DNA from: an uncultured Planctomycetota bacterium
GTDB taxonomy: Bacteria > Planctomycetota > SKW154 > DAOVDS01
Length of the DNA: 64,000 nucleotides
Assembly (NCBI GenBank): GCA_964641955.1
Contig: CAZXNM010000006.1
Location: forward strand, 74,556-138,555
Direction: 5' to 3'
The notes beneath the pieces are model-generated. The model searched no databases. It had not been told where the DNA came from and was given only the letters and a program-made list of their open reading frames with translations. Numbering within the stretch: the first letter of the stretch is position 1; every line of letters begins with the position of its first letter. Of this stretch, positions 1 through 64,000 are shown one piece after another. The translations under genes were made by a program, and so were the position numbers.

Positions 1-1761
1 CTGGAGGAGGCTGTCAAGCGCGTACAGGGAATAAGCAGAGACAGCAATCTGGCCGGCGAGAAGTATCTGAAGGAGCACCCGGAAAAAGCCACTGATGCGC
101 TCCTGTCGGCAATAAGACCGCTCTCGAAGATGCTCCTTGCCGGCGAGGAAGTATGGTGGGGAAACTGCCGTCACAAGCAGCTTGTGCTTGCGCTCCCGGT
201 GGAAACGGACCAAAGCGCACGGAAATTCGCAAGAGAAGAGCTGGATAGATTGCTGAAACTGAAACGCCCTGAATTCAACTGGAAGTATGTCCCGCGAGAA
301 GCGCCCTTTGTAAGCCAGTATGTCGAGAATCTTCTCGCTCTCGGCAAGAGGAAAGAGCCTTTATTCGCTCATCTAAGAGAGAAGCTAATCGAGACATGCA
401 GCAAAGAGAAAGGCCCGGTGGTGCACGACGCTCTCTACGCTCTGTTGAAGAACAAGGCGCTGACTGACAAGGAACTCGCAGAGACTACCGGGAAAATGGA
501 TGCCGATGCAAAGAATTTCGCCTCGCTTGCCATGTATCATATCGGATGGGATGCAGAGTGGCGACGTGACGGGAAGAATGCGCTGGAAAACTGGCGCAGT
601 GCGCTTCGGCTTTCTTCAAGAAAGAGCTTCAGGAGGCAACTGAAGGAAAGGCTCTGGCGACACTGGACAACGGGAACAGACAAGAAAGGGAAGTACTCAA
701 ACATACTGGATGCCGCGCTTGACAAGAACATCGCGGCAGTAAAGAAATTTGTCAAAGCCGACCCGAATTCCGTCAAAGAGACCGACGAATCCGGGCGGAC
801 GGCACTTCACATTGCATCTCATCTCGCTTCTAAGGAGATGGTAGAGCTCCTCTTGGAGAAGGGAGCGGACCCCAACAAGAAAGATATCTCGGGCAGGACG
901 CCGGTAGACTTCGCCATCGTTGGGAGTAACCCGGTGATAGAGAAGGCACTGAAGAGCCACGGCGGAAAAGACTCGCTGGTGCTTATCGGCGCAGCCAAGG
1001 CCAATGATGTCATAACTGCAAGGTCCGCCATCGAACAGGGAACGAACATACATGGTTACGACCCCAGCGGTATGACAGCCCTCCACTGGGCCGCGAAGGA
1101 AGGGAATGTCGATGTCGCGCGCCTGCTTATCGAGAAGGGGGCTTCCCTGAAGGCCAGTAGCTGGTACGGAAGTAAGGCGCCCATATCACTGGCCATTGAG
1201 AAGGAGCAAAAGGACATCATTCTGCTTCTGCTCGAAAAAGGACAGGACCTGAAGTGCGCTGTAAGAGATGCCTGGACCGCCCTGCACGTGGCTGTCATTG
1301 AGAACCAGGTCATAATTGCCGGGCTTCTGATTGAGAAGGGCGCAGACACTGAGGTGCGAAACCACTACAACGGAGGAACGCCACTTCACCTCGCGGCGTC
1401 GAGCGGGAAGAACGACTTCGTGCTCTTCCTCATCCAGAAGGGTGCGAACGTGAATGGCAGGCCTGACAGCGGCGCGACGCCTCTGCACAGCGTTGCCGTC
1501 GAAGGATACGTTGACACAGCCGAACTGCTTCTGAAGAAGGGCGCGGATATCGAGGCCCGGGACAAGCTGGGCAGGACAGCTCTCTACTTTGCCGCTGCAA
1601 AGGGTCAAACTGAACTCGTCAAGTTCCTCCACAAGAAGGGAGCCGACATCAACGCGAAGAGCAAGGCGGGGTTCACGCCGCTCGGCGCGGCGAGGCTCGG
1701 CTGCGCGGCCGAAACGGTCGAGTTCCTCGTCTCGAAAAAAGCCGGGTCCGGGTCCGAGTAA
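1..1761 (+). CDS. Ankyrin-repeat protein, 5'-truncated (the reading frame is open from base 1; the gene starts upstream of the window). N-terminal ~200 aa non-repeat region followed by >=10 ANK repeats.
   Basis: Frame 1 is open from position 1 through the stop at 1761. Repeated ANK consensus appears many times ('GRTALHIASHLASKEMVELLLEKGADPN', 'GMTALHWAAKEGNVDVARLLIEKGASL', 'GGTPLHLAASSGKNDFVLFLIQKGANVN', 'GATPLHSVAVEGYVDTAELLLKKGADI'). Confidence 0.8.
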   Translation: MEEAVKRVQGISRDSNLAGEKYLKEHPEKATDALLSAIRPLSKMLLAGEEVWWGNCRHKQLVLALPVETDQSARKFAREELDRLLKLKRPEFNWKYVPREAPFVSQYVENLLALGKRKEPLFAHLREKLIETCSKEKGPVVHDALYALLKNKALTDKELAETTGKMDADAKNFASLAMYHIGWDAEWRRDGKNALENWRSALRLSSRKSFRRQLKERLWRHWTTGTDKKGKYSNILDAALDKNIAAVKKFVKADPNSVKETDESGRTALHIASHLASKEMVELLLEKGADPNKKDISGRTPVDFAIVGSNPVIEKALKSHGGKDSLVLIGAAKANDVITARSAIEQGTNIHGYDPSGMTALHWAAKEGNVDVARLLIEKGASLKASSWYGSKAPISLAIEKEQKDIILLLLEKGQDLKCAVRDAWTALHVAVIENQVIIAGLLIEKGADTEVRNHYNGGTPLHLAASSGKNDFVLFLIQKGANVNGRPDSGATPLHSVAVEGYVDTAELLLKKGADIEARDKLGRTALYFAAAKGQTELVKFLHKKGADINAKSKAGFTPLGAARLGCAAETVEFLVSKKAGSGSE

Positions 1762-1784
1762 CACATCCGGCAGTATCCAAGCCG

Positions 1785-2900
1785 TTAAATTAGGGTGAGG
1801 GCTTTTTCCAGCTGCGCGACGGCGGCGCGCTCGTTGTCGAGCATCTCCATCACCGTGTCGGCGCCCAAGAGGCAGTTCTGCCTGTCCGAAAGCCAGCTTT
1901 CCGAGTCATCGAGAGACCCGGCGATTTCCGCCTCCCGGCGGTATGACTGCGCGGCGTCAAGCAGGTGCTCCCGCGCCTGAGGGAATAAACCTGCGGCCTT
2001 CTCGCTGAACTCCGCTGCGGCGCCGCGGCCCCGGACAATCTGGTCAATTTGAATGCCCATGTTGCGCATGTCGAAGAAATCGCCTTCCCTCTTCTTCGCC
2101 TTTTCGAGGTCGGCGGAATAATCCAGCTTTCGGAGGTTCTCTGCCCACTTCTCGTATGCTTGCGCTCCGAAACTGTACGTCACCCCGCCGTACCAGTCAG
2201 TGCCGAACTCATCCGCTGAGTGCAGGCTGACGGCACGCCCGAGGGTTTGAACAGCTCTCTCTTCTTCAGTCACCTCGGCAGTCTTTTCCCCGAGGAAAAA
2301 CACAGTGTTATTGAGCCAGCCGCCGTAGAACATGGGGCGCACCGCTCCGCGCACCTGCATGTCCCAGAATCCCCATTCCCTCAGCTTGGGCCCGAAAATA
2401 TCCGTCCAGTCGTAAGGCTCGTCGCCGCCGATGTAGCATATCTGCATGTTTTCCCTGTCGCAGCCCACAACAGCCCGCCACGAGCCGCACTCGCCGTAAG
2501 CGCCGCCCAGGATAACCGGATGCCCTGCGTCAATCCGGCTGAATATCTCCTCCAGGAACTCGTTCAGCAGCTTCGCTCTTTCGTCTTCCGGGAGCTTTCT
2601 CATCTCCGAATGCCATCGCGGGGGAAGCCACCCGCATTCAAAGCCGTAAGCCTTTGCCGTATCTGACAGCGGGTCGGTGGGAATCGACATCCCGGTGCGC
2701 AGTTCCCAGTCGGTGCCGTGGCACAGGTTGAACGCCTCGCCGGAGACTGCAAGAAGCTCGTTAAAATCCGCCTCAACACCCCTGTGTTCGAGGAGGATAT
2801 GCTCGGCCCGCAGCCACATGTCCCAGAGCAGCCCGACCTTCCTGTCCGGCACGCCCTCTATCCATGTTCTGCCGCCTTCGCGCTTTATTATTCCTGTCAT
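1785..2900 (-). CDS. Hypothetical cytoplasmic protein (371 aa), convergent with the ankyrin gene.
   Basis: Long ORF with ATG at 2900 preceded by a GGGAGGAG RBS (reverse strand). No motif I can assign. It contains a Cys/Trp-rich central segment 'GGAYGECGSWRAVVGCD'. Confidence 0.5.
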   Translation of the reverse strand: MTGIIKREGGRTWIEGVPDRKVGLLWDMWLRAEHILLEHRGVEADFNELLAVSGEAFNLCHGTDWELRTGMSIPTDPLSDTAKAYGFECGWLPPRWHSEMRKLPEDERAKLLNEFLEEIFSRIDAGHPVILGGAYGECGSWRAVVGCDRENMQICYIGGDEPYDWTDIFGPKLREWGFWDMQVRGAVRPMFYGGWLNNTVFFLGEKTAEVTEEERAVQTLGRAVSLHSADEFGTDWYGGVTYSFGAQAYEKWAENLRKLDYSADLEKAKKREGDFFDMRNMGIQIDQIVRGRGAAAEFSEKAAGLFPQAREHLLDAAQSYRREAEIAGSLDDSESWLSDRQNCLLGADTVMEMLDNERAAVAQLEKALTLI

Positions 2901-3068
2901 ACGGCTCCTCCCGTGTTACAGCCGGACATTACCACATTAATAAACTCCCTGCAAGCGGCAAATTCCCTGTCGTTATGTATCTGCTGTGCAGGGTTGATTC
3001 CGGCGCGCAATGCGGTAGTATCGGGTTATGATTGTCATGTATCACGCTGAACAGGAGAGATTTCACCG

Positions 3069-3983
3069 ATGAAGTACGCGAAAGACGTAACTGACCTGAT
3101 AGGATGCACGCCGCTGCTGCGCCTTGAAAGGCTGTGCCCGCAGCACACCGTGCTCGCGAAATGCGAGCTTTTCAACCCGATAAGCATAAAAGACCGTCCG
3201 ATTATCCAGATTATCAGGGATGCCGAGGAGGAAGGCAGGCTGAAGCCGGGCGATACGCTGATAGAGTCCACAAGCGGCAACACAGGCATGGCAGTCGCCT
3301 GGATCGCCTCCATCAGGGGCTACCGGGCCATTCTCGTCATGTCGGAGATTCAAAGCCTTGAGCGGCGCAGGATAATGCGCGCGTTCGGCGCGGAGCTGAT
3401 TCTGACCCCCGCTTCGGAAGGCACGGCAGGCGCACGCAGGCGAATGAAGGAAATCCTCACAGAACACCCGGAGTATTTCTACGTAGGCCAGCACGTTAAC
3501 CAGTCCAACCCGAAAGCTCACTACATGACCACCGGGCCGGAAATCTGGGACGACACGGACGGGAACGTGGACATCCTCGTCGCCGGGCTGGGCACAGGCG
3601 GCACGCTCTGTGGCGCAGGGCGCTACCTGAAAGAGCAAAAGCCGCAGGTGCAGCTCATCGCCGTCGAGCCGGCGAATTCACCCTACATCTCGAAGGGCAT
3701 ATTCAACCCGCATCGCATGATGGGTACTGCGCCCGGGTTCGTCCCCGAGACAATCGACCGCGAGTATATCGACGACTTCTTCCTTGTTTCGGAAGAAGAG
3801 GCTTTCGCGATGTGCCGGCGTATTGCGAGCGAGGAGGGGCTGATGGTGGGGATAACCTCCGGCGCGACTGCTCACGCAGCGCTGGAACTGGCTGCTCGCC
3901 CCGGAAATGCCGGCAAGACGATTATCTGCGTCTTCGCCGATACGGGCCAGCGCTACCTCAGCGTCGAAGGCCTGTTTCAGTAA
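3069..3983 (+). CDS. cysK: Cysteine synthase / O-acetylserine sulfhydrylase (PLP-dependent, CysK/CysM family)
   Basis: AGGAGAG RBS before the ATG. Motifs 'KCELFNPISIKDRP' (PLP-lysine region) and 'TSGNTGMAVAWIA' are typical of fold-type II PLP cysteine synthases. Length 304 aa. It could equally be CysM. Confidence 0.75.
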   Translation: MKYAKDVTDLIGCTPLLRLERLCPQHTVLAKCELFNPISIKDRPIIQIIRDAEEEGRLKPGDTLIESTSGNTGMAVAWIASIRGYRAILVMSEIQSLERRRIMRAFGAELILTPASEGTAGARRRMKEILTEHPEYFYVGQHVNQSNPKAHYMTTGPEIWDDTDGNVDILVAGLGTGGTLCGAGRYLKEQKPQVQLIAVEPANSPYISKGIFNPHRMMGTAPGFVPETIDREYIDDFFLVSEEEAFAMCRRIASEEGLMVGITSGATAHAALELAARPGNAGKTIICVFADTGQRYLSVEGLFQ

Positions 3984-4004
3984 ATATGGGCCTCAAGAAC
4001 CTGG

Positions 4005-4664
4005 TTAGGTTTCCCAGCCGGAGGCTGTGTCCCAGAGCTCGATGACAACCCCGAACACGCAGACAAATCTCCTTGTATGGCCGCTGCCATACAGCGGCTC
4101 GAGAACCCAGCCCCATTCCACCGACACCACAAACGGCATCGTGCTGCGCGCGGGCCCAAGGTCAGCCCAGGGAAAGGGGCGGCCTTCATAACGGTTACCC
4201 TGGGCCAGCGCCTCGGGGTCATCTTCACGATAGATTACGTACTGCGCACCGACCGAATCGAAGATCTCAAGTAGCTCCGGCGTCGCATAATCCTCGAGTA
4301 TGTAGAAGGGCTGGCCTCTCATGACATCCTCGGCGAGCCATCGAGCCACGCGCCTCTCGCACTCGCGCATGCCGTAGGGATTGGAGAGAAAACCCGCGAT
4401 GACAAACAGCGCCTCTGCAAGTAGCACAATGAGAATGAGCCGCAGCTTCCGGCGCTTTTTCCACCAGGCAATCGCGAGAACGGCGATGGCAGTGCCGCAC
4501 GCAAAAGAGACTGCCCAGCCGAATCCCCAGACTTCGATGTTAGGAAGAAAAGCCAATGTCGCAAGTGCCAGAATGGCAATCAGGATAATTCTGCCAATGG
4601 TTGACGGGCGTCTCGTCTTTGAGACAGTCGCGCTTGTTTCGGCTGTGTTGTCAGGTGCAGTCAT
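4005..4664 (-). CDS. Hypothetical membrane protein (3 predicted TM helices, C-terminal soluble domain)
   Basis: ORF with ATG at 4664. Hydrophobic stretches 'IILIAILALATLAFL', 'WAVSFACGTAIAVLAIAWW', 'LILIVLLAEALFVIAGFL'. Confidence 0.5.
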   Translation of the reverse strand: MTAPDNTAETSATVSKTRRPSTIGRIILIAILALATLAFLPNIEVWGFGWAVSFACGTAIAVLAIAWWKKRRKLRLILIVLLAEALFVIAGFLSNPYGMRECERRVARWLAEDVMRGQPFYILEDYATPELLEIFDSVGAQYVIYREDDPEALAQGNRYEGRPFPWADLGPARSTMPFVVSVEWGWVLEPLYGSGHTRRFVCVFGVVIELWDTASGWET

Positions 4665-4794
4665 GGGTCACTTCCACGGGAAGCCGGACCGGGACAGGCA
4701 AAAGTGGTCGAATTGGCATATCCACATGCTTCCTCGCTCGTGCTTCACCGCTTCCCGGAGTACTTCCGCCTTGCCCACCGCTTCTCCGGGGAAC

Positions 4795-5985
4795 CTACTT
4801 CTTCTTCGCGTAGTCGGCGATAGTCTTCTTGATTGTGTCGAGAAGCTTGGTGTCAGTCTTGCTGCCGTAGGAGAGTCTCACCCAGATGTACATTTCTTTC
4901 TTCCATTCGAGAGTGTAACCGACAAGGAGAGTCTGCCAGTGTTCCTCCTTAAGGGTTTGACCTGACACAGCCTGGCCCTCCTTCGGGTTGCCTTTCAGGG
5001 CACTCAGCTTCAAAATGAAGCCGGTTTCCTCCGGGCCGAGTTCTTCATGAGTTTTCGCCGCTTCCTTATCTATCTTGGCCTTCGAGTGCCCGTGCGTCAG
5101 GAACTTCTTCGTCTTGTGCTGGACAACAAGCATGCCCTTCTCTACAGCGAACTCGGCCTTCGGGCATGCGTTTTTAAGCGCTTCCTTGAGCCGCTTTTCG
5201 AGGTCCTGGAGTATCTGGTGCTCCGCTGTTTTTTCGATGGGAACTTCTATCAACCTGCCTGACGATGAGGATGGTTCTGGTATATACTTGCCCTTGGAGT
5301 CGAATTTTACAGTCATCCCCACTCGCCCGCTCTCATCGAGGGAGACCAGCTTGATGACGAAATTACCTTTCCCGTCCGGCTTATCCCTGACAAGCTTGTC
5401 GTCCTTTTTCATGTTCATGAATTCGGGAAACTTGATATCGTCGGGGAACTCGATTTTGAGAATGTCGGTCAGCTCACCGGGCTTGTCGAGAATTCTGGGC
5501 CCGAGGACTCTCAGGTGCCGGGGCACGAGGAGAGTGCCTTTCGGCATGTCCAGACCCTTCTTTTCCATCTTCAGGGGAGGATTGGCCGGGTTTCCGCGTC
5601 TGTCGTACAGGCCCTGAACCAGCAGGTCGGCCTTGCCATCCTTTACCGTCATGGTGCCTTTCATCATTGTCTTCTCGCCCATCGAGGTCTCGCCTTCGAA
5701 GTGATACGGAGCGAGAGCAGGCTTCGTCTTGTACTTGACCTTGGTCTTGAAGCCGACCTTACCACGGGCCGGGTGGCCGCTCTGCATCGCCATTTCTTCC
5801 GTAATGGTGATTTCGCCGCCCTTCTCGACGGCTCTGACGCTGTAGGTACCCATCTCCTTCTTCTCATTGGGTTCGAGCAGCTTGTATTTCTGGTCGAAGA
5901 GGATTTTCTCCTCCTCGTCCGCAATCGCCACCGATGCGCTCAGCAGGAGCGCGAACACCGCGCACAGCAGAATCAGATTCCTCAT
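4795..5985 (-). CDS. Hypothetical secreted protein (signal peptide 'MRNLILLCAVFALLLSASVAIA'). The ORF-track N-terminal extension to 6273 is probably not translated.
   Basis: An internal Met at residue 97 of the tracked ORF starts a classic signal peptide. No catalytic motif recognised. Confidence 0.5.
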   Translation of the reverse strand: MRNLILLCAVFALLLSASVAIADEEEKILFDQKYKLLEPNEKKEMGTYSVRAVEKGGEITITEEMAMQSGHPARGKVGFKTKVKYKTKPALAPYHFEGETSMGEKTMMKGTMTVKDGKADLLVQGLYDRRGNPANPPLKMEKKGLDMPKGTLLVPRHLRVLGPRILDKPGELTDILKIEFPDDIKFPEFMNMKKDDKLVRDKPDGKGNFVIKLVSLDESGRVGMTVKFDSKGKYIPEPSSSSGRLIEVPIEKTAEHQILQDLEKRLKEALKNACPKAEFAVEKGMLVVQHKTKKFLTHGHSKAKIDKEAAKTHEELGPEETGFILKLSALKGNPKEGQAVSGQTLKEEHWQTLLVGYTLEWKKEMYIWVRLSYGSKTDTKLLDTIKKTIADYAKKK

Positions 5986-6101
5986 GTCTCTACTCCTTAC
6001 TGAAACACGCAAGAGGTCACACATCTTAGCCGTGGAGAGCATGCACATCCAGCATTTCCGGCAAGAAAAAACCGCCGCGCCGCGACCATGATAAAGCAGG
6101 A

Positions 6102-8555
6102 TTACGGCGATACATTCACCGTGACATCGCGGGTCGTGAACTTGGTGCAGTCGATGACGGTCAGCGTGAACTCGTACGTTCCCGCGACTGTCAGGCCGCT
6201 CACGGTCGTGTCTGCCGAGCCGGGACTTGAGAAGACCGGTTCCGCGCCTGCGGGAGCGCTTTTCACAGACCACCAGTGGGTTATGGTATCTGCGTCAGGG
6301 TCGCTCGTCGCGGATGACAGTGACGTGGTGCTGGCCGGCAGCGTCAGAGCCGCCGGGGTCGCGGTTGCACTGGAAATCACGGGCGCGCTGTTCACCGGGT
6401 AGACGGGCACGGTCAGGTTCGCCGATACCGTGTTTATGCCGTCGCTTGCTTCGAACTTGAACACGTAGTCTCCCGCCACGGTCATGTTGGACGCGGTGCA
6501 GTTCGTGGTCGTGTCGTTGGTGAGCACCACGGAGGCCCCGCCCGGCTGGCTGATAACACTCCACTTGTAGTCAGGTATAACGCCTTCCAGATCCCATCCG
6601 TAACCCCGCAACTGGGTATTGTCGGTAGGCAGCGTAACAACCACTGGATTGCGGTTGTGGACATCGTCGGGTATGGGCGGCTGGTTGCCCGAAAATACCG
6701 AGATTCTCACATCGCGCGTCGCGGATTTGACGCCATCGCCGGCAGTCACGGTAAACACGTAGTCGCCCTCGACGGTCAGTGCGCTGGCCTGCGTGCTTGC
6801 GGCGCCCGGGGTGGCGAGCACCGCGTTCGCCCCGCTGGGCTGGCTCTTCACCGACCACTGGTAGGAAACCGCGTCGAGCTCCGGGTCGGTGGCGGCAGCG
6901 GTGAGGTTCGCACTGCTTGCAGGCATGGTGAGATATTCCACGTTGGCCCGCCACTCGGTGAATGTCGGGGGCTGATTTGTTCCCGAATACGGATACACTG
7001 TCAGCACGGTGTTGGCCGGAACACTGATAGCAAGGGTACCCGCGGTGCCGACCGTTTCCAGGCCGCGCTCCTGATACGCCGCCCCGCCGACCGACCGGCA
7101 CGTCCCGTAGGTCCCGGCGGGCAGGCCGCTGACTTCAACCGTCCTTGCGCCCGCGCCGTTAATCAGCACCACGGTTGTCTTACCATCTTTCGCGAACGCG
7201 AGCGTGCGCAGGCTGGCGTTGTCGGAGATGGCCTCGATGCGCACTGCGCCGGGCCGCACGTAGTGCAACACCTGCCGGAAGTTCCAGTACTGGCTCTTGC
7301 GCCCGAGCCTGTTGTAGTTCCACTCGAACTGGCTGCCAATGCCGTAAATCTCCCAGTAGGACACGCCACCGAGCGTGAAATCATCGTAGAGGTGGTCCAT
7401 GGTAAGGCCCATGTACTCGGTCTGCCCCGTCGGCAGGCTGCGGGCGAGCGCGAAATCCCTTATGCTGGACATCTCGGTGTTGCCGCCATAGAGGTGATAG
7501 CTCAGCATGCCTATGTAGGGCCATATCTTGTCGTTGCTCTGAAGGGCCTGGATGTAATTCCAGCTCGTGTTGGCGTTCACGCACTCGGGAAACTGTATCT
7601 TCGTCTTGAACCCGAGCGCTGCGAGCTTCGGTCCGAGCGTCTCTATCATCCTGCCGACCACGGCGGAGGTGAACGGGTTGTTGTTGCCGGCCTCGTTGAG
7701 GATGCAGTACCAGTCTGCATCTATGCCGTGGATGTTCTTGAGGCGCGTGAGAAGGGCGAGAGCGTGCTCGGCGTACTCCCCGGGGCTGTGCAGCAGCCAC
7801 GCCGGCGCCTCGCCGGTGCTGCCACCGTTGAAATACGAGGGACTCACGTAGATGTCAAACTGCTCGCCTCTGGCCTCGACGAGCTGTTTGAACGGCGTTA
7901 CCGCGTCCGCGACATGGTTGTCGAAGCTCGCCGTATTAAACGCGGTCCAGTTGATGTTCTCCGGGTTGCCATCGTCGTTGTACCATTCCCATCTCCTGTC
8001 GTCAGCCCGGTTTCCTCCCGGGATTTCAAGGCGCAGGCGGGTAAGCCCCAGGTCGTTCACCGCCTCGTAGAAGACTTCGTCCTTGAGGGCCGCGGTGACC
8101 CACGGGGGCCGCCACGAGGAGGCACCCCAGCCGAGGATTATCTGGTACTGCGTGGATGCATTGACCATGACAGTGGCGTCGATTGCCGATAGAGCTTCCA
8201 CGTAGCCGGTTTTCATCTCGGATTCCGTGCCGGAGCGCCTGGTAACGGTCAGCTTCACGGTGTAGGTGCCGGGATTGGTATAAATGTGAGAAGCATTCTG
8301 CGACGTCGAGTCAACGCTGCCATCGTTGTCGATATCCCACTCCCAGGCGGTGATATTACCCGTTGACTTATCAGTAAACTGAACCGCAAGCGGTGCGACG
8401 CCGGTCGTGCGGTCCGCCTCGAAGTCAACCACCGGTGCCGGCGGCGGTAGCACCGACCGGTCTTTCCTGCGGCAGGATTCGCAGGAAAGCGAGGCCAGCA
8501 GCAGGAACAGAACAGACATTGCGGCGAGCCAATGCACGGGTCTGTGATTTCGCAT
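6102..8555 (-). CDS. Secreted multi-domain glycoside hydrolase-like protein: signal peptide, N-terminal PKD domain, central TIM-barrel-like region, three C-terminal Ig/PKD-like repeats
   Basis: Start chosen at 'MRNHRPVHWLAAMSVLFLLLASLSC' (signal peptide; GGGAGG RBS 5 nt upstream on the reverse strand). The PKD-like stretch is 'TTGVAPLAVQFTDKSTGNITAWEWDIDNDGSVDSTSQNASHIYTNPGTYTVKLTV'. 'CILNEAGNN' resembles the NE(P) acid/base motif of clan GH-A hydrolases (GH5/GH30-like). Three ~95-aa repeats each contain 'W/YxWSV(K/I)SxPxGA...GDYVF'. Confidence 0.6.
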   Translation of the reverse strand: MRNHRPVHWLAAMSVLFLLLASLSCESCRRKDRSVLPPPAPVVDFEADRTTGVAPLAVQFTDKSTGNITAWEWDIDNDGSVDSTSQNASHIYTNPGTYTVKLTVTRRSGTESEMKTGYVEALSAIDATVMVNASTQYQIILGWGASSWRPPWVTAALKDEVFYEAVNDLGLTRLRLEIPGGNRADDRRWEWYNDDGNPENINWTAFNTASFDNHVADAVTPFKQLVEARGEQFDIYVSPSYFNGGSTGEAPAWLLHSPGEYAEHALALLTRLKNIHGIDADWYCILNEAGNNNPFTSAVVGRMIETLGPKLAALGFKTKIQFPECVNANTSWNYIQALQSNDKIWPYIGMLSYHLYGGNTEMSSIRDFALARSLPTGQTEYMGLTMDHLYDDFTLGGVSYWEIYGIGSQFEWNYNRLGRKSQYWNFRQVLHYVRPGAVRIEAISDNASLRTLAFAKDGKTTVVLINGAGARTVEVSGLPAGTYGTCRSVGGAAYQERGLETVGTAGTLAISVPANTVLTVYPYSGTNQPPTFTEWRANVEYLTMPASSANLTAAATDPELDAVSYQWSVKSQPSGANAVLATPGAASTQASALTVEGDYVFTVTAGDGVKSATRDVRISVFSGNQPPIPDDVHNRNPVVVTLPTDNTQLRGYGWDLEGVIPDYKWSVISQPGGASVVLTNDTTTNCTASNMTVAGDYVFKFEASDGINTVSANLTVPVYPVNSAPVISSATATPAALTLPASTTSLSSATSDPDADTITHWWSVKSAPAGAEPVFSSPGSADTTVSGLTVAGTYEFTLTVIDCTKFTTRDVTVNVSP

Positions 8556-8642
8556 CCCGACCTCCCGTGGAAATCGCAGCACCGGAAAAGGTGAAACCGC
8601 CGCATCGGGTCGTGATGCGGCGGTTGGGGTTTCAAGCGTCAA

Positions 8643-9923
8643 TTAGCCCTTTTCAAGCTTCCTTATGCGGTAGTGTTCTTCGAAGTAGAACCTGATTTCG
8701 ACCTTGTCTTCGAGCTTGAGCGCTTTGATGCGGGCGACTTCCTCGGGGTCGGGAACCCACTTGCCTTCCCTGTTCTTGACCCAGTTGACGTGGAAGGTCA
8801 CAGTCTCGCCGACCATTGCCCTGGCGTTATCCGAGGCCTTGAGCACCTTGACGGAGAGGGTCGTCGAGCCTATGCCGGTCACAACGCCGAAAATCGCGCC
8901 CTCTTTGGGCCAGTTTTTCGGCGGGTTGTTTTCGGCGTGCTTCTTGACCTGCTCTTCTTCTTTTTTCTCTTTTTCCTTGTGTTCTCGCTCCTTTTCCTCG
9001 CGCTCCTTCTTCTCCTTTTCTTCGTTCCGGGCTTCCTTCTTCTCGCGTTCTTTCTTCTCGCGCTGCTCCTGCTCATGCTGCTTCTTCTGCAGTTCCTTGC
9101 GATGTTCCTCGTTCGCCCTCTTCAGAATCTGCATCTTCCTTACGCGCCAGTGCTCGTCGCGGAAGAAGTCCACCTTGACGGTATCGCCGAGCCTGAGCTT
9201 GCCGAACGCATTGACTTCCTTGGGGTCGGGAATCCACTTGGCGTTCTTTTTAATCCACTGGACAAAAAATTGCAGCGTCTCGTTGTGCAGCATCTTGCAG
9301 CCCCTGGACGCTTCCCTGACCTTAAGCTTGAACGAGAGGTCCTTGAGAGAGATTATCTCGCCGACGACGACGCCCTTCTCGGGCAGTTTGGATTCCTTTT
9401 CCCCGCTTTCCTTCTCGCCTTCCTTGTCGCGTTCCTTCTCACGTTCTTTCTCGCCAGCTTCCCTGGGGCCATCTTTTTCCTTTTCCCTCTCCTTTTCTTT
9501 TTCCTTTTCGCCTCCGCGCTTGGCGAATTCGCGCTGCTCCCCGGAAAGTTCGAGGATGTGAAGGGCATCGGCTTCCTCGTTCACAATTTCAATGTCGATT
9601 GTCTGTCCGACCTTGATATACTTGATGAAGCGGACGTGAAGCTCGTAGGGATGCCACTTGCCGTCGTCGCCCTTGACCCAGCGCGGCATGACAAGCAGCT
9701 TCTTGCCGACGGCGCTTTCCGGGTTCTCGGCTTTGTTGCCCTTCCAGAGCTTCAGGATTTTCTCCACCTTGATTACAATGCCGTTCTTCTCCTTGGAGAC
9801 GACCTTGCCCCTGACCATCCCGGAGAAGCCCTTCATTCCCTTCGGCAGCTTGTCATAATCCGCCAGCGCCGACACCGACAGGCACAGCACCAGACACACT
9901 GCCAGGGTTACAGCCTTTCTCAT
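8643..9923 (-). CDS. Secreted protein with three ~90-aa paralogous domains separated by long Glu/Lys-rich low-complexity linkers. Probably co-transcribed with the downstream hydrolase gene (stop abuts its ORF).
   Basis: ATG at 9923 with a GGGGAGG RBS. Signal peptide 'MRKAVTLAVCLVLCLSVSALA'. Domain repeats 'WVKGDDGKWHPYELHVRFIKYIKVGQTIDIE', 'WIKKNAKWIPDPKEVNAFGKLRLGDTVKVDFFRDEHWRVRK', 'WVKNREGKWVPDPEEVARIKALKLEDKVEIRFYFEEHYRIRK'. Linkers 'EKEKEKEREKEKD...', 'EKKEREKKEARNEEKEKKEREEKEREHKEKEKKEEE'. Confidence 0.6.
   Translation of the reverse strand: MRKAVTLAVCLVLCLSVSALADYDKLPKGMKGFSGMVRGKVVSKEKNGIVIKVEKILKLWKGNKAENPESAVGKKLLVMPRWVKGDDGKWHPYELHVRFIKYIKVGQTIDIEIVNEEADALHILELSGEQREFAKRGGEKEKEKEREKEKDGPREAGEKEREKERDKEGEKESGEKESKLPEKGVVVGEIISLKDLSFKLKVREASRGCKMLHNETLQFFVQWIKKNAKWIPDPKEVNAFGKLRLGDTVKVDFFRDEHWRVRKMQILKRANEEHRKELQKKQHEQEQREKKEREKKEARNEEKEKKEREEKEREHKEKEKKEEEQVKKHAENNPPKNWPKEGAIFGVVTGIGSTTLSVKVLKASDNARAMVGETVTFHVNWVKNREGKWVPDPEEVARIKALKLEDKVEIRFYFEEHYRIRKLEKG
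8879..9568. repeat. Two low-complexity pyrimidine-rich (plus strand CT-rich; coding GAG/AAG/GAA) DNA tracts inside the CDS 8643..9923, encoding the E/K linkers
   Basis: Runs such as 'ctcttcttcttttttctctttttccttgtgttctcgctccttttcctcgcgctccttcttctccttttc' at ~8950-9030 and similar at ~9410-9540. Spurious same-region ORFs in the track (8879..9076, 9353..9568) are K/R-rich artefacts of this composition. Confidence 0.7.
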
Positions 9924-10134
9924 AACCTACCTCCCCTTTTAAAGCGCCAGTTCCAACATTCACGATGCAAGACGTTCCCGAACGCGATGTGTCACGCGTT
10001 TTTATTGAGTTTTTTCCGGTGTGCACCGGTAACGTCTGCTTTTCAGCCGCTTCTTGGTTGAAATCCGCAGACCCCGTTTCATAGAATCATCATTCAGAAT
10101 AAATCGACAGGAAAATCGATTGGCAGGGGGGAAA

Positions 10135-10641
10135 ATGGCAAGAGAGCAGATAGGCAATTTTGAAGCGGCGCAAGAGACTTACGAGAAGCTGCGCTCGCCC
10201 GGCGCGCTGCTTGTTGCCGGGAAGGACACACCCAACATTATGACCATCGGATGGGGAACCCTGGGCATAGTCTGGGGCAGACCCATGTTCATTGTGCTTG
10301 TGCGCCAGTCGCGCCATACGCACAGCTTCCTCGATGAGCACGATGAATTCACCGTCTGCCTGCCGGACTCGGACATGAAAGAGGCAGTCTCCCTGTGCGG
10401 CACGAAATCCGGAAGGGATGTTGACAAGGTCGCCGAGTGCGGCTTCACGATGGCGCCCGGCAGGAGCGTGAGCGTGCCCTACATAGCGCAGTGCCCGCTG
10501 CACTATGAGTGCCGCGTGGTTCACACGAACGAAGTGCTGCCGCAGAACCTTGATGAGAGCGTCAGCGCCGAATATTATTCCGCCGGCGATTACCATACAG
10601 CGTACTTCGGCGAGATTCTCGGGGTCTACCGCGAATCCTGA
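10135..10641 (+). CDS. Flavin reductase-like domain protein (FMN-binding split-barrel)
   Basis: ATG at 10135 ('MAREQIGNF'). 'LLVAGKDTPNIMTIGWGTLGIVWGRPMFIVLVRQSRHTHSFL' matches the flavin-reductase-like fold signature (TIGWG...P). The upstream extension of the tracked ORF to 10054 is unlikely. Confidence 0.65.
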   Translation: MAREQIGNFEAAQETYEKLRSPGALLVAGKDTPNIMTIGWGTLGIVWGRPMFIVLVRQSRHTHSFLDEHDEFTVCLPDSDMKEAVSLCGTKSGRDVDKVAECGFTMAPGRSVSVPYIAQCPLHYECRVVHTNEVLPQNLDESVSAEYYSAGDYHTAYFGEILGVYRES

Positions 10642-10747
10642 ACAGCCGCCCCAGCATATTCCGAGGATTTGGCTTGCGCCAAAACGCGGTGCGGCGCTAT
10701 ACTAACGCCCCGAAATCAGCCTCAGACGGCTCATGAAGGAGTGCCTT

Positions 10748-11506
10748 ATGCTTCTGTGCGCAGACCTCGGGAACACCAGCGTGACTTTCGGCATCTTCGA
10801 TGGCGATAACCTGCTGAAGCAGTGGCAGGTCTCGATAGATGACTTCGCGGAGCTTGATGCCCTGTGGGACGAGCGGGACGTTCCCACTCCTGAAGCCGTG
10901 ATTGTCGGCTCCGTCAGGCCGGATGCCTACGAGCTTCTGGTAGCCTGGATGCGGCGCAAGTTCTCGCTCATGCCGGTGACAATCGGCAGGGAAGTCAAGG
11001 TGAGCATGCCCGTCCTCCTCAAGAAGCCGGAGGAAATAGGCTCCGACAGGCTCATGAACGCGCTGGCGGGCTACAAGAAGTTCGGCGGCCCGCTTATCGT
11101 CATCGACTTCGGGTCCGCCGTGACTTTCGACGTCGTTTCCGCCAAGGGAGAGTACATGGGTGGGGCGATTGCGCCGGGGATAAGGCTTTCTGCCCAGGCG
11201 CTCGCGGAGAAGACGGCGCTTCTGCCGGAAGTGCGTCCCCAGGCAAGACCGCCGGTCATTGGCAGGTCCACGCGCGGGGCAATCGCCAGCGGACTGTACC
11301 ACGGTTTCCTCGGCCTTGTTTCAGAGGTTGTCGAGCGCATCTCGGCGGAACTGGCTTCCAAGCCGCGCGTTATTGCCACCGGCGGCGATGCCCAGTTCAT
11401 TGCCACGGAGGCACCCGAGGTGGAAGAGACTCTCCCCGACCTGACCCTGCAAGGCCTCAGAATCGCGTTCAACGAGTACGTTGAAAAAACCAAGTCACAA
11501 GAGTAG
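10748..11506 (+). CDS. coaX: Type III pantothenate kinase
   Basis: 'MLLCADLGNTSVTFGIF' (DxGNT phosphate-1 motif), 'GGPLIVIDFGSAVTFDVVS' and 'GGAIAPGI' are CoaX/ASKHA-fold motifs. GAAGGAG RBS 7 nt before the ATG at 10748 (the tracked ORF starts 5 codons earlier). Confidence 0.8.
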   Translation: MLLCADLGNTSVTFGIFDGDNLLKQWQVSIDDFAELDALWDERDVPTPEAVIVGSVRPDAYELLVAWMRRKFSLMPVTIGREVKVSMPVLLKKPEEIGSDRLMNALAGYKKFGGPLIVIDFGSAVTFDVVSAKGEYMGGAIAPGIRLSAQALAEKTALLPEVRPQARPPVIGRSTRGAIASGLYHGFLGLVSEVVERISAELASKPRVIATGGDAQFIATEAPEVEETLPDLTLQGLRIAFNEYVEKTKSQE

Positions 11507-11509
11507 GCA

Positions 11510-12781
11510 TTGACGGACAGCGGCGCGACCGACACCGGCAAGTCATTTCGCAGCCCGTCTCCGGGCCCCGGAAACGGCAATCCTCACGGGATTTCGCTTG
11601 CACTCGCAACCCCGCCGGGAGTCGGCGGCATTGCGGAGGTCCACGTCTGGGGCGCGGGATGCGCCATGCTGGTAGATGGGATATTCCGCTCTAAATCAGG
11701 TCTTACACTCGCCGAGGCTCCGCCGGGGCGCATCCTATACGGCTGGATTGTCGATAACGGCGTAACACTCGACGAAGTAATTGCACTGCGCAAGGAGACC
11801 GAGCGCATCTGCGACGCCGAAACTGTCGAAATCGGCTGCCACGGCGGAGGAGCCGCCGCCCGAGCCGTGATGGACGCACTCTCAGGCCTTGGAGCCGTCG
11901 AGACGACGTGGGACCAGGCTCTCGACGCGGCGTGCGCACGTGGCGAAACCAGCCACATAGAAACTGAAGCGAACAAAGCACTTCGCGACTGCCTCAGTCC
12001 GACAGCCCTGCCGGTGCTTCTGTTCGAGCTGGATGCGCATCCGCTGGAAAGGGAGATTGCCCGGACACTTACCTTGGTCGAAACGGATGGCCCTAAGGCA
12101 GAACTGGCGTTGCGTACCCTGCTCAACCAGACCTGGCCCGTGCCTTTCGTCGAGCCACAGGCTGTTTTCATTGCAGGATTTCCCAACGCCGGGAAGTCAT
12201 CCCTCTTCAATGCGCTCGCAGGCCGCAAAAAGGTAATCGTGCACGATACTCCCGGCACGACGAGGGATTACGTGGATGAGGTTGTCGCGCTCGATGAATT
12301 GCCGGTGCGGCTCTTCGACTCGGCGGGTCTCGGCGAGTCTGCGACCGATATAGAGAAGCTCGCCGAAGAGTTCGCGTTCAGGGCAATGAAGGAAGCGAGG
12401 ATTGTGCTTTTCGTCTTCGACGGCTCCAGACCGGTTAAAGAGGGGGAAATGACACTCTACAATCAGCTTGACTGCGCCACGCTGATTCCTATAATCAACA
12501 AGACTGATTTGCCGCGTGCAGAGGGCGCCGCCGGGGTACCGGGAGCAATCGGCGTGTCCGCGCTTACGGGAGAAGGGCTTGAGCAGGTACGCGAGGCCGT
12601 TGCAGGCCACCTGGTCTGCATGCCCGCCGCGGTAAGCGAGGCGGTCGTCTTCACAGCGAGGCAGGAGGGCCTGCTGTGGAAGGCCCTGCACGCGCTGGAG
12701 GCCGGAGATATGGACGGCGCAGCCGGGGCGCTCACGGAAGCGCTCGGAAGCGCCTGGCGCAGGAACCAGAAAGCAACATGA
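11510..12781 (+). CDS. mnmE: tRNA-modification GTPase MnmE/TrmE-like (N-terminal MnmE domain + G domain). The C-terminal CxGK motif is not present.
   Basis: N-terminal 'ALATPPGVGGIAEVHVWGAG' (MnmE N-domain 'ATPPGxGGIxxxRxSG'). G1 'GFPNAGKSSLFNAL', G2 'TPGTTRDY', G3 'DSAGL', G4 'NKTD'. TTG start per ORF track. Ends '...[10 protein letters not shown]' without CIGK. Confidence 0.65.
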   Translation: MTDSGATDTGKSFRSPSPGPGNGNPHGISLALATPPGVGGIAEVHVWGAGCAMLVDGIFRSKSGLTLAEAPPGRILYGWIVDNGVTLDEVIALRKETERICDAETVEIGCHGGGAAARAVMDALSGLGAVETTWDQALDAACARGETSHIETEANKALRDCLSPTALPVLLFELDAHPLEREIARTLTLVETDGPKAELALRTLLNQTWPVPFVEPQAVFIAGFPNAGKSSLFNALAGRKKVIVHDTPGTTRDYVDEVVALDELPVRLFDSAGLGESATDIEKLAEEFAFRAMKEARIVLFVFDGSRPVKEGEMTLYNQLDCATLIPIINKTDLPRAEGAAGVPGAIGVSALTGEGLEQVREAVAGHLVCMPAAVSEAVVFTARQEGLLWKALHALEAGDMDGAAGALTEALGSAWRRNQKAT

Positions 12782-13317
12782 CGGAAAAGACAATAATAAC
12801 AGCCGAAGAGGTCGCAGCGCTCGTCGAGAAGCTCGCAACGGAGATTGTAGGCGAAGGGCAAGACCTCGACGGACTGGCAATTATAGGGATTCACAACCGC
12901 GGGGTGCCCCTCGCGCAGAGACTCGCCCGTCATATCGAGAAAGCCCGGGGCGCGAAGGTCGATTTCGGAAGCCTCGACATAACTCTCTACCGGGACGATT
13001 TCTCCGCCGCACCCGCGCAGCCGCGGGTGCACGCCACGCAAATCAACTTCGACGTGGCGGGCAAGCGTATCGTGCTCGTTGACGACGTGCTTTACACGGG
13101 CCGCACCATCAGGGCAGCGCTCAGCGAGATAATCGACTTCGGACGGCCCCGGCGAATAGAGCTGGCCGTCCTCGTGGACCGCGGGCACCAGGAACTTCCT
13201 ATAAAAGCCGATTATGTCGGAAAGACCATCGAAACCGCTTCGTCTCAGATAGTCGAAGTCAACTTCGAGGAAACGGACGGAGAAGACAGGGTACTCCTGA
13301 TGGACAAGGGGGAATAA
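12778..13317 (+). CDS. pyrR: PyrR bifunctional pyrimidine regulatory protein / uracil phosphoribosyltransferase
   Basis: '[23 protein letters not shown]...[16 protein letters not shown]...[18 protein letters not shown]' is a PRTase type-I fold with the PyrR-typical N-terminus. The ATG overlaps the mnmE stop (ATGA). Confidence 0.85.
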
Positions 13318-13322
13318 CCTCC

Positions 13323-14243
13323 GTGGAATGGACGCGCCGTCACCTGCTGGGACTGCAGGACCTGAGTGCCGAAGAGATAACAGCGGTGCTCGATACGGCA
13401 GCCACTTTCAAGGAAGTCTCAACGCGCAGCATCAAGAAAGTCCCGCCGCTGCGGGGTAAAGTCGTCGTAAATCTCTTCTTCGAGCCTTCGACCCGCACCC
13501 GCATAAGCTTCGAACTCGCCGCGAGCAGGCTCAGCGCCGACGTCGTCAACTTCGAGAAAGCCACGAGTTCCGCCACGAAGGGCGAAACCCTCAAAGACAC
13601 GGCGCGAAACATCGAGAAGATGGGCGTCGATATCGTCATAGTGCGCCACAGCGCGCCCGGCGCACCCCACAGGCTCGCGCAGGTGCTCGACGCCTCCATA
13701 ATCAACGCGGGCGACGGCTCGCACGAGCACCCGACGCAAGCGCTGCTTGATATGTTCACAATCCGCGAGCGCAAAGGTAAGCTCGACGGCCTGACCGTCG
13801 CGATTGTCGGCGACGTTGCCCACAGCAGGGTCGCCCGGTCGAATATATGGGGCTTGCAAAAGCTCGGCGCGAACGTGATTCTCGTCGGCCCGGCGACCCT
13901 GGTGCCGGGAGGGTTCCGCGAACTCGGCGTCGAGGTGAGCCACAGTCTCGACGATGTAATAGGGCGCTGTGACGTGATAAACATGCTGCGCATCCAGCTC
14001 GAACGCCAGCAGGCGGGTCTCTTCCCGTCGCTGAGGGAGTATTCGAGGCTCTTCGGTCTCAACAGGGAGAGGATGTCGCGCGCCAAGGAAGATGTACTGA
14101 TAATGCACCCCGGCCCGATAAACAGGGGAGTCGAGATTGCGCCGCAGGTGGCTGACGGGCCCCATTCCGTCATTCTGGAGCAGGTCGAGAACGGCCTGGC
14201 GGTGCGCATGGCCGCCATGTACCTGGTCACGAGGGGGCGCTAA
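13323..14243 (+). CDS. pyrB: Aspartate carbamoyltransferase catalytic subunit
   Basis: 'STRTRISFE' (carbamoyl-phosphate binding STRTR) and 'HPTQALLD' (HPxQ) motifs. GTG start 5 nt after the pyrR stop. Confidence 0.9.
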
Positions 14244-15548
14244 ATGGACCTTGTGATAAAGGGCGGAAGGGTCGTAGACCCCGCGAACGGCGTGGACAAG
14301 GTCATGGACGTACACGTGCGCGGCAACGTCATCGCCGCCCTCGGCAAGACGCCCCGGAAGCCGGATGTAACCATCGACGCTTCGGGCCTGCTGGTCGTGC
14401 CAGGGCTCGTGGACATGCACGTTCACCTGCGCGAGCCGGGCAACGAGGAAGAGGAGACGATAGCGAGCGGTGCAGCAAGCGCGGCCGCGGGCGGAATAAC
14501 TTCCTGCGCGTGCATGCCCAACACGGAGCCGGCCATCGACAGCGAAGCGGCGGCGGAATTCGTTATTCTGCAATCGCGCCGCGCCGCCAAGTCCAACGTA
14601 TTCCCCATAGGCGCGGTAACCAAGGGCCGCAAGGGCGAGCAGCTTTCCGAGATGGGCGGGCTTGTGCGCGGCGGTGCGGTCGCCTTCTCGGACGACGGAG
14701 ACCCGGTCGCGAGCGCCGAGATGCTGCGAAGGTCGCTTCTTTACGCCAATATGTTCGACAGAGTGCTCATAAACCACTGCGAGAACAAGGAGCTTGCGGG
14801 AAGCGGCGTCATGAACGCCGGCATGGTCTCTCTGGTGCTGGGCCTTCCGGGCATGTCGCGAGCGAGCGAGGAAATAATGGTTGCACGCGACATTACGCTG
14901 GCAGACATAACGGGCGGCGCGCTGCACGTAGCGCACGTTTCCACCGCGGGCTCGGTCGAGCTAATCCGAAGAGCCAAAGAGAAGGGCACGCGCGTTACCT
15001 GCGAGGCTACCCCGCACCACTTCACGCTGACCGACGAGTGCGTCAAGACCTTCGACCCCAACTACAAGGTGAACCCGCCTCTGCGGACCGCAGCGGACAT
15101 CGAGGCGCTCAAGGCCGGCCTCGCCGATGGCACGATAGACGCGATAGCGAGCGACCATGCACCCCACTCCCTGGAAGAGAAGGATGTCGAGTTCTCTTTC
15201 GCCCCGTTCGGAATTATCGGCATGGAAACCCTCCTGCCGCTGACCGTAACCGAACTGGTTCGTCCCGGAGTCGTTTCCATCGGCAGGACCGTCGAACTCA
15301 TGTCGGTCAACCCTGCGAAAATTCTCCGGCTGGAACGCGGAACGCTCTCGCCCGGGGCGGAGGCGGATATAACGATAATGGATGTAGACACCGAGTGGAC
15401 GATTGACGCAAACGCCTTTCATTCCAAAAGCCGCAACTGCCCCTTCCACGGACGCAAGGTTTACGGTCGCGCCGTCAAGACCATTGTGTCGGGCCGTGTA
15501 GTCTTCGATATCGCCCAGCCCGCCGACCAGGCGGGGCAGTCGGAATGA
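14244..15548 (+). CDS. pyrC: Dihydroorotase (multifunctional-complex type)
   Basis: 'VDMHVHLREPG' (HxH metal site), 'DHAPH' and 'ASDHAPH' motifs. The start abuts the pyrB stop. Confidence 0.85.
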   Translation: MDLVIKGGRVVDPANGVDKVMDVHVRGNVIAALGKTPRKPDVTIDASGLLVVPGLVDMHVHLREPGNEEEETIASGAASAAAGGITSCACMPNTEPAIDSEAAAEFVILQSRRAAKSNVFPIGAVTKGRKGEQLSEMGGLVRGGAVAFSDDGDPVASAEMLRRSLLYANMFDRVLINHCENKELAGSGVMNAGMVSLVLGLPGMSRASEEIMVARDITLADITGGALHVAHVSTAGSVELIRRAKEKGTRVTCEATPHHFTLTDECVKTFDPNYKVNPPLRTAADIEALKAGLADGTIDAIASDHAPHSLEEKDVEFSFAPFGIIGMETLLPLTVTELVRPGVVSIGRTVELMSVNPAKILRLERGTLSPGAEADITIMDVDTEWTIDANAFHSKSRNCPFHGRKVYGRAVKTIVSGRVVFDIAQPADQAGQSE

Positions 15549-15566
15549 CCCTGTCAGGAGAGCTTT

Positions 15567-16007
15567 TTGAACCGGCGCACGCATGCAATTCTTGACGCAT
15601 CGGCAATAGTCTTTTACTGTGCTGCCATTTTCTATCTCTCCTCGAGACCGATATCGTACCCTATGGCATATCCTTTCTCCGGCTTCGACAAGCTTGCTCA
15701 CGCCGGGCTCTTCGGAGGTTTGGGGATGCTTGTCTGCCGTTTCGCGGCCAGTGACCTTCGACGTGCCCCTGCTCCCTCGATGCTCATTGCGGCCTCGTTT
15801 ACGACGCTTTACGGCTTCACGGACGAGTTCCACCAGTACTTCGTGCCCGGAAGGTTCGCAGGCCCCGCCGACTTCGCCGCCGATACGGCAGGTGCGCTGC
15901 TTGCAGTCATGCTGTGGTATTTCTTGTTCCGTCCGAAGCGAAGACCGGCGCTGCTTCTCCAGGCGCAGCCGCAGGTCGAGAAGGTCACAGATGACGTACA
16001 GGTTTGA
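15567..16007 (+). CDS. VanZ-like family membrane protein
   Basis: 'DKLAHAGLFGGLG' and 'DEFHQYFVPGRFA' match the conserved VanZ-like motifs (DKxxH...DExHQxFxPGR). 4 TM segments. Confidence 0.6.
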   Translation: MNRRTHAILDASAIVFYCAAIFYLSSRPISYPMAYPFSGFDKLAHAGLFGGLGMLVCRFAASDLRRAPAPSMLIAASFTTLYGFTDEFHQYFVPGRFAGPADFAADTAGALLAVMLWYFLFRPKRRPALLLQAQPQVEKVTDDVQV

Positions 16008-16449
16008 ATGCAGATGCGGGAAGAAACTCGAGGCGGACGAGAAAGATCTCGGCGAAGAGGTTCGCTGCCCGCAGTGCGGCGCCAGGATTCTGCTGCCCTT
16101 CAAGCCTGAAGGCACTCATGGATACGTCGGCCGCGAGAAACTCGCCCGCCCCGCTCTTGTAATGAGCCTGCTGCCGCTCGCGCTCATTCTCTACGCTGCA
16201 ATTGAAACCGCCGTATGCGGCAGGTGGAGCATTCTGAAGACAGCCTTCAATCTTCTCGGGCTTGTCCTGTGGCTCGGGCAGGTCGCGACTGTAATCCTCG
16301 GAGCCGTGGCTCTAAGGCGCATCAAGCGGGCCGACGATGCGGGCAGTATCCTCGAAGGCGAGAAGGAGGCGACGGTCGCGGTAGTGCTTGGTTCGGTGTG
16401 GCTTGCCCTGTTCGGGCGATTCTTGCTTTTCTACTTCCTCTACATCTGA
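15991..16449 (+). CDS. Small zinc-ribbon (CxxC...CxxC) protein with 3 C-terminal TM helices. Overlaps the 3' end of the VanZ-like gene by 17 nt in another frame.
   Basis: ATG at 15991, 'MTYRFECRCGKKLEADEKDLGEEVRCPQCGARI', then hydrophobic segments. The longer tracked ORF (15619..) upstream portion is a Ser/Arg-rich alternate frame of vanZ-like and probably not real. Confidence 0.5.
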   Translation: MTYRFECRCGKKLEADEKDLGEEVRCPQCGARILLPFKPEGTHGYVGREKLARPALVMSLLPLALILYAAIETAVCGRWSILKTAFNLLGLVLWLGQVATVILGAVALRRIKRADDAGSILEGEKEATVAVVLGSVWLALFGRFLLFYFLYI

Positions 16450-16466
16450 ATGCATGGCCGCTGGTA

Positions 16467-16760
16467 TCAGTACTCGATAACGTCGTCCAGCAGCGAGATG
16501 GATACTACGATAGCTTTGCGCACCTTGACCCTGAGGCGGTTCATCTTGACGCCGTGTTTCCTGGCCTCGATGCAGTATACCTCTTTCGTCGATGCGCCCT
16601 CGTTAACGTCGTGCACGTCGCAGTTTCTGATGGTCATGAAATGCTCGTCGATGCTTTCAAGCTCGCCTATGTAGAACAGGGGCGTCGAGGTGTCCACGAC
16701 TACGTGTTTCCCCACAAACTCTCTCAGCTCTTCCGCCTCGCTCTTACCGGATTTGCTCAC
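16467..16760 (-). CDS. Small hypothetical protein (97 aa)
   Basis: ORF overlapping the stop of the upstream gene by 4 nt (coupled). No recognisable motif. Confidence 0.4.
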   Translation of the reverse strand: MSKSGKSEAEELREFVGKHVVVDTSTPLFYIGELESIDEHFMTIRNCDVHDVNEGASTKEVYCIEARKHGVKMNRLRVKVRKAIVVSISLLDDVIEY

Positions 16761-17464
16761 TCCAGGAACCCCATCTTATCCAGGGCGCGCATGTAGACCT
16801 CAAGTTCTTTGAGCGAAGTCACGCCGATAACGAGCCCATCCACGTTCGCCCTGACGGCCGCGTGCACGCTCGTCGCGATGTCCCTGGCGCTGCCCACGGG
16901 CTGGACCTCGGCCAGGTATTTCATTCCGTACTGCTGCACGGTCGCAACCGCGTGTTCGAGTTCCGCGCCGCGCTGCTCGGCGGGGACGAGCAGTGCCCTG
17001 CAGCCGCTGTCCTCGAGCTGGGCTGCCGCCTTCAGCGGGTCGTACGTGGCCGCAGCCGGAAGCACCCATTCCTCGACTATGCGCCTGAAATAAAGCTCGA
17101 TATCGTGTCCGGAGGCCGTGTCCGTGATGTGAGGATGCAGAAAAACCACCTGCGGCTTGCGCTTCAGCGCCGAATTCACCTCGGTGACAAAGTCCTGGAT
17201 TCCGCAGGTATACGCCACTGCGACCTTGGGGTATTCCTGGCGCAGGGAATCGATAGCCTTGATTATGTTCGACATCGCGAGAGCTTCCACGCCCCATTCC
17301 AGCCCGGCGGCCTTGCCCATGACCTCGGTCATGGCTTCGGGATTGTCGTAGAAGCGGCTGTGATACTCGGAGGCTTTTTCGCCGAACCTGCCGGCACCTG
17401 CGAACACGCTGGTGCCCAGCCAGACGGCAGGCATCTCCGAGTTGTCAATCTTCAGCGTTTTCAT
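16757..17464 (-). CDS. Hypothetical protein (~235 aa)
   Basis: Start chosen at 'MKTLKIDNSEMPAVWLGTS...' (ATG at 17464). The tracked ORF extends further to 17593 but that N-terminus overlaps the Crp gene region. No family recognised. Confidence 0.45.
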   Translation of the reverse strand: MKTLKIDNSEMPAVWLGTSVFAGAGRFGEKASEYHSRFYDNPEAMTEVMGKAAGLEWGVEALAMSNIIKAIDSLRQEYPKVAVAYTCGIQDFVTEVNSALKRKPQVVFLHPHITDTASGHDIELYFRRIVEEWVLPAAATYDPLKAAAQLEDSGCRALLVPAEQRGAELEHAVATVQQYGMKYLAEVQPVGSARDIATSVHAAVRANVDGLVIGVTSLKELEVYMRALDKMGFLE

Positions 17465-17513
17465 GCGCAGTTCTTCTCCCTGTCGCAATTGTAACCGGTC
17501 GTGTGGCGTCCCG

Positions 17514-18190
17514 TCAAGAAGCAGCTTCCCCACTCGCGGTCTTCTCAAGCTCCCGGGGATTCGCGACTCGTATCGACGCGCCATCAACCTCAATCAGGCC
17601 CCGCGCCTGCAGCACGCCGAGCGCGCGAGAAAGCGTCTCCGGCTGTGTGCCGAGTTGCGCGGCAAGCTCACGCTTCGTTATGGCGAGGCGCATCCTGCCC
17701 TCGCCGTCCGCCGGAGCGTTCAGCAGGTATTCGGCCAGCCGCGCCGGGACCTCCCGCAGCGCAAGCTGCTCCACGAGCCTCGCAAACCGCCGCAGGTAGC
17801 CCGCCATCGCGGCGAGCATGTGCAGCGCAAGCTCGGGATTAGCCGCAATTTCCGCTCGAAACCTCTCGGCCGGGAAAAAGACCGCCCTGCTCGCTGCGAG
17901 CGCTCTCGCAAACGCCGGGTACTTGCCGCCAGCGAAGACCGCCGCTTCGCCGAATATCTCGCCCGCAGATACGACATGGAGTATCTGTTCCTTGCCGGCT
18001 GGCGAGAGCTTGTATATCTTCGCCCTGCCTTCCGTAAGAAGGTAGAAGCCTCTCGCCTCGTTGCCCTCGCTGAAGATAAGCTCATACTTCGCGAAGGTGC
18101 GGCCGACTGCGGTCTCGGCCAAACGGTTTACATCTTTCTCCGGCAGGCTACCGAAGAGGTGGCTTTTCGCAATTTCGTCCGCTGTGCTCA
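17514..18190 (-). CDS. Crp/Fnr-family transcriptional regulator (cNMP-binding domain + C-terminal HTH)
   Basis: 'GEIFGEAAVFAGGKYPAFARALAASRAVFF' is a cNMP-binding beta-roll. HTH 'TKRELAAQLGTQPETLSRALGVLQARGLIE'. ATG at 18190 ('MSTADEIAKSHLFGSLPEKD'). Confidence 0.75.
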
Positions 18191-18295
18191 TTAGGCAGGC
18201 TACTACTCCATTACTACTGAAATTGTGGATTCGTGTTTGGATAACTTCTACGAAGCATGTGTAACTCAACTGCTATTTTCAAAAGTGGCAAGCCA

Positions 18296-18805
18296 CTACC
18301 TTATCCGGCGGGACTCGAACCGCAACTGGTGGCAATGGCAGATAGCGCATGCCAGCGCGTCGGAGGCGTCGGTCGGCTTCGGGACTTCACGCAGCCCGAG
18401 CTGCAGCCGCACCATCTTCTGCACCTGCGTCTTGTGCGCTCCGCCGGCGCCGGTCACACTTTTCTTTATGCGCGTGGCAGCATACTCGACCACCGGCACA
18501 TCGCTTACAGCCGCCGCAAGCAGCGCGACTCCCCGTCCTTCGCCCGTTTTAATCGCGCTCTTGGCGCTCTTGGCGTGAAATATCTGTTCTACGACGCAGA
18601 CATCCGGCTTGTACGCCTTGATTGCCTCGGCAAGCCCCTCGTATATGGTGCGCAGCCGCTGCGGGTAGCTGTCGTTCTTGCGCACGTCGAACGCGCCGTG
18701 CGCCACGTGCACGAGGTCGCCGCCCTTGAGGTCCACGACCCCGTAGCCCACGACCCGCGTGCCCGGGTCTATCCCCATGATTCTCACAGCCACTGCTGCC
18801 TCCAC
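18296..18805 (-). CDS. ruvC: Crossover junction endodeoxyribonuclease RuvC
   Basis: 'RIMGIDPGTRVVGYGVVD' (catalytic Asp in GIDPG), '...VVEQIFHAKSAKSAIKTGEGRG...' typical RuvC. No ruvA/ruvB adjacent. Confidence 0.85.
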   Translation of the reverse strand: MEAAVAVRIMGIDPGTRVVGYGVVDLKGGDLVHVAHGAFDVRKNDSYPQRLRTIYEGLAEAIKAYKPDVCVVEQIFHAKSAKSAIKTGEGRGVALLAAAVSDVPVVEYAATRIKKSVTGAGGAHKTQVQKMVRLQLGLREVPKPTDASDALACAICHCHQLRFESRRIR

Positions 18806-18959
18806 ACCCGCTTCAAACCGTCATGATACCATATTTCCCGGCAGACGGCAACATTGATGTTGATGCATAAAGGCGGTGATGGTTTTATAATATTTACGCC
18901 GGTGCCTCGTCTAACACTCCGGGGAGTTTGTATGCCTCGTACCGGCTGAAAGGAAGACC

Positions 18960-20612
18960 TTGAGTAACTTCAGGCAAAAAATCGTTCTTGCTGTACTAGC
19001 GACTTTATACCTTGCGCTCTGCGGGTGTAGCATTCTGGGTTACTCCGGGCAAAGACATCAGCGCAATGTCATTTACGTAGATGGCGAACGAGGAAGTGAC
19101 AGTAATACCGGCAAATCCCGCGAGAATGCCGTCAGTACAATCGGAAAAGGCCTGGAGCTTGCCCGGGACGGTGACACAATCCTCATGGCGGACGGCATTT
19201 ACAGCGGCGAGGGCAATAGGAACCTCGACTTTCGCGGCAAGAAGGTGCGCCTGAAATCCGCCGGGGAACCCAGCAACTGCATAATCGATTCTACGAGAGA
19301 AGGCCGTGCGTTCCTCTTTCACAGCGGCGAGACAAGCAGTTCGGTCCTGGATGGATTCACAATCCGCAATGGATACTTCTTCCTGGGAGGTCCCGAGGAA
19401 TGGGGCGGTGAAGCGGATGCCTTCCGCTTCGGCGGCGGGATACTGATTCTCTACTCCAGCCCCACAATCAGGAACTGCATCATTGAAGGCAATGACTATG
19501 CCGGTATCCACTGCATCCGGGGCAACCCGCATATTGTCAGGTGCACCCTGCGGAACAACGAGGGGCAGTACGGCGGTGGAATCCACATGTGCAGGTCCTG
19601 GCCCGTAATAGAGGATTGCACCATAGTGAGCAACTTCGCCGACGACGGCGGGGGTATCGGCTGCACCCACGACTCGAAGCCGCTTATCAGGAACTGCCTT
19701 ATCGCGCACAATGACGTAAGCTATGGAGGCGCGGGCATTTGCTGTCATGACAGCGCGCCGGCAATATCCGACTGCATCATCACCGGCAACAGGGCCAAAT
19801 GGAGCGACGGCACGAGCGGGGGCGGCATAGAATGCTGGTACTCCAAACCCACAATCACCGGCTGTCTTATCACAAACAACATAGCCATAGGATACGGCAA
19901 AGGCGGGGGAATCTCCTGTGTAAAGAATTCCGACGCGATGATAGACCGGTGCACTCTGCGGGGCAATTCGGCGAACATGGGAGATGCGATTATCTGCGAA
20001 CGCAACTCCTCGGCCAACGTGACGAACTCCCTTATTGTCGGCAACGGATCGCGTTACAGCCAGGGGGCAATCGTAGCAGATGAGAAGTCAAGCCTGACCC
20101 TCACCAACTGCGTCGTGGCTCAGAACGGCGGAGCAGTGCAATGCTGGCAGGGGTCCCGAGCCACCGTTGTCAATTGCACTGTGGCAATGAACACTACCGA
20201 CCAGGTTGGAGGAGGCCTGATGCTCTACGAATCGAGCATGCTCGTCTGCAACACGATAATCTGGGGCAACGAGGCGAAAAAAGGGGGCAATCAGATATCG
20301 ATAGGCGGCGACAAGTCGCAGCTTGTGCTCAAGCATTGCTGTTTCTCAAATGGGAAAGATGACGTCACAGGCAAGGAACCACTCGTGACCGAGAAGTGTC
20401 TCAACGCGAACCCCCTCATGCGGATGTACCCCAGCATTACGACCAGGTACGTTCTCAGGAAGGGCTCTCCCTGCATTGACGCGGGCGGGGACTCGCTTCT
20501 GCCTCCGGGCCTCAAGAAGGACCTGGGCAACAACCCAAGGGTTATTGATGGTGACAAAGACGGCAAGGCGAATGTTGATATCGGCGCTCACGAATACGTT
20601 CCGGCCAAGTAA
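18960..20612 (+). CDS. Secreted lipoprotein with right-handed parallel beta-helix repeats (pectate-lyase-fold, choice-of-anchor-type)
   Basis: TTG start after an AAGGAAG RBS. Lipobox 'LALCGCS'. 'DGDTILMADGIYSGEGNRNLDFRGKKVRLKSAG' then many 'GGGI...C..S.P.I..C' beta-helix rungs. C-terminal 'VDIGAHEY'. Confidence 0.7.
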   Translation: MSNFRQKIVLAVLATLYLALCGCSILGYSGQRHQRNVIYVDGERGSDSNTGKSRENAVSTIGKGLELARDGDTILMADGIYSGEGNRNLDFRGKKVRLKSAGEPSNCIIDSTREGRAFLFHSGETSSSVLDGFTIRNGYFFLGGPEEWGGEADAFRFGGGILILYSSPTIRNCIIEGNDYAGIHCIRGNPHIVRCTLRNNEGQYGGGIHMCRSWPVIEDCTIVSNFADDGGGIGCTHDSKPLIRNCLIAHNDVSYGGAGICCHDSAPAISDCIITGNRAKWSDGTSGGGIECWYSKPTITGCLITNNIAIGYGKGGGISCVKNSDAMIDRCTLRGNSANMGDAIICERNSSANVTNSLIVGNGSRYSQGAIVADEKSSLTLTNCVVAQNGGAVQCWQGSRATVVNCTVAMNTTDQVGGGLMLYESSMLVCNTIIWGNEAKKGGNQISIGGDKSQLVLKHCCFSNGKDDVTGKEPLVTEKCLNANPLMRMYPSITTRYVLRKGSPCIDAGGDSLLPPGLKKDLGNNPRVIDGDKDGKANVDIGAHEYVPAK

Positions 20613-20630
20613 AAGAATGGGGTAGGTGCT

Positions 20631-22301
20631 GTGTCAACCTGCGGGAAGCTGATAGTTCTGTCTGCTGCCTGCGTTCTGTTCTGCGGGTGTGTAACTTCCC
20701 GCCCCGTGACGATTTACGTCAACGGCGCCGCGGGTGACAATGGAGGAGACGGTCTGTCAGAAGCCTGCGCTCTAAAGACAATCCAGCGCGCCCTCAACCT
20801 CGCCGGGGATGGCGACACAATCCTCGTGGCGGACGGCATCTACAGCGGCGAGGGCAACAAGGACCTCGACTTTCGCGGCAAGAAGGTACACTTGAAGTCT
20901 GCCGGCGGGCCTGACAAATGCGTCATAGACTGCGAGAATGACGGCCGCGCATTCCTGTTTCACTGCAACGAGACGAAGGCCAGCGTGGTGGAAGGTTTCA
21001 CCCTCGCAAACGGCAATGTAAACAAGGGCCGCCCAACCACGACATTTGATTTTCTCCCTGATGGGGTCATGCGCGGCGGCGCAGTCCTGTGCATATGCTC
21101 CAGCCCCGCTATCAGAGACTGCACATTCAAGAACAATAGGGCGAACCGGGGCGGCGCTATATACTGTTACAAGTCCAGCCCCTCCGTATCCAACTGCCGC
21201 TTCAGGTCGAACAAAGCCAGTGAAGGTGCCGCCGTTTCCTGCGTGCAGGAATCAAGCGCCGTGATAACACAGTGCCTTGTGACTGAGAACGAGGGACGCA
21301 GCACAGCCATGGTGGCTGGAGGCTACGTTATCCACTGCCGCGGCGGCTCGAATGCCGTCATTACAGGCTGCACAATCGCTCGGAATCAAGGTGCAGGCAT
21401 TTGCAGCGCTGACTCCAGCCTGACAATCTCGGACTGCGAGGTATCAGGGTGCAGAGAAGACGAAGATGACCTCTGGGGTGCCGGAAGCACAAGCGGAATC
21501 GCCCTGAGCGGCGGCAGGACTCAACTGACAAGGTGCAAAGTCACGCACAATAGCGGCTGCGGCATTGCCCATCACGACGGAACCGCCAGGCTGACCGACT
21601 GTGTCGTGTCCAACAACGGCGAACATGGCGTTGAGGCGAGCAAATCCGAGTTGATAGTGAAAGACTGCAGGATAGAAGGTAACAGATACATAGGCGTGGA
21701 TTGCGGGAAATCAAATGTTGAGATTGTCAGCAGTATCGTCACCAACAGTTCTGAGTCTATTGGCATTTCTTTTAGCGATTCCAAGGGAAAAGTCGCCAAT
21801 TCCCTCATAAGCGGCAACAGGGAGCTTGGGATTGAGTGTGCCAATAGCAGTCAGATTGACGTTTTGAATTGCACCATAGCCGGCAACTCAGGGCCCCGCG
21901 GGCTCGGTGTCTGCTGCGGAGGCGACTGCCGGGTTACGGTGACCAATACCATCATCTGGGGCAATGCCGACCCCGAAGAGAATGAAGTCCACGCTGACAG
22001 AGGCGGCTCCCTGACTCTCAAGTACTGCCTTCTCAGAGAGTTTACAGACACCGTTTGGGAGACCAAACCCGGCGCTGGGGTGACACTCAGTGCGTGCCTG
22101 CACGCGGAGCCGCAGTTCCTGGACGCGGCCGGGGGCAACTACAGGCTCAAGCCCGGCTCGCCGGCAATCGATGCCGGGCTTAACTCATTCGCACCTCGGG
22201 GTGTAAAGACCGACCTGGATGGCAAGCCGAGGATTGTTGACAGCAACGGCGATAGCAAGGCGGTCGTTGACATAGGTGCCTACGAATACCACAGACGCTG
22301 A
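20631..22301 (+). CDS. Paralogous secreted beta-helix lipoprotein
   Basis: GTG start. Lipobox 'VLFCGCV'. 'DGDTILVADGIYSGEGNKDLDFRGKKVHLKSAG' is nearly identical to the upstream paralog motif. C-terminal 'VDIGAYEY'. Confidence 0.7.
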   Translation: MSTCGKLIVLSAACVLFCGCVTSRPVTIYVNGAAGDNGGDGLSEACALKTIQRALNLAGDGDTILVADGIYSGEGNKDLDFRGKKVHLKSAGGPDKCVIDCENDGRAFLFHCNETKASVVEGFTLANGNVNKGRPTTTFDFLPDGVMRGGAVLCICSSPAIRDCTFKNNRANRGGAIYCYKSSPSVSNCRFRSNKASEGAAVSCVQESSAVITQCLVTENEGRSTAMVAGGYVIHCRGGSNAVITGCTIARNQGAGICSADSSLTISDCEVSGCREDEDDLWGAGSTSGIALSGGRTQLTRCKVTHNSGCGIAHHDGTARLTDCVVSNNGEHGVEASKSELIVKDCRIEGNRYIGVDCGKSNVEIVSSIVTNSSESIGISFSDSKGKVANSLISGNRELGIECANSSQIDVLNCTIAGNSGPRGLGVCCGGDCRVTVTNTIIWGNADPEENEVHADRGGSLTLKYCLLREFTDTVWETKPGAGVTLSACLHAEPQFLDAAGGNYRLKPGSPAIDAGLNSFAPRGVKTDLDGKPRIVDSNGDSKAVVDIGAYEYHRR

Positions 22302-22372
22302 CACCACAGTCAGAATACGCAACTGCGACACACCGTTAGACTTCGCAGATTCCGAGGAGTTAAAGAAGCTTC

Positions 22373-23764
22373 TTATTGCCCACGGGGCGGTGCCGGGGGA
22401 GCGGGAGTGAGGCGCGTGAGGGCGAGGCCGAGGCCGAGGAGCGACCAGAAGATGGGGCTCGATGAGAGAGTCGAGAACGAGAACTGCTGCTGCGCGAGGT
22501 AAGACACGATGGCGACGATTATCGCCATTGCCGCAACCTTTTGATAGCCTTCAAGTTGCGACGACGCCCGCCACATGGTAATCAGGGACACGCCGACCGC
22601 AAGCAGGAAAGGCACGAGCGAGGCGAGGCCGCCTTCGTAGGCAATCTGCAGCAACAGGTTTTCCGGCTTGTCGGGCTTCGTGAACATCCTGCCCTCATAG
22701 CCGAACTCCGCCGGTTTAGGCATTTTTACAAAGCACATGGTGTCCGGCCCCCATCCGAACGCGGGCCGCTTCGCGATAAGCGGCAGGGTGGCGCGCCAGA
22801 TGTAGGTTCGCACACGAATAGTCGAGGAGCTTACCGGACCTTCGCCCGTGCCTTCGACAGCCCGAGCAACAAGCGAAGGCCGTCCGTTTGCAACTGCGGC
22901 CCTGTCAAATCCGATAGCACATGCTGCAAACACCACTGCGAGAGCAATTGCGCGCAAGCGCTGCACCGGCGCCCGCTTCAGGACAAGCACGACCGCGCAG
23001 GCAGTTCCCGCCGCGAGCCCGACCCAGGCACCGCGATGGTAGGTGGCGAGAATGCAGGTGAAGATAAGCCCCGCAACCGGCAGCCAGAGCCACGACACGC
23101 GCTGTTTCCCGCTTCTAGGGTAGAGAACGAAAAAAACGGGGAATGGCAGCACGAGCAGGAGGTAGGCGGCGAGGAAGCCGGGATTGCCGCTCGTCGCAAA
23201 GGCACGCCACCAGTCGAGCCTGACATGGTCTCGCGGCAGTGGGTCGAAGCCGAAGAACTGCAGCAGGCCGTAAACAGAGGCGATGCATGCTCCGAGCACG
23301 AGGCAGGACAGGACATTCTTGAGCTTGTGTTCAGTGTCCACGCAGTTAGAAAACAGAAAGAACGCAGCCGCGTACATGAGAAAGGCAAGGAATCCCTCGG
23401 AGCGGAACTGGCGGCCCCAGAAGGCCGTATCGGGCCAGGGAGACAGGGCCGTGGCGATGCTCAGAGATACGATGAAAGCTGCCACATAGAGAAAGACGGG
23501 GCTGAATTTCAGCAGATGGCGCTTTTCGGCAAGCATGCGCAGAAGCCAGAAGGCAGCCACAAAGCAGACAAGATAGAGCGCGATGGTCAGCTTGGGCTTG
23601 TAGTAAAAATCGTCAAAGAGACCCTCGAACTCTGCGCCTTTCGGCGAATACGCAAGCGGGACAAACGCGACGAAGAAGCAGAGGATAATCGTCAGCGCGC
23701 GTTCGGGGAATCGTATTAAGTCTGTAATACACGACTTTGCAGGCTGATTGTCGGTTTCTTCCAT
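22373..23764 (-). CDS. O-antigen ligase / Wzy_C-like polytopic membrane protein. Candidate pilin O-oligosaccharyltransferase (PglL/PilO-like) by context.
   Basis: ~12 hydrophobic TM segments with a large loop containing 'YHRGAWVGLAAG'. Position directly downstream of three pilin-like genes in the same orientation. Confidence 0.55.
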   Translation of the reverse strand: MEETDNQPAKSCITDLIRFPERALTIILCFFVAFVPLAYSPKGAEFEGLFDDFYYKPKLTIALYLVCFVAAFWLLRMLAEKRHLLKFSPVFLYVAAFIVSLSIATALSPWPDTAFWGRQFRSEGFLAFLMYAAAFFLFSNCVDTEHKLKNVLSCLVLGACIASVYGLLQFFGFDPLPRDHVRLDWWRAFATSGNPGFLAAYLLLVLPFPVFFVLYPRSGKQRVSWLWLPVAGLIFTCILATYHRGAWVGLAAGTACAVVLVLKRAPVQRLRAIALAVVFAACAIGFDRAAVANGRPSLVARAVEGTGEGPVSSSTIRVRTYIWRATLPLIAKRPAFGWGPDTMCFVKMPKPAEFGYEGRMFTKPDKPENLLLQIAYEGGLASLVPFLLAVGVSLITMWRASSQLEGYQKVAAMAIIVAIVSYLAQQQFSFSTLSSSPIFWSLLGLGLALTRLTPAPPAPPRGQ

Positions 23765-23833
23765 AACGGCAGGAGATGATAGAAGAAGGGATACGGGCTT
23801 TCAAGCTCGTATCCCCTTTATTTCGCACTCGTG

Positions 23834-24307
23834 CTACTTGGTTGACCTGTTGCTGGCGTTGCTGACGAAGATGCACTCTGGATTGTACTGAACGGTATCT
23901 GAGGCTGGGACATCGACATCTTCCGTCTGTGATGCCCCGATACTCCAGACTGCATACGTCGGTATATCGCCCGGGTTTACAGGCGCGAGATACTCGTACT
24001 GGTACGGAGGAGGATTCTTCGGGTCAGTGGTAGGCTGGTATGGGTCGCCCGGCCTTTCATCGAAGACGCGGGGACTCATCGCCAGCAGGGCTCCAACCCA
24101 GTCGCCGGAATCATCCGGGAAAGTGTTGTATTTAATGTAATACTGCCCGAGGGCCGCCTGTATCAGGCGTATGTCAGCCCTGACCTTCTTATTCTTCGTT
24201 TCCACCGTCACGCCGATAACCGAGGCGAGCACGATTGTTACCAGAATGCCGATGATGGCCAGCACCAGCAGCATTTCAACCAGTGTGAAGCCGCTGTTTC
24301 TCTCCAC
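23834..24307 (-). CDS. Prepilin-type N-terminal cleavage/methylation domain protein (GspG-like pseudopilin/pilin)
   Basis: GTG start with a GGAGG RBS. 'SGFTLVEMLLVLAIIGILVTIVLA' is a class III signal (G^FTLxE). C-terminal 'PPYQYEY'. Confidence 0.75.
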   Translation of the reverse strand: MERNSGFTLVEMLLVLAIIGILVTIVLASVIGVTVETKNKKVRADIRLIQAALGQYYIKYNTFPDDSGDWVGALLAMSPRVFDERPGDPYQPTTDPKNPPPYQYEYLAPVNPGDIPTYAVWSIGASQTEDVDVPASDTVQYNPECIFVSNASNRSTK

Positions 24308-24353
24308 TACTTCCTCCTTCTTCAGGAAGGTTCTCTGATTTCCCCGACCCCGC

Positions 24354-24842
24354 TTACGGCGAAACAGTCTTGCAGTTGCTCACGTACAGCTCAGCACCGC
24401 TCGCATCGGCAAGGTCATCAAACGGAACGCTGGGCGCCACCGCAGGCCCCTTGTCAGAGGAAATAATATAGAACTTCCCGCTGGCGCTGAGCGCGTAGTT
24501 ATACGTGTCCTTATCGCCTACACCAGTGAGCTCATAGGGGTCCGCCGGGAACGAGTCAATGAACCGGCTGTAAATTTCCGGTGCCGGACTCCCGGCCGGG
24601 GAGATAATGTAGCTGGCCGAAGTGCCCCAGGCGCCTGGCGAGCCGCCTTCTGGAGGATAGACCCCGAAGGCAATATAATAAACTTCAATAGCGCTCTTGA
24701 GAGTTCTCAGGTCGGCCTTGGCCGCCCTCATCTTGGCACCCTCGCCTACACCGCCAACCGACGGCAGTAGAATCGCCACCAGGAAGCCTATAATGGCGAC
24801 CACCAGCAGCATCTCAATCAGCGTAAAACCTTTCTCGCCCAT
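24354..24842 (-). CDS. Prepilin-type protein (GspG-like major pseudopilin/pilin)
   Basis: 'MGEKGFTLIEMLLVVAIIGFLVAILLPSV', then 'AKADLRTLKSAIEVYYIAFGVYPP' typical of GspG. Preceded (upstream, 24870-25114) by a ~245-bp AT-rich leader. Confidence 0.75.
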   Translation of the reverse strand: MGEKGFTLIEMLLVVAIIGFLVAILLPSVGGVGEGAKMRAAKADLRTLKSAIEVYYIAFGVYPPEGGSPGAWGTSASYIISPAGSPAPEIYSRFIDSFPADPYELTGVGDKDTYNYALSASGKFYIISSDKGPAVAPSVPFDDLADASGAELYVSNCKTVSP

Positions 24843-25114
24843 GTTCAAGCTCCTTTCTACCTGTACCAAACGCTCGAAAAGCCAATAACCAAATTAGTCC
24901 CCGAGCACCTCCCTTCATGATGTCGAAGGCATACGATGAGATTATACTGTCGCTACGTCCAATAGCATCTGTAACTATATCGTCATCTTGCGGAAAGTCA
25001 AGTCTTTATGCAAATTTGTGCAGAAGAAATCTTAAAAATTCCCTTTTATGCACTCAGGTTTCACGCACAAGACTCCGTGATGCAGGAAGAGGAGGTAAAA
25101 GGTCACTATCCAGA

Positions 25115-25492
25115 TTAATAGTCTTCACAGCCGGGTGTCTGCGAACGGACCTCGCCCGTGATGGGGTTGTAGACGTACTTCATGCCGAATGGGTCGCGTG
25201 GAGAGCCTGAGCTGTCCGTGCCGGGCACGATGAGAGTCATATTCCCGCCCAGACCCTTTTTCATGGCCTGTTGAAGCGTGGCCGGGTATGTAAGATTGTG
25301 GGCGTAAAAAAAATCGACCGTGCTGCGTATCTTGCCGAGTTCGGTCTTGAGCGCGAGTTCCTTCGCTTCCCTGCCGAAGCCGTAGAATCCGACAATGCAG
25401 AAAATGCCCAGGAATATTACGACGAGGATAACAAGCGTGAGTTCGTGAAGATTCTGGGAAACCAATGCGAACCCTCTCTCCGAGCTACCCAA
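25115..25492 (-). CDS. GspG-like pseudopilin with atypical N-terminus
   Basis: C-terminal 'DPFGMKYVYNPITGEV' matches the GspG 'DPWGxPYxY' motif. The N-terminus is 'RGFALVSQNLHELTLVILVVIFLGIFCIVGF' (G-F at cleavage position but polar SQNLHE before the hydrophobic core). Overlaps the gspF/pilC stop by 8 nt. Confidence 0.5.
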   Translation of the reverse strand: MGSSERGFALVSQNLHELTLVILVVIFLGIFCIVGFYGFGREAKELALKTELGKIRSTVDFFYAHNLTYPATLQQAMKKGLGGNMTLIVPGTDSSGSPRDPFGMKYVYNPITGEVRSQTPGCEDY

Positions 25493-26702
25493 TATTTTCG
25501 ACCACCGATATCATATTGAATATCGGCAGGAACAGGGAGAGGGCTATAATCGCAACCACGAAAGCGAGAAAAACAAGCAGAATCGGCTCAATTATCTTGG
25601 GCAGGGCCTTGCTCAGGTGGTCAATCTGCTGCTCGTATGAATCGCCCACGAAGCCGAGCATGTTGTCGAGCTGGCCGGTCTCTTCCCCGACGGCAACCAT
25701 CTGGGTCAGCATGGGCTCGAATTCGGGATGATCGCGCAAGGCCGACCCTATAGTGCGCCCGCCCTGGACTTCGTGCGACACGTCCGCTATCGCCCGCGTA
25801 TAGACCTCGTTGGTCATGGTCTCCCTTATTATCTGGAGCGCGGACACAACCGCCACTCCGCTCCGAGCCATAATCTCGAGGGAACGGGCGAAACGGACGG
25901 CGGCGACCTTCCTGATAAACTGGCTTATAATCGGCAGGCGCAGCTTGAAGCGGTCGATTGCGAGGCGTCCCGGCGGCGTGCGCTTGAGCAGGATGTAAAG
26001 GGCGACAAGACCTACCACAGCGGCAATGAGGATGTACCAGTAGTCTGTAACGAGAGTGCTCAAGGCAAACATGAACCTGGTGATGCCGGGAAGCTCTACC
26101 TTGGCGCGCTCGTATACCTTCTTGAACTCAGGAAGAACTCCCGTAAGCAGGAAGATAGATACGCCGAAGGCTATGCACAGGACGATTGCCGGGTACATGA
26201 GACTTGATATAACGGCGGAGCGCAGGGAGTCTTCCCACTCGATAAAATTCGCCATGCGGTCGAGCACTTCTTCGAGATTACCCGTCTCTTCCCCCACCTT
26301 GACGTTGGAGACATACAGCTTCGAGAACACCCGGGGGTGCCTGGCGAGCGCCTGAGTGAATGAAGAGCCTTCGTTCAGGTCGAGACGAACCTCCCGCAGC
26401 ACCTTGCACAGGGCGGGGTCGTCGGTCTGCTGGATGAGAACATCAAGGCCCGAAAGCAGGGGCAGGCCCGCCCGGACCATCGTGGCGAGCTGCCGCGTGA
26501 ACATGGTGAGCTGCCGGCGGCGCACGCCCCTCAGCCGGGAGACGTAGGATCCCCTCGCTCCCGTGGAATGGGGCTTGATTGACGTGGCATAGTAGCCGCT
26601 CTGCGCCAGACGCTGCGCCACGGACTTCTCGTCCGCCGCTTCGAGCATGCCCTCCACCTGCTCGCCGAGCGCATCTCTCGCCGTGTAAGTGTACTTGGGC
26701 AC
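25485..26702 (-). CDS. gspF: Type II secretion / type IV pilus inner-membrane platform protein (GspF/PilC family)
   Basis: GTG start 1 nt after the gspE stop. Two GspF repeats with 3 TM helices; 'KPHSTGARGSYVSRLRGVRRRQLTMFTRQLATMVRAGLPLL' is typical T2SSF. Could equally be called pilC. Confidence 0.85.
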   Translation of the reverse strand: MPKYTYTARDALGEQVEGMLEAADEKSVAQRLAQSGYYATSIKPHSTGARGSYVSRLRGVRRRQLTMFTRQLATMVRAGLPLLSGLDVLIQQTDDPALCKVLREVRLDLNEGSSFTQALARHPRVFSKLYVSNVKVGEETGNLEEVLDRMANFIEWEDSLRSAVISSLMYPAIVLCIAFGVSIFLLTGVLPEFKKVYERAKVELPGITRFMFALSTLVTDYWYILIAAVVGLVALYILLKRTPPGRLAIDRFKLRLPIISQFIRKVAAVRFARSLEIMARSGVAVVSALQIIRETMTNEVYTRAIADVSHEVQGGRTIGSALRDHPEFEPMLTQMVAVGEETGQLDNMLGFVGDSYEQQIDHLSKALPKIIEPILLVFLAFVVAIIALSLFLPIFNMISVVENIG

Positions 26703-26703
26703 T

Positions 26704-28392
26704 CTACACCGCCTGCTCGCCCGTGACCCTGAGCACTTCCGCCACGGTTGTCCTGCCCGCGAGAACCTTTCTCAAGCCGGCATCCCTCAGAGTCGTCATC
26801 CCCGATTCCACAGCCTTGTCGCGGACTGTGCTCGCGGGTGATTTCGCTACAATCAACGCGCGGACCTCTTCGTCGGGCACGAGTATCTCGAAAAGCCCTG
26901 TTCTGCCTTTGAAGCCCGTCTGGTTGCACTGCTTGCATCCGCGAGTGCTGTGGAAAGTTACATCCTCGTCCGGCCGCAGGCCCAGCGACTCTTTCTCGAA
27001 CGGGCTGGGCTCGTACGCCTCCTTGCAGTTCGGGCACAATACCCGCACGAGCCGCTGGCTGACCGCGCAAAGCAAGGTGGAGGCGACGAGATACGGCTCC
27101 ACTCCCATGTCAATGAGCCTCGTCGCGGTTGATGGGGCATCGTTGGTGTGCAGAGAAGAGAATACGAGATGGCCCGTGAGAGCAGCCTGGATGGCTATCT
27201 GGGCCGACTTGAAGTCACGCACCTCGCCGACCATTATAATATCGGGGTCGAGGCGGAACAGTGCCCGCAGACCCGTGTCGAACGTCAGGCCCGCCTTCGG
27301 GTTTATCTGGCTCTGGTTAATCATCTCGATGTCGTACTCGACCGGGTCTTCTATCGTTACAATGTTCTTCTCAGAGCTGTTTATCGTGTCGAGCACCGCG
27401 TACAGGGTCGTCGTTTTGCCGCAGCCGGTAGGCCCGGTCGTGAGAACCATGCCGTAAGGCTGATTCACAACCCCCTCGAAAAGCTGGAGCATCTCGGGCT
27501 CGAACCCGAGTTCCGCGAGGCCGAGCCGTATGCCGCTGCGGTCAAGCAGGCGCATGACTATCTTCTCGCCGTATGTAACGGGGAAAGTCGCCACGCGCAG
27601 GTCTATCTCCCTGCCTTCCTTCCTGACCTCGATATGGCCGTCCTGGGGCAGCCTTCTCTCCGCGATGTTCATCCCGGAGAGTATTTTTACGCGCGTAATC
27701 ACCGCCGACTGCAGGTGGTGGGGCACCTGAATCGTGTCGTGGAGCACGCCGTCTATGCGATAGCGGACCTTGAGCCCCTTCTTTCGCGGCTCTATATGTA
27801 TGTCGCTCGCCCGGTCGCGAATAGCCTGCGTGATTATCAGGTTCACCAGCCTGACTACCGGCGCGTCCTCGGTCATATCCTCGATGCGCGCGGTCTCGAC
27901 CTCCGCCCGCTCCGCGGTGCCGCCCCGCGAGGCATCGAGATTCTTAATCACCTCCCGCACCGAATCCGTAATCCTGTAATACTGCTCGATGGCGCGCTTT
28001 ATGGCGCTTTCCGTCGCCACAACGACGAGGATATCGACATGGTTCTTCTGCGCAATCTCGTCTATCGCGTAGATATTGAATGGGTCCGCGACGGCAATCG
28101 CGAGCGTTTCGCCAAGCATGTAGAGCGGCATGGCGCGATACCTGCGGGCCATCTCCTCTGTGACAAGCTCGAGGGTCTTGCGCTCCAGGATGAAGCGGTC
28201 AAGGTCAACGTATGGTATCTTGAGCTGGCGGGCCATGCACTGGCATATCTGGCTTTCGTCGGCCAGTCCCATCGAGGTGATAACCTCGTTCAGGGGTTTG
28301 CCGGTCTTGCGCTGTTCGAGAAGCACCCGCTCCGACTCGACCTTGCTCAGGATGCCTTCTCGAAGGAGAAAATCGAGTATCTCCTCAGGCAC
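26704..28392 (-). CDS. gspE: Type II secretion / type IV pilus assembly ATPase (GspE/PilB family) with N-terminal T2SSE_N domain and C-terminal tetracysteine zinc site
   Basis: Walker A 'LTTGPTGCGKTTTLYA', Walker B/Asp box 'IIMVGEVRD', His box, N-terminal 'ILDFLLREGILSKVESERVL', Cys motif 'CPNCK...CKQCNQTG'. GTG start. Confidence 0.9.
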   Translation of the reverse strand: MPEEILDFLLREGILSKVESERVLLEQRKTGKPLNEVITSMGLADESQICQCMARQLKIPYVDLDRFILERKTLELVTEEMARRYRAMPLYMLGETLAIAVADPFNIYAIDEIAQKNHVDILVVVATESAIKRAIEQYYRITDSVREVIKNLDASRGGTAERAEVETARIEDMTEDAPVVRLVNLIITQAIRDRASDIHIEPRKKGLKVRYRIDGVLHDTIQVPHHLQSAVITRVKILSGMNIAERRLPQDGHIEVRKEGREIDLRVATFPVTYGEKIVMRLLDRSGIRLGLAELGFEPEMLQLFEGVVNQPYGMVLTTGPTGCGKTTTLYAVLDTINSSEKNIVTIEDPVEYDIEMINQSQINPKAGLTFDTGLRALFRLDPDIIMVGEVRDFKSAQIAIQAALTGHLVFSSLHTNDAPSTATRLIDMGVEPYLVASTLLCAVSQRLVRVLCPNCKEAYEPSPFEKESLGLRPDEDVTFHSTRGCKQCNQTGFKGRTGLFEILVPDEEVRALIVAKSPASTVRDKAVESGMTTLRDAGLRKVLAGRTTVAEVLRVTGEQAV

Positions 28393-28431
28393 TGCTCCTC
28401 CAGCTTCTGCAGCCGACAGCGGCGACCGACG

Positions 28432-29040
28432 CTACGCGCGCCCGACCCTGCCGGCAAATCTGTTCACTTCTTCCAGAAGGTCGTTCAGCTCGAAAGGCTT
28501 CGTCATGTAAAGGTCCGCGCCTGCCTTGGTACCTGCCTCCCTCGATTCCCTGTCCACCTTTCCCGTGAGCATGATAATGGGTATCTTCCTGTAGCGCTCG
28601 TCGAACTTGAGCAGCCGGCAGACGTGGTATCCCGTGAGGCCCGGGACCATTATATCCAGAATGATGAGCGCGGGCCTGACCTTGCGCGCCATCTCAAGGG
28701 CCTGGAGCCCGTCGTATATGGCCAGAACGTTATAGCCCCGCCCTTCGAGCTTGAGTTTCAGGCTGTCAGCCGTATCGAGGTCGTCCTCGACGATGAGAAT
28801 CACATTTTCGGGCGAGACTGCGGAATCCTCGGCTTCGCCGGTATCAGGGGCGAGCGGTGGACTCTCTTCGGATTGCGCGCCGGAATCGCCTTCGGTTTGC
28901 TCTTTGCTCTCCGGCTCTTTGCCTGCGGCGTCGGGTTTGTCTTCAATACTCACGCGGGTAGCACCGAGTCCTGTTAAAAAGCCTGTTCCCCGGGCAGTAC
29001 CCGCTCCCTCGCGGAGCGCGCGCCCGCCGTTTTCTATCAA
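28432..29040 (-). CDS. Single-domain (CheY-like) response regulator with ~70-aa acidic/low-complexity N-terminal extension. The exact start is uncertain.
   Basis: REC motifs 'VILIVEDDLDTADSL', 'ILDIMVPGLTGY', 'IIMLTGKVD...K'. The ORF-track start is TTG at 29040, overlapping the kinase stop by 4 nt. No output domain. Confidence 0.7.
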   Translation of the reverse strand: MIENGGRALREGAGTARGTGFLTGLGATRVSIEDKPDAAGKEPESKEQTEGDSGAQSEESPPLAPDTGEAEDSAVSPENVILIVEDDLDTADSLKLKLEGRGYNVLAIYDGLQALEMARKVRPALIILDIMVPGLTGYHVCRLLKFDERYRKIPIIMLTGKVDRESREAGTKAGADLYMTKPFELNDLLEEVNRFAGRVGRA

Positions 29041-30275
29041 CTGCGAGCCCGCAACGGCAGAGTGAAGAAGAAGGTGCTGCCCTTGCCCGGCTCGCTCTCG
29101 GCCCAGATGCGCCCGCCGTGCAGCTCTACAATCCTCTTTGAGATGGCAAGGCCGAGGCCCTGCCCGGACTCTTCCTGGGCCTCGTCGGAGCGGTACAGCC
29201 GCTCGAATATGAGTTCGACCTCTTCCGAGGAAATTCCCTGCCCCCCGTCCGCAACGGAAAATTCGACCTCGTTCTCGCCCGCCTTGGCCGCTATCACAAG
29301 CTCGCTGGATTGCCCGCTGAACTTGATGCCGTTTCGCAGCAGGTTCACCAGCACCTGCTCTATCTTGGCCTTGTCAGCCCGTATTTCAGGCAGGTCCTCC
29401 GGAACATCAACCTTGATTTCAAGGTTTTTCTCCTCCGTCCAGACCTCGACCGAACGCAGGGCGTTCTGCACCAGCTCGGAAGCCTTGACTTCTTCGAGCG
29501 TCAGTTCGCGCTCGCTTGTGGAACGCAATTCCTCGAGATACAGGAGCATCTTGTCCGCCTGCTCCTTCATGCGCTGCAGGCGCTCCTTGATTTTATCAGG
29601 CACTTCCCCGAGGTCGCCGTCGAGCATGTTCGTGAGGTAATTCTTGATGGCAGTCGCGGGCGTGTTCAGCTCGTGGCAAAGTTCCGCCAGCCACATCCCG
29701 TGGCTTCTCGACTGCTCCGTGAGCTGCTGGTTCCTGTTCATCAGCGTGCCGCAGAGTCTCGCGTTCTGCAGCGCCGCCGCGCAGTAGCGCGCGAAAGTCA
29801 CCGCAATTCTCAGGTCCTGCTGCCTGAATTCCGGCATGTCCCCGTCCATCATGCGGTTGAGATTGAGCACACCGACCACGGTATCGTTTATCTTCATGGG
29901 AACGCAGACGGAACTTCTTATATCGGTGCGCCCCTCGAGCGCGGAAAACTGCGGGTTGTCCTCGAGCTTGCCGTGCAGTATCACAGGAATCTTCTGGTCC
30001 GCCACCCAGCCGGCGATGCGCTCGCCCATCTTCAGGGTCGTCTTCTCCTCGAACTCCTTCTCTATGCGCACGGCCCGGTTGATTGAGAGCTTCTTCGACT
30101 TGCGGTCAACGAGCATAACCGACCCGCCGTCCGCATCGACAAGCTGCATCGCGAGCGTGAGTATCTGCTTGACCACGTCTTCGATGTTCAGACTCAGGTA
30201 AAGCTTCCTGGTAAGCTCCAGAAGCAGTGGCATTTTCTCGGCTGCAACGAAGTGTTTCTTGCCACGCTCGGCCAT
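29037..30275 (-). CDS. Sensor histidine kinase, cytoplasmic, GAF domain + HisKA + HATPase_c
   Basis: ATG at 30275 with a GGAGAGAG RBS. GAF-like 'ILTLAMQLVDADGGSVMLVD'. H-box 'LAELCHELNTPATAIKNY'. N/G boxes 'LVNLLRNGIKFS', 'VADGGQGIS', 'GQGLGLAISKRIVELHGG'. No TM segment. Confidence 0.8.
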   Translation of the reverse strand: MAERGKKHFVAAEKMPLLLELTRKLYLSLNIEDVVKQILTLAMQLVDADGGSVMLVDRKSKKLSINRAVRIEKEFEEKTTLKMGERIAGWVADQKIPVILHGKLEDNPQFSALEGRTDIRSSVCVPMKINDTVVGVLNLNRMMDGDMPEFRQQDLRIAVTFARYCAAALQNARLCGTLMNRNQQLTEQSRSHGMWLAELCHELNTPATAIKNYLTNMLDGDLGEVPDKIKERLQRMKEQADKMLLYLEELRSTSERELTLEEVKASELVQNALRSVEVWTEEKNLEIKVDVPEDLPEIRADKAKIEQVLVNLLRNGIKFSGQSSELVIAAKAGENEVEFSVADGGQGISSEEVELIFERLYRSDEAQEESGQGLGLAISKRIVELHGGRIWAESEPGKGSTFFFTLPLRARS

Positions 30276-30389
30276 TTTAACTCTCTCCTGTTCTCTGTCC
30301 CTGTTCCCGCAGGCCTCGCTTGCGCAGTCCACCTCTGCGCCGCGCGCACCCCTTCTATAAGGTAACTCTGCGCCAAGGCGCGAGTTTCG

Positions 30390-30587
30390 CTATCGCTTGG
30401 ACCAGGTCTCGATAAACTTCTCGAACGACCTGTCGTAGGTCTTCTCGACATCGGGCGGGAAGCAGCACCCCGGAAGCTCTCTCCTCTTGAGATGGCTTCT
30501 GATGCACTCGCAGCATTTTCCCCTCTTGTCGCACGAGTACGTACAGGCGCAGTCCTTCATGTTCTCGCGCTGGTTCGGGCAGTCCAA
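30390..30587 (-). CDS. Small cysteine-rich protein (65 aa, 9 Cys)
   Basis: 'CACTYSCDKRGKCCECIRSHLKRRELPGCCFPPD'. Immediately upstream of, and co-oriented with, the GAF histidine kinase. Confidence 0.45.
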   Translation of the reverse strand: MDCPNQRENMKDCACTYSCDKRGKCCECIRSHLKRRELPGCCFPPDVEKTYDRSFEKFIETWSKR

Positions 30588-30605
30588 GGCATCCCTCCGC
30601 CGGTC

Positions 30606-31025
30606 CTACGTCCTGATGCTCACGTGTCTCGGAAGTTCCCTGAGATATTCGTCGTCGAACACCTTCTTGAAGTCGTATACGTCGTCGAAATCCTCGATAT
30701 TGTCTTCCTCGGTCTTGCCCATGAGGCCGTAGTTCACCAGGCCGAAGACCATCTCGCCGAAGTTGTCCGTCCTGCTCACGCCCCAGTTCTCGAACACAAT
30801 GCGCGCCATGAACCCGAACTTCTTCTTCGCCAGCTCGCGGATTCCGTCCAGCAGCTCCGCGGCGGTCACGTGCCTGGGCTCCGGTAGCCTCGAAATCGTG
30901 AAGTGAAGGGCATCGAAAATAAACCTGTACGCCTCAAGGTCGTAACGCCCCTCGATTTTGGCCACGGCGCGCAGGCGCTCGTCAAACTCACGCTCGCTCT
31001 CGAGAGCATGGTCTTTGTCTGGCAT
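30606..31025 (-). CDS. Hypothetical acidic cytoplasmic protein (139 aa)
   Basis: ORF with ATG at 31025. No recognisable motif. First gene of the minus-strand HK/RR/pilus gene string. Confidence 0.45.
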   Translation of the reverse strand: MPDKDHALESEREFDERLRAVAKIEGRYDLEAYRFIFDALHFTISRLPEPRHVTAAELLDGIRELAKKKFGFMARIVFENWGVSRTDNFGEMVFGLVNYGLMGKTEEDNIEDFDDVYDFKKVFDDEYLRELPRHVSIRT

Positions 31026-31156
31026 TTCTCGCTGAGCCTCCGTAACTCAGTCCGCCTGGCATGCAGGCTTACATACAATCCCGTAGATATGATACTAACA
31101 CGAACACGCCGCCTCGTCAATATAAAATATGCAACGCGGCCCCACCGGGCTTGAGC

Positions 31157-31186
31157 TTGGCTTTAGCAGCCCGCATGAGGTATAAT
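31157..31186 (+). promoter_or_regulatory. Candidate sigma70-type promoter for the paralog array: -35 TTGGCT (31157-31162), 18-nt spacer, -10 TATAAT (31181-31186)
   Basis: Read directly from the sequence in the 160-bp divergent intergenic region. Followed by a GGGAG RBS and the ATG at 31219. Confidence 0.35.
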
Positions 31187-31218
31187 TGGTTATGCATAAG
31201 TCTGGGCGGGAGAAAACG

Positions 31219-33528
31219 ATGAAACGGCTGATTCTGGCTTGCGTGACTGTCATGCTTGCGGCGCCCGCGCTCTACGCGCAGGAGTCGCTTGATGAGATTG
31301 TCGCGAAGCTCAATAAGGCCAACTACGCAACCGCGATGAAGATGTTCCCCGAACTCGAGAAACGCAAGCTCCTCGGCGTCTCGGAAGAACCGGTCGAAGG
31401 GAAGGAGCGGAAAGTCCTGAAGTTCTTTTTCCGCTTGCCTCTGTCGGACAAGGCAATGGCGCTTTATTACTGCTACAATCTCAAGACGGGCGTACCGGAT
31501 GTTCGCGAGCTTGCCGCACGCAGCCTTCGACCCTACCCCGACCTCATCGCCGAGACCATTGACGAGCTCGTCCTTGAGAAGAGCACGGACAATTTCGACA
31601 AGGCTGCCGCGGCGCTGCTCTCGGTCGCTGATATCGAGATGCACGAAGCGATCCCGGTGTCGTACGCGCTGTACTGGCAACACGGCGAGAAAACAGCGTT
31701 CTGCAGGCTCACCGGGAAGCAGCATGCGATGATGGTTACGGCGAAGGCGGCCCTGCACCCGGGGAGCGACGAAGCGAGCGAGGAGCTGCGCCGGAGCGTC
31801 GTCCTGTACAAGTCTCTCGGGATTGGGAAAGAGTTCTCCGAGACCCTGAAAGCAAGGATTTCAGCCGCAGCGGGTGCTGAGTCAGGTGACGATTTCCGCC
31901 CTGCCCTCGCGTTCGTCGGCGACGACTTCGCATCACTTGCGGCCACGGTGCTCGATGCCGAATCTCCGAAATTACCGAGGAAGTCCGCGGTGCACTACCT
32001 TGTCTCCTCCTGCAAAGCCGAAGCTGCCAAGAGCCTTCGCGGCGCGATTGCGAAGATGGAGGAAGGCGAGATTCTGACATACGCATTATCGGCGGTGAGC
32101 GTCGTCAAAAAGGAAAAGGACCTTGGGAGATACCGTGCAATGGCACTCGACCTGCTCAAGGATGGAAAGGTCGCCAAGGAGCCGAAGCTCTGGATGCTGC
32201 ACTATCTCGGAGAGCACGGAATCTGGGAAGATGTCCCACAGATAGTCGAGGTCATGGATTCTCTCAGAGACGTTCAATTGCGTAAAAACGCGTTCCTGGC
32301 TCTGGAACGAATATCACGCCAGCTCGACAACAAGCAGGATGCCGAACTGGCGCTGTCAGTTTACCGGAAGCTGGGCGCGGCGGCAGAAGACTGGGTGGTC
32401 AAATTCCTTGTCGAACGCCCGACTCGCATTTCCCACAAGGTTATCTCGGACGCTGCAGCAAGAGAGAAGAACGGGGGCTACAAGGCTTTCTACGAAACCC
32501 TCGCCCAGAAAGTTCTTCAGGCATGCGTGCTTGCAGAAGAGTACGGCGGAGTAGCAGTCATCGCGCACCTAAGATGGCTACACTTGCACCAGGACAGGCC
32601 CAGCGGCATGTGGGATTCCGACGGCTTCGACAAGAACTGTGATACACGGAGTGCCCCGAAGTGTACGGGCGCGGGGGCGGCTGACTGCGACCTTGTAGTC
32701 ACTTCCCTGGCAACCCTGCGATTCCTGGAGCGCAACTGGACGCACACCACGGGACTGTTCAAGAAGACTATTCGCCTCGGCCTGTTGTGGCTGATAAGAC
32801 ACCAGAAAGACGACGGGCAGGTGGAAATCAGCGGCGGGGCAGACCCGATAGAAGCGCATGCAATTGCGACGAAGAATCTCTGTCAGGCCTACGCCATGAC
32901 GCAGCAGTTACGGGATAAGGCCGAGAAGGCAGCCAAATTCCTGCGTTCGAAGCAGTGTGAAGACGGGGGCTGGAAGAAGAGCGATGAGTCCGAATCGTCC
33001 GATGTCGTAACCACGGCGTGGGCCGTGATGGCGCTGAGACAGGCCAAAGACGCCGGTCTCGAAGTGCCGGACGAGACTTTTGGGAAAGCGCTGAAATACC
33101 TCGACTCGCTCTCGCTCGCCGCGCCGAAGGCGAGAGCCGGTTTCGTGAAGGTCCCATACCTGAAGGCTGTCGCAGCCGCTGCAACGGCCAGCTTCCTGTG
33201 CGGGCGTGGCAAGGACGACGAGAGGCTCGCCAAGCTGATTGACATTCTCGACAAGAACCATCCCAGGTGGAACGGTCCCGGTGGACCTGTCTACTGGTAT
33301 TTCGGCACCTGCGCCATGTCTCTCTATGGCGGGGAAAAGCTGGATAAGTGGGCTAATGCTCTCAAACAGACAATCCGGGGAGAAAGAAGGGTAGGCACGT
33401 GCGCCAACGGCTCGTGGAACCCCGTCGGGCTGGATGGGAGAAGGCTGGGGCGAGTCGGCATGACCGCGCTGGTCAAGCTCGCCATCCTGAGACTGTGGAA
33501 AGACGGCAAGGCCGAAGAACCCAAATAG
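31219..33528 (+). CDS. Secreted two-domain protein, paralog A: signal peptide, ~450-aa alpha-helical N-region, C-terminal alpha/alpha-toroid (prenyltransferase / squalene-oxidase-repeat-like) domain
   Basis: Signal peptide 'MKRLILACVTVMLAAPALYAQE'. Conserved N-motif 'LDEIVAKLNKANYATAMKMFPELEKRKLLGV'. C-domain with 'WLHLHQDRPSGMWDSDGFDKNCD', QW-type motif 'LRSKQCEDGGWKK', 'VVTTAWAVMALRQAKDAGLEVP', 'CANGSWNPVGLDGRRLGRVGMTAL'. Confidence 0.65.
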   Translation: MKRLILACVTVMLAAPALYAQESLDEIVAKLNKANYATAMKMFPELEKRKLLGVSEEPVEGKERKVLKFFFRLPLSDKAMALYYCYNLKTGVPDVRELAARSLRPYPDLIAETIDELVLEKSTDNFDKAAAALLSVADIEMHEAIPVSYALYWQHGEKTAFCRLTGKQHAMMVTAKAALHPGSDEASEELRRSVVLYKSLGIGKEFSETLKARISAAAGAESGDDFRPALAFVGDDFASLAATVLDAESPKLPRKSAVHYLVSSCKAEAAKSLRGAIAKMEEGEILTYALSAVSVVKKEKDLGRYRAMALDLLKDGKVAKEPKLWMLHYLGEHGIWEDVPQIVEVMDSLRDVQLRKNAFLALERISRQLDNKQDAELALSVYRKLGAAAEDWVVKFLVERPTRISHKVISDAAAREKNGGYKAFYETLAQKVLQACVLAEEYGGVAVIAHLRWLHLHQDRPSGMWDSDGFDKNCDTRSAPKCTGAGAADCDLVVTSLATLRFLERNWTHTTGLFKKTIRLGLLWLIRHQKDDGQVEISGGADPIEAHAIATKNLCQAYAMTQQLRDKAEKAAKFLRSKQCEDGGWKKSDESESSDVVTTAWAVMALRQAKDAGLEVPDETFGKALKYLDSLSLAAPKARAGFVKVPYLKAVAAAATASFLCGRGKDDERLAKLIDILDKNHPRWNGPGGPVYWYFGTCAMSLYGGEKLDKWANALKQTIRGERRVGTCANGSWNPVGLDGRRLGRVGMTALVKLAILRLWKDGKAEEPK

Positions 33529-33556
33529 CTGATAAAGCTTGCGAAGGAGCCTGATA

Positions 33557-35917
33557 ATGAGACGCGTACTTCTGGTTCCCGTGTTTGCCTGCCTGTGTTG
33601 CACAGCCGCGCTGGCGCAGGAGCCGCTCGACGAAATCGTGGAGAAGCTCAATAAGGCCGACCGCGCCACCGCGATGAAAATGTTCCCCGACCTCGAAAAA
33701 CGCCTTCTCATCGGTGTCGAGGACAAGCGGGTTCTCATAGATGGCAAGCTCAAGAAGATGACTCATATCTTCTTCAACCTGCCCGTGTCCGGGGGAGTCA
33801 AGCTCCTTTACTACTGCCGCGTGCTCAAGACAGGCAGCCAGGATGCGCGCACGCTTGCCGCGGACTACCTCAAGTCACACCCCCTGCTTGTCGCGGACAC
33901 ACTGGAAGAGCTGACTGGAGACAAAGACGCGGGCGGCTTCGACCTCGCGGCGGAAATCCTGCTGGGCTTCGCCGACGTCCGCGCGCACGAGGATTCGCCC
34001 TCGGGCTTCGCGCTCTGCTGGGATGTCCGGGACGAGACTGCGTTCGTCCTGCTGGATAAAAAAACTTTCGCGCTTACAGTCACCTCGCCCGCGGCGCTGC
34101 AGGACCTTCACGGCGCCCGCCACTCGGCCCGCGAAGGGCTCCGGCGGGATGTCCTGCGGAACAGGGCGCACAAGAAGGAAAAGGAGTTCGTCGAGGTTCT
34201 GAAAATGCGACTCAACGGCGCGCGGGAGAAATCAGCCTGGAACGACTTCCGCCTCGCGCTGGCCTTCGTCGAGGATGACCTGGACACTCTCGAAAAAGTC
34301 GTGCTCGACAAGGACTCGGCAGCGTACCTGAAGGAACTGGCACTCCGATACCTCCAGTCTTCCGGGAAACCGGAAGTCACGGACAGGCTGCGCTCGCTGC
34401 TCCCGAAAATCGAGAACCCGGAAACCCAGGGGCTCGCGCTTTCGGCTTTCGGCGAGGCCGCAAGGAGTCACTGCACGCGCGAGAAAAACGCCGAGACAGC
34501 CCTCGACATGCTCAAGGACACAAAGGCAAACAAGAAAGTCAGGTCGTGGGCGCGCGAGTTTTTCGCCCTGAACGCCCGATGGGAACAGGTCAGGAAGCTG
34601 GGCAGGGCAATCGACACTTTCAAGGACGAAGAGCTGCTCAAGCAGGTTCTCTCGACCCTGCACAACGCGGCGCACGAACTCGGCCCCGAGCAGAAGGCCG
34701 ACCTCTCGCTCGACGTCTACGAGAAGCTCGACGAGAAAGGCCTGGCATGGGTGAAGGAACTTCTCGGCGACAAGGTGGAGAGGCGCTTCGCCCAGCGTCT
34801 TTACGACAGGGCCAACGAGGAGACGGATGAACGCAAGAAACGCACATTTCGTAAACTGGCGCTCAAGGTTACCAACTGGTACCAGTCGGCCGAAGAAGGG
34901 CAACATGCGACTGCTGCCGAGAAACCCGAGCCGAAGACTCTCAGGTGGCTGTACCGGCATCAGGATTACAGCGGCAGATGGAACGCCGCCAGCTTCCCGG
35001 CCAACTGCGACGTCGATAAGGGCGCCCGCTGCGACGGCCGGGGCGGCCCCGGCTATGATATCACCGTGAGTTCCCTGTCCCTCCTGGCCCTGCTCGATGA
35101 AGGGAACACGCATAAAGAGGGGCCATTCCAGCGGGCCGTAGTGCGGGGCATGGAGTGGGTCTACAGCCAGCGGCACGACTCGGGCTTTTTGGGCACGGAG
35201 GCTTATGCGCGCTCAACCGAGCATCACGCGCTTGCAGCGCTGGCTTTCTGCCGCGCCTACCGCGCCACCGGGGACAACGTACTCAGGGAACCCGCCGCCA
35301 GGGCGGTGGAGTTCCTGCTCACACAGCAAGCGGGCGAAGGCGGCTGGAAGAGCAGCCGCAAGGCGGCCCGGCCCAGCGTTCTCACTACCCTCTGGGCCGT
35401 GCTCGCGCTCAAAGCGGCGAAGGAGGCGAGCCTGGAAGTACCCGAATCAAGCTTCAAGAAGGCGCTTGCCTTTTTCGATTTGTGCCGGTTCGAGCGGCAG
35501 AAGGCGAAGGCAGGCTTTTTCCAGGCAGACAGGCTGCAGGCTGTCGCGGCGGCGGCTCTCGGCAGCATGACGTGCGGACGCCCCGCCGCGGATGAGCGCA
35601 TCGCCAAGCTCGTCGAGATTCTTGAGAAGGAACCTCCGAAATGGGATGACGGGCACGGACCCGTCTACTGGTACCTCAGCAGCCGGGCCATGTACATGTA
35701 CGGAAACGAGGCGAAATGGAAGAAATGGGCCGGCGCCGTGAGGGAGATGCTGGCGCCTAAGCGGCGCGAGGGCGGCTGCGCGGACGGCTCGTGGGACCCG
35801 GTAGGCCCCGACGCTTCGAGCCTCGGGCGCATCGGCGCGACCGCGTTCAATCAGCTTACAATCAGACTCTCGCAAAGATACATAGAAGGCAAATCCGAAA
35901 AGGAAGGACGGGAGTAA
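33557..35917 (+). CDS. Secreted two-domain protein, paralog B (same architecture)
   Basis: GAAGGAG RBS 7 nt before the ATG at 33557. 'LDEIVEKLNKADRATAMKMFPDLEKRLLIGV', 'LRWLYRHQDYSGRWNAASFPANCD', 'LLTQQAGEGGWKSS', 'VLTTLWAVLALKAAKEASLEVP', 'CADGSWDPVGPDASSLGRIGATAF'. Confidence 0.65.
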   Translation: MRRVLLVPVFACLCCTAALAQEPLDEIVEKLNKADRATAMKMFPDLEKRLLIGVEDKRVLIDGKLKKMTHIFFNLPVSGGVKLLYYCRVLKTGSQDARTLAADYLKSHPLLVADTLEELTGDKDAGGFDLAAEILLGFADVRAHEDSPSGFALCWDVRDETAFVLLDKKTFALTVTSPAALQDLHGARHSAREGLRRDVLRNRAHKKEKEFVEVLKMRLNGAREKSAWNDFRLALAFVEDDLDTLEKVVLDKDSAAYLKELALRYLQSSGKPEVTDRLRSLLPKIENPETQGLALSAFGEAARSHCTREKNAETALDMLKDTKANKKVRSWAREFFALNARWEQVRKLGRAIDTFKDEELLKQVLSTLHNAAHELGPEQKADLSLDVYEKLDEKGLAWVKELLGDKVERRFAQRLYDRANEETDERKKRTFRKLALKVTNWYQSAEEGQHATAAEKPEPKTLRWLYRHQDYSGRWNAASFPANCDVDKGARCDGRGGPGYDITVSSLSLLALLDEGNTHKEGPFQRAVVRGMEWVYSQRHDSGFLGTEAYARSTEHHALAALAFCRAYRATGDNVLREPAARAVEFLLTQQAGEGGWKSSRKAARPSVLTTLWAVLALKAAKEASLEVPESSFKKALAFFDLCRFERQKAKAGFFQADRLQAVAAAALGSMTCGRPAADERIAKLVEILEKEPPKWDDGHGPVYWYLSSRAMYMYGNEAKWKKWAGAVREMLAPKRREGGCADGSWDPVGPDASSLGRIGATAFNQLTIRLSQRYIEGKSEKEGRE

Positions 35918-38304
35918 TGTCTTTCAGACAAAGTACTTGCAACATCAAGGTTCTAACCCTTATCGCCCTCGCGCTTTTTTTCTGCATTCTTCCGACTCCG
36001 GTCATTGCGCAGGAAACGCCGCACGAGCTTGCACAGAAGCTCAACAAGGCGAGCCGCGCCGAAACGTTGAAGATGTTTCCCGAACTGGAGAAACAGGGAC
36101 TTCTCGGTATCGAAGAGCAGGCCATACTGATTGACGGCGAAGTGAAAAAAGAATCGAGGTTCTTCTGCCACCTGCCACTTACAACCGAATCGAAAGCCGT
36201 CTATTATTCCTACAAGCTCAAGACAGGCACCGGGGACATACGCAGGCTGGCGGCAGAGAACCTTCGGCAGCATCCTGCCCAGGTCAAGGCGGTGTTTGAA
36301 GATCTTCTCGCCGCAGGGGAGCTCGACAAGCTGGACGAAGCGATTGGCATGATTTTCTCGTATGCGCACATAGGTATATTCGCCGATACTGATGCCGCTT
36401 ACTGCCTCTGCTGGTATAGCGGTGAGGAGAAGCAACAGGTTATAGAGCTTCCCGGCAAATTGGATGCGATAGTCATCACCACGCGCATGGCGCTGGCCGA
36501 CAAGCAGGACAGAGAGCCGGAACTTTCCGATTCGTTTGACTGGTGTCTGCAGCGGGGCCGGTTCGAGAAGAGCGGCAAGGAGCTTATCGAGGTCTTCGAG
36601 AGAAGGCTTAAGAACGCCAAAACGGAGCAATTCAAATTCGAGCTGAAGCTTGCGCTGACCTTTGTGCGCCAGGATGTGGACTCATTCTTTCGCATGTTGC
36701 TTGACGCACAGAGCGAAAATGCGTTCTGGCAGACCACACTGGGCTATATCGAAGAATTCCGCAAGCCCGAGGCACTCAAAAGCCTGCTGGGCAGGCTCCC
36801 CGAGTTCAAGAGCAATGCGGCTCTGGAAGACGTCCTTCCGCGACTGCGTCTGCTGGCCAAGAAACATCTTAGCCAAGAGCAGTGCTCAGGCCTGGCTTTT
36901 GAAAAGCTGCGGGACAAAGAATCTCAGGTGCTTGTCAGAAGATGGGCGGCCTGTCTCATAGCCGAGTGCGCGGGCAAGGAGGCCATCTCAAAACTAACGG
37001 AAATGACAGGGGCGATTGAAGAGGAAGGGCTTTTTGGCGAGATGCTTTCGAGTCTCTCCCTGCTGGCTGTGCGTCATCTCGGTCCGGAGGAAAAGGCAGA
37101 TATGGCGCTCGCCCTTCACAACAAGCACGGGGACAAGGTGAAATCCTGGATGAGCGACTTTCTCATGACGAACGCCGAGCGGAAACTGGCTCAACGACTC
37201 TACGACAGAGCGAAGGAAGAGAAGAACAAGGAAGCCAGAGCCCTGTATGAGTCTCTCGCGCTGGAAGTAACCAAGAAGTACCAGGAACTCGAGAGAGGTA
37301 TCGGGTTGGCCGGAGACGAGCGAACATGCACACCGGCGCTCAGGTGGCTTCACTTCCATCAGGACAGGCCAAGCGGCATGTGGGACGCGGACGGCTTCGA
37401 GAAGAACTGCGACCCCAAGTACGGCGTTCACTGCAGCGGCCACGGTGCCTCGGACCAGGACCTCGCCGCAACAGGCCTCGCGGTTCTGGCATACCTTGGA
37501 AACGGACATACGCACAGGGTCGGACTTTATAAAAAAACTGTTAAGTACTCGCTTGACTGGCTGACATCGCAGCAGGCCGAAAACGGCTCGTTCGGGAGCA
37601 AAGACTTTCAGAACTCGATAGAGCTGCAGGCAAAAGCGACAATGGCCTTGTGCGAAGCCTTCGCCGTCACAAGAGACTACAAGCTCCAACTGCCGAGCCA
37701 GAAAGCACTCAATTTTCTTCTTTCCAGGCGCCGGGTGGATGGAGGCTGGAAGAATGGCAATAAAAAAGGGCCTTCGGATATCGTCACCACGGCGTGGTGT
37801 GTTCTTGCCATGAAGGCGGCGAAAGCGGCGAGGCTGGACCTGCCACAGAGGGCCTTCAAGGAAGTGCTCGCCTTCTTAGATTCCAGGCTGCCGACGCTCC
37901 TGAAGGACAAATCGCCGTTCCAGGAAGGCAAGAAACTCACCGCCGCAGCCGCGGCTGCGATATCGGGCATATTCTGCGGGCGCTCAAGAAAGGACAAGAA
38001 GTTCGTAGAGCTGATAGAATACATAGATAAATCCCACCCCAACTGGAGCGATAAGGGAGGACCGGTCTACTGGTACTTCGGGACGTATGCTATGTTCATG
38101 ACCAACGGAGAGAAATGGCGCAACTGGTGCCTTGACATGAAGAGGGCGCTGCTGCCAACCCAGCGCACCGGCGGTTGCGCGGACGGCTCTTGGAACCCGG
38201 TCGGCCCGGACGCGAAAAAACTCGGCCGGGTCGGCACGACAACTCTTAATACACTCACTCTTGACATCTATGCTCGCTATGTCAGGGCAAATCCGGGCAA
38301 ATAA
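35917..38304 (+). CDS. Secreted two-domain protein, paralog C (same architecture). The ATG overlaps the stop of paralog B (TAATG).
   Basis: 'MSFRQSTCNIKVLTLIALALFFCILPTPVIAQE' signal peptide. 'LAQKLNKASRAETLKMFPELEKQGLLGI', 'LRWLHFHQDRPSGMWDADGFEKNCD', 'LLSRRRVDGGWKNG', 'IVTTAWCVLAMKAAKAARLDLP', 'CADGSWNPVGPDAKKLGRVGTTTL'. Confidence 0.65.
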   Translation: MSFRQSTCNIKVLTLIALALFFCILPTPVIAQETPHELAQKLNKASRAETLKMFPELEKQGLLGIEEQAILIDGEVKKESRFFCHLPLTTESKAVYYSYKLKTGTGDIRRLAAENLRQHPAQVKAVFEDLLAAGELDKLDEAIGMIFSYAHIGIFADTDAAYCLCWYSGEEKQQVIELPGKLDAIVITTRMALADKQDREPELSDSFDWCLQRGRFEKSGKELIEVFERRLKNAKTEQFKFELKLALTFVRQDVDSFFRMLLDAQSENAFWQTTLGYIEEFRKPEALKSLLGRLPEFKSNAALEDVLPRLRLLAKKHLSQEQCSGLAFEKLRDKESQVLVRRWAACLIAECAGKEAISKLTEMTGAIEEEGLFGEMLSSLSLLAVRHLGPEEKADMALALHNKHGDKVKSWMSDFLMTNAERKLAQRLYDRAKEEKNKEARALYESLALEVTKKYQELERGIGLAGDERTCTPALRWLHFHQDRPSGMWDADGFEKNCDPKYGVHCSGHGASDQDLAATGLAVLAYLGNGHTHRVGLYKKTVKYSLDWLTSQQAENGSFGSKDFQNSIELQAKATMALCEAFAVTRDYKLQLPSQKALNFLLSRRRVDGGWKNGNKKGPSDIVTTAWCVLAMKAAKAARLDLPQRAFKEVLAFLDSRLPTLLKDKSPFQEGKKLTAAAAAAISGIFCGRSRKDKKFVELIEYIDKSHPNWSDKGGPVYWYFGTYAMFMTNGEKWRNWCLDMKRALLPTQRTGGCADGSWNPVGPDAKKLGRVGTTTLNTLTLDIYARYVRANPGK

Positions 38305-38339
38305 AAAAGGGCTGGTTTTTCGAGAATGGGAGGTTGAAC

Positions 38340-39287
38340 TTGGGTAACTTGAAACTTGTGCTGATGCTTGCCGCGTGCCTGCTGCTCGCATTTGCCATCA
38401 TTCCCGGCTGCAGCGAAGAAAAGTCCGACGAGGAGAAAATGCAGGAAACGCTCCAGCAAATGAGAAAGGCGTTTGAGGAGAGAATATCGGAGGGGCAGGA
38501 GCCTCCGTCCGAACTCCTTGAGAAATCGGAATTTGCGGCGAAGGTCGGCAGTAAAAATTACCCGGAAGCGCAGGTACCAGAGGGGAAACAGCTTTTCCGC
38601 TGGGATTTCTCGAAGAAACGCAAATTCGCGTACGACTATGAACAGACCGTGAAAACGAACAATATGGGCACTAACATCAACATGGATGCCACGGCAACCA
38701 TCTCGATGAACACGAAAGGCGACAAAACCGCTACGCTCGTGTTCAAGGACATGAAGACGAGCATGTTTGCCGGAATGAAGCAGCCGCCAGTTGTCTTGCA
38801 GGGGGTCACTGAAGATTCGAAGCTGCCCGGCGGAATCCCAACGCAGGCTGACATGGTCAAGCTGCTCTTCCCCCTGCCCGACAAGCTGCTCGCCGTCGGC
38901 GAATCGGCCTCAGTGCCCACCCGGATGCCTTTCAACGCCTATGGTTCCTTGCTGTGGGTGGAGGGCGAAACGAAAATAACGCTCGCGAAATACGTCACAA
39001 TCGACGACCACATCTGCGCAAAGTTCGATTTGCAGATAGATATATCAAGGATTGACGTGCCGGAAGAGCTGGGCGGGGAATACAGGTGCTCGACTAAGGG
39101 AACCGGCGTAACGTATTTCGACACGAAGGACAGGTGCTTCCACTCGGGCGAAATGGCCATAGTGATGAGCGTGCGAACAAAGCCTCCCGAGGATTCGCCA
39201 ATGCAGGTGAGCATGGCCACGGATTCGGACAACCTGATGAAGTTTGCACGCAACAAGGATAAGGAAAAAGAGGAGAAGAAGGATTAG
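38340..39287 (+). CDS. Hypothetical lipoprotein (lipobox 'AIIPGCS'), Lys/Glu-rich C-terminus
   Basis: GGGAGG RBS at 38327-38332. The in-frame TTG at 38340 or ATG at 38364 is the likely start (tracked ORF from 38334). Signal peptide 'LKLVLMLAACLLLAFAIIPGC'. Confidence 0.5.
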   Translation: MGNLKLVLMLAACLLLAFAIIPGCSEEKSDEEKMQETLQQMRKAFEERISEGQEPPSELLEKSEFAAKVGSKNYPEAQVPEGKQLFRWDFSKKRKFAYDYEQTVKTNNMGTNINMDATATISMNTKGDKTATLVFKDMKTSMFAGMKQPPVVLQGVTEDSKLPGGIPTQADMVKLLFPLPDKLLAVGESASVPTRMPFNAYGSLLWVEGETKITLAKYVTIDDHICAKFDLQIDISRIDVPEELGGEYRCSTKGTGVTYFDTKDRCFHSGEMAIVMSVRTKPPEDSPMQVSMATDSDNLMKFARNKDKEKEEKKD

Positions 39288-40453
39288 CCCTCGTCCTGCC
39301 GTCCCCTTGAGGCCAGCGCGGCAGCGTAGACTTCTTTTACAGCAGCATTCGCTTCCTTTGCAACTCTCGCGCAGGACTCGTACTCCGGCGAAGCTGTGAC
39401 AACCTCTCCGTCGAGCAGACCCAGCTTGACCTGGACGGGGCCGTACTGAGTCTGGACCGTTTCTGTACGGCGTTCGAGTTCCGAGCGCTCGACGCGATAC
39501 CGCCGCACACCGAAGGTCGTTGTGTGCCTAAAGAACGCTCTCTCGACCACGGGAAGCACGCCCTCCGGGCACAGCGCAGTCAGGACCACGCCGGGGCGCG
39601 ATTTCTTCATCTGGATCGGAGTCGCGCAGACATCGAGCGCCCCGGCAGCGAACAACGCTTCGCTCGCCTGCGAATATAGTTCCGGGTTCATGTCGTCAAT
39701 GTTCGCCTCAACTACCATAACGGCGGGCGCTCGCTCGCTCGCTTCGCCGAGAGTCACTCGCAGAATATTGGGCCGGTTCTGGTCGTCCCTCTGCCCTGCT
39801 CCGCAACCGGTCGCGCCAAGCGTGAATGCCGGAATATCCTGCGTAAACTCGCAAAGGGCCGCCAGGAGCGCAGCGCCGGTCGGTGTGACAAGCTCCGAGC
39901 GCTGTGTCGTGAACCTGACGGGAAGGCCGGCCAGGAGCTTCAGGGTCGCAGGCGCGGGACACGGCAGGTTTCCGTGGTCACAGGCAATCTCCCCGCTTCC
40001 AAGAGGAATCTCACGGCAGTAGAACTTTTCGATTCCGAGCAGTTCCGCCGCGATGCACGTTCCAACGATGTCGATAATCGAGTCAACCGCCCCGACTTCG
40101 TGGAAGTGGACTTCTTCGGGTTGCGTGCCATGTACTTCGGCCTCGGCTTTTGCCAGAGCTTCGAAGACGGCTGCTGCCCGCTCTTTCACACCTGCTGAAA
40201 GACCGCTGCCGTTGATTATTTCCAGAACGCCTGCGAGCTTCCTGTGGGGCTGGTCCTCCTTGACAATAACTTCGACGGAAGATGCCGAGATAACGCCGCG
40301 GGTCGTGCGGCCTGTTTCCATTTGCCATCCCGAGAGACCGAGCATGGACAGCGCATTGCGCAGCGCGTCTTCCCGAGCGCCGGCATCGAGGAGCGCGCCG
40401 AGGAACATGTCCCCGCTCGCCCCGCCGAACGGCTCAACCAGCGCTATCCTCAT
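39284..40453 (-). CDS. larC: LarC-family nickel-pincer cofactor nickel-insertion protein (DUF111)
   Basis: 'MRIALVEPFGGASGDMFLGALLDAGA' is the hallmark DUF111/LarC N-terminus. The stop overlaps, convergently, the stop of the lipoprotein gene (4-nt overlap). Confidence 0.7.
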   Translation of the reverse strand: MRIALVEPFGGASGDMFLGALLDAGAREDALRNALSMLGLSGWQMETGRTTRGVISASSVEVIVKEDQPHRKLAGVLEIINGSGLSAGVKERAAAVFEALAKAEAEVHGTQPEEVHFHEVGAVDSIIDIVGTCIAAELLGIEKFYCREIPLGSGEIACDHGNLPCPAPATLKLLAGLPVRFTTQRSELVTPTGAALLAALCEFTQDIPAFTLGATGCGAGQRDDQNRPNILRVTLGEASERAPAVMVVEANIDDMNPELYSQASEALFAAGALDVCATPIQMKKSRPGVVLTALCPEGVLPVVERAFFRHTTTFGVRRYRVERSELERRTETVQTQYGPVQVKLGLLDGEVVTASPEYESCARVAKEANAAVKEVYAAALASRGRQDEG

Positions 40454-41100
40454 GCCTTCTCCTTCCCGACTTCCAGGATAAACCCTACTACATTGTCGCA
40501 GAGTTCGTTCAGGCTTTCAACACCCGAGAAGAAATGGTCGCATCCCTTAAGAAGCAGCGTTTCTGGCTGGCGGCGGAAAGTCGCGAAACGCCCGACGTTT
40601 TCAAGACGGCTGATATCGTCCCTGTCGCCCGCGGCCAGAAGCGTGGGAACAGCTATTTCAATCGGTGCTGCTCCATAGATTTCATGGCTTGTTTCTGTCG
40701 GCAGCGCGACTGCGCCGAAGCCGACCGCTTCCGATTCGCCCAGCGCCCTGAGCGCAACCGCCGCGCCGAACGAATAACCGACAAGCACCTGCGCGCCGCG
40801 CCCGCACTCCGACGCTAAATGCTTCAGCGCTCCGAGCACATCCCCCGTCTCGCCGCTTCCGCCATCGTAGGAGCCTTTCGAGCCGCCGACGCCGCGGAAA
40901 TTGAATCGCAGAACCGAGAGCCCGGCGTGCCCGATGGCATCGAACAGCGCCGAAACGACGCTGCTGTTCATGCTGCCGCCGTAGAGCGAATGAGGATGAC
41001 AGAGCACCACACCTGGAGAGCGTCCGCAGCGGATTTCTCCCTCGAGCACGGCTCCGTCGAAGGCGGAGATAAAACTGGTTGTTCTTGCCTTGTCACCCAT
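40450..41100 (-). CDS. Alpha/beta-fold hydrolase (serine hydrolase, GxSxG)
   Basis: 'VLVGYSFGAAVAL' (nucleophile elbow GYSFG), 'LAAGDRDD' (acid), 'KGCDHFF' (His). Start chosen at 'MGDKARTT' (ATG at 41100). 4-nt overlap with the larC start. Confidence 0.65.
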   Translation of the reverse strand: MGDKARTTSFISAFDGAVLEGEIRCGRSPGVVLCHPHSLYGGSMNSSVVSALFDAIGHAGLSVLRFNFRGVGGSKGSYDGGSGETGDVLGALKHLASECGRGAQVLVGYSFGAAVALRALGESEAVGFGAVALPTETSHEIYGAAPIEIAVPTLLAAGDRDDISRLENVGRFATFRRQPETLLLKGCDHFFSGVESLNELCDNVVGFILEVGKEKA

Positions 41101-41218
41101 ATTCTTTCGTCCCGCCAATTCGGCAATGGTATCACAGAAATGCCGTCGATTCTCGTGCAAAAGCCCGGATGTTCCGCCACACCGGTGGAAAAATATTCAA
41201 AATTCACTAAAAAGTCTT

Positions 41219-41247
41219 TTGCCAAACATGCGGCTTATTTGTTAAAT
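41219..41247 (+). promoter_or_regulatory. Candidate sigma70-type promoter upstream of lexA: -35 TTGCCA (41219-41224), 17-nt spacer, -10 TTAAAT (41242-41247)
   Basis: Read directly from the sequence. A partially palindromic 'TCATCATATGGCATCA' lies immediately downstream (41248-41263) and could be an operator, unverified. Confidence 0.3.
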
Positions 41248-41318
41248 CATCATATGGCATCAAGTGCAAGCTGGGTATCTTGGTGCGTTGCGGGCGCCGC
41301 AGAGAAGGGCAGGACAAG

Positions 41319-41936
41319 TTGAAAAACCTCACCAAGAAGCAGCGGCAGGTCTTCGATTTCATCAGATCCCAGATTGTCAGTACCAACAGGCCGCCCACAA
41401 TCCGCGAGATAGGCATGGAATTCAACATGAGTTCCACCGGGTCTGTCCGGGATGTTTTGCGTGCACTGGTCAAGAAAGGCTTCATCCAGAAGGATGCGCA
41501 CGTCTCCCGCGGCATACGCATCAAGCGCGGGCCGGGGCCTTTGAGCGGGGAGATAATCGAAGTCCCCGTAGTCGGCAAAATCGCCGCCGGCTCTCACATA
41601 AGCGCATACGAGAACGTCGGGGAATCCCTTAAAATTGACAAGAACATGGTGCCCGAGGGCGACGTCTTCGTCGTGAGAGTCAAGGGCAAGTCGATGATAG
41701 AGGCCGGCATAGACAACGCCGATTACGCCTTTATCCGCAGGCAGTCCACGTGCCGCCCCGGACAGATAATAGCCGTTCTGCTCGATGACGAAGTGACGCT
41801 CAAGGAATTCACGCGCATGGGTGAAAAGATCACACTGCGCCCCAGGAATAAAAGATTTAAGACTCTGGTAATGGATCCCAAGAAGTTCAGGAAAGCCATC
41901 CTCGGGGTGCTCGTCGGGATGTACCGCCGGTTCTGA
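41319..41936 (+). CDS. lexA: LexA repressor (HTH + S24 peptidase domain)
   Basis: TTG start giving '(M)KNLTKKQRQVFDFIRSQI' (LexA-typical N-terminus). Cleavage-site region 'VVGKIAAGSHISAYE', catalytic 'VKGKSMIEAGI' (Ser) and 'FTRMGEKITLRPRNKRF' (Lys). Confidence 0.8.
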   Translation: MKNLTKKQRQVFDFIRSQIVSTNRPPTIREIGMEFNMSSTGSVRDVLRALVKKGFIQKDAHVSRGIRIKRGPGPLSGEIIEVPVVGKIAAGSHISAYENVGESLKIDKNMVPEGDVFVVRVKGKSMIEAGIDNADYAFIRRQSTCRPGQIIAVLLDDEVTLKEFTRMGEKITLRPRNKRFKTLVMDPKKFRKAILGVLVGMYRRF

Positions 41937-41945
41937 GGGCCGAAA

Positions 41946-43301
41946 CTACTTCGATATATTCAGCTTCTCCAGCGCCTGCTTGAAGCCGTCCAGGTTGTCG
42001 TTCCACTTCTCCGGCGGACTTTGCATCCTCAGTACATATATATGATGCGAGGTTACGACGACATCGAGCCGCACCTTCTGCACACCGGTAGCGATTTTCG
42101 ACTTAGGCTCGGAGCCGGCGTAAATTATCCGGAAGCCCGGATACTTCCCGAGCTTCAGGCGCTCGCTGCCCTCGATTTTCAGCCCCTGTACCCGGTCTTT
42201 CAGGTCCCGAAGGAACTGGAAGTACAGCTCTTCGACGCCAAGCGGAAGCTGGTTGGCATATACCGTCACGCTTATCCTGCCGCCGGTTCTCGTGCGCTTG
42301 TAGACGACGCACTCGCCCTCCACGGGCGCCCTGTCTGCGTCCATCGTCCAGTCGGACCCCGGCCTCTTAATGGAAAACTTGAGCAGCTTGCTGGAATACC
42401 CGCCGTTGGGCTTCTTGCGGCCCGTGTACTCGACCTTCTGCCTGAGCACCCACGCCTGCCATTCCTTCTCAGCCGATGCAAGGTCCTTTCCCAGGTGCTT
42501 CTGCAGCAGCTTCTCGAGTTCGCCCTTCTCGTATGCGCGCTCGCGCAGGTTCTGCAACAGCTCGTCGAGCACTGCCCGATACTTGGCATCGGTTTTTACC
42601 AGCCACCAGACAAAAAGCCCGGCGTAGGCGTACGAGCGCCGCGAGAAATCCTTCGCCTCGTCGCCAACGACATCGGCGAGCTTCATGCCCTTCTTGTTCT
42701 TGAGTTCCAGCTTCACCTGCAGCAGCCGGTCGCGCGACGGCTTCTTGAGCGAAAGCTCGCCTTTTTTCTCAACCTCGGTTCCCTCGAAGAGAACCGCCAT
42801 TCCTTCAAGAAGCCACTTTGGGGTCCCGTAATACGATTTTAAAAATAGATGCTGGAAGGCGTGCGTGCCCTCGTGCGCGAGGATGGTGAAAGTCGAGCCC
42901 GAGACGCCGAACAGCCCGTGATAGGTGTAAATCCGCTTGTCGCCCGGCCAGTAGAATCCGGCCGTGTATTCCCTCTTGTTCGCATGGCGTTTCTGGAACT
43001 CGCTTCTCGTGCTGTAGACCCACGCTTCCCACTTCATCTCCTTCGTGGCGAGGTTCGGGAACGTCTCGTTGTAGAGCACGAAAAGCTTCTCCAGAAGCTC
43101 GGCGTAGCGCTTGGTGATTTCCTTCGTCGAGTTGCATCTGACGGTGTAGTGCTCGGTCTGCTCGACGTGCGCCTTGTCCCACGGCAGTCCTTCATACTCC
43201 TTGCGCAGCTCCTCGTCCGACTTCTCCTGAGCGAAGATGGGCAAGCTCACAAGAACCACGACAACTGCCAGAATCATTCGCGTGAGATTGGTTGCTTTCA
43301 T
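41946..43301 (-). CDS. Secreted HExxH-motif protein (putative zinc metallopeptidase-like; DUF1570-like in my recollection)
   Basis: Signal peptide 'MKATNLTRMILAVVVVLVSLPIFAQE'. 'FTILAHEGTHAFQHLF' (HExxH plus downstream His). Confidence 0.55.
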   Translation of the reverse strand: MKATNLTRMILAVVVVLVSLPIFAQEKSDEELRKEYEGLPWDKAHVEQTEHYTVRCNSTKEITKRYAELLEKLFVLYNETFPNLATKEMKWEAWVYSTRSEFQKRHANKREYTAGFYWPGDKRIYTYHGLFGVSGSTFTILAHEGTHAFQHLFLKSYYGTPKWLLEGMAVLFEGTEVEKKGELSLKKPSRDRLLQVKLELKNKKGMKLADVVGDEAKDFSRRSYAYAGLFVWWLVKTDAKYRAVLDELLQNLRERAYEKGELEKLLQKHLGKDLASAEKEWQAWVLRQKVEYTGRKKPNGGYSSKLLKFSIKRPGSDWTMDADRAPVEGECVVYKRTRTGGRISVTVYANQLPLGVEELYFQFLRDLKDRVQGLKIEGSERLKLGKYPGFRIIYAGSEPKSKIATGVQKVRLDVVVTSHHIYVLRMQSPPEKWNDNLDGFKQALEKLNISK

Positions 43302-43411
43302 TTCATCCTGTTAGACAACTTGTGCCGCCTGTTATTCATCTTCATTGTACCGCATGCAATCCGGTTTCTCAACTTGCCGTATGCATACAATCTATGTAGA
43401 ATGGGGCTTCC

Positions 43412-44773
43412 ATGCTGAAATCGAAAGGGGCCGGTTTGGAAATCAACGTTGACATGCATTCGCACTCCGGCTATGCCGGCGGGGTCGGGGATATAGCACT
43501 CGGCGATATCGCCGTCAGCATGAAGAAGAAGGGCATCCACATCTTCGGCACCGGCGACTGCCTCCACCCCGGATGGAACGCGAAGCTGCAGGAAAGCCTC
43601 GAAGAGCGCGAAAACGGCCTTTTCGCGCTGCGCGGGACAAACGAAAACCCCGACGCCAGGTTCCTGCTGCAGACTGAAATCATAATCACAGCCGCCACGG
43701 CAGTCACGCCCGGCAGGAAGAACGTCCACTGCGTCTTCCTCTTTCCTTCATTCGAGGCCTGCGAAAGCGCCGTGGAGCTCCTCGAAAGCTGGGGAGTCAA
43801 GAACACTATCGGCCGGCCGTTCCTGAAATGCGAAGGACCCGACGATGTGGCGGCGAAGGTCGCGAAACTGCTTGACCTCAACCCCGGCATTGAGATGATA
43901 CCCGCCCACGTAATGACGCCGCAGGGCGTTTTCGGCTCGGCCAATCCGGTGAACCGGCTCTCCGACTTCTTCGGCGAAGCGGTCGAGCGAATCAACGCGG
44001 TCGAGACAGGCCTTTCGGCAGATCCGGTCGTGCTCGACCTTATCCCCGAGCTTGACGAGATTGCGCTCGTGTCCTGTTCCGACTGCCATTCCGCCGCCAG
44101 CAACCGCCTTGGACGCGAATTCACGGCTTTCAAGGTCGAGGATTTCTCCTACCCGGCGCTGCTTGAGGCTATCAAGTTCCGCAAAGTAGCATGGACAGCC
44201 GAGTTCAACCCAGGCGAAGGAAAATACTTTCTCAGCGGCCACCGCGCCGGCAAGCAGGGCCACGACGACGGCTACTGCGTCTACTCGCCGGACAAGACGC
44301 CGGAGGATGGGCGCTGCCCCATCTGCGGCAAGGCGATTACGATAGGCGTGCTGGAGCGCGCGTTCCAGATTTCGAAGGCGCAAGGTGCCGACCGCGAACT
44401 GAAAAAGGAATCCAAACGTCGCTTTGTGCACATGGTGCCACTCTCGGAAGTCGTCGCTTACAGCCTCGGCGTCGCCAATCCCAACTCGAAGAAGGTTGCC
44501 CAGCTCTACGAGAAGGTCGTGGCTGCCTTCGGGACCGAGATAGAACTCTGGAAGGTCGAGCCGCACACTGTCCGCGAATTGCTCGAAGGCGTTGTGCCGC
44601 AGGATGTTACGGACACCATTGTCGAGATAAAGAGTGACAATTTCACGTTCGAGCCGCTGGGATTCGACGGGTCTTACGGCAAGCTGGTGGTGGGCCGCAC
44701 CTCGCCCTGGTTCGGCGTCTCGACCGTCAAAATGCCCCAACCGCCTACTAAGGAACAACACTCCTTCTTTTAG
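43412..44773 (+). CDS. PHP-domain (polymerase/histidinol phosphatase) protein with inserted Cys4 zinc finger; endonuclease Q-like architecture
   Basis: N-terminal 'INVDMHSHSGYAGG' (PHP motif I, DxHxHS). Later 'VSCSDCHS' and 'GRCPICGKAI' give CxxC...CxxC. Size 453 aa matches EndoQ-type proteins. Assignment to EndoQ is inference. Confidence 0.5.
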   Translation: MLKSKGAGLEINVDMHSHSGYAGGVGDIALGDIAVSMKKKGIHIFGTGDCLHPGWNAKLQESLEERENGLFALRGTNENPDARFLLQTEIIITAATAVTPGRKNVHCVFLFPSFEACESAVELLESWGVKNTIGRPFLKCEGPDDVAAKVAKLLDLNPGIEMIPAHVMTPQGVFGSANPVNRLSDFFGEAVERINAVETGLSADPVVLDLIPELDEIALVSCSDCHSAASNRLGREFTAFKVEDFSYPALLEAIKFRKVAWTAEFNPGEGKYFLSGHRAGKQGHDDGYCVYSPDKTPEDGRCPICGKAITIGVLERAFQISKAQGADRELKKESKRRFVHMVPLSEVVAYSLGVANPNSKKVAQLYEKVVAAFGTEIELWKVEPHTVRELLEGVVPQDVTDTIVEIKSDNFTFEPLGFDGSYGKLVVGRTSPWFGVSTVKMPQPPTKEQHSFF

Positions 44774-44792
44774 CAGCTTACCTAGAGTCCTG

Positions 44793-47700
44793 TCAATTAT
44801 CCTTTGCTCTCTGCCATAGAAAGGGATTGAAGGATTTCAACTCGCCCTGCTCTATAAGTCTGAGAAATCTTGGAAGGTCTATGTATTCATCAATTCTGGT
44901 CACTAAGTCTGGTCCATAATCTGAAATAGTCTCAAGTAGTTGCTGTTTCACGTCGTCTGGCGACAGCGTAGCATTATGCACTGCGGCACTCAGGAGAATA
45001 GAGAACTCAGCAAAGCGTAAGATCTGCTCTTCTCTCGAACTTCCTTCCTCTAAACGTCCAACCCACGACATCAAGTAAGCAGAGAGTTGCGTGTTCGGTA
45101 CAACATAGACCTCGTCACGCACTACAACTACTGATTCTCCAGACAAACCATCAATCTTGACGTTTTTTCTGGGCACAAAAATATCAGTAATGGACCTAGT
45201 AATGCCGCTGCCAAGATAACCCCTTCGTTCGAAAATGTCATCCATGAGTTCGCGCTTGAAAAGAGACTTAATTTCCACCCAACGCGGCGACTCACTCACT
45301 AATTCCCATTTTAGGTCGGCACGCCTTTGACTCTTATAGACATTAATCTGGGCAACCTCTTTCCCTTTGAGGGCCGACCAGTAGAATCTCTTGCTGTTTG
45401 TATTCCAGCATACTACGGGAGCACGAGGAAGCTCTTTGATATCATGACCAAGCGCTGTTATGAGATGTGAAAGAGAGACTGGCCCTCGGACCTCTCGGAG
45501 AATTCTCTCAGCGTGCTCAAAAAGAGCACAACACGTAGTCCAGCATTCTTTAAATGCTCGCACATCGGCAACTGATAACACTCGCCTTTCACTTCCCTGC
45601 TCAACTAGTAGTACGGGAATAGAAAACAAGGACTCATAGAATAACTTATCATCTTGTGATTGAGCATGACCACGGCCTCTATACCCAAGAAGTGGATTAA
45701 TGAGGAAGACTGCCTCTTCCGCGGCCCAAGTCAAAGGTAGATCTCTCTCATTGTAAATTGCCTCCACTTCCGAACTAACGTGGTCACTAAATATAGAGTA
45801 TATTACTTCCAGCATTGTTTGGCGTTCTGGAGTCTCTTCTAGCCCTGAGCGCACAACATTTGTTCGTGGAGCCGATGGACCTTTGAGGTTGCATATAGCA
45901 ACTATTGACTTTCCGTTGAACCCAGGCGTATCAAATTCTATTCTTACGCCTTCAATGCAAACACCCAGGCTTACAGCATTTGATCTCTCGCGACTGACTC
46001 TCTCAAAGTCTAAGAAGCTCCACTCTTTGAAAACATCGGACCATCTGAGTGCGTAGGCCAATGTTACGCAATCCTTTCGCACTTCTTTAATTTTGACACT
46101 GTCTTCGTCCGATATGCCAAGGTCATTCAAAACCTGCCGAAGAGCCTCCTTGGGAGAAGAAAACCCTATCGTGACAGGCGTCTGTTGGTCAACTATCAGC
46201 GTTACTTCACACCCCGGCACAACAACCCATTTTCTAAGAGCTTCAGCGATGTCTGGTATCTTCGCACTTGGCCTGATGTGGAGTCTCACGGATGTCCCAT
46301 GAGGAAGTAGGCTCCTCATATCAGAGTCCGATGTTTTGTCAAGGTGTCGGAGAAGGTACTTTCCATGAACGGAACGAAGAGCCAATGAGATACCCTTCTG
46401 CTCTTCTTCGACGAAGGTTGCTATTTCTACTTTGTCCGCAACCATGAAAGTAGTTAGGATCCCAATCCCAAACCGACTGATAGGAGAAAACTCCGGAAAA
46501 TCCTCTTTAAATCTCTTTTCTTGATACCTTGAGGCACCTATCTTCAACAAATGGTTCTCGACTATCTCTCGAGACATACCAGTTCCATTGTCCGAGACTG
46601 TCAATACGCGGTCTTCACCATTCCAGTGTATTTCCACTTTTCCCGAACTCTCATCACGGTGGCCACGTTTTTCGATAAGATTTTGGAGTCTTATGGCATC
46701 CAATGAATTTTGAACGAGTTCGCGAAGTACGACAGAGGTATCATTGTATAGGGTGTGCCCAGTCAACAGGTCGAGTATCTTGGCTTGGTCCAGAGTGAAC
46801 TCAAACTGGTTTGGCAGAAAACCCTCTGCTTCAACATGGCTGTCGTCAATAAAGCGCCACGGGAATTCATGCCCCATTCCTGTCCTGCGTTTGGTCTGTT
46901 CACACCAAGTGTGACACCGAGAGATTTCGCTCCTCACATATGTTAGGTAGGTTGTTAGGCCAAAGAACCCCGTCTCATCCGTGAAATAAGCTTGTACTTC
47001 AATAGTGTCCCGGTGTGCCGCTTGGTCAGGTATACCTTCCTTGTTGAAACCGATCTTACTTCTAACGGTAGTTACTCCTTTTTGCCTGGCCCATTCCTCT
47101 TGGCTCTTGGGATCAGACAAACTGATGAGACGAAACTCCGTAGAAGGCGTCCTATCGGAAGTCATGTGCAGAAGGTCGGCAGCCCTAAGGAGAACTGCGA
47201 CATACTGGAGATTCACCGTCTCCTGATTGCTGTCTCCGTAAGCTCGGGATGGCATATACTTCTCAATGTTATCCAAATCATTCAGGTGGTGACTCTCACA
47301 TAACATGCCCAGATCTCGCCGGAATTGTTGCGGCAAAGGATTGAGGAGGTCATCAACCACAGAGATAGCATCGTGCGCGACACCTAGAAAGTCTGACTGA
47401 GCCCCAAGTACCCAGGCCTTGGCTCGAGTGGGATGAGAGCGACGTACAAACTCTTGATAGAGAAATCGTTCTCTGTCCTCATCCTTCATTCTGTCCAAGC
47501 TTGCCTTATAGTCTATCGCCTCATCTCCGTTGTGAAGCACTTCTTCCCTGAATTGTATGTAACCGATGCAGCTATTTCGTGACTCGTATTCTTTCGTAGT
47601 TACTAACATTCCAACATCATGAAAGTAGATAGCCAATACAGTTATAAGCCAATCTGCTGGACTGATTATCTCTTTAGTTCTGTCCGGCACTAACCATTCG

Positions 47701-47906
47701 AGAATGCCCAGCATCTTGTCTACATGCGAGATGTCGTGTCGTGTGTACTCATCGAAGACCCCGCCTCTTCCAATCAATCCTAGAATCTGTGCCAGTTGAT
47801 TCTTAATATGCCTTAGCTTAATACCGCTGAAGGCTGGCAACTCTTCAGCTGCTAATGCACGTTTCTCTGCTTCGGTAAGATTTGGAGCAACCATGTCTGT
47901 CTCCAT
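44793..47906 (-). CDS. Large (1037 aa) HD-domain + GHKL (Hsp90/MORC-like, HATPase_c_3-type) ATPase fusion protein with ~450-aa uncharacterised C-terminal region
   Basis: HD motifs in order: 'YTRHDISHVDKM' (H), 'AIYFHDVGML' (HD), 'LCESHHLNDL' (H), 'LLRAADLLHMT' (H, D). GHKL motifs: N-box 'LRELVQNSLDAI', G1 'VSDNGTGMSREIV', G2 'ISRFGIGILTTFMVADKVEIATF' (compare Hsp90 'GQFGVGFYSAFLVADKV'). ATG at 47906. Confidence 0.7.
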   Translation of the reverse strand: METDMVAPNLTEAEKRALAAEELPAFSGIKLRHIKNQLAQILGLIGRGGVFDEYTRHDISHVDKMLGILEWLVPDRTKEIISPADWLITVLAIYFHDVGMLVTTKEYESRNSCIGYIQFREEVLHNGDEAIDYKASLDRMKDEDRERFLYQEFVRRSHPTRAKAWVLGAQSDFLGVAHDAISVVDDLLNPLPQQFRRDLGMLCESHHLNDLDNIEKYMPSRAYGDSNQETVNLQYVAVLLRAADLLHMTSDRTPSTEFRLISLSDPKSQEEWARQKGVTTVRSKIGFNKEGIPDQAAHRDTIEVQAYFTDETGFFGLTTYLTYVRSEISRCHTWCEQTKRRTGMGHEFPWRFIDDSHVEAEGFLPNQFEFTLDQAKILDLLTGHTLYNDTSVVLRELVQNSLDAIRLQNLIEKRGHRDESSGKVEIHWNGEDRVLTVSDNGTGMSREIVENHLLKIGASRYQEKRFKEDFPEFSPISRFGIGILTTFMVADKVEIATFVEEEQKGISLALRSVHGKYLLRHLDKTSDSDMRSLLPHGTSVRLHIRPSAKIPDIAEALRKWVVVPGCEVTLIVDQQTPVTIGFSSPKEALRQVLNDLGISDEDSVKIKEVRKDCVTLAYALRWSDVFKEWSFLDFERVSRERSNAVSLGVCIEGVRIEFDTPGFNGKSIVAICNLKGPSAPRTNVVRSGLEETPERQTMLEVIYSIFSDHVSSEVEAIYNERDLPLTWAAEEAVFLINPLLGYRGRGHAQSQDDKLFYESLFSIPVLLVEQGSERRVLSVADVRAFKECWTTCCALFEHAERILREVRGPVSLSHLITALGHDIKELPRAPVVCWNTNSKRFYWSALKGKEVAQINVYKSQRRADLKWELVSESPRWVEIKSLFKRELMDDIFERRGYLGSGITRSITDIFVPRKNVKIDGLSGESVVVVRDEVYVVPNTQLSAYLMSWVGRLEEGSSREEQILRFAEFSILLSAAVHNATLSPDDVKQQLLETISDYGPDLVTRIDEYIDLPRFLRLIEQGELKSFNPFLWQRAKDN

Positions 47907-48009
47907 GATATATGTTCACTTACAACTCAGAAAATACCTTCTGACCATTCAGTTGTCAAGAATAACCACTCGCAGTTGCTCACTTGTATCTGTGGACTAA
48001 CATTCCCGC

Positions 48010-48030
48010 AGTGCAAGTAGTAGTTGCACT
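48010..48030. promoter_or_regulatory. Inverted repeat AGTGCAA-N7-TTGCACT ~100 nt upstream of the island gene start
   Basis: Perfect 7-bp arms read from the sequence (48010-48016 / 48024-48030), in the AT-rich 5' leader 47907-48100. Confidence 0.3.
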
Positions 48031-48102
48031 TCCTTGATATCATCTCAAATAGAAATTTGTGTCCAAGTGCTCAAATTCATTAAGTAGCACTCACCCGCCC
48101 CG

Positions 48103-48699
48103 CTATCTCATCTGCGGGATAAGGGTGCGCAGCTTTTTGGCGTGCTCGGTGGTTATGTAGCGGTGGTCTATGTCCGACTCTATCCTGTCGTGGAACCGCC
48201 TGAGAGAGTCACGGATGTAGTCGAGGTCGCGACCCAAACGGGAGGCGGTCATGCTGCCTGTCAGCCTGAGCGGAGCTTTCCCTGCCCTGCCGCGCAGCGG
48301 CACGCTGCCGTTAAAATCGAAGCTTATTTCGTACGTCGCGCGAGTTTCCGCGCTTTCCGAGATATCGACCCAGCCTTTCGAGTATTCGTAGAAGACGCAC
48401 GCCTCGTCCGAATATGACAGGTAGTAGGCCCTTTCTACGGGAAGCCTTGCGCCCGGGGCAGCATTGGCCGGCAGGTCGAAGGCGACCACGCGATATCCAT
48501 CGTCCGGCACGCTCACTGTAATAACGCGCATCTTGCCGTCAACAGTCTTGACGTGGGCGGTGGCGTTGGAAACTATCTTCCGTGTCACCACTTCACCGGG
48601 GAGCGAAAGCTCGCGCAGGCTTACTGAAAGGCTGCACCCGCTTCCGGCAAGCAGGCAGAAAAGTATGACAAGCGCCATTACAGACCGTATATTTCTCAT
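48103..48699 (-). CDS. Hypothetical lipoprotein (lipobox 'LLAGSGCS')
   Basis: Start chosen at 'MRNIRSVMALVILFCLLAGSGCS' (ATG at 48699). The tracked ORF extends to 48780 but that region is more likely leader. Confidence 0.5.
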   Translation of the reverse strand: MRNIRSVMALVILFCLLAGSGCSLSVSLRELSLPGEVVTRKIVSNATAHVKTVDGKMRVITVSVPDDGYRVVAFDLPANAAPGARLPVERAYYLSYSDEACVFYEYSKGWVDISESAETRATYEISFDFNGSVPLRGRAGKAPLRLTGSMTASRLGRDLDYIRDSLRRFHDRIESDIDHRYITTEHAKKLRTLIPQMR

Positions 48700-49162
48700 A
48701 TCAGACATCCTTTGACTGTTCCGAGAAAAAGCGCTACCGCGCATCATAATCGGAATCCGGCTATACGTCAACCGAATCACTCAAATCAATAAAATAAGCC
48801 CGGCCGGGATGATTTCGCAGACACAGGTGCTTGCGGGCTCCTGCCTGGAAGGCCCGGTCGGGCTGTGCGATTCTTCTTTTTCTCCTCTTTTGTACCCCAC
48901 AAACGGGAACCGGGGTCCGGCAAGCGCCGGCTACTTTCAAATTACCACATGTATACATGTTTGTCAAGAGAATTGTGCCGTAAACGCACTTGAGGTCTTG
49001 CAGTACATTACACGCGGGAAGCCGCGAAACGAATATGCTCAATGCCTGACTGCAATCTCGTGTAATTATATGGGCACATACTCACGTCAACCGAAAAAGG
49101 CGGAAGGTGTTGAACCGTGGAGGGTGCGGCGGTATCATTCCAGATATTAATGGGAGGACAAT

Positions 49163-49912
49163 ATGAAGATAGCTATCGTCGGTTACGGGCGGATGGGGCG
49201 CGAGATAGAGGCGCTGGCCCGGGCGCGCGGCCATGAGGTCGTCTCAATCATAGACCCGGTCGCCGAAGGCGCGCTGCACAAGGACATAACGGCCGAATCG
49301 CTCGCGGGCGCCGACGTCGCCATAGAGTTCACGAACCCGTCGTCCACCGTCCCGAATATCGAGAAGACGGCGAAGCTCGGCGTGAACATGGTGGTCGGCA
49401 CGACGGGCTGGACCGATCACGTCAAAGAAGTGCGCAAGCTGGTTGAAGATTCCGGAATCGGCTTAGTCTACGCGCCGAACTTCTCGCTGGGCGTGAACGT
49501 CTTCTACGAGATTGTCAAGACGGCTTCGAGGCTGTTCGACAAGCTCGACGAATACGACGTCTTCTGCCACGAGTGGCACCACAAGGGCAAGGTGGACTCC
49601 CCCAGCGGCACGGCCAGGAAGATTGCCGACGCCGTCATATCCGAGATGGGGCGCAAGAAAGGCCCCGTGTACGAGTGCCTCAACAGGGGTCGCGACGAGT
49701 CGGAGCTTCACGTCAGCTCGACGCGCGGCGGCTGGGTGCCGGGCACGCACGAGGTCGTCTTCGACAGCGAGTTCGACTCGGTGGAGCTGGTACACCGCGC
49801 CCGCAACCGCGGCGGGCTGGCCGCAGGCACGCTGCGGGCCGCCGAGTGGGTCGCGGGGAAAAAGGGCTTCTTCGAGTTTGGCGACTACCTGAAGGAGACG
49901 CTCCAGCTTTGA
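49163..49912 (+). CDS. dapB: 4-hydroxy-tetrahydrodipicolinate reductase
   Basis: 'MKIAIVGYGRMGREI' (Rossmann GxxGxxG), 'DVAIEFTNP', 'MVVGTTGW', 'VYAPNFSLGVN', 'ECHEWHHKGKVDSPSGTA' (DapB signature E(x)HHxxKxDxPSGTA). GGGAGG RBS. Confidence 0.9.
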   Translation: MKIAIVGYGRMGREIEALARARGHEVVSIIDPVAEGALHKDITAESLAGADVAIEFTNPSSTVPNIEKTAKLGVNMVVGTTGWTDHVKEVRKLVEDSGIGLVYAPNFSLGVNVFYEIVKTASRLFDKLDEYDVFCHEWHHKGKVDSPSGTARKIADAVISEMGRKKGPVYECLNRGRDESELHVSSTRGGWVPGTHEVVFDSEFDSVELVHRARNRGGLAAGTLRAAEWVAGKKGFFEFGDYLKETLQL

Positions 49913-50045
49913 GACCGGTGCTCCCGGCAAGCTTGAAACCAACCCGGATGGAAAAATGTAGATGATGTAGAGGAACCTGCGGGACGCAGCGCGGTTTAAC
50001 TCTCAGAGTCAGGAAATTTACCCCGCAGTTTACAGGAGGGGAGAA

Positions 50046-51533
50046 ATGGCGAAGAGGTTTTTCGTAGCGCTGGTTCTCGTGCTCGTCGGTGTCAGCCTTG
50101 CGGTCGCGGACTGGAAGCCGCCGCGCGCCAAGCCGCAGAGGAGAAAGGGAGGCGAGGCGTTCCCGCCGCTGCCGCTGCCCGCAACCCCGCAGCGCAGGAC
50201 GGAGAAGAAGCGCGAGCCTTCACCGCCGACGCTCATATGCCGCGTGATTCACGGCAAGGAGCCCAGGCGAATCAAGCACGAGGGCGAAACCTACACTTTC
50301 TGGGACTGGAATACGAACCCCGGCGCCGAGAAGAACCTGCTTCGCAAGCTCGCCTCGCAGCTCGGGCAGCCCTACAATAGGGTCGCGGCGCCCCTCTCGA
50401 AGCTCTCCGGCGACCCCGCCGAGGTGCCCATCCTGTTCATCTCCGGCCACGGTGACTTCACGTTTTCGGCCAAGGAACTCGCTTTCCTGAAGAAATACGC
50501 CGAATCCGGCGGATACCTGTGGCTCGAAGCATGCTGCGGCGTGGACAAGGCTTACAAGGAATACCACGCCATGCTCAAGGCCATGTGGCCGGACAGGAAA
50601 CTGTACGTTCTGCCCGAAGACCACCCGCTTTACCACAGCTATTACAACATAAGCAGCGTCAAGTACACCAAGGAAGCGACCGACCGGACGGACGGCAAGC
50701 CCTACATCGAGGGGCTCGACATAGGCTGCAGGACGGCCGTGCTGCTGTTCAAGTACGGGATAAGCAACGGCTGGGACCAGTTCCACGACCCGGGCGCAAA
50801 GGATTACGAGTATGCGGACTCGTTCAAGCTCGGAGTGAACATGGTCGCCTACAGCCTCGCGTATCACAACCTGGGCAAGTTCTTAAGCCGCGCGAAGCAG
50901 TACCACGAGCAGGCGAAGGAGGACAAGGGCGATTTCGTCTTCGGGCAGGTCGTCTACGAAGGCAACTGGGACCCGAACCCATCGTCCGCGATAAACCTGC
51001 TCACGGCGGTTGACGCGAAGTCGTCGGTCCGCGTGAAATTCAAGCGCGAAAAGATAGACTTGGACAAGACCGACCTGTTCGAGTGCCCGTTCCTCTACGT
51101 GACGGGACACAACGATTTCAAGCTGACGGACAAGCAGGTTACGAAGCTGCGCAACTACCTCAATGGCGGTGGCTTCCTGCTGGCCGACTCGTGCTGCGGG
51201 CGCGCCTCGTTCACGGCGGCTTTCGTAAGGGAGATAAAAAAGGTCCTGCCGGGCGCCGAACTCAAGCACCTGTCCGCCGAGCACGCGGTCTATTCCGCCC
51301 GGTTCAAGATAGCCTCGGTCAGCTATACAGAGTTCACGAAGAAAGCAGTCAAGGACCTGCCGCAGCTTCCGCTTTATGGCATCGAGGTGGCGGGCTCGAC
51401 GCGCGTGATATTCTGCCCTTATGCGCTCGGCAACGGCTGGGAGAAGGAAGACCACCCGTTCACGAAGGCTATCGAGGCCGAGGACGCCCTGAAGCTGGGC
51501 GTCAATATTGTGGTTTATTCGCAGACTCACTGA
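50046..51533 (+). CDS. Secreted protein with two ThuA/class-I-amidotransferase-like repeats (DUF4159-like), of the type found beside MoxR/vWA 'Bat' clusters
   Basis: Signal peptide 'MAKRFFVALVLVLVGVSLAVA'. Repeats 'PILFISGHGDFTFSAKELAFLKKYAESGGYLWLEACCG' and 'PFLYVTGHNDFKLTDKQVTKLRNYLNGGGFLLADSCCG'. AGGAGGGG RBS. Confidence 0.55.
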   Translation: MAKRFFVALVLVLVGVSLAVADWKPPRAKPQRRKGGEAFPPLPLPATPQRRTEKKREPSPPTLICRVIHGKEPRRIKHEGETYTFWDWNTNPGAEKNLLRKLASQLGQPYNRVAAPLSKLSGDPAEVPILFISGHGDFTFSAKELAFLKKYAESGGYLWLEACCGVDKAYKEYHAMLKAMWPDRKLYVLPEDHPLYHSYYNISSVKYTKEATDRTDGKPYIEGLDIGCRTAVLLFKYGISNGWDQFHDPGAKDYEYADSFKLGVNMVAYSLAYHNLGKFLSRAKQYHEQAKEDKGDFVFGQVVYEGNWDPNPSSAINLLTAVDAKSSVRVKFKREKIDLDKTDLFECPFLYVTGHNDFKLTDKQVTKLRNYLNGGGFLLADSCCGRASFTAAFVREIKKVLPGAELKHLSAEHAVYSARFKIASVSYTEFTKKAVKDLPQLPLYGIEVAGSTRVIFCPYALGNGWEKEDHPFTKAIEAEDALKLGVNIVVYSQTH

Positions 51534-51574
51534 GATATAAGTGAATAATTCTCGTTCAGACTGATAAGACAGGG

Positions 51575-51607
51575 GCATCCGCGGGTTTTCGCCCGCGGAT
51601 GCTTTCC
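51575..51607 (+). terminator. Rho-independent terminator-like hairpin after the DUF4159-like gene
   Basis: Perfect inverted repeat GCATCCGCGGG-TTTTC-GCCCGCGGATGC (51575-51602) followed by TTTCC. Confidence 0.55.
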
Positions 51608-51657
51608 AACAGGTTCGTCTTGGGGCTCATACAATCCAGTTTTAACCGGGAGTAGAG

Positions 51658-53067
<1,410 letters not shown>

Positions 53068-53079
53068 CCGGGGGCGCAA

Positions 53080-53982
53080 GTGGCCGCTGTCCGACCCGGA
53101 AGACGTTATCTGGACCCGAAGGCGCTCTCGCGCCTGGCGAATATCAAGCTGATTGCCAGGACCGTCGTCGAAGGGTTCATATCGGGGTTGCACCAGAGCC
53201 CCTATCATGGATTCTCGGTCGAGTTTTCGGAGTACCGCGAGTACGTCCCGGGGGACGACCTTAAGCACTTCGACTGGCGCGTCCTGGCGCGCTGCGACAA
53301 GCACTACATAAAGCAATACCAGGAAGAGACCAACCTGCGGGCGACAATTCTAATTGACTGCTCGCGCTCGATGGCCTACTCCTCGAACGGGATATCGAAG
53401 TTTACCTACGGGTGCTATCTCGCGGCCTCGCTGGCGTATCTGATGGTGCGCCAGCAGGACTCGGTCGGCATGGTCATTTTCGACGACAAGATACGCCACC
53501 GGATACCGCCGAAATGCTCGCCGTCGCACCTGCGCGACATGCTGGTCGTCCTGGAGAACACCGAGCCGTCGAGCAGGACCGGCATCGCCGGCACGCTGCA
53601 CGCGATGGCCGAGGCGGTTAAGAAGCGCGGGCTCGTCATTATCATCTCCGACCTTCTCGAAGAGCAGTCGGAAGTACTGCGCGGCATCAAGCACTTCAGG
53701 CACAACCGGCACGAAGTAATCATCTTCCACGTGCTCGACGAGGCGGAGCTGTCGTTCCCGTTTTCCGGGCTGACGACCTTCCGCGACATGGAAAGTGGCG
53801 AGAAGCTCATGATGGAGCCGCAGTTTTTCCGGGAGGAATACTCTAAACAGCTCGAAGCGTTCATCAGGCAGTACAGGCGGGAGTGCGCGGAAGGATTCGT
53901 TGACTACCTGCTCGCGGACACGTCTCGCCCATTCGACTTGATGCTTGCGAGATACCTTGCGAAACGCGCGAGGCTTGGATAG
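53080..53982 (+). CDS. DUF58 protein (MoxR-associated vWA-like)
   Basis: GTG start. 'SPYHGFSVEFSEYREYVPGDDLKHFDWRVLARCDKHYIKQYQEE...ILIDCSRSMAY' is the conserved DUF58 core. Confidence 0.75.
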   Translation: MAAVRPGRRYLDPKALSRLANIKLIARTVVEGFISGLHQSPYHGFSVEFSEYREYVPGDDLKHFDWRVLARCDKHYIKQYQEETNLRATILIDCSRSMAYSSNGISKFTYGCYLAASLAYLMVRQQDSVGMVIFDDKIRHRIPPKCSPSHLRDMLVVLENTEPSSRTGIAGTLHAMAEAVKKRGLVIIISDLLEEQSEVLRGIKHFRHNRHEVIIFHVLDEAELSFPFSGLTTFRDMESGEKLMMEPQFFREEYSKQLEAFIRQYRRECAEGFVDYLLADTSRPFDLMLARYLAKRARLG

Positions 53983-53984
53983 AA

Positions 53985-56216
53985 ATGTTCGGATTTTCGC
54001 TGCTCAACGCTGCGTTCCTGCTGGGCCTGGCCGCCGCTGCCGTGCCCGTGATAATTCATCTTATCCAGAAACGCCATTCCCGCAGCGTGGATTTCCCCTC
54101 GCTCATGTTCCTGCGCCTCATAGACCTGCGCATGGCGAGCCGCCAGAAGCTGCGCGAGCTGCTGATTCTCGCGCTTCGCATCGCGGCGATTGCGCTTTTC
54201 GCATTTGCTCTGGCCAAGCCGATTCTGCGCACCCGGACAGCGAGCGCCGGAGCCAGGACCTCGACGACCGCAGCCATCATCGTGGACAACTCCTACTCGA
54301 TGAGCTACAAGGAGTCGGGAGTGACCGGCCTCGAACGGGCGAAGGAAAAGGCCCTCGCGGTGCTCGGGACGCTCGCGCCCGGCGACGATGCGGCCATTAT
54401 CCCCGTCGCGGGCTACGCCCCCGCGGATGCGCAGCTCAGCAAGGACCTGGCCGGGCTGGAGCGGCGCGTGAAGCTGCTCAAGGAGAACCCGACCGCCGGC
54501 TCGCTCGAAGGCGCGCTCAGCCTCGCGGTCAAGGCGCTGAAAAGCTCCACCGAGGTCAACAAGGAACTCTACATTATCAGCGACTACCAGCTTACGCTCT
54601 GGGAGCCCGTGCTCGAGGGAAGCTCCCTGCAGGAAGTGGACGCGAACGTCATCGTCGTTGATGTCGCGGCGGTCGAGCCGGTCAACATGGCGCTCACATC
54701 GGTAAAAGTAGGCCACAGGCGCGGCGAGGGTGGCGCGCTGGAAATCGAGACGGAGATCCGCAACTTCTCCGGCAGTGCCGCGAACGCCCGGGTCGCGCTC
54801 GTCCTCGACGGCAAGACCCGCAGCGAGAAGCCCGTAACGGTGCCCGCCGGCGGCAGCGCGTCAATCTCTTTCACGCGCAGCGCAGACGAGGGCAGGCTTC
54901 GTGGCCACGTCTTCCTGCAAACTGACGGGCTGGCAACGGATAACAAGCGTTTCTTCGCTTCCTCGGCAGGCGAGGCGGTCCCAGTCCTGGTCATAAACGG
55001 CGACCCTTCGGATATCTGGGACCTCGACGAGACGTACTACCTCACGGCCGCGCTGGCTCCCGCGCTCGCCGAGAATCTTGAAGAAGACGGCTCGGTTGGA
55101 GCTTCTTCACCGGTACGGCCTAAAGTGGTCTCCGAGGCAGGCCTTCGCGGCGAGAATCTCGACAACTACAGCGCCATTGTCCTCGCGAACGTGGGACAGC
55201 TCGATGATGTGCTTGTGGCCGACATTGACAAGTTCGTTCGCGGCGGCGGCGGCCTCGTCATGTTTGCCGGCGACCGTATGAGGCCCGAGACCTACAACAA
55301 GCTCATGGGCAGGAACTCGACGGCGCATCTGCTGCCCTGTGAACTCGTGGGAACCCGCGATTATCCCGATTCCGCCGCGGTTAGCCTGCCGGCAGGCGGG
55401 ATTGACTGGGAGCACGGCGTCTTCTCCGCGTTGAAAGCGGTTCGCGAGGAGGGCTTCGAGACCACGCGCTTCACTAAAATCATGATATGCGAGCGAGACA
55501 GGGAGGACAAGGCCGTTTCCGTGCTGGCAAGGTTCTCGAACGGCTTCCCCGCCCTGAGCGAACGAAAGACAGGTGCCGGTTCGGTGCTCCTGTTCGCGGC
55601 GTCATGCGACCGCGACTGGACCAACATGCCTCTGAGGCCCATATACCTGCCGCTCGTGCACGAGATGATTCGTTACATTTCCTCCAGGCAGCAGCGCCTC
55701 AGGAGCTACCTGGTCGGCGAGCCTGTAAAGTACACCTTCCCTCCGGCGGAAGAGAATATCGAGGTTTCCGTGACCGACCCCGCCGGGCGCGCTTATGAGG
55801 CGGCGGTCGAGCCGGCGGGCGGAGCAATCACCGCAACGTTCGCGGAGACGGTAATGCCGGGAATTTATAACGCCGCCATAAGAAGCTCTTCGGGAAAACA
55901 GGGCGAATACTTCGCCGTGAACCTGGATATCTCGGAGAGCAATCTCCTGCGCGTCCCGCCGGCCGAAGCGAGGGAGGCGCTCGGGAGCAACGTGCTCCAG
56001 CTTAGAAGCGGCGACGACCTCGCCTCCGCTATCTGGCGCATGAGGACGGGCGTAAAACTGTGGGATTACTTCTTCTACCTCGCGCTCCTAGCGCTGCTTG
56101 TCGAGGGCTGGCTGGCGAACCGGCTGGTCCCGCACACCGCCAAACCGGGCGAGCAGAGCGCGCGGGAGAAATTGCTGGCTAAAGAGACCGAAAAGGCGAC
56201 TGCGGTTCTGAGGTAA
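53985..56216 (+). CDS. BatA-like vWA-domain membrane protein with N-terminal double-TM domain and C-terminal TM anchor
   Basis: 'MFGFSLLNAAFLLGLAAAAVPVIIHLIQKRHSRSVDFPSLMFL' (aerotolerance-type N-terminal double-TM signature, PxIIHL). vWA MIDAS 'IIVDNSYSMSY'. C-terminal 'LWDYFFYLALLALLVEGWL'. Confidence 0.7.
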   Translation: MFGFSLLNAAFLLGLAAAAVPVIIHLIQKRHSRSVDFPSLMFLRLIDLRMASRQKLRELLILALRIAAIALFAFALAKPILRTRTASAGARTSTTAAIIVDNSYSMSYKESGVTGLERAKEKALAVLGTLAPGDDAAIIPVAGYAPADAQLSKDLAGLERRVKLLKENPTAGSLEGALSLAVKALKSSTEVNKELYIISDYQLTLWEPVLEGSSLQEVDANVIVVDVAAVEPVNMALTSVKVGHRRGEGGALEIETEIRNFSGSAANARVALVLDGKTRSEKPVTVPAGGSASISFTRSADEGRLRGHVFLQTDGLATDNKRFFASSAGEAVPVLVINGDPSDIWDLDETYYLTAALAPALAENLEEDGSVGASSPVRPKVVSEAGLRGENLDNYSAIVLANVGQLDDVLVADIDKFVRGGGGLVMFAGDRMRPETYNKLMGRNSTAHLLPCELVGTRDYPDSAAVSLPAGGIDWEHGVFSALKAVREEGFETTRFTKIMICERDREDKAVSVLARFSNGFPALSERKTGAGSVLLFAASCDRDWTNMPLRPIYLPLVHEMIRYISSRQQRLRSYLVGEPVKYTFPPAEENIEVSVTDPAGRAYEAAVEPAGGAITATFAETVMPGIYNAAIRSSSGKQGEYFAVNLDISESNLLRVPPAEAREALGSNVLQLRSGDDLASAIWRMRTGVKLWDYFFYLALLALLVEGWLANRLVPHTAKPGEQSAREKLLAKETEKATAVLR

Positions 56217-56220
56217 ATGC

Positions 56221-58452
56221 ATGGGACTCGAACTGGCAAGCGACTGGCACCCCGCCCTTGCGGTGCTTGCCATCCTGGGGCTGGCGGCCCTGGTCTATGC
56301 AGCCTACTTCCGAAACTTCCACGCGCTGCCGCGCAGGAAAGGCTGGATGCTTCTGGGCCTTCGAATCGGGGTTGTCATCTTCCTGTTTCTGTGCATTCTC
56401 AAGCCCGTCATCTCCTACCAGTCGATTGCGGGCGAGAAGACCAGGCTCGTGCTTCTCGTGGACAACTCCAGGTCCATGACGCTGCCCCTCAAGGATGCGA
56501 GGGGGCAGAGGAAGCGCATAGATGTCGCGCGCGACCTCGTCTACGGGTCGGACGGCGTCCTCGGGCCTCTCGGCAGGTATTTCGTCGTCCAGAATTTCTC
56601 CTTCGCCGGTTCCGCCGGCCAGTTGCCCTCGGACGGCACGGGCAAGATGCTCGACGCGCAGGGCGACTCCACTGCCATACTCAAGAGTCTGCGCGAGGCC
56701 GCGGCGAAGTCCGGCGCAACCGCGCCGGTCGCGGCTGTGCTCGTAAGCGATGGCGCGGATAATTCCGCAGCAGAGGCGAAGGGTCAGGAACTCGGCTTTC
56801 CCGTATTCGCCGTCGGCGTCGGGTCGAAACTTTCCGATGCGGGCGTGGCGGACCTCTCGGTCGGCGCACCCAAAGCGCCAGAACAGGCCTACAAAAACAC
56901 AACCGTCCAGGTCGAGGTCGAGGTCAGGGCATTCGGTCTCAAGAACAGGACTGCAATCCCGGTAACGCTGACGGGCCCGGAGGGAGAAATGGTCACCGCC
57001 TCCGAGGTCAGCCTGTCAGGCGAGAAGCGCAGCGACACCGTGACTCTCACTTTCAGGCCCGAGTCCGCCGGCGTGTTCGAATACGCCGTCTCCGTGATTG
57101 AGCTTGAAAAGGAACTTGTCAAGGTGAACAACAGGCAGTCCTTCAACCTGCACGTGCTCGACTCGAAGATGAGAGTGCTCCTGGTGGACAGGGCACGCTG
57201 GGAATACAAGTACCTCAAGATGGTGCTCGAACAGGACCCCAACATCAGCTTCACCGGCGCCGTCCTTACTCAGGAGAACCTGTTCACGCTGCAGGGCGTG
57301 GGGCGCGCGGAGCTTGTGGCGCGCGGGCTGCCGGCAGACGTGCAGGGCTACGAGAACTGGGACATCGTGATACTCGGCGACCTCAAGAGCGAGGCGTTCG
57401 CCGCGGACCAGCTCGAAGCCCTCAAAAAGTTCGTCGAAGGCGGCGGCGGATTCTGCGCCCTCGGCGGCCGGGACGCGCTTGGCGCGGGCGGCTACGGCGG
57501 CACCGAGCTGGAGGAAATCCTTCCCGTATCGCTGGGTGGCCGCAGCTCCGGGCAGGAGCCGGACAGCTTCGTCATGCAGGTTACCGAAGAAGGCAAGCGA
57601 CATCCCGTAATGCAGGGGACAGCCGACTATTTCGAAGGAGCCGGCGATGCCGCATGCGAGCTTTACGGGGCGAACGTGACGGGCAGGCGAAAGCCCGGTG
57701 CCATGGTCCTCGCGGAGCACCCGGAAGTGAGCATCGAGGGCGAACCGCTCGTCATCGTCGCAGTCCAGCGTTACGGCGAAGGCAAGACCATGATTATGAC
57801 AGGGAGCACGACGTACAAGTGGCACCTGCGCCACAGGGGCCTCGGCCTCGATTCGCCGTACGTCCGGTTCTGGGGGCAGGCGGTCAGGTGGCTCGCGGGC
57901 GAAAAGAGCAGCACGGGGCCGCTCTCCCTGTGGACCGACAGGCGCAATTATCTGCCCGGCCAGACCGTTCACATAAAGGCGCGGGTCGATACGGAGCTTG
58001 TGAGGCAGCCGCTGCCCGAGACCCTGCCGGTGCAAGTCGAGACCGAGAAGATGCTCGAAACGGAGCATGTCAGAATCCAGCCCGACAAGAGGACTTACGA
58101 GGGCGAATTCATCCCGAAAGCCGGCGGGCGCTACAGGATTATGACCTCCGTTACGGACCGCGAGGACAAGACCGTCCAGGAATCCGTCGAGGTCGTGGTG
58201 GGCAGGAGCAACCTCGAATTCGAGAACGCGGACCTCAACGACGAGTTCCTGAGGCGCATCGCCGCGGAGAGCGGCGGCAAGTATTACAGCATGCACGAGG
58301 CGTCGAAGTTGGTCAGGGATATCGAGGCCATCGCCAGCGCGAGTTCCGAGGAGCGGGAAGTCTCCATCTGGGATACGCCGCTGTTTTTCCTGCTGTTTCT
58401 CGGCCTGGCCACCGCCGAGTGGATTTTAAGAAAACGAAATATGCTTGTTTAG
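56221..58452 (+). CDS. Second vWA-domain membrane protein (BatB-like position)
   Basis: N-terminal TM pair 'ALAVLAILGLAALVYAAYF' / 'MLLGLRIGVVIFLFLCILKPV'. MIDAS 'LLVDNSRSMTL'. C-terminal TM 'PLFFLLFLGLATAEWIL'. Confidence 0.65.
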   Translation: MGLELASDWHPALAVLAILGLAALVYAAYFRNFHALPRRKGWMLLGLRIGVVIFLFLCILKPVISYQSIAGEKTRLVLLVDNSRSMTLPLKDARGQRKRIDVARDLVYGSDGVLGPLGRYFVVQNFSFAGSAGQLPSDGTGKMLDAQGDSTAILKSLREAAAKSGATAPVAAVLVSDGADNSAAEAKGQELGFPVFAVGVGSKLSDAGVADLSVGAPKAPEQAYKNTTVQVEVEVRAFGLKNRTAIPVTLTGPEGEMVTASEVSLSGEKRSDTVTLTFRPESAGVFEYAVSVIELEKELVKVNNRQSFNLHVLDSKMRVLLVDRARWEYKYLKMVLEQDPNISFTGAVLTQENLFTLQGVGRAELVARGLPADVQGYENWDIVILGDLKSEAFAADQLEALKKFVEGGGGFCALGGRDALGAGGYGGTELEEILPVSLGGRSSGQEPDSFVMQVTEEGKRHPVMQGTADYFEGAGDAACELYGANVTGRRKPGAMVLAEHPEVSIEGEPLVIVAVQRYGEGKTMIMTGSTTYKWHLRHRGLGLDSPYVRFWGQAVRWLAGEKSSTGPLSLWTDRRNYLPGQTVHIKARVDTELVRQPLPETLPVQVETEKMLETEHVRIQPDKRTYEGEFIPKAGGRYRIMTSVTDREDKTVQESVEVVVGRSNLEFENADLNDEFLRRIAAESGGKYYSMHEASKLVRDIEAIASASSEEREVSIWDTPLFFLLFLGLATAEWILRKRNMLV

Positions 58453-58508
58453 TATAGCTACTGCGGCGCGTGCCGTGCGTTATATATATAGTGGAACGGA
58501 GCGCGATA

Positions 58509-59729
58509 ATGCCGAAAGCATCAATTTTATTGCTTATCCTGCTGTTCGCTGCCCTCGCTGCGGGGCAGGAAGGCGATAAAGAGCAGGAAAAGCCGGAGAA
58601 ACCCGCAGGAAACGAGGAAAAGCCCGCGAAGGAGGAAGCGGCCCGCCAGCTTCGCCAGGGCGAGGCGCACGGGACAGTCGTATTCTCGGACGGCTCCAGC
58701 ATCGCCGGCATTGTCCACGCCACGGGCTTCAAGCCTATAAAGGTATACGACAGCCGGGAGAAGAAGTTTAAGCACCTGCCGCTCGAACACATTGCGAACC
58801 TGAAGGTCGTAATCACAAAGCAGGAAATGGTGCGCGAATGGCGTTTCAAGGAAGAGAGCAAGGACGAAAAGCTCTACACGGGCAAAACGTTCCCCCGCAA
58901 GGACTACGAACTCCACGTCACGCTTCGTAGCGGCCAGGAAGTGCACGGAACATGCAACGGTATTCTCTACGTTGAATCGGGCGACGAGAAGACCCGGTTC
59001 TGGCTGAAACACTACGACAGGGGTAAGATTGACGAGACGCTCGATGATATCGTCCACGTCAAGGAAATCAAGTTTGCCAATCCCAAGGAGAAGGCCGTGG
59101 ACTGCCGGATATCCGGCACTATCAAGGCCGAGGGAGAAGTAGAGGATGTCATAGCGGTCCAGCACCGCTACAAGATGTTCGTCAAGGGCAAGGTCAAGAA
59201 AACCGGCGAGTACGTTGTCAAGGACCTCCTCCCCGGTTACTATGACCTCGTCATTGTAACGAAGGACTCCGTCTTCACATCCCCCGGCATGAAAGGCGAG
59301 GACTTCGCGGATAACAATCTTTCGGACCAGGACAAGGCCGACATTGCCAAGAGAGTCTGGGAAATCAAGGACTTCTTCGAAGAAAAGAAGGTTCTGCACG
59401 TCGTCGGCAACGTCAAGCGCGCGAAAGTGATTGTCAAGACCCAGAGAAAGAGCAAGACATCGCTCGAAAAGAAGGGTGACCTGCCTCTTATCTTCTTTCA
59501 CATCGAGTACTGGGTGATGCACAAGGTAGGCGAGCGCTGGCTCGTTGACTGGCGAATACAGCTCCTGCGCGAAAAGGGCGACCAGGAGACCAAGAAGGAC
59601 ACCAAAACATTCGTCAACAGGCCCGAACTCGCCGACAGGAAAATGGAGACGACGGGCACGAAAATGCAACTCGACTTCAACGCGCTCGAAGCCGAAGGCG
59701 GCGACGAAGATGACGTAATCGGGAGGTAG
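58509..59729 (+). CDS. Hypothetical secreted protein (Lys/Glu-rich), in the Bat-like operon
   Basis: Start at 'MPKASILLLILLFAALAAGQEG' (signal peptide). No motif recognised. Confidence 0.5.
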   Translation: MPKASILLLILLFAALAAGQEGDKEQEKPEKPAGNEEKPAKEEAARQLRQGEAHGTVVFSDGSSIAGIVHATGFKPIKVYDSREKKFKHLPLEHIANLKVVITKQEMVREWRFKEESKDEKLYTGKTFPRKDYELHVTLRSGQEVHGTCNGILYVESGDEKTRFWLKHYDRGKIDETLDDIVHVKEIKFANPKEKAVDCRISGTIKAEGEVEDVIAVQHRYKMFVKGKVKKTGEYVVKDLLPGYYDLVIVTKDSVFTSPGMKGEDFADNNLSDQDKADIAKRVWEIKDFFEEKKVLHVVGNVKRAKVIVKTQRKSKTSLEKKGDLPLIFFHIEYWVMHKVGERWLVDWRIQLLREKGDQETKKDTKTFVNRPELADRKMETTGTKMQLDFNALEAEGGDEDDVIGR

Positions 59730-59735
59730 CAGACA

Positions 59736-62700
59736 GTGAGTACGAGAGATTCCGACAAGTCGTATTTCAGGCTCCTTGAGAAGCTGGGCTCGCTGCGCGA
59801 GATGCTGCGCACGACAAGCGCGCTCGAAGGGCTGGGCCTCACGGCGGCCGTGTTCCTCGGAGCGCTGCTCGCGGGCTTCGCGCTCGACAACCTGCTGTGG
59901 CTATCGGCTGGCACGCGCCTGATTCTGCTCCTCGCGGGGATAGCAGCCGTGGGCACGCTGTTCTTCCTGCGCATTTTCAGGCCCCTCACCCGCAAGATAT
60001 CAGACGAGCGCGCTGCCGTCGTCCTCGAAAAAGCCTACCCCGGCCTCGATAATGCCGTCATTAACGCCGTCCAACTCGGCAGGGACAAGCTCGACGACTA
60101 TTCCCGGCTTGTCGCGGACGAGGTCGTCAAGGACGCAGACAGCGAAGTAACGAACCTCAAGCTGCCCGGGGCCGTCGAGAAGAGAAACCTCAAGCGCTAC
60201 TCCATCGCCGCGGGGATTGCGTGCGCGGCAATCGTGCTCTACGTCGTCCTGTTCCCCGCCTACTTCGCCAACGCTTTCCAGCGCTACGCCAGTTTCATGG
60301 GCGACGATGTAATGCCTATTACCAAAACGAAGATAGACATAAAACCCGGCAACACCACCATCCGAAGCGGCGAAGACCTCGTAGTCACGTGTACGCCTTC
60401 CGGCAAGATACCGGACAGTGCAGAGGTCCAGTTCGGCGAAGGGTCACAACTATCCATGCAATATGATGCAGGCAAATTCCTCTACCGGCTGCCGGACGTG
60501 ACCCAGGACGTGGAATACGTGGTGTACGCGGGCGACGCGCGCTCGCGCAGATTCAAGGTCAGTGTCATCTACGTCCCGACAATCGAGAGGGTTGATGTAA
60601 CCTACAAGTTCCCGGAGTATGCCGGACTTGATGACAAGAAAGTCGAGAACACCACCGGCGACCTCGAAGCGGTCGAAGGCGCGATGGCGTTCGTCAGGGC
60701 CGAGTGCTCGAAGCCCGTGAGTTTCGCCACATACGACGAAGGCCGGGGACCCGTTCGCGTCACGGCGAACAGGAACGTCCTGACATGGACCATGCCCATC
60801 GGCGAGACCGGCACGTATACCCTGAAGCTCAGGGACGAGAACCACTACGAGAATTCCTACACCTACCACGTGACCGCGCTGAAGGACAAGGCGCCCAAGG
60901 TCGTCATAACGCGTCCAGGCAGGGACCTTACGTTCGCGGTCGGCAGCGGCAAGCACAGGCTGCCTATCAACTTCCGCGCAAGCGACGACCTCGGCGTGCG
61001 CGAGTGCGCGCTCCTGATGAGCTACGGCGGCGCGGAGCCAGTGACCATCCGGACCTGGAAGCACACAGGCGGCACCCGCGACGTCTCGACCGGGCACGTC
61101 TGGGAAATAGACACCGACAAGATGAAGGTCGGCGAGACGGTCGGCTACTGCGTAACCGCCACGGATGGCAGGCCCGGCGACGAGGGCAGCAGCGCCAGCA
61201 AAGCCTATAAAATCGCAATCGTCATGGAGCGCGACAAGAGACGCGAGACGATAAGCTCCCTCTACAACGTCCACTCGAAGCTGCGCGAGATGCTCAAGGA
61301 GCAGATTCGCAACCGCGACAGGACGGCGGACCTCGCCGGTCTCCTGGACAAGGCCGGCGCCACCGATGATGCCTCGAAAAAGTCGCTTGAGCGAATACAC
61401 CGCAGGCAAAGGGAGATACGCGACCTCGGCGACGAAATTGCACGGCAGGTCTCTTCGGCCAGCGAGTACGAGCGCTCTCTAAAGGAGACGCTCCTGAGCC
61501 TCTCGGCGAACGAAATGCTCGAAGCGGTGCGCGAGCTGGAAAAGGCGCTCAAGGCCGACACGACCGGCAGGAGGGTCGAGAACCTGAAGACCGCTGTCCA
61601 GTGGGAAGAAAAGATAATCGCGGCGCTCCAGAAGCTCCTTACCGACGTCGCGGCCATTAGAAAACAGCTCAGAAAAGGTGAAGACACTACCGCCGAACTG
61701 GAAGAAGAAGACCTCAACCTCAAGAAAGACCTCGCCCGCAACTTCGTAGACGGCCTCGAAGAATTTCTCGAACAGCAGAAGAAGATTATCAAGATGAGCG
61801 AGGAACTCGAGAAGAAGGCTGTCGAGGACTGGACCTCCGGCGATGAGAAAATCCTCGCGGAACTCGAAAGAATCGAGCAGGACTGGTCGAAGTGGTTCAA
61901 GGACATGAAGGACGACCTCAGCCGCCTGCCCGCGCAGGATTTCTCCGACTCCTCGATATGCGACGAGATAATGGAGATATACGAGGAAATCGAACTCGCC
62001 AAGGACGCCCTCACGAGGCGTGATATCGAACTCGCCGTGCCCCACGAGCAGGCCGGGCTGGAGAAGGCCGAAGAGCTGACGACGAACCTTGAACGCTGGC
62101 TGCCCGACGTGCGCGACTATATCAAGTGGGTCATGGAAGATATCCCGGAAGACCAGGAGATACCGCTGACCGACCTGCCAGACGAGCTCGAGGACATTAT
62201 CGGCGAGCTCATCGAGGAGGAGGACCAGCTCTCGGAAGACGCGGACGACGTATCGAGCGCGTGGGCCGACTCGCTCGACAAGGGCGCCGGATGGGGCACG
62301 AGCGACGGGCCCATCTCGAACATGAGCGCCAAGGGCGTCACCGGCAACACGCTGCCCAACACCAACGAGGTCGGCGGGCGAAGCGGCGAAGGCAGGTCCG
62401 GCAAGTCTTCCGGCCAGATGGTCGAGAAGACAGCCACAGGCAAGGGCGGACGCAAAACTCCGACCCGCCTGACCCCGGACCCGTTCGAGGAAGGCGCGGT
62501 CGAGGATACGTCCAAGGACCCGACCGGCGGCTCTACAGGCGGTGGCAAGCTCTCCGGCGGCGGCGAGGAAGGCCTCAGAGGCCCCACCGCACCGCAACTA
62601 AAAGAGCAGATGCAGCGCCTCGCCCGCCAGCAGGCCCAGATTATGTCAAAGTCCGAGCGTCTGAACCACAATCTCAAGAAGGCCAGCCTGCCTTCCGGCG

Positions 62701-62990
62701 ACCTCGGCACTGCGGTCACCGCGATGCAGGGCGCCGAAAAGTGCCTGAAAAACCTCGACCTCAACGGCTTCGCCAAGTACAAAAAGATTGCCGTTGACCA
62801 TCTCGAGGATGCCAAGAAGGTGGTGGCTTCCGAGGTCCGTGCCAAGCGCGAACGAGCACTGGCCATTCCCAAGGATGTCAGGGAAGAAATAATAAACGCG
62901 CAGAAGGAGAAATTCCCCGAAAAGTACAAGGGACTCCTGAGCGACTACTATAAAGTGCTGTCCAACGCCGGCTCGAACGATAAAAAATGA
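59736..62990 (+). CDS. Large (1084 aa) membrane protein: two N-terminal TM helices, beta-rich periplasmic region, long coiled-coil/acidic segment and Gly-rich C-terminal region
   Basis: GTG start. TM 'GLTAAVFLGALLAGFALDNLLWL' / 'LILLLAGIAAVGTLFFL'. Coiled-coil-like 'ELEKKAVEDWTSGDEKILAELERIEQDW'. Acidic run 'PDELEDIIGELIEEEDQLSEDADD'. Gly-rich 'GGSTGGGKLSGGGEEG'. Confidence 0.5.
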   Translation: MSTRDSDKSYFRLLEKLGSLREMLRTTSALEGLGLTAAVFLGALLAGFALDNLLWLSAGTRLILLLAGIAAVGTLFFLRIFRPLTRKISDERAAVVLEKAYPGLDNAVINAVQLGRDKLDDYSRLVADEVVKDADSEVTNLKLPGAVEKRNLKRYSIAAGIACAAIVLYVVLFPAYFANAFQRYASFMGDDVMPITKTKIDIKPGNTTIRSGEDLVVTCTPSGKIPDSAEVQFGEGSQLSMQYDAGKFLYRLPDVTQDVEYVVYAGDARSRRFKVSVIYVPTIERVDVTYKFPEYAGLDDKKVENTTGDLEAVEGAMAFVRAECSKPVSFATYDEGRGPVRVTANRNVLTWTMPIGETGTYTLKLRDENHYENSYTYHVTALKDKAPKVVITRPGRDLTFAVGSGKHRLPINFRASDDLGVRECALLMSYGGAEPVTIRTWKHTGGTRDVSTGHVWEIDTDKMKVGETVGYCVTATDGRPGDEGSSASKAYKIAIVMERDKRRETISSLYNVHSKLREMLKEQIRNRDRTADLAGLLDKAGATDDASKKSLERIHRRQREIRDLGDEIARQVSSASEYERSLKETLLSLSANEMLEAVRELEKALKADTTGRRVENLKTAVQWEEKIIAALQKLLTDVAAIRKQLRKGEDTTAELEEEDLNLKKDLARNFVDGLEEFLEQQKKIIKMSEELEKKAVEDWTSGDEKILAELERIEQDWSKWFKDMKDDLSRLPAQDFSDSSICDEIMEIYEEIELAKDALTRRDIELAVPHEQAGLEKAEELTTNLERWLPDVRDYIKWVMEDIPEDQEIPLTDLPDELEDIIGELIEEEDQLSEDADDVSSAWADSLDKGAGWGTSDGPISNMSAKGVTGNTLPNTNEVGGRSGEGRSGKSSGQMVEKTATGKGGRKTPTRLTPDPFEEGAVEDTSKDPTGGSTGGGKLSGGGEEGLRGPTAPQLKEQMQRLARQQAQIMSKSERLNHNLKKASLPSGDLGTAVTAMQGAEKCLKNLDLNGFAKYKKIAVDHLEDAKKVVASEVRAKRERALAIPKDVREEIINAQKEKFPEKYKGLLSDYYKVLSNAGSNDKK

Positions 62991-63004
62991 CGGAGGACCA
63001 CGGA

Positions 63005-63925
63005 ATGCGTTTCAGTTATATCCTGTGCCTCGGTCTCGCCCTGACGCTGCTGATTCTGACCGTTTCAATGGCCCAGGAGAAGGAGCAGCCAAAGAAAACG
63101 GCTGAAGGCAAGCTCAAGGTTCCCGTTTCCATCTGCGGCAAGTGCGGCTGGTGGAAGGTCGGCACCGCGCCGCTGAAATGCCCCGGATGCAAGGCGACGC
63201 GCGACAGCTTCAAGGACGGCGAGAAGGAAATCAAGGTCGGGCCGGAACTCGTGCCCAACTTCGGCTTCGAGAAAGGCTCGGAAACGCCGGAGGGGTGGGA
63301 CGACGTGGACGACCTAACGACTTTCTACGTCAAGCGCCCCGGCGGCAAGGGCAAATGCCTCAAGTGCGACTCCGACGTCTACGAGAAAGAAGTCGCCGTT
63401 CGTCGGGAAGAGATGAAGAAGCCCAGAGACAAGCGCCCGAAAGCGACGCCCAAGACCCCGACGAGCGGCAAGAAATACAACACCGTCGCCGGCGGCAAGG
63501 GCGCGCTGCTCTGGAGCAGCTACATAGACGTCGAACCCGGGGCCGACTACGTGCTCTCGGCAGAAGTGAACACTTACGCGCCGGAAGTTTTCGTATATAT
63601 TAAAGGTTACACGGAGCACCGGGGCGAGCGCCGCATCATTTACAAGGGCAGGCTTGTCTGCAAGCCGGAAGACAAGAACGAACTCGGCCAGTGGAAGTTT
63701 CACTACAGGCAATTTACTCCCGAGAATCCTAACAACAAGAAGCTCCAGGTGAAATGGGTTAAGGTCATGCTGATGATTTTCTGGCCTCCCGGCGAAGCCT
63801 ACATAGATAACATCAGCATAAGAAAGATACTCGAACCCGGCAAGAAAGAGGAAAAGCCGAAAGAGAAGGAAGAAAAACCCGGGAAAGACGAACAAGAGAA
63901 AAAGCCCGAAGGAAAGAAAGAATGA
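63005..63925 (+). CDS. Secreted protein with N-terminal zinc-ribbon-like CxxC...CxxC and Lys/Glu-rich C-terminus
   Basis: GGAGGA RBS 7 nt before the ATG at 63005 ('MRFSYILCLGLALTLLILTVSMAQE'). 'SICGKCGWWKVGTAPLKCPGCKATRD'. The tracked ORF begins at 62987 (ATGA overlap with the upstream stop). Confidence 0.5.
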   Translation: MRFSYILCLGLALTLLILTVSMAQEKEQPKKTAEGKLKVPVSICGKCGWWKVGTAPLKCPGCKATRDSFKDGEKEIKVGPELVPNFGFEKGSETPEGWDDVDDLTTFYVKRPGGKGKCLKCDSDVYEKEVAVRREEMKKPRDKRPKATPKTPTSGKKYNTVAGGKGALLWSSYIDVEPGADYVLSAEVNTYAPEVFVYIKGYTEHRGERRIIYKGRLVCKPEDKNELGQWKFHYRQFTPENPNNKKLQVKWVKVMLMIFWPPGEAYIDNISIRKILEPGKKEEKPKEKEEKPGKDEQEKKPEGKKE

Positions 63926-64000
63926 CATCCATCAGAACGCTGTTCCTGATTGCAGCGGCGTGTGCCGCTGTCTTTTTGCTTCCGCCTTCCGAGTCGTCCG
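63922..64000 (+). CDS. 5' end of a further secreted/membrane protein gene (3'-truncated by the window edge)
   Basis: ATG at 63922 overlapping the upstream stop (ATGA). 'MTSIRTLFLIAAACAAVFLLP' is signal-peptide-like. Open to the end of the window. Confidence 0.4.
   Translation, partial: MTSIRTLFLIAAACAAVFLLPPSESS

What the first reader, a model, noticed from the sequence alone, without database searches (positions are those of the whole stretch)
44780..48100. Sharply low-GC island carrying a single giant HD-nuclease-like + Hsp90/MORC-type GHKL ATPase gene: candidate horizontally acquired single-gene defence/stress system
Seen in sequence: base composition drops abruptly (AT-rich codons, poly-A/T runs) exactly over one 1037-aa minus-strand ORF (44793..47906) and its ~200-bp leader, between GC-rich flanking genes. 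The island gene overlaps no other credible ORF. The protein combines a complete HD phosphohydrolase motif set (H...HD...H...H...D) with a Bergerat-fold GHKL ATPase whose G2 box is strikingly Hsp90/MORC-like, plus ~450 aa with no motif I recognise. Established knowledge: HD domains are common nuclease/phosphodiesterase effectors, and MORC/Hsp90-like GHKL ATPases occur in prokaryotic restriction/defence contexts. Inference: NTPase-plus-effector fusions on compositionally foreign DNA are the typical signature of anti-phage systems. No integrase, tRNA or transposase is present, so the insertion mechanism is not evident. I do not recognise this exact architecture as a named defence system.
Basis: partly seen in the sequence, partly recalled or inferred. 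Interest (0 to 1): 0.85.

Follow-up and report, generated by a model that had tools for sequence, protein, structure and literature searches.

The report
Mobile HD-phosphohydrolase–Hsp90-like ATPase immune gene
A single foreign-looking gene inserted between two housekeeping genes encodes an Hsp90-like ATPase fused to an HD "conflict effector" phosphohydrolase. It belongs to a widespread, horizontally moving family that was predicted by computation, but apparently never tested, to be an anti-phage system.

Summary
One minus-strand ORF (44793..47906, 1037 aa; the likely true start is M5 at 47894) and its leader form the most compositionally deviant stretch of the window: GC 0.46 against 0.59, GC3 0.46 against 0.65-0.86.

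The protein has an N-terminal HD-CE domain (Pfam PF24391, E 2e-51) and a GHKL ATPase whose N-domain is Hsp90-type at sequence level. A transducer-like middle domain and an unassigned C-terminal ~250 aa follow.

It belongs to a full-length family found in 309 of 185,579 species genomes across about ten phyla. Family genes are nearly always AT-richer than their host, a few sit inside prophages, and the gene is absent from the same site in a close relative. In about a third of loci a small membrane "effector" gene (SLATT_2 or an unrelated 2-3TM protein) lies next to it; the window copy has none. All HD and ATPase catalytic residues are invariant.

The most likely function is an ATP-driven sensor/switch that controls a nucleotide- or nucleic-acid-degrading effector in abortive-infection immunity.

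The architecture is not new. As I recall, Nicastro et al. 2023 defined HD-CE and described HSP90-coupled effector systems. It is absent from PADLOC v2, and I found no experimental study. I rate it a new member of a known, predicted kind, of moderate interest.

The parts
44793..47906 (-). Whole ORF of the HD-CE + Hsp90-like ATPase protein (1037 aa from the first ATG; probably 1033 aa from M5 at 47894)
   Evidence: ORF list and translation. The 100% identical database protein P0001 is 1033 aa. More than 1,241 full-length homologues at 42-52% identity. AlphaFold2 model pLDDT 88.9, pTM 0.84.
46872..47906 (-). N-terminal HD-CE phosphohydrolase module, aa 1-345. The Pfam HD-CE core is aa 51-285 (47052..47756). 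Putative metal ligands are H57, H61, H96-D97, H158, H206 and D244.
46167..46871 (-). Hsp90-type GHKL (Bergerat-fold) ATPase N-domain, aa ~346-580. N box E396/N400/D403, G1 box D439xGxG443, G2 box G480xG482.
   Evidence: HATPase_c_3, E 5e-11. NCBIfam HSP90/HtpG partial matches, E 3e-26 and 1e-24. PDB phmmer: HtpG N-domain 1e-14. Family profile against PDB: Hsp90 N-domains E 4e-20. hhalign against HtpG: probability 99.1 over aa 365-567. All boxes are invariant.
45537..46166 (-). Middle, transducer-like domain, aa ~581-790. It contains the invariant loop TNVxRSGLE with R686 (codon 45849..45851), a candidate ATP-gamma-phosphate sensor.
44796..45536 (-). C-terminal region, aa ~791-1037. It is alpha/beta followed by a helical bundle and ends in the conserved F-(D/N)-x-x-x-W-x-R motif. 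It may be a dimerisation or sensor domain.
47907..48102 (-). AT-rich 5' leader of the island. It carries a sigma-70-like promoter match (TTGACA-17-TATTTT) at 47959..47931.
   Evidence: Sequence. Promoter scan gives 10 of 12 matches, but the number of sites in the region is no higher than in shuffles. No Rfam family matches. Promoter function is inferred, not shown.

Best explanation
The island is a horizontally acquired, self-contained immune (biological-conflict) gene of the HD-CE + Hsp90-like ATPase class.

Proposed mechanism:
1. The protein is made constitutively from its own promoter. By analogy with GHKL clamps it forms a dimer.
2. The Hsp90-type ATPase with its middle domain acts as an ATP-driven switch or sensor. 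It responds to an infection cue, most plausibly a phage protein 'client' or a nucleic-acid/protein complex.
3. N-terminal closure and ATP hydrolysis reposition or unmask the N-terminally fused HD-CE domains.
4. The HD-CE binuclear-metal phosphohydrolase then degrades free nucleotides (NTP/dNTP or a related phosphoester) or, less likely, nucleic acid. This stops phage replication at the cost of host growth (abortive infection).
5. In about a third of family members a small membrane protein encoded next to the gene adds or replaces a membrane-damaging output. The window copy works without one.

Shown: foreign composition; absence from a relative's syntenic site; domain identities; strict conservation of both active sites; sporadic, mobile distribution; adjacency to membrane effector genes.

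Inferred: dimerisation, the trigger, the coupling between ATPase and HD domain, the substrate, and the phage phenotype itself.
For: Acquisition:
- Composition is foreign.
- Relative L083 (endonuclease Q 77% identical) has endonuclease Q, two CBM96 lipoproteins, then DapB-DUF4159-MoxR, with no such gene.
- L081 and L082 carry yet other genes at that flank.

Mobility and conflict signature of the family:
- It occurs in 309 of 185,579 species genomes, in Actinomycetota, Pseudomonadota, Bacteroidota, Bacillota, Acidobacteriota, Planctomycetota, Verrucomicrobiota, Cyanobacteria and one Thorarchaeota MAG. The best matches to the window protein are about 46% identical in four different phyla.
- Gene GC is more than 3 points below the flanks in 76 of 80 loci, with a mean of -13 points (Wilcoxon p 2e-14).
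- No neighbour is conserved except an adjacent small membrane-protein gene in about 29 of 80 loci. In 24 of them it lies directly downstream on the same strand and often overlaps the stop codon. One partner type is SLATT_2 (E to 4e-33). The other is an unrelated ~150-aa 2-3TM family.
- Serine recombinases, integrases and transposases flank some copies.
- Six IMG/VR viral contigs carry relatives. One lies between the terminase/portal genes and a replication gene, another between helicase/loader and anti-repressor genes.
- Distant HD+GHKL relatives lie on plasmids near Shedu and 'beta family/sce7726' genes.

Both enzymatic centres are under purifying selection.

The HD-CE name means 'conflict effector'. 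Its sister family Calcineurin-CE has been shown experimentally to deplete dNTPs in an abortive-infection system (PMC12871103).

A GHKL-ATPase-plus-hydrolase single-gene defence has a tested precedent in VcSduA, where both the ATPase and the nuclease are required (PMC12137116).

The HD fold is nearest to nucleotide and polyphosphate phosphohydrolases.
Against: - No phage phenotype exists for any member that I could find.
- No PADLOC v2 model covers the protein. It gives only weak partial GHKL/HD matches.
- The immediate neighbourhoods are mostly housekeeping genes. Only a few defence genes (ZorD, DpdE, HamB, PD-T4-6) occur among the 140 nearest neighbours, so the enrichment is weak and has no control.
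- The window copy has no mobility gene, tRNA or repeat to explain its insertion.
- Substrate and trigger are unknown.
Confidence: 0.55

Rival explanations
1. It is an ATP-dependent nuclease of the restriction or Shedu type. The GHKL + transducer module clamps DNA, as GyrB/ParE, MutL and MORC do. The HD domain is a DNase or RNase, as in Cas3, that cuts invading nucleic acid directly. This is essentially the first reader's reading.
For: - Partial matches to GHKL-containing restriction enzymes: NCBIfam BbrUII/HgiDII E 2e-15 and PADLOC REase_II E 7e-5.
- VcSduA is a tested GHKL + nuclease defence.
- HD domains with the same ligand set include nucleases.
Against: - The matches to restriction enzymes cover only the ATPase domain and lie far below the family cut-off (56.5 against 550 bits).
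- No methyltransferase is adjacent in the window.
- Sequence places the ATPase with Hsp90, not with DNA-clamping GHL enzymes.
- The curated family name marks it as one of the 'conflict effector' families, which were proposed (as I recall) as nucleotide-targeting.
Confidence: 0.25
2. The HD domain is a regulator rather than the killing effector. It would hydrolyse a signalling nucleotide, such as a cyclic or polyphosphorylated nucleotide, and the real effector would be the membrane protein encoded next to it. Solo copies such as this one would then be decayed or dependent on a partner encoded elsewhere.
For: - SLATT and Saf-2TM-type membrane proteins are described by Pfam as effectors of SMODS/SLOG/SAVED nucleotide-signalling systems (family descriptions).
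- The nearest catalytic folds are cyclic-nucleotide phosphodiesterases and HD-GYP.
- About 29 of 80 loci carry such a partner.
Against: - Two thirds of loci, including this one, have no partner, yet they keep every catalytic residue and full length.
- Members with and without partners are equally similar to the window protein (39% and 38%), so solo copies are not a decaying subset.
- No nucleotide cyclase ranks among the commonest neighbour families.
- The two partner families are unrelated. That fits swappable accessory outputs better than an obligatory effector.
Confidence: 0.1
3. It is a stress-response or housekeeping paralogue of the HtpG chaperone that happens to be AT-rich, with an HD domain acting on alarmones or polyphosphate. 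It would have no role in conflict with mobile elements.
For: - Sources annotate many members as 'molecular chaperone HtpG'.
- The N-domain is truly Hsp90-like.
- The top fold match of the HD domain is GppA/PPX.
- Most neighbours are housekeeping genes.
- LexA and endonuclease Q lie nearby in the window.
Against: - It is present in only about 0.17% of species genomes, scattered over many phyla.
- It is absent at the same site in a relative.
- It is systematically AT-richer than its hosts.
- Some copies are inside prophages.
- Some copies are coupled to membrane effector genes.
- It scores far below the HtpG equivalog cut-offs (86.6 against 371 bits and 92.2 against 455 bits).
Confidence: 0.07

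Closest known systems
HSP90-coupled HD-CE 'conflict effector' systems predicted by Nicastro, Burroughs, Iyer & Aravind 2023 (Nucleic Acids Res 51:11479)
   Same: The effector domain family is the same (Pfam HD-CE), and it is fused to an Hsp90-related ATPase. That 'CE' means conflict effector, and that the reference exists, are confirmed in PMC12871103. That the paper describes HSP90- and HSP70-related modules coupled to these effectors as analogues of STAND NTPases is my recollection of its abstract. The paper is not in the held library.
   Different: I can show no difference, and this looks like a plain member. The class is a computational prediction, and I found no experimental test. I could not check whether the paper describes the two kinds of membrane partner or the consistent GC offset.
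VcSduA, Shedu type I-D of Vibrio cholerae (PMC12137116)
   Same: It is a single-gene system. A GHKL ATPase plus a clamp-like middle domain is fused to a hydrolytic effector, and both the ATPase and the effector are needed for anti-phage activity. It is the best tested analogue of the proposed logic.
   Different: The effector there is a C-terminal PD-(D/E)xK nuclease (DUF4263). Here it is an N-terminal HD-CE domain, and no DUF4263 is detected. The ATPase here is Hsp90-type by sequence. The two are not homologous over the full length.
Hsp90/HtpG/TRAP1 chaperones
   Different: An extra 345-aa HD module is present. The scores lie far below the HtpG equivalog cut-offs. The middle and C-terminal parts have no detectable sequence similarity to Hsp90. 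The distribution is sporadic and mobile rather than universal.
PUA-Calcineurin-CE-HAD system of E. coli ECOR28 (PMC12871103)
   Same: It is a sister 'conflict effector' phosphoesterase class. It has been shown to collapse dNTP pools and cause abortive infection once a fused sensor domain is triggered. It is a model for what an HD-CE effector may do.
   Different: It has a different catalytic fold (calcineurin-like against HD), a different sensor (a PUA-like domain binding m6-dAMP against an Hsp90-like ATPase), and it needs a HAD partner and filament assembly.
Other GHKL-containing defence proteins: Tiamat TmtA, MzaB, BbrUII/HgiDII-type restriction enzymes
   Same: They share a GHKL ATPase domain in a defence protein (PADLOC TmtA E 4e-4, MzaB E 0.03, REase_II E 7e-5; NCBIfam BbrUII E 2e-15).
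   Different: The matches are confined to the ATPase core and lie far below the family cut-offs. The remaining domains are unrelated, and no partner genes of those systems are present.
HD-domain dNTPases in defence (dGTPase/SAMHD1-like)
   Same: They have an HD phosphohydrolase as the immune effector, possibly acting on nucleotides.

Membership tests
Pfam HD-CE (PF24391) | Whole-protein score above the curated gathering cut-off | tested here: met
   175.6 bits against a cut-off of 27, E 2e-51, aa 51-285 matching profile positions 1-224 of 263.
HD phosphohydrolase superfamily | Metal-ligand motif H...HD...D, with additional His residues for a binuclear site | tested here: met
GHKL (Bergerat-fold) ATPases | N box (ExxxNxxD), G1 box (DxGxG) and G2 box (GxxGxG-like) | tested here: met
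   E396, N400, D403, D439, G441, G443, G480 and G482 are invariant in 80 of 80 members. HATPase_c_3 scores 43.3 bits against a cut-off of 25.
Hsp90 family (HtpG orthologue) | Score above the NCBIfam equivalog cut-off over the full length | tested here: not met
   PRK05218 HtpG scores 86.6 bits against 371. PRK14083 scores 92.2 bits against 455. Only the N-domain aligns.
Hsp90 family (broad sense) | Hsp90-type N-domain sequence signature | tested here: met
   All top PDB sequence matches are Hsp90/HtpG/GRP94/TRAP1 N-domains (E 1e-14 for the single sequence, 4e-20 for the profile). hhalign against HtpG gives probability 99.1.
Hsp90 family (broad sense) | Middle domain with a catalytic-loop arginine, and a C-terminal dimerisation domain | tested here: inconclusive
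MORC / MutL-type GHKL | Sequence affinity to MutL/MORC ATPase domains | tested here: not met
Named defence systems in PADLOC-DB v2.0 | A model matching the protein over most of its length | tested here: not met
   The best match is E 7e-5 over about 130 aa of the ATPase. RT_UG24 matches the HD part at E 1e-3.
Shedu | DUF4263 PD-(D/E)xK nuclease domain | tested here: not met
   No such Pfam match was found at E <= 1.
Type II restriction-modification (BbrUII/HgiDII type) | Full-length match to the enzyme family and an adjacent methyltransferase | tested here: not met
   56.5 bits against a cut-off of 550. The neighbours are endonuclease Q, a lipoprotein-like ORF, DapB and LexA, with no methyltransferase.
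Anti-phage defence system (functional class) | Protection against phage on expression | not testable with these tools
   Only indirect genomic evidence is available.
Anti-phage defence system (functional class) | Enrichment next to known defence genes | tested here: inconclusive
   Of 140 nearest neighbours in 37 loci, a handful match ZorD, DpdE, HamB, PD-T4-6 and PDC-S07. Three match integrases and three match transposases. Most are housekeeping genes, and no background control was run.

The most novel reading that the evidence does not exclude
The Hsp90-like module is a true chaperone-derived pattern-recognition receptor. It would bind phage proteins as 'clients', for example abundant, partly folded capsid or scaffold proteins. 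It would use its ATPase cycle to license an HD-CE nucleotide-depleting effector, making it a bacterial immune sensor built from a chaperone rather than from a STAND/NLR NTPase. In some lineages it would also gate interchangeable membrane-disrupting partners, one of which (the ~150-aa ERYKYILQQ/RWYETY family) is an undescribed effector family.
Probability: 0.25. Interest if true: 0.8.

Novelty: new member of a known kind. Interest (0 to 1): 0.5.

Why it matters
If the prediction holds, this family would be an experimentally untested class of single-gene bacterial immunity. In it an Hsp90-like ATPase, not a STAND/NLR, helicase or SMC protein, would serve as the sensor and switch, and a phosphohydrolase would starve the virus of nucleotides. 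That would connect chaperone biology with innate immunity in bacteria and add to the emerging nucleotide-depletion paradigm.

The window copy is a clean, partner-free, 3.1-kb test case with every catalytic residue intact, so it suits heterologous testing. The family-wide analysis also yields three testable by-products:
- the gene is consistently about 13 GC points below its host;
- two unrelated membrane partners occupy the same adjacent position;
- the 3' flank of the endonuclease Q gene is a variable insertion spot in this lineage.

Tried and rejected
- Literature: I searched for the fusion with 'HD-CE', 'PRTase-CE', GHKL + HD + phage defence, SLATT + Hsp90, HATPase_c + HD + anti-phage, and HSP90 + anti-phage. 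No paper on this family is held. The defining paper (Nicastro et al. 2023) could not be opened by PMC id, DOI or PubMed id. The eLife 2020 paper on conflict systems mentions neither an HD domain, GHKL nor Hsp90. DefensePredictor has nothing relevant.
- An exact look-up of P0001 found no contig on record. The nearest named endonuclease Q homologues are from Planctomycetota MAGs.
- The HD profile against PDB sequences gave no match, so fold comparison was needed.
- I looked for an insertion mechanism: direct or inverted repeats, tRNA genes and an Rfam element in the leader. Nothing was found.
- I considered and rejected the idea that the 225-aa upstream ORF (48103-48780) belongs to the island. 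Its composition is host-like (GC3 0.69). It does not co-occur with the family in 80 loci. It has no family match.
- I considered and rejected the 337-aa ORF downstream on the same strand (43748-44761) as a partner gene. It lies antisense within the well-supported endonuclease Q gene and has no family match.
- I tested whether the two membrane-partner families are related. They are not (hhalign probability 0.1%). The ~150-aa family has only sub-threshold Pfam matches (Saf_2TM E 9e-4 in one member, DUF2157 in four).
- L008's 1021-aa upstream neighbour is not a tandem paralogue. It is isoleucyl-tRNA synthetase.
- PLSDB plasmids and GenBank phages hold no full-length member.


Full report

Yes. 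The minus-strand ORF 44793..47906 (1037 aa) is present, and only a 103-aa antisense ORF overlaps it. The stretch 44775-48100 has GC 0.461 against 0.588 for the rest of the window. It is the lowest of all 3.3-kb windows and about 7 SD below windows elsewhere. GC3 is 0.456 against 0.65-0.86 in nine neighbouring genes. Codon-usage correlation with those genes is 0.35 against 0.58-0.93. The island is also the strongest tetranucleotide outlier of the window.

The edges are sharp. The convergent upstream-flank gene ends at 44773, 19 nt from the stop codon, and GC recovers near 48100. The identical database protein starts at M5 (1033 aa). A GGAG lies 6 nt before that ATG, so 47894 is the likelier start. 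A sigma-70-like TTGACA-17-TATTTT match sits at 47959..47931, but such matches are no more frequent here than in shuffled sequence. There is no tRNA in the window, no significant flanking repeat, and no Rfam element in the leader.

**2. What the protein is**

Pfam finds HD-CE (PF24391) at aa 51-285 (E 2e-51) and HATPase_c_3 at aa 391-522 (E 5e-11).

The ATPase domain is Hsp90-type by sequence:
- The best NCBIfam partial matches are 'HSP90 family protein' and HtpG (E 3e-26 and 1e-24). They lie far below the equivalog cut-offs, so the protein is not an HtpG orthologue.
- All top PDB sequence matches are Hsp90, HtpG, GRP94 or TRAP1 N-domains (1e-14 with the single sequence, 4e-20 with the family profile).
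- hhalign against an annotated HtpG gives probability 99.1 over aa 365-567.
- MutL models reach only E 0.005.

An AlphaFold2 model built on 107 homologues is confident (pLDDT 88.9, pTM 0.84).
- Foldseek's best PDB matches are full-length Hsp90s (E ~1e-13). TM-scores are 0.55-0.61 for N+middle fragments.

The region after the Bergerat fold (aa ~581-790) is therefore the transducer or middle domain common to Hsp90 and the GHL ATPases. Fold alone does not decide between them. The last ~250 aa are well modelled but have no confident match.

The invariant loop TNVxRSGLE with R686 resembles the Hsp90 catalytic loop (N-L-S-R-E). That is my reading of the motif, not a tested superposition.

**3. The family**

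More than 1,241 proteins in the 5.8-billion-sequence set have the same full-length architecture (about 1,000-1,060 aa) at 42-52% identity. Their sources call them 'ATP-binding protein', 'HD domain-containing protein' or 'HtpG'. A profile of the HD module finds 253 clusters (at 50% identity) with E <= 1e-30. The best 150 are all this architecture or fragments of it.

Among 185,579 species genomes, 309 carry a member. They are spread over Actinomycetota, Pseudomonadota, Bacteroidota, Bacillota, Acidobacteriota, Planctomycetota, Verrucomicrobiota, Cyanobacteria, Methylomirabilota and one Thorarchaeota MAG. The best genomic matches to the window protein, all about 46% identical, come from four different phyla.

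In 80 full-length members, the HD ligands (H57, H61, H96-D97, H158, H206, D244), the GHKL boxes (E396, N400, D403, D439, G441, G443, G480, G482) and R686 are conserved in 79-80 of 80. Both catalytic centres are therefore maintained by selection.

**4. Evidence that it is mobile and conflict-related**

(a) In 76 of 80 genomic loci the gene is more than 3 GC points below its flanks. The mean offset is -13 points, and the offset holds from 33%-GC Clostridia to 74%-GC Kitasatospora (r 0.84 with host GC; Wilcoxon p 2e-14). The window's 'island' look is thus a property of the whole family.

(b) The flanking 453-aa gene is endonuclease Q. A relative whose endonuclease Q is 77% identical (L083, GCA_964455955.1) keeps the order endonuclease Q ... 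DapB-DUF4159-MoxR/FHA. Between them it has two CBM96 lipoprotein genes instead of the island. Nucleotide homology to the window stops at 44737 and resumes at 49153. Its lipoproteins are unrelated to the window's 225-aa ORF. Two other relatives have yet other genes after endonuclease Q. The site is a variable spot, and the gene is absent from it in relatives.

(c) All-against-all clustering of ORFs in the 80 loci finds no conserved neighbour except a small membrane-protein gene. It is adjacent in about 29 loci. In 24 of them it lies directly downstream on the same strand, often overlapping the stop codon. One type is SLATT_2 ('SMODS and SLOG-associating 2TM effector', E down to 4e-33). The other is a ~150-aa 2-3TM family without a Pfam assignment. 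The two are unrelated (hhalign probability 0.1%). Unrelated proteins of the same kind filling the same slot is what one expects of interchangeable effectors. The window copy has no such partner.

(d) Serine recombinases lie next to the gene in four loci. Integrases and transposases occur among the nearest neighbours.

(e) Six IMG/VR viral contigs carry relatives. In L084 the gene sits between the terminase/portal genes and a replication-initiator gene. In L085 it sits between helicase/DnaD-loader genes and anti-repressor genes, like a prophage moron.

(f) More distant HD+GHKL relatives lie on plasmids beside a Shedu gene, 'beta family/sce7726' genes and IS elements.

Against this, most immediate neighbours are ordinary housekeeping genes. 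Only a few match known defence proteins. No full-length member was found on PLSDB plasmids or in GenBank phages.

**5. How it most likely works**

Shown:
- The protein carries an intact binuclear-type HD phosphohydrolase.
- That module is fused to an intact Hsp90-type ATPase with a transducer-like domain.
- The gene is mobile.

Inferred:
- The ATPase module dimerises and acts as an ATP-driven switch that senses an infection cue.
- Closure of the N-domains, to which the HD modules are directly attached, activates the HD domain.
- The HD domain then destroys nucleotides (or nucleic acid) and aborts the infection.

Two tested systems support the logic. VcSduA is a single-gene GHKL-ATPase + nuclease defence in which both activities are required (PMC12137116). 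The PUA-Calcineurin-CE-HAD system is one in which a sister 'conflict effector' phosphoesterase collapses dNTP pools once its fused sensor is triggered (PMC12871103).

I put about 0.55 on this overall picture. Within it, I am more confident about 'conflict gene' (~0.7) than about the substrate being nucleotides (~0.4).

Rivals:
- A direct ATP-dependent nuclease of the restriction or Shedu type (0.25).
- An HD domain that degrades a signalling nucleotide and regulates a membrane effector (0.1). This is weakened because two thirds of members lack a partner yet are fully conserved.
- A stress chaperone paralogue (0.07). This is contradicted by distribution, composition, prophage carriage and effector partners.

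**6. Comparison with what is known, and novelty**

'CE' stands for conflict effector. The Calcineurin-CE, HD-CE and PRTase-CE families stem from Nicastro, Burroughs, Iyer and Aravind 2023 (NAR 51:11479). The reference, and the meaning of 'CE' for Calcineurin-CE, are confirmed in PMC12871103. The paper itself is not held. That HD-CE and PRTase-CE were defined there, and that its abstract describes a class of systems using HSP90- and HSP70-related modules as analogues of STAND NTPases coupled to these nucleotide-targeting effectors, are both my recollection. If that recollection is right, the architecture found here is a member of that predicted class.

It is not covered by any PADLOC v2 model. 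I found no experimental work on it in ten literature searches.

I therefore rate it a new member of a known (predicted) kind, not a new architecture. The case remains moderately interesting (0.5), because an Hsp90-like immune sensor would be a notable mechanism and this partner-free copy is a convenient test object.

**7.

A horizontally acquired single-gene candidate defence system with HD and GHKL domains is right. 'MORC-type', 'HD-nuclease', 'unknown 450 aa' and the implied novelty need the corrections given above.

Noticed in passing
window 43412-44773 (+); antisense ORF 43748-44761 (-): The gene convergent with the island is an endonuclease Q (PHP-family Zn-ribbon phosphoesterase), 77-86% identical to metagenomic relatives. 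The 337-aa antisense ORF inside it has no family match and is probably spurious.
   Followed up: yes
window 44737-49153; L081:11281-12400, L082:10684-12400, L083:4329-6265: The 3' flank of endonuclease Q is a variable spot. Four related genomes carry four different gene contents there. The window has the HD-Hsp90 gene plus a 225-aa lipoprotein-like ORF. L083 has two CBM96 lipoproteins. L082 has a CarboxypepD_reg protein. L081 has a GIY-YIG protein and others.
   Followed up: partly
L016:9388-9882, L030:13097-13549, L038:13048-13545, L050:13054-13548 and 11 more (alignment A6): A ~150-aa 2-3TM protein family lies next to the HD-Hsp90 gene in 16 of 80 loci. Its motifs are ERYKYILQQ..LNE, W.DYR.EE and RWYETY. 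It has no Pfam family above cut-off and is unrelated to the SLATT_2 partners found in the same position elsewhere. It may be an undescribed membrane effector family.
   Followed up: partly
L001-L080 (family loci): Gene GC tracks host GC (r 0.84) but lies on average 13 points lower in 76 of 80 loci, from 33% to 74% GC hosts. This is a family-wide AT bias, not a peculiarity of this window.
   Followed up: yes
L001:3454-4569 (+): A dCTP-deaminase-like protein interrupted by an intein (DCD + Intein_splicing) lies 5.4 kb from the family member in a Pyrinomonadaceae MAG. It may be another nucleotide-depleting defence gene.
   Followed up: no
L092:5887-9286 (Aliarcobacter butzleri plasmid); L091:3719-8364 (Bacillus mycoides plasmid p507): These are distant (21-27% identity) HD+GHKL relatives on plasmids. 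In Aliarcobacter the HD and GHKL parts are two adjacent genes followed by a 193-aa gene, near a Shedu nuclease gene and IS21. In B. mycoides an 833-aa fused form lies beside 'beta family' and 'sce7726' genes and an IS3 transposase.
   Followed up: partly
window 51658-56500 (+): A MoxR-type AAA+ ATPase with an N-terminal FHA domain lies just after a DUF4159 gene (50046-51533). Homologues of DUF58, BatA and vWA genes follow, as seen in the syntenic L083. This is a Bat-like operon conserved with the relative and unrelated to the island.
   Followed up: no
window 41280-41936 (+): A LexA repressor gene lies 3 kb from the island, in a block (LarC, hydrolase, LexA, 451-aa peptidase-MA-like protein, endonuclease Q) that is syntenic in L081 and L082. 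I did not test whether the island's leader carries a LexA box.
   Followed up: no
window 47894-47906: The first ATG (47906) is probably not the start. Homologues and the database copy begin at M5 (47894), which is preceded by GGAG at the right spacing.
   Followed up: partly
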